Assembly (NCBI GenBank): GCA_039802605.1
Contig: JBDRWW010000019.1
Location: 1 to 10,895 of the forward strand
DNA: 10,895 bases
Source: a candidate division WOR-3 bacterium
GTDB taxonomy: Bacteria; Hydrothermota; Hydrothermia; LBFQ01
Reading direction: 5' to 3'
Made by a program: the position numbers and the translations under genes
Notes under the pieces: model-generated
Told to the model about the DNA's origin: nothing
Database searches by the model: none
Seen by the model: only the letters and a program-made list of their open reading frames with translations
In this document: piece after piece, positions 1 through 10,895 of the stretch
Position numbering within the stretch: position 1 is the first letter of the stretch
Layout of the letters: every line of letters starts with the position of its first letter

Positions 1-6709: not shown

Positions 6710-6881
6710 ACCTTTTTATCGCCTCCATCTCTGCATTTAGTTTAATTATCGTCTCTTCAAGTTGGTTAATCTTTTCGGTTAACTTTTGAAGTATGTGTTC
6801 ATGTCTCCATATTAAATAAATGGCCACCACAATGGGGAAACCAACTTGTTGAATGGCATTAATGATAACATTCACATCCAT
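6681..6881 (-). CDS. YvrJ-family, holin-like small membrane protein (66 aa)
   Basis: IQQVGFPIVVAIYLIWRHEHILQKL followed by a coiled coil matches the YvrJ pattern. GGAG SD. Confidence 0.7.
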   Translation of the reverse strand: MDVNVIINAIQQVGFPIVVAIYLIWRHEHILQKLTEKINQLEETIIKLNAEMEAIKRYVDNDNRQD

Positions 6882-7299
6882 GCTTCTCCTCCTTCTCTAA
6901 GTAGTATAACAGTAGAAACGCGAGAATGGAGCGTATAACATTTTCATATCGGTCGTAAAGGATTTCAAGTATGGATAATATTTCCGTCGGGTCGTATCCG
7001 GCTTCATACATGTATGCCACTGCAAGGAGGTCGGGGACAAACTCGTTTTGTCTCATCCCCAGCTTATGCATGTACTTATGCATGTATAGGTGTCCTAACT
7101 CGTGTAAGGTAATAAACAGTTGTGTATATTCATCAACATTTTGGGGTAAATATATCACAGCCGGAAGGGTGGTTTTAGATGAAAATTCTATATGTCCCTT
7201 TGTGTTTGTTGCAAATTTTATTTTTATGTTTGGAAGCGTCTTTTTTACAAATTGCCGAAAATCCGTAAGAAAAAGGCTTAATATTTCCCTCTTCTTCAT
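6859..7299 (-). CDS. ImmA/IrrE-like zinc metallopeptidase (146 aa)
   Basis: LFITLHELGH (HExxH) followed by NEFVPDLLA, which supplies the third-ligand Glu. Confidence 0.75.
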   Translation of the reverse strand: MKKREILSLFLTDFRQFVKKTLPNIKIKFATNTKGHIEFSSKTTLPAVIYLPQNVDEYTQLFITLHELGHLYMHKYMHKLGMRQNEFVPDLLAVAYMYEAGYDPTEILSILEILYDRYENVIRSILAFLLLYYLEKEEKHGCECYH

Positions 7300-7769
7300 A
7301 ACTTCAACACGCCAAATTTAAAGAGTAAGAAGACAACGAAGGCTATAAACAAAACAACAAGCAGGACAACAAGCAGGGTTGTATAGGCTTTTACCAAATC
7401 TGTAATCTGTTCAAGGAAGCCTTTTTTGGGTTTCTTTTCCTCCATGATTTCCCTTTTTATCCTTTGGCAACTTTCGGAAGTGGTATAAATATCTTGGAAT
7501 TTCCCGCCTTCAACCGAAAGGTTAGTACGTACCATTTTGTGGTGGTCGGGCTCAACGGTTAAACAGATATAAGGAGCCGTTCTTCGTAAGTCTCGGTATT
7601 CTTTCATTTTATACCAGTTTTGGCCATCCGGTGAATATTCTATGGTGCCGTTTATTTTATAATTTCCGTATTTGTCTCCGAAGATTACTACTATTGAGCG
7701 GGCGGAATGGGGGATTTGTATCTGAGTTTGGAGAGTATCTTTTTTGCCAAAAAATTCTTCTCTTTTCAT
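7296..7769 (-). CDS. Beta-rich protein with a C-terminal TM anchor (157 aa; start re-called to MKREEFF)
   Basis: The ATG at 7769 overlaps the upstream TGA (ATGA). IEYSPDGQNWY beta motif and C-terminal TM helix. Confidence 0.7.
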   Translation of the reverse strand: MKREEFFGKKDTLQTQIQIPHSARSIVVIFGDKYGNYKINGTIEYSPDGQNWYKMKEYRDLRRTAPYICLTVEPDHHKMVRTNLSVEGGKFQDIYTTSESCQRIKREIMEEKKPKKGFLEQITDLVKAYTTLLVVLLVVLFIAFVVFLLFKFGVLKL

Positions 7770-8200
7770 CTTGCCAAGGCTATCATGAGAGCTACCACCA
7801 AGAACAGAAGCATGAACCCTATAATTGCTATCCAAACCCATCCGGGTATATCGCTTCCGGTCTGAACTACAACGGGCTGTGAAGGCTGTGAAGGCTGCGA
7901 AGGGGGTTTTTCACCAAATAGGGCTTCGCCCACTTTCTTTACAACATCCCACATATTAAAATGTTCTATACGGTCAAAAAACTCGTCAAATTCATATACC
8001 GGTATGTATTTTTGAAGTTTGGGGTATTTATCTACCAAATAAACCAACGCCCCAACAAGTTCCTCTTTGCTTGCCGGCTTCCTTGCAAGTTTTTCGCCCG
8101 TCTCTCTGATAAAGAGTTCCAATAATTGCCTTACTTTCTCCTCATCCAGTTCTTTCAACAACTCCAAAACCCTCTCGTGTTGTGTCTTCTCTGCTGCCAT
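7766..8200 (-). CDS. Helical protein with a PSQ linker and C-terminal TM anchor (144 aa)
   Basis: GGAGAGG SD, PSQPSQPSQP linker, TM segment WVWIAIIGFMLLFLVVALMIAL. Confidence 0.75.
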   Translation of the reverse strand: MAAEKTQHERVLELLKELDEEKVRQLLELFIRETGEKLARKPASKEELVGALVYLVDKYPKLQKYIPVYEFDEFFDRIEHFNMWDVVKKVGEALFGEKPPSQPSQPSQPVVVQTGSDIPGWVWIAIIGFMLLFLVVALMIALAR

Positions 8201-8224
8201 GTTTTTACCTCTCCTTATTCTTTA

Positions 8225-9082
8225 TTAAAACTCCTCTTCTTCCTCGTATTCGTCAAAAGAGGCAGCAGGACCCATATGTCTTATAGGGCTGGGCTTGGGT
8301 GTAGGCTTGGGTTTTATCGGTTTCTCTCCACCTAAATGCAACCCCGGAGAACTATACCCCGATATATATAACACCAATGTAAAGGTTCGTACCTGCCCAG
8401 CAGGAACAGGCGGGAAGTTCAAAAGGCTTATGCCTGTATTTCCATCCAACACCAACCCCCTGGCCACGGTGAGAGGGGTGTCTTTGAAGTTATCTTCCTT
8501 TGCGTATTGACCTAGTGAGAAAGTCTCAAGGTCTTGCCTGTTTCCCCAAATTCCGTAAAGTTCGTATCTCACATTTATAGCGTGGAATTCCGCTAACGTC
8601 ATTCCACCGTCCTTTATAAACCTGATGGCCTCTACCCTTGCCGACTGCCTCAACACTATATCCGAAAGGTACTTAGCGTCTGCCACCCGTGTGCCGTTTA
8701 GGGTTATGGTTATATTGGCACTTGGGCTAATATTCACAAACGGGGCAGGGGCGAAGAGACCCTGTATAATTGGGGTCATAGGTGTTGTTCCCCCTGAATT
8801 GTCTACGGTTATCACAAGCGTAGCGCTATCTGGGGCATATGATGGTTTTCCCAGAAAAGTGTATTTACTCAACAACTCCTGATTTCTATATGCGATTGGG
8901 TATCTTTGCCTGATTATTCTCCCAAGGTCCCGAAAAGTGGCACCAACAATGTTCTCAAACTCGTCAAACGCCTCTCTGAAAACCCTCTTTATATCCGCAG
9001 GGTCAAAGGTTTCCCTTTCCAAAGCTTCCCTTGCTTTTTGTATTGCCTGCAAAACGCTATATTCCCTATTCTCCTTCTCCAT
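8225..9082 (-). CDS. Candidate major capsid protein (285 aa; helical N-terminus plus beta-sandwich/jelly-roll-like core)
   Basis: Largest soluble protein of the structural operon, with a strong AAGGAGG SD. Beta-rich from about aa 85 to 243, with a Pro-rich and acidic tail. Fold inferred by eye only. Confidence 0.5.
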   Translation of the reverse strand: MEKENREYSVLQAIQKAREALERETFDPADIKRVFREAFDEFENIVGATFRDLGRIIRQRYPIAYRNQELLSKYTFLGKPSYAPDSATLVITVDNSGGTTPMTPIIQGLFAPAPFVNISPSANITITLNGTRVADAKYLSDIVLRQSARVEAIRFIKDGGMTLAEFHAINVRYELYGIWGNRQDLETFSLGQYAKEDNFKDTPLTVARGLVLDGNTGISLLNFPPVPAGQVRTFTLVLYISGYSSPGLHLGGEKPIKPKPTPKPSPIRHMGPAASFDEYEEEEEF

Positions 9083-9093
9083 GGTTTACCTCC

Positions 9094-9285
9094 TTATGCC
9101 TTTTTAGGCTCTGTTTTAAATCCCAACATGACCGCGACCACTGACAAAACAAGGAATATAAACACTATATCAGATATGAGTTGGGGTAGATGCTTTCCTA
9201 AAAAGGCCATCCCCAAACCAACTACGATGGCCCCAACCAACGCTATGCCGAAATGTATGTACCGCAACTCAAATTTGTCCTTCAT
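9094..9285 (-). CDS. Small two-TM membrane protein (63 aa)
   Basis: Two hydrophobic helices. First gene after repeat array B. Confidence 0.7.
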   Translation of the reverse strand: MKDKFELRYIHFGIALVGAIVVGLGMAFLGKHLPQLISDIVFIFLVLSVVAVMLGFKTEPKKA

Positions 9286-9294
9286 GGTGCGGGT

Positions 9295-9390
9295 ATTTTG
9301 GGGTTGTTTTATTCCATTATTTACCCAGTTTACCCAGTTTTGCCCGTTTTTCCTATTTTCCAGTTTTGCCTATTTTTCCAGTTTTTCCAA
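9295..9390 (-). promoter_or_regulatory. 9-bp tandem repeat array with a -10-like box (promoter candidate B)
   Basis: TTTACCCAG TTTACCCAG TTTTGCCCG TTTTTCCTA TTTTCCAG TTTTGCCTA TTTTTCCAG TTTTTCCAA at 9320-9390. Minus-strand CAAAAT at 9295-9300. Confidence 0.6.
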
Positions 9391-10596
9391 AACTTGGGCT
9401 ACAAACTTCTCACTTATGATGTTTAGCATTTCCGTATAGCACTCCAATCTCGTGCGATTGTTTGGGTTTGGGTCTTTTTCAATCCTTCGAATCAGGTCTA
9501 ACAAAACATCCGATAAACTTTTTTGTTCCCTTAAACATTTGTATAACAACCGCACAAATATGTCTGTGAATGCTAAAATTTTCCCCTTTCGCCATTTTCG
9601 TGATACATATTTCGCAAGCGGTGAAAATATTTTCTTTTCTGTTCCTCTCCCAAATGAACTTATGTATATGTTATACCCAAGTACTAAAATTTCGCCTCTT
9701 ACATTTGTTATTTTCCATTCTCCTCGTTTTCCTTTCCCCGACGATTTCGTATTCCCGCCCAGAATCATATACGATATGAAACTATCCTCATTATGAAAGC
9801 GAGAAATATCCCAATACAACGCTTTTACGCAGTATGCGTATGCTATGTTTGAGTTAAAAAAATCCCCTAATATCCTCCTTTCGGTTTCTGTTAGTCTGTC
9901 AAGTTCTTCTTCCATTTGTTTCTGGATTTGTTTAATCTCTTTGATTATTACCTTTAAGGGTTGTATTAGGTGTGATATACCCAAATTGTCATATTCTCCC
10001 TTCTCTACTTTCTTTATTAACGCTTCCGAAGTTATCGGCACCTGGTGTGGGTAATAAATGGGTAGTATTTGTCGGAGGGTGTTTATAAATGATGTGCGAG
10101 CCTTGATTAATTTTTTGTATTGTGTATATAGCAAACGGGCTTTATGCATATCCGGGTTGAATTTGTGTATTTTTGCGTTATCCTGTCGGCCATACAAGTG
10201 AAGGTAATAAGCGTCAAAATAATCGTCTTTTGTTTTTCGGGTGTGTATGTAGAAGCGTGCAAACTCCCTTCCGTGTACGGTATATACTTCCTTGGCACCC
10301 AGCATAAGGAAAAGAATGCCATACCTGACGGAATAAGTCCCGGTGTTTTCTATTACCACAGTTTTACCTTTTACTATTTGGCCAAGTTGGTGGAGGTGGT
10401 TATCATGGTCGTATCTTTTCGGGGGTTCAAACTTTTGAACGGGTATTTTCTTTTCTTCTCCGGTTTCGGTGATGATTTTGGCGGTTTGGGGAACTTCTAC
10501 TTTTACCCCTTTCTCTATCCATACTTTAAACCCCTCTTCGGGGTCATAAAACACCAATATGCCGTTGCCTATATCACAGCCTATTACCTTTTGCAT
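9370..10596 (-). CDS. IS110-family (bridge) recombinase, divergent (408 aa)
   Basis: RuvC-like DEDD: D8 (IGCDIG), E83 (VIENTG), D125/D128 (KDDYFDA). Coiled coil RTSFINTLR. Tnp domain DISRF...SY...KSSG with candidate catalytic S286. AAGGAGG SD. Confidence 0.88.
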   Translation of the reverse strand: MQKVIGCDIGNGILVFYDPEEGFKVWIEKGVKVEVPQTAKIITETGEEKKIPVQKFEPPKRYDHDNHLHQLGQIVKGKTVVIENTGTYSVRYGILFLMLGAKEVYTVHGREFARFYIHTRKTKDDYFDAYYLHLYGRQDNAKIHKFNPDMHKARLLYTQYKKLIKARTSFINTLRQILPIYYPHQVPITSEALIKKVEKGEYDNLGISHLIQPLKVIIKEIKQIQKQMEEELDRLTETERRILGDFFNSNIAYAYCVKALYWDISRFHNEDSFISYMILGGNTKSSGKGKRGEWKITNVRGEILVLGYNIYISSFGRGTEKKIFSPLAKYVSRKWRKGKILAFTDIFVRLLYKCLREQKSLSDVLLDLIRRIEKDPNPNNRTRLECYTEMLNIISEKFVAQVLEKLEK

Positions 10597-10624
10597 GGTT
10601 CTACCTCCTTTTTGTTTTACCCCT

Positions 10625-10779
10625 ACCCCAGTAGGCGGAAATAGTCTCTTCTCCCTTTCGGGAAATATATATTTCTCCCTACTGGGGTTTTTTAAATAGC
10701 GGTAGGGGAGGTCGGAATAATGTTCAACTCCCCACTTATGTGGGCGGAATTATAGCCTCCTCCCCCGTCCCCTACCGCT
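10625..10779 (-). ncRNA. Bridge-RNA-like ncRNA: two stem-loops, each with a two-sided internal guide loop
   Basis: 12-bp stem 10698-10709/10768-10779 with apical CCCAC/GTGGG. 11-bp stem 10625-10635/10678-10688 with apical CCC-GAAA-GGG on the minus strand. Four GGGAG-N10-TTCC(G/C) units. Lies immediately upstream of the IS110 gene. Confidence 0.82.
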
Positions 10780-10895
10780 TGCATTCTACTCTTGTTTAAA
10801 TAGTTTTTTAAGCCGGATAGTTGGTATGGGTATGCGGGGTGGGTTGTTTTTGGGGTGTGGGTTTTCGGGTGTGTAAAGGATAATCCAGCCATCGG
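10769..10895. repeat. Terminal direct repeat, copy 2
   Basis: Identical to bases 1-127. Confidence 0.97.

Follow-up and report, generated by a model that had tools for sequence, protein, structure and literature searches.

A guide RNA on a virus-like circle from a hot-spring bacterium matches one site in the circle and one in the host chromosome, and may direct insertion of the whole circle

A predicted guide RNA lying beside an IS110-family recombinase gene matches one site in the virus-like circle that encodes it and one site in the host chromosome, so that the whole virus probably inserts by RNA guidance. The window, by which we mean the entire stretch of 10,895 nucleotides analysed here, represents a circular unit of 10,768 bp that closes through a 127-nt overlap between the contig ends; the host assembly (G000) comprises 23 contigs and 1.65 Mb. 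We see about an even chance that the whole circle is a temperate virus or virus-like episome whose host is an uncultured bacterium from a hot spring, and that it inserts by means of its own bridge recombinase.

The recombinase is encoded by an ORF of 408 aa (9370-10596, minus strand), assigned from Pfam, alignment, structure-profile and PHROG comparisons. From its own sequence, Pfam detects DEDD_Tnp_IS110 (PF01548, E=1.2e-9) over residues 72-183 only and gives no match to the Tnp domain PF02371; both domains are present in 15 of the 19 homologues scanned. A profile compared with transposase structures covered both domains of ISCro4 (E=8e-33) and IS621 (E=8e-31), with the second domain aligning to ISCro4 residues 169-322, and PHROG gives a transposase match (E=6.8e-14). 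The RuvC-like DEDD tetrad (D8, E83, D125, and D128) and S286-G287 of the Tnp domain are invariant in an alignment of 17 sequences. Judged by its sequence, the ORF is a divergent IS110-family recombinase with intact catalytic residues. The divergence is considerable: only 27 relatives were found among 1.84 billion representatives, and within the phylum 2 of 271 other genomes gave a match, both distant (28-29% identity; L004 and L005). At each of the IS110 ORFs in L004 and L005, there is one hairpin upstream and one downstream. The GC and GC3 contents of the gene resemble those of the rest of the circle.

Upstream of the recombinase ORF, the minus strand at 10626-10778 folds, as a single sequence, into two long hairpins with a large internal loop in each (MFE -82.2 kcal/mol, z=-5.8, with none of 200 shuffles folding equally well). 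An Rfam scan of this RNA gave no family match, only a spurious miRNA-like hairpin. The first hairpin (10699-10778) carries the target loop, assigned from the fold and one perfect host match, with the LTG AGGCUAUA on its 5' side (10751-10758), an inner hairpin (10730-10747), and the RTG (U)GAACAUUA on its 3' side (10718-10726); its outer stem spans the assembly junction at 10768/10769. The second hairpin (10626-10687) carries the predicted donor-binding loop, assigned from the fold and a unique donor match, with the LDG AAUAUAUA (10666-10673), an inner hairpin (10652-10663), and the RDG AGAGACUA (10642-10649), all likewise on the minus strand. The two loops are laid out alike: the 5' side reads guide(6)-UA-WUUCC, the 3' side guide(6)-UA-UU(U)CCG. 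In each, the 5' side runs in the sense of the matched site's left half and the 3' side is reverse-complementary to its right half, with the core TA shared between them; the geometry described for IS621 follows the same strand rule and the same loop order, target then donor (PMC11208160). By fold and layout, the 160 nt upstream of the ORF are a predicted two-loop RNA with guide geometry of the IS621 type. A promoter-like element on the minus strand (TTAAAA-17-TAGAAT, a 9/12 consensus match of a kind no commoner here than in shuffles) occupies 10783-10811, the same bases as 15-43; it ends ~5 nt ahead of the first hairpin and lies inside the 3' end of the ORF at 18-329. Both the catalytic residues and the two-loop RNA had been singled out in an earlier note on this DNA, and both have withstood the alignment and the shuffling.

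The donor loop matches 14 of 14 positions of AATATATAGTCTCT at 749-762 on the plus strand (AATATA-TA-GTCTCT, core TA at 755-756). This is the sole perfect copy across the 23 contigs, and it confirms the intact loop match noticed earlier; 18 other matches carry 2 mismatches and the host contigs hold no perfect copy. When the halves were shuffled as decoys, a perfect match in the virus arose in 205 of 200000 trials. The site is located inside a 264-nt intergenic region (699-962). Compared with the IS621 layout it is inverted, and it lies 746 nt upstream of the RNA. Between the site and the RNA are two minus-strand ORFs, one of 117 aa at 345-698, acidic and with a Cys-rich motif, and one of 103 aa at 18-329, whose stop is ~8 nt from the first stem of the RNA. 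The earlier note had called them ordinary viral genes; the ORFs are there, and neither has a family match that would earn the viral label. An IS621-style split promoter over the donor site was considered and rejected, as no sigma-70-like promoter spans 749-762.

No hybrid junction of either kind (LT-TA-RD or LD-TA-RT) occurs in the window at up to 2 mismatches, which bears out a search previously made by eye, and the only other perfect half-sites in the window are the guide-coding DNA itself and two copies of AATATATA, at 2595 and 4977. We find no canonical IS110 unit of ~1.5 kb, with flanking hybrid junctions and with donor halves at its own ends beside the RNA. An array of 9-nt repeats (9302-9394, no strand assigned; a second such array lies at 3862-3928) reaches into the final codons of the IS110 gene and comes before the next gene block, so that a separate IS right end would have nowhere to fit. 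With the donor 0.75 kb from the RNA and inverted, and with hybrid half-sites lacking, the only competent donor would be the whole 10,768-bp circle. A smaller unit, reaching from the donor site over the two small ORFs to the RNA and IS110, could instead enter the host through half-site matches, the virus being its vehicle and the ~2-kb block being expected alone at a AGGCTATAATGTTC-like site. Half-match recombination and partial excision products have been reported for IS110 elements (bioRxiv 10.64898/2026.08.31.748434, 10.64898/2026.08.14.744561), and donor and IS110 do lie within ~2.2 kb on the circle; but no second core+RD or LD+core site is placed to serve as a boundary, and the IS110 3' end runs into the repeat array of the next operon, and we find such a sub-element distinctly improbable.

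Read in the register of the donor loop, the target loop specifies AGGCTA-TA-ATGTTC(A), a sequence derived before the host contigs were searched. It has one perfect copy in the host bin, at C2:203622-203636, matching at 14 of 14 positions and at 15 of 15 when extended; the host contigs contain no site with 1 mismatch, and the virus has no match at up to 2 mismatches. Decoys gave 132, 230, and 411 hits of 20000 (0.7-2%). Two features of the target tell against whole-circle insertion: it lies in a coding region, among the final 18 codons of a permease gene, and it is not conserved, with 1 mismatch in the nearest species (G065) and a diverged sequence in G062 and G063. The target proposed earlier, AGGCTATATGTTCA, has no perfect host match (the best has 1 mismatch), its right half TGTTCA having been placed one base off from ATGTTC(A). 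Taken together, a unique perfect donor in the virus (~1e-3) and an equally unique and perfect target in the host (~1e-2), in the right geometry, have a joint chance of ~1e-5. The recombinase-RNA complex might bind 749-762 without integrating anything, and regulate the ORF117-ORF103-RNA-IS110 operon or process multimers: 749-762 is part of the leader that precedes this operon, and a promoter-like element at 954-927 on the minus strand would put it in the 5' UTR. Such a role would leave the perfect and unique host match of the target loop unexplained, and we know of no non-integrative regulatory role of this kind in the IS110 family; we judge it very improbable indeed.

In the whole-circle mechanism that we favour, the leader of the recombinase mRNA, transcribed from the promoter-like site just upstream, would fold into the two-loop bridge RNA. 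Its donor loop would pair with AATATA-TA-GTCTCT (749-762 of the circle) on both strands and its target loop with AGGCTA-TA-ATGTTCA in the host chromosome (G000 C2:203622-203636), and recombination at the common TA core would insert the entire circle. The predicted provirus would have AGGCTA-TA-GTCTCT at one border and AATATA-TA-ATGTTC at the other, and its recombinase gene would lie ~2 kb from an end. Recombination presumably takes place and would serve lysogeny, and by analogy with the family its targeting would be programmable.

We searched for joined forms at several levels. The 23 contigs of the host assembly contain no integrated copy and no hybrid junction, no provirus was found in the 271 other genomes of the phylum, and C2 is continuous across the target site. 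In the source run, Logan contig X1 record 1 is unbroken through 755/756, and none of the 24 loose ends listed, of 75 in the Logan contigs, is at 755/756. Donor and target are both intact in that run, and the depth of the virus (~13-14x), compared with that of a host-like contig (~9x), suggests that the episome is the main form there. In a separate observation, a SNP at 832 (in both X3 and X5) is 80 nt short of where the aligned contig piece stops, so that the piece stops at either 753 or 911; the first of these is the start point of the expected target/donor hybrid match, and bin depths fit 753 and 911 alike, so that we do not count it as evidence. The earlier proposal that the whole circle is the donor holds up in that one intact donor, no hybrid termini of IS type, a unique perfect host target, and a gene stable in the lineage all fit it; the integrated copy or chimeric junction that would complete it appeared neither in the assembly nor among the Logan ends listed.

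The circle also encodes a complete tyrosine recombinase (1459-2175, minus strand; 238 aa), with a PHROG integrase match at E=6e-18. It is Xer-like, its residues 5-160 matching the XerC-like recombinase chain 4a8e (E=2e-11); it scores 24.3 against Pfam PF00589, under the cut-off of 27.1, and R, HxxR, and Y were identified by eye in the unaligned sequence. The last 38 nt of its gene overlap a complete tRNA-Gln(UUG) (1423-1496, minus strand), the only copy in the 23-contig assembly and a candidate att site for this enzyme. The two together are a candidate for a conventional alternative route of integration or for a resolution module; being short and Xer-like, the enzyme could be a multimer resolvase instead. 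The tRNA 3' end was also compared with a host tRNA-Val (30/32) as a possible att core, and was rejected as it looks like common T-arm sequence.

The IS110/RNA block could accordingly be a passenger or a relic, with any lysogeny proceeding through the tyrosine recombinase at tRNA-Gln and the 14-mer matches being chance or leftovers, an account that we consider unlikely. It is in keeping with the full tRNA adjoining a complete recombinase, with the lack of any integrated form at the donor site in the 23 contigs or among the Logan ends listed, and with the presence of both sites, intact, in one sample. There are also possible variants without a working IS110 gene. Run X5 contains a joint 9390->10066 (depth 45.8, side only 30), and in homologue P0029 residues 1-262 are fused to another ORF, both of which may represent loss-of-function variants; an 11,228-nt Logan contig, which encodes a capsid-like protein of 85% identity and on which no IS110 ORF was found, is possibly from an IS110-less relative. 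What tells against a passenger, beyond the possibility that the tyrosine recombinase only resolves multimers, is the ~1e-5 joint chance of two unique perfect matches in the right geometry, together with the conservation of the gene. Among the Logan contigs listed, IS110 sits at the same place in three studies (P1, P2, and P3), and one X3 contig spans 8627-10545. The catalytic residues are kept both in the circle and in a relative, P0003, of 39% identity; P0003 and P0038, a capsid-like homologue of 48% identity, are each encoded on a 4,536-nt JGI contig, presumably one and the same, in which case IS110 adjoins the capsid-like gene in that relative. A further NCBI contig (P0002), at 12,852 nt, exceeds the circle in length and breaks off within the IS110 gene, and a JGI contig (P0004) measures 4,973 nt. 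These comparisons of sequence support the view that the IS110 gene is a stable part of the viral lineage.

Whether the circle is a virus depends on its other genes, which all run in the same direction, are tightly packed, and include several small membrane proteins. Alternatively, it might be an IS110 element expanded by cargo and excised as a circle, or else a plasmid with some phage-like genes. Expanded IS110 loci of up to ~100 kb with plasmid-derived and some phage-derived cargo have been reported (bioRxiv 10.64898/2026.08.14.744561), the viral hallmarks here are weak, and no relatives of the circle were found among 50,697 records of the GenBank phage collection or in IMG/VR; collections of metagenome and genome contigs likewise yielded no DNA of relatives. 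The protein of 285 aa that had been labelled a capsid has no Pfam or PHROG family match to support the label, and its resemblance to jelly-rolls is weak (Foldseek E at least 3.7e-3, VIA Z at most 6.2, for a model of pLDDT 65; pLDDT was 38 when predicted from the single sequence); its matches in a protein atlas all fall under the trust level, and none of the 271 other genomes of the phylum has a match to it. Nevertheless, many of its best fold matches are viral capsid jelly-rolls, and the circle has two PHROG matches, packaging-ATPase-like at E=8e-10 and holin at E=5e-9, as well as a DNA-binding protein of the Fusellovirus VP2 family (E=9e-8). These, with the gene arrangement and the recurrence of a unit of roughly 10-11 kb in hot-spring metagenomes from 9 studies, lead us to regard a non-viral circle as improbable; in practice it differs from the whole-circle donor mainly by name. 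As for other links to the host, the ORF at 963-1415 has 86% DNA identity to C2:40537-40977, and blastn found no CRISPR-spacer-like matches between the virus and the other contigs.

A fuller version of the whole-circle mechanism, which we put forward as tentative, is that a lineage of small non-filamentous dsDNA viruses of hot-spring bacteria has inherited the bridge recombinase vertically (across ~50% protein divergence) as its lysogeny module, with attP (749-762) and attB both written in one RNA, so that a few guide mutations could redirect lysogeny to a new host strain, and with the Xer-like enzyme only resolving multimers. If so, guide retuning would have left its trace in the exact match to the host strain, where the sister species has 1 mismatch.

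The circle resembles the IS621/IS110 bridge recombinase system (Durrant et al. 2024, PMC11208160; Hiraizumi et al. 2024, PMC11208158) in combining a DEDD RuvC-like domain with a Ser Tnp domain, in having the RNA in the gene leader, and in the order of target and donor loops; as described for IS621, each loop's 5' side reads the bottom strand and the 3' side the top strand, both over the 2-nt core (PMC11208160). However, the core is TA rather than CT, the protein is very divergent, and what stands in for the element is a replicon of 10.8 kb whose genes are virus-like. Its donor is inverted and lies 746 nt from the RNA, with two ORFs between, whereas that of IS621 lies at the RE-LE junction beside the RNA, and the RNA has a promoter-like site to itself rather than one that spans the junction.

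The suggestion of a virus inserting by an IS110 enzyme is less new than the earlier note implied, as the proposal that IS110-family transposases integrate the entire genomes of filamentous phages dates back to 2005 (PMC7058167, PMC11437467), and IS110 elements with cargo of up to ~100 kb have been reported (Hu et al. 2026, bioRxiv 10.64898/2026.08.14.744561). The Neisseria Nf1/MDA phage at dRS3 repeats has been proposed to use its own IS110-family transposase as integrase (Kawai et al. 2005, cited in PMC7058167), as have Thermus phiOH16, Zuza8, and Zuza27 (PMC11437467); as in the proposal here, the whole viral genome would be inserted by its own IS110 enzyme, with the transposase near a provirus end. 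Those phages are ssDNA inoviruses of ~6-8 kb with observed proviruses, whereas no provirus of the circle was seen in G000 or the 271 genomes; the circle, with its packaging-ATPase-like, jelly-roll-like, and holin genes, is not an inovirus, it shares no sequence similarity with any record of the phage collection, and its guide RNA and both sites are readable. In the literature searched, no guide RNA with donor and target loops is described for the Neisseria or Thermus filamentous phages. The expanded elements of Hu et al. likewise pair IS110 and a bridge RNA with many kb of mobilised non-IS DNA, some of it phage-like, but, as described, they are loci of the chromosome that have been enlarged by one addition after another, mostly plasmid-derived, and many have no other integrase; the circle is compact and autonomous, has virion-type genes and a tyrosine recombinase as its second recombinase, and has its donor displaced from the RNA. 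The temperate phages IN93 and Tsatsa, at tRNA-Ile (PMC11437467), also have a tyrosine recombinase directly beside a tRNA, but in the circle the tRNA is complete rather than a 3' fragment, and the recombinase is short, Xer-like, and only a candidate for that role.

What is new here is the single perfect host site of the target loop; the idea itself is not new in kind, given the IS110 integration proposed for filamentous phages. Were the block a passenger only, it would be a divergent IS110 relic of an ordinary sort. Should the donor be the whole circle, it would be a natural case in which both viral attachment sites are set by one guide RNA, with a donor acting in trans, 0.75 kb from the RNA, and a cargo of 10.8 kb. 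It would join bridge RNAs with the phages suspected of integrating through their own IS110 transposase, and would provide a thermophile-derived bridge system with a TA core. It would also make the testable prediction that temperate viruses could switch their integration sites by guide mutation.

The 10,895-nt contig, one of 23 in a 1.65-Mb genome bin, has 127 identical nt at its two termini, giving a circular path of 10,768 bp. All sizeable ORFs of the window lie on the minus strand and few have family matches (Pfam, PHROG): a packaging-ATPase-like protein (2498-3058; PHROG 'terminase large subunit', E=8e-10), a holin (6681-6881; PHROG E=5e-9), a Fusellovirus-VP2-family DNA-binding protein (4458-4679; Pfam E=9e-8), an M78-like peptidase, a tyrosine recombinase (1459-2175; matching PHROG and a XerC-like chain) and an IS110-like protein (9370-10596; PF01548). 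The VP2-like protein is basic and 73 aa long; its capsid/DNA-binding family is known from archaeal viruses, and the element is binned with a bacterium. The model of a 285-aa capsid-like protein, with five homologues in the alignment (pLDDT 65), has an N-terminal helical arm and a beta-sandwich whose top matches are viral jelly-roll capsid proteins (Foldseek E of at least 3.7e-3; VIA Z of at most 6.2). This protein, taken for capsid in the earlier note, has no family match and its jelly-roll matches are weak. We consider the element likely, short of proof, to be a virus. It or close variants occur in hot-spring metagenomes from 9 studies.

The PF01548 match of ORF 9370-10596(-) is confined to residues 72-183, and a set of 5.8 billion clustered proteins yielded no close relative of its product. 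When 1.84 billion representatives were searched exhaustively with HMMER, 27 relatives emerged, and both PF01548 and PF02371 are present in 15 of the 19 homologues scanned. D8, E83, D125, D128, S286 and G287 are invariant in a 17-sequence alignment, bearing out the earlier note, which had described an IS110 protein with all DEDD and SG residues. The profile matches the solved structures of ISCro4 (E=8e-33) and the IS621 transposase (E=8e-31) across both domains. These comparisons mark the ORF product as a true, highly divergent IS110-family enzyme whose catalytic set is intact.

The two-loop RNA claimed upstream of this gene is supported by the predicted fold of 10626-10778 on the minus strand (z=-5.8), which forms two hairpins; in both, a short distal hairpin closes a large internal loop. 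Rfam contains no match for this RNA. The internal loops are arranged in parallel: the first has AGGCUA-UA-AUUCC as its 5' side and (U)GAACAU-UA-UUCCG as its 3' side, the second AAUAUA-UA-UUUCC and AGAGAC-UA-UUUCCG, respectively. A promoter-like TTAAAA-17-TAGAAT, a consensus match only, ends ~5 nt ahead of the first stem, and a GGAGG ribosome-binding site lies 3' of the second hairpin. In the IS621 RNA, the target is bound by the first loop and the donor by the second; within a loop, the 5' side carries the left half-site in the same sense and the 3' side carries the right half-site as its reverse complement, with a core common to both (Durrant et al., PMC11208160).

Read by the IS621 rule, the second loop specifies AATATA-TA-GTCTCT, the sequence at 749-762(+). 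The intact match reported there is indeed the sole perfect donor copy in the whole assembly, host contigs included; the remaining 18 matches carry 2 mismatches, and shuffled-half decoys gave a perfect match in the virus in 205 of 200000 trials. The target, AGGCTA-TA-ATGTTC, was derived from the first loop in the same register before any search, and occurs just once as a perfect match in the host contigs (C2:203622-203635, on a chromosome contig of the same bin), where extension gives 15/15 positions. There is no 1-mismatch site in the host contigs (22 further matches carry 2 mismatches) and no match in the virus at up to 2 mismatches. The right target half proposed earlier was one base off, and that version has no perfect host match. 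Three kinds of target decoy matched the host perfectly in 132, 230 and 411 of 20000 trials. Chance is a difficult explanation for two unique perfect matches that each fall in the proper replicon with the proper strand geometry (joint order 1e-5).

The donor site lies within a 264-nt intergenic region (699-962), 746 nt upstream of the RNA, from which ORFs 345-698 and 18-329 separate it. In IS621 the donor top strand is the RNA sense strand, whereas the circle's donor is inverted relative to that layout. The same intergenic region holds, at 775-881, an inverted repeat (TATACCCGG/CCGGGTAT) together with CCGGGTATTA in two direct copies, to which the tyrosine recombinase or a regulator may bind. 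On the host side, the target falls within the final 18 codons of a 436-aa permease gene, convergent with a glycosyltransferase-like gene, and integration there would replace the C-terminal 14 residues of the permease. The nearest sister species (G065; locus 91% identical) has one mismatch in the target 14-mer, which has diverged in the genomes G062 and G063; a perfect match is thus confined to the genome binned with the circle.

We rejected the alternative that the IS110 gene belongs to an inserted IS. As the earlier note had found by eye, the circle has no hybrid junction joining, across the TA core, left target to right donor half or left donor to right target half. The gene's stop codon runs into a 9-nt repeat array, which lies ahead of the next gene block and has a second instance at 3862-3928, and the gene's GC and GC3 are like those of the remainder of the genome. 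The one other perfect TAGTCTCT is the DNA that encodes the guide. The degenerate arrays (3862-3928 and 9302-9394; ACCAGTTTT / ACCCGTTTT type) each lie directly upstream of a minus-strand gene block and may be operator or iteron sites; in metagenome run X5, 9 nt are deleted at 9320, within an array.

Carrying a single intact donor and lacking hybrid ends, the circle is, in bridge-recombination terms, the donor molecule. That the whole circle serves as donor for RNA-guided integration, as first claimed, is the best available reading, and we rate it as evenly balanced: the single intact donor, the missing hybrid ends and the unique host target favor it, but donor and target are both intact in the assembly and no junction was found there. 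A source-run contig crosses 755/756 unbroken. Virus depth in that run (~13-14x) is only ~1.5 times that of a host-like contig (~9x), which suggests that the episome is the main form.

Among the loose ends listed, a cluster falls at the tRNA (1422-1504) and none at 755/756. The Xer-like tyrosine recombinase abuts this complete tRNA-Gln(UUG) and matches the XerC-like recombinase chain 4a8e (E=2e-11); it could be the real integrase or a multimer resolvase. Its ORF extends 38 nt into the 5' half of the tRNA (1423-1496), the sole tRNA-Gln(UUG) of the 23-contig assembly, which is 90% complete; the host contigs have tRNA-Gln(CUG) only. Contigs from other samples (runs X3 and X6) match the tRNA only (1422 to 1496-1500), with unlike sequence on both sides and an identical left flank (TTGATAAATCTGAAATCTTCTTAATATCCA); they may represent tRNA-Gln loci of the host or att junctions made by the tyrosine recombinase. 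An 11-nt direct repeat, ATTATGACAAC (962-972 and 1414-1424), flanks a neighboring 452-nt cassette (962-1413), whose 150-aa ORF (963-1415) is 86% identical in DNA sequence to host C2:40537-40977. Some variants lack the cassette, since an X5 contig joins 961 to 1414, and it appears to be an accessory gene of host origin that is acquired or lost via microhomology.

In Logan contigs from three studies' runs, the IS110 gene is covered at an unchanged position (X3 record 14, spanning 8627-10545 with 75 differences; X5 records 19 and 20; X6 record 28). The five capsid-like homologues are 92, 85, 62, 52 and 48% identical. The most distant, P0038, and a 39% IS110 homologue with all catalytic residues, P0003, are each on a JGI contig of 4,536 nt, presumably the same one; if so, a deep relative retains the IS110-capsid neighborhood. 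Broken-IS110 variants may also exist: X5 has a joint from 9390 to 10066 (depth 45.8, side only 30), homologue P0002, from a 12,852-nt NCBI contig that exceeds the circle in length, stops at residue 174/175, P0029 has residues 1-262 fused to ORF 6359-6709, and two protein searches found no IS110 ORF on an 11,228-nt Logan contig with the 85%-identical capsid-like gene. Elsewhere in X5, 7321-7719 (ORF 7296-7841) is swapped for 409 unlike letters between ~95% identical flanks, and this apparent hypervariable cassette is possibly involved in host recognition. Two genomes of the same host family encode distant IS110 homologues (28-29% identity), and there a strong internal-loop hairpin lies on each side of the ORF, one upstream and one downstream (L004, 440-556 and 2012-2110, z=-6.0 and -6.6; L005, minus strand, about 8640-8730 and 7230-7320), a layout that could represent a split bridge RNA, contiguous only once such an element is circular.

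Filamentous prophages of Neisseria (Nf1/MDA phage) encode an IS110 transposase that is held to integrate them at dRS3 repeats, which have a conserved CT (PMC7058167, citing Kawai et al. 2005), and the same mode was proposed for the Thermus inoviruses phiOH16, Zuza8 and Zuza27, whose proviruses carry an IS110-family gene at one end (PMC11437467). IS110 elements are reported to have grown to ~100 kb, their cargo coming from plasmids and in part from phages (2026 preprint, bioRxiv 10.64898/2026.08.14.744561), and IS621 favors insertion over excision (PMC13626964). In the library searched, we found no paper combining filamentous phage, IS110 and bridge RNA, and no virus-encoded bridge RNA by title or abstract. 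The host target match strengthens the observation confirmed here. As IS110-driven integration of whole phages has already been proposed, an RNA-guided whole-circle donor with a host target match would be a new version of that process and no new category.

Follow-up and report, generated by a model that had tools for sequence, protein, structure and literature searches.

A predicted two-loop bridge RNA of a divergent IS110-type recombinase may direct a 10.8-kb circular element to a single chromosomal site in a candidate division WOR-3 bacterium

Results

A predicted bridge RNA matches one site in the host chromosome

We analyzed a stretch of 10,895 nucleotides from a candidate division WOR-3 bacterium, referred to below as the window. 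The stem-loop at positions 10698-10779 of the minus strand is, on our reading, probably the target-binding loop of a two-loop bridge RNA, by means of which the IS110-type recombinase P0001 would insert the whole circular element at one site on contig C2 of the host chromosome. The evidence comes from the recombinase, the four guide arms of the RNA, their matches in the two replicons and a sister clade of related elements.

The window is a circular contig with about 20 open reading frames

The window is the whole contig C19 of the host MAG (1.65 Mb, 23 contigs). Positions 1-127 are identical to positions 10769-10895, and since such a terminal overlap is the usual mark of a circular assembly, the contig can be taken as a circle with a true length of 10,768 bp. 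The circle encodes about 20 ORFs, and every long ORF lies on the minus strand. Besides the recombinase gene (P0001, 408 aa, 9370-10596), whose product has a RuvC-like DEDD and a Ser domain, they include a tyrosine integrase ORF (1459-2175; phrog_1 at 6e-18), ORFs annotated as an M78-peptidase-like protein and a terminase/NTPase-like fragment, and a 150-aa ORF of unknown family with a hydrophobic tail (963-1415). A tRNA search revealed a complete tRNA-Gln(UUG) at 1423-1496, also on the minus strand. With its 10768 bp and about 20 ORFs, the element is no compact insertion sequence, which would have about 1-1.6 kb and the recombinase and its RNA alone between the ends. A search of the window for half sites flanking the recombinase module found none, and an Rfam scan of the window gave the tRNA alone and two far sub-threshold matches.

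The DNA of the 150-aa ORF is 86% identical to positions 40537-40977 of the chromosomal contig C2 and 89% identical to contig C67 of the relative G002; no tRNA adjoins the chromosomal copy. The shared 86%-identical gene ties the element to the host lineage. The tRNA-Gln(UUG) on the element is the only one among the 46 tRNA genes of the 90%-complete MAG, the chromosome having tRNA-Gln(CUG) only, on contig C8. Chromosomal tRNA-Gln(UUG) genes are present in eight relatives and are 79-86% identical to the element copy. The circle also contains seven copies of a 9-nt unit, CCAGTTTTN, which resemble iterons or binding sites and lie in two clusters (3885-3928 and 9325-9385), one of them overlapping the 3′ end of the recombinase gene.

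P0001 is a very divergent IS110-type recombinase

P0001 matched the Pfam family PF01548 at 1.2e-9 (38.6 bits versus a cut-off of 29); for PF02371, P0001 alone stayed below the Pfam threshold. Among 22 relatives, all matched PF01548 and 17 matched PF02371. In the alignment of these relatives, D8, E83, D125, D128, S286 and G287 were invariant, which is the DEDD plus Ser set of IS110 recombinases. A family profile searched against PDB chains matched ISCro4 (3.5e-36) and IS621 (8.5e-35) over both domains. The AlphaFold model had a pLDDT of 90.4, and its top Foldseek matches, 9t56 and 8wt6, are chains of bridge-RNA synaptic complexes (probability 1.00, about 375 aligned columns, 15-17% identity). 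By way of relatives, profile and fold, P0001 thus shows an N-terminal RuvC-like DEDD domain with four acidic residues and a C-terminal Tnp domain with the catalytic serine. The model also predicts, at high confidence, an extra beta-hairpin inserted into the RuvC-like domain at about residues 20-60, which is common to P0003 and in part to other relatives and is missing from most of the alignment.

P0001 is nearly an orphan. In 1.84 billion protein representatives, HMMER detected 27 proteins at E ≤ 0.001, of which the best full-length match is 39% identical, and a word-indexed search of 5.8 billion proteins returned the query itself alone. Some IS110-like match (E ≤ 1e-10) was present in 70 of 272 genomes of the phylum, the subfamily of P0001 in G006 and G003 only. 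No close relatives of P0001 and P0003 were found in the viral or genome contig collections searched.

The leader of the recombinase gene folds into two loops with four equal arms

The 204-nt leader ahead of the recombinase start has a predicted folding energy of -78.6 kcal/mol, compared to -52.1 ± 4.0 kcal/mol for 200 shuffled sequences (z -6.6; 0/200 as good). The fold contains two stem-loops, both on the minus strand. Stem-loop 1 (10698-10779) has an outer stem of 12 bp that leads through a large internal loop to an inner hairpin of 5 bp (CCCAC-AUAA-GUGGG); we read it as the target-binding loop from its fold and its arm-for-arm alignment with the target loops of the sister clade described below. 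Stem-loop 2 (10625-10688) is read as the donor-binding loop from its fold and its GGAG-N10-UUCC frame. A search for the pattern GGAG-N10-TTCC found exactly four arms, two in each loop and all 10 nt long. The arms of loop 1 are GAGGCUAUAA (5′ arm, 10750-10759) and UUGAACAUUA (3′ arm, 10718-10727), at precisely the coordinates given in the original prediction; those of loop 2 are AAAUAUAUAU (5′ arm, 10665-10674) and AAGAGACUAU (3′ arm, 10641-10650). A structured non-coding RNA with two internal loops is therefore predicted beside the recombinase gene, and no Rfam model applies to it.

A promoter-like site (TTAAAA, 17 nt, TAGAAT; 9/12 matches, by consensus match only) at 10783-10811 of the minus strand ends 4 nt before the stem of loop 1. 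The 3′ arm of loop 2 resembles the promoter spacer upstream of the RNA at 10 of 12 positions, which by a rough reckoning we judged to be chance. In the source run, the bridge-RNA region forms a separate 173-nt unitig (10626-10798) with a depth equal to that of its neighbours; this hints at alternative paths, i.e., variants, on both sides. One contig of run X5 skips 10576-10631.

Loop 1 specifies a sequence found once in the host chromosome

The target string was obtained by joining the 5′ arm of loop 1 with the reverse complement of its 3′ arm. When all six overlaps from 0 to 5 nt were tried, the 3-nt TAA overlap that had been proposed was the sole one that combined agreement of the two arms with a long genomic match; the other five joins gave merely 12-13 contiguous genomic matches. 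The resulting 17-mer had zero matches in the window at ≤ 3 mismatches, and so had the 14-mer that results from forcing the register of the donor; the half match AGGCTATAA is present at 7340-7348, as described. In the MAG, the 17-mer occurred at one place at ≤ 2 mismatches, C2:203621-203637, where the two mismatches are its two end bases and the inner 15 bases are exact. This inner, bracketed 15-mer, AGGCTATAATGTTCA, is present once in the host MAG (C2:203622-203636) and is unique even at one mismatch; positions 2-10 of the 5′ arm equal its left part, and positions 2-10 of the reverse-complemented 3′ arm its right part. The prediction that the loop addresses a target outside the element is thus supported. 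A reversed control pattern gave no match in the MAG at ≤ 2 mismatches. The forced-register 14-mer has a 1-mismatch match in the MAG, which is at chance level, and was discarded as a target.

With the genome taken without C19, 1951 of 200000 shuffled 17-mers (about 1%) reached 15 contiguous matches. When any of 14 joins was allowed, 4518 of 30000 shuffled arm pairs (15%) reached a 15-mer genomic match, and the weight of the match therefore rests on string and join having been fixed before the search. The target string was indeed fixed ahead of any genome search, and the match spans exactly the 15-mer that had been bracketed. As a cross-check, the arms of loop 1 have no match in the element and the arms of loop 2 none in the chromosome, which agrees with the order in IS621, target for the first loop and donor for the second.

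The chromosomal site lies within the last 19 codons of an ORF for a 436-aa CitMHS/Na_sulph_symp (CitMHS/DASS) transporter, whose Pfam match extends to residue 431. It is located between convergent genes, just past the stop codon of a GT1 glycosyltransferase gene, and encodes M-N-I-I-A-L of the transporter tail ...GVFMNIIALILNILITYNFAP. A sigma-70 scan of 1300-1700 detected no promoter at the target and one promoter-like site elsewhere (1562-1534, minus strand; shuffle mean 1.2). In G002 and G003, the homologous place differs from the 15-mer by one mismatch each, and in G001, G004 and G005 by more.

We also looked for traces of integration. Hybrid junction k-mers with crossover positions 4-9 on both sites were found zero times in the MAG, as were integrated copies or split contigs. 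Flanks of the chromosomal site were absent from the loose ends listed for the Logan contigs of runs X1, X3, X4 and X5. Contigs drop rare forms, and as these are contig data with a partial listing of loose ends, the absence of junctions means little. The original prediction had offered the host attB or a site in another mobile element. The unique exact 15-mer in the host chromosome speaks for the former; since neither an integrated copy nor a junction was found, we infer the identity of the site as the natural attB from the match, and rate it as somewhat more probable than otherwise.

Loop 2 specifies a candidate donor site on the element

The joined arms of loop 2 give a 14-mer, AATATATAGTCTCT, which is present once in the window at 749-762 of the plus strand and is unique in the MAG at ≤ 1 mismatch. 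Positions 2-9 of the 5′ arm equal 749-756, and positions 2-10 of the reverse-complemented 3′ arm equal 754-762. When any of 14 joins was allowed, 1981 of 100000 shuffled arm pairs equalled this match. No intergenic gap of the circle is larger than the one that holds the 14-mer, at a distance of about 740 bp upstream of the RNA gene and on the other strand; the 14-mer is likely the donor (attP-like) site. It does not form a junction directly upstream of the RNA gene that would rebuild a promoter; the promoter-like site at 10783-10811 stands without it.

When the two sites are aligned on their 5′ arms, TATA falls at identical positions in target and donor. The triplet spanned by both arms is not the same, being TAA in the target and ATA in the donor, and the 3′ arms of loops 1 and 2 are offset by one base, so that only TA (or TATA) is shared. 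TA is the dinucleotide that lies under both arms in both sites, for which reason we take it as the likely crossover.

Variants of the element are present in three other runs from two other studies. Their contigs align with the window from position 753 onward at about 99%, and in all three runs the 26 bases to the left of 753 are only loosely similar. This break in homology exactly at 753, inside the predicted donor, fits a recombination site, short of proving one. The variants keep the recombinase at the same place. In those of X3 and X4, the segment 365-752, with a 117-aa ORF at 345-698, had almost no coverage, and both sides of it are kept. The 20-nt stretch to the right of the donor had no match in the viral or genome contig collections.

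TATAAT is the fixed target centre of a sister clade

The sister clade comprises 56 loci (L045-L100) from hot-spring metagenomes. Their recombinases belong to the same subfamily and are 23-36% identical to P0001. The sister leaders contain one stem-loop, whose arms are framed by UCCCGAC / UUCCGACC (UCCCGAC or UGCUUCC after each arm), and these loops align arm for arm with loop 1. In 21 aligned sister loops, which were chosen by a pattern requiring these ends, the 5′ arm ends with ATTA and the 3′ arm with ATAA. The latter is preceded by T in at least 90% of them, and the 6-7 bases preceding the constant arm ends vary freely. A motif-blind search for repeated frames detected arm pairs in 19 of 39 distinct leaders; 17 of the 19 had the same ends, the remaining two being starts that had been mis-anchored.

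In the sister elements, the variable bases of the 5′ arm correspond to the DNA immediately beyond the conserved left end, TTA-TCTTAY. For a test of this relationship, 29 pattern hits were available, of which at least two are not loops and five lack the end motif, leaving 22 distinct pairs of flank and guide. Eight of these pairs match at six or more of seven variable positions, compared to a mean of 0.77 and a maximum of 6 in 20000 permutations, a figure that overstates independence because the sister loci are related to each other. At L085, on a contig of 200 kb, the two arms are matched by the two flanks of a 3.2-kb insertion; at L050, the right flank that closes a tandem pair matches the 3′ arm of the first copy. 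Some of the flanks that do not match are tandem or donor junctions. Constant arm ends together with variable parts that match the flanks indicate that the sister loop is the target-binding loop, with the arms where the original prediction had placed them in loop 1. Complementarity of the first loop to its target is thus a rule that holds in the sister clade; for loop 1, the unique exact 15-mer would be such a target, in a host MAG in which an occupied site was not found.

As the hexamer is constant in the arms whatever the flanks are, TATAAT is the fixed target centre of the clade and not the signature of a promoter. The fixed centre, ATTATA on one strand and TATAAT on the other, probably represents a TA core with fixed neighbours. 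The sister elements have about 3.2-3.7 kb and one loop whose 5′ arm carries ATTA and whose 3′ arm carries TATAA, whereas in the window and in G003 it is the 5′ arm that has the TATAA-type end and the 3′ arm that has the ATTA-type end. The swapped arm ends agree with the position of the donor on the opposite strand; in terms of the sister-clade polarity, both loops are mirrored. A search of one 3.7-kb sister unit for its own end sequences revealed no second (donor) loop.

Some loci of the sister clade are organized as tandems: L054 (2540-6287) and L050 (3787 and 7466) contain 3,744-bp copies in head-to-tail order, joined to each other end to end at an intact junction. In the element of G006 (L004, 2650-2760), which has a single loop, the 3′ arm is antisense to DNA that immediately precedes this loop. 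The element abuts the start of a divergent gene for a 302-aa protein with TATAAT located 9 nt before the ATG, and has a CCRGTAT direct repeat at both presumed ends. A simple guide model did not fit this single loop.

Discussion

Proposed mechanism and competing explanations

In the mechanism that we propose, the bridge RNA would be made just upstream of the divergent IS110-type recombinase on the 10.77-kb circle. In each loop, the 5′ arm would base-pair to the left of the crossover, with the bottom strand, and the 3′ arm to its right, with the top strand, as in IS621. Loop 1 would specify AGGCTA-TA-ATGTTCA, the single chromosomal site, and loop 2 would specify AATATA-TA-GTCTCT at 749-762 of the element. 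The recombinase would exchange strands at the shared central TA with the RNA bridging both sites, and the entire circle would be inserted. According to a junction worked out by hand, the transporter would then end with ...FMNII and 11 element-encoded residues in place of its last 14, which probably damages its last helix. That integration takes place at all is likewise something we infer.

The match in the chromosome could be fortuitous, in which case the bridge RNA would be real and its target would be located in another strain, another organism or another mobile element of the community. We consider this a minor but serious possibility, at roughly a quarter of the weight. About 1% of shuffled 17-mers match equally well, and 15% under free joining; the site is ordinary conserved coding sequence, which relatives carry with one mismatch; no junction was seen, and an insertion there would harm the gene. 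Against coincidence stand the order of events, since the string was predicted before the search and matched over exactly the bracketed span, and the place of the match. It is exact in the very MAG that carries the element and one base off in G002 and G003, and element and host chromosome share an 86%-identical gene. Slightly less probable, in our view, is that the tyrosine integrase integrates the circle at tRNA-Gln and that the IS110 module is carried along as a passenger or has its role in some other rearrangement, for example the resolution of dimers or an exchange between related elements at 749-762. The integrase ORF beside a complete tRNA-Gln(UUG) favours this explanation, and the sharp divergence of the variants at 753 fits recombination between elements there. 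However, a search of the MAG gave neither a partial tRNA-Gln(UUG) nor an att-like repeat, the module has an intact recombinase with all catalytic residues and two intact loops, and the variants keep the recombinase in place. A 32-nt match of the element tRNA to contig C8, considered as an att site, turned out to be the T-arm of a tRNA-Val. The tyrosine-integrase and bridge-RNA routes are compatible with each other.

Insertion into a promoter, or masking of a promoter by the RNA, had been suggested because the target holds a perfect TATAAT, which would then be a -10 box, and the left end of the G006 element does abut a TATAAT that precedes the start of a divergent gene by 9 nt. The only genomic match, however, is located inside the 3′ end of a coding region between convergent genes, where the sigma-70 scan detected no promoter-like -35/-10 pair, and the hexamer is constant, on either strand, in the 21 aligned sister loops and in 17 of the 19 pairs from the motif-blind search. 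We therefore regard the promoter explanation as improbable. Hardly more credible, and if anything a little less so, is that the hairpins are a plain structured mRNA leader or attenuator of the recombinase gene with no guide role. The lack of an Rfam family match would be in line with such a leader, whereas four equal arms in identical frames, a unique cognate match for each loop in the expected replicon and the covariation of guides and flanks in the sister clade argue against it. Insertion of the circle at the C2 site, guided by the bridge RNA, thus remains the reading that we prefer.

Comparison with known systems

Durrant et al. (2024; PMC11208160) describe, in the part of the article available to us, that the first loop of the IS621 RNA reads the target and the second the donor, that the core is CT, and that the joined ends lie directly upstream of the RNA and rebuild its promoter. 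Like IS621 (structures 8wt6-8wt9), the element described here has two internal loops upstream of a DEDD plus Ser recombinase that matches in profile and fold, and, as far as the available description goes, the 5′ arm is in both cases sense to the left half of the site and the 3′ arm antisense to the right half, both covering the core, here with regard to the candidate target and donor. The differences from IS621 begin with the recombinase, for which the fold alignment shows only about 16% identity. In addition, each of the four arms has a regular length of 10 nt and stands in an identical frame, and a 10.8-kb circle that encodes about 20 ORFs is the mobile unit. Compared with the features of IS621 given in that part of the article, the centre is probably TA within a fixed TATAAT and not CT, and the donor lies about 740 bp off on the other strand and is not the promoter of the RNA. 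The best profile match (3.5e-36) and the best fold match were to ISCro4 (PDB 9t56, by its PDB title a synaptic complex with DBL, TBL, target and donor DNA).

Large cargo-bearing IS110 elements, according to the portion of a preprint available to us, grew from canonical ones and are enriched for resistance genes, and a 9,177-bp circular form of an IS110 element was recovered (Hu et al., bioRxiv 10.64898/2026.08.14.744561). With multi-gene IS110 elements including this circle described in that 2026 preprint, size alone is not new. As in the elements reported in that portion, an IS110 recombinase and a bridge RNA here would mobilise a multi-gene, plasmid-like cargo; unlike those, as they are presented there, the circle studied here is phage- or plasmid-like, carries genes for a tyrosine integrase and a tRNA, and has a recombinase from a clade that is much rarer. 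With tRNA-targeting tyrosine-integrase islands it shares an integrase adjoining a tRNA gene on a small circular element, but the tRNA is full length, and a matching chromosomal att fragment was not found in the MAG.

Implications

The process considered here belongs to the known IS110 kind of bridge-RNA recombination, of which the cargo-bearing circle carries a form that is rare, divergent and unusually regular. More tentatively, and with less confidence than in the insertion itself, we suggest that several features come together in one phage- or plasmid-like circle of 10.8 kb: a bridge recombinase serving as integrase, mirrored guides, a palindromic TA core within a clade-wide TATAAT, a guide tuned to a single site of its own host strain at the 3′ end of a transporter gene, and the only assembled tRNA-Gln(UUG) of the host. 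If the element does hold the host's sole copy of this tRNA, its loss would be costly.

Bridge recombinases are sought as programmable DNA-insertion tools. The clade of P0001 is rare, its detectable members being the 27 proteins found among 1.84 billion representatives, and since its four 10-nt arms stand in identical frames, the rules for reprogramming should be easily read. The two sites, one chromosomal and one on the element, provide a concrete natural pair that can be checked. For annotation, the lesson is that TATAAT, when present in a predicted bridge target, can represent the fixed core of the family and need not mark a promoter. The circle adds a case in which a bridge system may act as the integrase of a multi-gene element and not of a minimal insertion sequence.

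Follow-up and report, generated by a model that had tools for sequence, protein, structure and literature searches.

A two-hairpin RNA ahead of a recombinase gene

The DNA analysed here, called the window, is a stretch of 10,895 nucleotides from a candidate division WOR-3 bacterium. Toward its end a gene for a 408-aa protein, P0001, is read on the minus strand, and its 5′ leader contains the region of interest (minus-strand 10625-10779), placed between a promoter-like site and the Shine–Dalgarno sequence and ATG of the gene (Table 1). On the plus strand this region holds four modules of the form (C/G)GGAA-N10-CTCCC, at 10636-10655, 10660-10679, 10713-10732 and 10745-10764, all of which read GGGAG-N10-UUCC on the minus strand; the four guide modules with the same flanks and spacing that the initial annotation described are thus confirmed at these coordinates. 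Counted over both strands, the 1.65-Mb genome contains GGGAG-N10-TTCC 22 times. Four of these 22 occurrences fall within the same 130 nt, the remaining 18 are dispersed over the genome, and no further GGGAG-N10-UUCC module was found elsewhere in the window. Moreover, a scan of 272 genomes of the phylum for two modules 4-24 nt apart matched this genome only, both matches being hairpins A and B described below, and a reversed control pattern gave 2 matches over all 272 genomes. Chance is no explanation for the module cluster at 10636-10764. A three-module pattern was also followed in metagenome contigs, with at least 118 stretches returned; the 118 loci gave no tblastn protein match, and the 7 stretches inspected were short tandem repeats with a constant ‘N10’, so these candidates were set aside as unrelated.

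When folded, the 204-nt leader (10800-10597, minus strand) formed two separate hairpins at −78.6 kcal/mol (z = −6.6, with 0 of 200 shuffles as stable), and the inverted repeats of the hairpins were also recovered independently (I2, I3). Two independent GC-rich hairpins joined by an AT-rich linker, as proposed earlier, are therefore borne out by the fold. In each hairpin, the GGGAG ahead of one guide pairs with the UUCC behind the other guide (G.U, A-U, G-C, G-C). The flanks are thus no separate boxes, since their mutual pairing closes each loop on both sides, and the ‘four identical modules’ are two pseudo-two-fold-symmetric 10+10 loops with identical closures. Box C/D sRNAs carry a box C (RUGAUGA) and a box D (CUGA) that form K-turns. 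Neither UGAUGA nor CUGA is present in the 155-nt RNA and Rfam gave no C/D-box match, so a box C/D sRNA was rejected; over the whole window, Rfam returned a tRNA and two chance-level matches only, and no family for the 155-nt RNA.

A consensus scan found three sigma-70-like sites in the region, with 4.2 expected, and the site listed in Table 1 is only a plausible promoter of the RNA. From this site, transcription would start at the base of hairpin A or ∼4-8 nt ahead of it. A 103-aa ORF (18-329, minus strand), with a winged-helix-like stretch recognized by eye, has its end inside the same promoter-like site.

Table 1. Positions of the RNA elements, the recombinase gene and the candidate donor site, counted from the first nucleotide of the window
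Feature	Position	Strand	Description and basis
Promoter-like site, sigma-70 type (TTAAAA-17-TAGAAT)	10783..10811	-	Consensus scan, 9/12 matches
Hairpin A, putative target-binding loop	10698..10779	-	Outer stem, 10+10 internal loop, inner stem with AUAA loop; fold
g1, GAGGCUAUAA	10750..10759	-	5′ strand of loop A; putative left target guide, positions 2-10 expected to pair
g2, UUGAACAUUA	10718..10727	-	3′ strand of loop A; putative right target guide
Linker, UAUUUAAAA	10689..10697	-	Single-stranded, A/U-rich, joins hairpins A and B; sequence and fold
Hairpin B, putative donor-binding loop	10625..10688	-	Outer stem, 10+10 internal loop, inner stem with GAAA loop; fold
g3, AAAUAUAUAU	10665..10674	-	5′ strand of loop B; putative left donor guide
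g4, AAGAGACUAU	10641..10650	-	3′ strand of loop B; putative right donor guide
Leader remainder	10597..10624	-	Shine–Dalgarno AAGGAGG ahead of ATG; read from sequence
P0001, 408-aa IS110-family (bridge) recombinase	9370..10596	-	Pfam DEDD_Tnp_IS110, alignment, profile, AF2 model
Candidate donor (attP-like) site, AATATATAGTCTCT	749..762	+	Best composite g3+g4 match in the element, 17/20

In P0001 itself Pfam detects the IS110 DEDD domain only (PF01548 DEDD_Tnp_IS110, E = 1.2e-09), and PF02371 Transposase_20 was not detected. A full HMMER search of 1.84 billion representatives returned 27 relatives at E <= 0.001, with P0003 (39% identity) as the closest full-length one; DEDD_Tnp_IS110 was present in 23 and Transposase_20 in 18 of the 25 relatives scanned (E <= 0.001). 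A word-based protein search returned the self-match only, a search with the P0001/P0003/P0004 alignment found no close-relative loci in metagenome, genome or viral contigs, and the gene is single-copy in its genome. In a 19-sequence alignment, residues D8, E83, D125, D128 and S286-G287 are invariant, and Ser286 is the putative nucleophile. The profile made from this 19-sequence alignment matched both domains of ISCro4 (9t56, 2.9e-32) and IS621 (8wt6, 2.4e-31), and matched TasR (9mty) more weakly (1.5e-11). The ranking by fold was similar: for the AF2 model (pLDDT 89.8), the ten best Foldseek matches were IS621 and ISCro4 chains, followed by TasR, TasH and Nop5 complexes (TasR 9mty, E = 9.5e-06), with an identity to IS621 and ISCro4 of only ∼15-17% in the structural alignments. 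Judged by alignment and predicted structure, the invariant DEDD and Ser-Gly residues together with the profile and fold rankings identify P0001 as a very divergent serine/DEDD recombinase of the IS110 family, belonging to a rare clade, and not as a Tas nuclease. The earlier association of the RNA with an IS110-like protein is thereby supported by Pfam, profile and fold.

Two features around this gene were noted separately. About seven tandem copies of a 9-nt unit resembling CCAGTTTTG occupy 9316-9389 and extend over the recombinase stop codon; iterons or an array for protein binding are possible readings, and a strain in run X6 has one unit fewer (9 nt left out at 9320). In run X10, a low-depth contig (3.5x) joins 6638 to 9797, which represents a strain without 3158 nt; this deletion covers the genes that follow the recombinase gene as well as the 3′ third of that gene itself.

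Guide behaviour in related loci

Comparative data came from 22 loci of clade members, 20 of them from a species-genome scan (mostly Aquificota MAGs) and 2 (L002 and L003) from the bacterial family of the host. Upstream of the recombinase gene, 13 Aquificota loci have one hairpin of the same 10+10 design. In the RNAalifold consensus of these 13 hairpins, 13 of the 18 consensus pairs show compensatory changes, and the 10+10 loop has a G.U closure on both sides. A covariance model trained on the 13 relatives' hairpins alone was searched against 83.7 kb, and it matched hairpin A of the window at 10701-10776 (21.9 bits, E = 0.0026 for 83.7 kb) and recovered two untrained relatives as well, with one hairpin per relative locus. 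Folding and covariance modelling, which the initial annotation had named as checks, thus give a strong fold here and a covarying homologous hairpin in relatives. Hairpin B was not found by this model of the relatives' target loop; no counterpart of it was detected in the Aquificota relatives, where a loose scan for a second symmetric hairpin gave noise.

The loop strands of the relatives behave as guides. A conserved left-end motif is present in 14 loci, and in 8 of these the 10-11 nt of DNA immediately outside the element are repeated without mismatch in the 5′ loop strand. Over the six variable loop positions, 11 loci gave on average 4.0 matches to their own flank and 1.7 to the flanks of other loci, a value as high as this being reached in 0 of 20000 permutations. 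Loop position 1 never matches the flank, and guides were therefore defined as positions 2-10. The right junction can be predicted from the 3′ loop strand by taking its reverse complement; the predicted sequence was found exactly in L007 and L011 and at 8/9 in L005, and L013 gave no exact match. In the 22 kb searched, ∼0.085 exact 9-mers would be expected. The left and right guide footprints overlap on TTAT. Because the predicted right junctions lie 7.2 kb (L007 with L168) and 8.8 kb (L011 with L169) from the left ends, the Aquificota relatives seem to be cargo-carrying elements. A tblastn search of the relatives' loci with the accessory ORFs of the circle described below gave no match.

Comparisons of closely related copies gave the same picture. 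Between L008 and L022, which are 97% identical, 6 of 9 guide positions differ, compared with 20 of 781 other positions (p = 5.5e-8); between L004 and L005 the figures are 6 of 9 and 184 of 1853 (p = 6.8e-5), and two further pairs gave p = 0.015 and p = 0.2. The initial annotation held that its reading would fail if the guide segments were no more variable than their flanks in homologues; the hypervariability found here goes the other way. Thus a four-module guide RNA in two independent hairpins is supported, and the guide behaviour of the N10 segments is shown in homologues. As a separate observation, the left guide at L008:1404-1412, GGAAAATTA, equals the left flank of L022 (about 1330-1343) in the same MAG and differs from the flank of L008 itself, which suggests that the RNA of one copy acted in trans on another copy.

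These results bear on whether the hairpins might be a mere cis-acting leader that serves translation or stability of the recombinase mRNA, with modules that arose by internal duplication. Their location between a promoter-like site and a Shine–Dalgarno sequence is what such a leader would have. This explanation is nevertheless hardly credible, because in relatives the stems covary and the loop strands are unpaired, hypervariable and matched to flanking DNA, while in the window neither hairpin is followed by a U-run and the minus strand has no terminator-like call in the region. We regard the region 10625-10779 with high confidence as the bridge RNA of an IS110-type recombinase.

The roles of the two loops were approached through the relatives from the family of the host. 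The genome that supplied L002 belongs to the same genus as the host, and the locus contains the CGGCG-N10-GGCCG module four times, spread over two hairpins, one of them 5′ of the gene and the other directly 3′ of the stop codon (2014-2105, plus strand; z = −5.9 for the 3′ hairpin). A hybrid site at L002:140-156 matches exactly over 16 nt: one part of it corresponds to the left guide of the 3′ hairpin, the other to the right guide of the 5′ hairpin, and the two parts share 3 nt. With all four guide combinations allowed, 0 of 1000 shuffles reached its score. Under the IS621 scheme, this site is an LD-core-RT junction, and the 5′ hairpin therefore reads the target and the 3′ hairpin the element end. 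This donor end is found ∼300 nt past the RNA and is read from the opposite strand to that of the gene. No orthologous empty site for the L002 flank was found in 12 family genomes, and a 14/15 match in G064 was rejected as unrelated DNA. The guide endings of hairpin A (..AUAA/..AUUA) are common to the target-type hairpin of L002, and those of hairpin B (..AUAU/..CUAU) to its donor-type hairpin; hence it is reasonably likely that hairpin A serves as target loop and hairpin B as donor loop.

L003 likewise has a second symmetric 10+10 hairpin directly 3′ of its stop codon (about 1310-1230, minus strand), with a weak fold (z = −1.3). In both L002 and L003, the 5′ and 3′ hairpins carry the same flanking motifs, so that the two loops are split around the gene. 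The guide matches in L003 fall outside the canonical strand rule. A near-palindrome, CCGGTATTATACTGG, was noted just upstream of its 5′ hairpin (about 2737-2755, gene-sense strand); guides of both hairpins match it over 8+8 nt, in a strand arrangement against the bridge-RNA rule.

The circle and its candidate sites

Positions 10769-10895 of the window are identical to 1-127, and this exact terminal overlap of 127 nt shows the contig to be a 10,768-bp circle. The overlap takes in the promoter region of the RNA together with 11 nt at the start of hairpin A. The same join, 10768 to 1, is made by a Logan contig of run X1, which may be the source sample; among the contigs of four runs that fall on the window, this circle join in X1 and strain variants were seen. 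The cargo of the circle is virus- or plasmid-like, and phage and plasmid collections gave no match to the cargo DNA or to P0001.

In the mechanism we propose, the region read on the minus strand would be the 5′ leader and bridge RNA of the very divergent IS110-family recombinase, and the N10 segments would be guides, with DNA pairing at positions 2-10. The half-sites would be read as in IS621: the 5′ loop strand would be identical in sequence to one strand of the DNA at the left half-site, and across the right half-site the 3′ loop strand would be complementary to this DNA strand. The two guide footprints would overlap on an A/T core of 3-4 nt. The identical loop closures would hand the recombinase dimer one handle four times. 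Loop B would read a site of the circle itself and loop A a site of the host chromosome, both tentatively named below, and the recombinase would integrate the whole circle at the chromosomal site by serine-mediated strand exchange. As a whole, this explanation (a bridge RNA with the loop roles given above and integration of the whole circle at tentative sites) is one that we hold with good confidence.

For the target, the geometry was fixed by the relatives (guide positions 2-10, overlap 3). The 15-mer predicted by g1 and g2 is AGGCTATAATGTTCA, and other contigs contain one exact match, in the host chromosome at G000 C2:203622-203636. Shuffled 15-mers were present in the chromosome in 702 of 200000 cases, and with all seven registers allowed shuffled guides reached the target score in 3 of 60 trials. 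The match lies within the last 15 or so codons of a 436-aa ORF and recurs with 1-2 mismatches in sister species, where it is conserved because it is coding. For the donor, the candidate at 749-762 falls in the intergenic gap 699-962; on the circle it precedes the RNA by ∼735 nt, an arrangement whose topology L002 shares at its donor end. Its exact 14-mer was present for 50 of 200000 shuffles, with the register (overlap 4, 1 nt off the target register) picked after the match had been seen; with all seven registers allowed, shuffled guides reached a score of 17 or more in 9 of 200 trials. Another half-site match, at 7339-7348, is inside an ORF and was judged a chance match.

No integrated copy or hybrid junction was found in the assembly, where scores of 17-18/20 are at chance level, and the contigs of the four runs showed, among the joints and loose ends listed, no hybrid junction and none near 749-762. 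With these modest statistics and no junction seen, both site assignments are hypotheses, and that the donor at 749-762 and the target at C2:203622-203636 should both be correct is a proposition to which we give somewhat less than even confidence.

The circle also has a second, classical integration module. A tRNA-Gln (1423-1496, minus strand) overlaps the 3′ end of a short tyrosine-integrase-like ORF of 238 aa (1459-2175, minus strand; phrog_1 6e-18, Pfam matches below cut-off), and with this gene of its own the circle may integrate without the IS110 system. Beside it, a 150-aa ORF (963-1415, minus strand) has a chromosomal paralogue: a copy of 975-1415 is 86% identical at G000:C2:40537-40977 and 89% identical in a sister species, and paralogue contigs have loose ends at 976 and 1415 in the runs. 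The motif ATTATCCTTTACAC at 10871-10884 (minus strand) is similar to ATTAT|CTTACAA, the left end conserved in the Aquificota relatives, and the DNA adjacent to it matches none of the four guides.

The same bridge RNA could belong to a compact IS of ∼1.6-1.8 kb, made up of the RNA and the recombinase and carried as a passenger in a circular element that integrates at tRNA-Gln; the donor would then be the joined IS ends instead of 749-762, and the 15-mer in C2 would be a coincidence. Canonical IS110 elements are ∼1.5 kb long in the accessible part of a recent account (bioRxiv 10.64898/2026.08.14.744561), the integrase-like gene at tRNA-Gln and the motif at 10871-10884 would both fit, and the significance of both site matches is modest. 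Against this, no guide match exists beside that motif or in the 84 nt between the recombinase stop codon and the next ORF (single-guide matches beside the gene, at 10780-10895 and 9000-9369, are 6-mers only), and the recombinase gene has one copy in the genome. An integrated small IS would, moreover, leave no contiguous donor-type site, yet one was found, and among relatives L007 and L011 appear to be 7-9 kb and the donor end of L002 lies ∼300 nt past its RNA. We consider a passenger IS improbable and retain mobilization of the whole circle as the preferred reading.

Relation to IS621 and to TIGR arrays

Several features of the IS110 family are present: a DEDD RuvC-like domain, a C-terminal domain with the catalytic serine (by alignment), and an adjacent structured RNA with two loops. 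Pairing of the loops with target and donor over a shared core is seen in the relatives, and in the window the exact 15-nt target-type site and the 14-nt donor-type site, with their modest statistics, are candidates for it. The compact multi-copy organization of a ∼1.5-kb IS, a trait typical of the family and not a mechanistic one, is absent here (one copy, no guide-matching ends near the gene, a 10,768-bp circle).

In the published account of IS621, as far as its accessible text goes, target recognition falls to the first loop and donor recognition to the second, a strand rule and a shared core apply, and the guide length is 8-9 nt (5′ side) or 4-7 nt (3′ side) (Durrant et al. 2024, PMC11208160). 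The likeness to this system (PMC11208160; 8wt6, 8wt9) extends to the DEDD RuvC-like and serine recombinase domains, an ncRNA just upstream of the gene, two internal loops of which the first is the putative target loop and the second the donor loop, 5′ and 3′ loop strands that would pair with opposite DNA strands, and a core that both guides would cover; the guides of the relatives follow the strand and shared-core rules published there. The differences are also clear. Identity is ∼15-17%, and the Pfam C-terminal model misses P0001. Compared with the IS621 RNA as described, both loops here are 10+10 with the same 4-bp helix closing all four sides and equal guides of 9-10 nt, and the core is A/T-rich and 3-4 nt long, whereas that of IS621 is a CT dinucleotide. 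Donor half-sites would here be read on the strand opposite to the gene (inverted donor polarity), the element is a 10.8-kb circle with cargo whereas the IS is 1.5 kb, the association is with elements of 7-11 kb, and in the relatives the two loops may flank the gene. Large cargo-carrying IS110 elements have been described (bioRxiv 10.64898/2026.08.14.744561), and in the accessible part of that source they share with our circle a recombinase with bridge RNA, a size far above 1.5 kb, plasmid-like cargo and circular forms; they belong to canonical lineages with resistance cargo, in contrast to the rare thermophile clade and the putative whole-circle mobilization here.

The second system to be compared is TIGR-Tas. 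A TIGR unit contains two non-overlapping spacers of 8-12 nt, each between two conserved motifs, and it has been stated that bridge RNAs resemble two fused tigRNAs (Faure et al. 2025, PMC12045711, in its accessible text). Each hairpin here resembles a stem-loop TIGR unit as described there (PMC12045711; 9mty), with a palindromic stem, two spacers of ∼10 nt between conserved motifs, a pseudo-two-fold symmetry fit for a protein dimer and a related protein fold. The likeness is architectural and stands at the level of the unit.

One could accordingly read the RNA as a two-unit stem-loop TIGR-like array, in which each hairpin is processed to its own guide and the protein binds or cuts DNA in defence or regulation, with no recombination. 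In favour of this, both hairpins agree with the unit as published, a palindromic stem that holds two spacers of 8-12 nt with conserved motifs on either side (PMC12045711, within the same accessible text), TasR (9mty, E = 9.5e-06) is among the fold matches, and the hairpins are set apart in L002 and L003. The protein argues otherwise: P0001 keeps the IS110 serine domain with its invariant catalytic Ser-Gly, whereas Tas proteins have a Nop-type RNA-binding domain alone or with an HNH or RuvC nuclease, and IS621 and ISCro4 outscore TasR in both sequence profile and fold. There are two units only, compared with TIGR arrays of many units, most often 5-15. Finally, the guides overlap by 3-4 nt (L005, L002 and the candidate sites of the window) and specify insertion junctions, unlike TIGR spacers, which guide cleavage or binding in the published description; in the relatives, guides that overlap on a core and copy element-flank junctions are the signature of insertion. 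By protein, unit number and overlapping guides, membership in TIGR-Tas fails, and we consider such an array very unlikely. With an IS110-type P0001 and TasR ranked lower, the RNA is read as a bridge RNA rather than a TIGR array.

The interpretation of the initial annotation is thus partly supported. Its placement of the RNA between a bridge RNA and a TIGR array did not hold up, given the full IS110 catalytic set (DEDD and Ser-Gly) in the protein, the better match of IS621 and ISCro4 than of TasR, the two units, and the bridge RNA-like overlap of the two guides of each loop on a shared core. For the suggested processing into two separate RNAs, the one hint is the placement of the hairpins in L002 and L003, 5′ and 3′ of the gene. 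The thermostability suggested for the guide RNA is an inference from the hot-spring origin. A literature search by title and abstract, not specific to such RNAs, gave no single-loop or split natural bridge RNA, and the accessible text of a preprint from the Sternberg lab (10.1101/2024.06.21.599552) makes no mention of symmetry, Aquificota or thermophiles.

The kind of RNA-guided DNA recombination is a known one, and what sets this case apart is a bridge RNA of unusually regular and modular form. Bridge recombinases are under development as programmable tools for insertion, excision and inversion, and the RNA described here is short (∼155 nt) and regular, with equal guide lengths and identical closures, and its source is a hot-spring organism. 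Should it be active, reprogramming this scaffold would be easy, and it would offer a natural experiment on whether the two loops can function as separate RNAs. It also gives a concrete, strikingly symmetric example for the published idea of two fused tigRNA-like units. A further suggestion is that an RNA-guided recombinase serves some small thermophile episomes for integration. A broader proposal, which we put forward as a speculation more doubtful than probable, is that a rare IS110-type clade of thermophiles uses modular tigRNA-like hairpins (the same protein-binding closure four times, with loops in tandem or split) for RNA-programmed integration of episome- or virus-like elements of 7-11 kb rather than of a minimal IS. 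If true, this clade would have a natural split or modular bridge RNA, with target guides that turn over very fast between near-identical copies, and would come nearer than any living form so far to the common ancestor proposed for stem-loop TIGR units and bridge RNAs.
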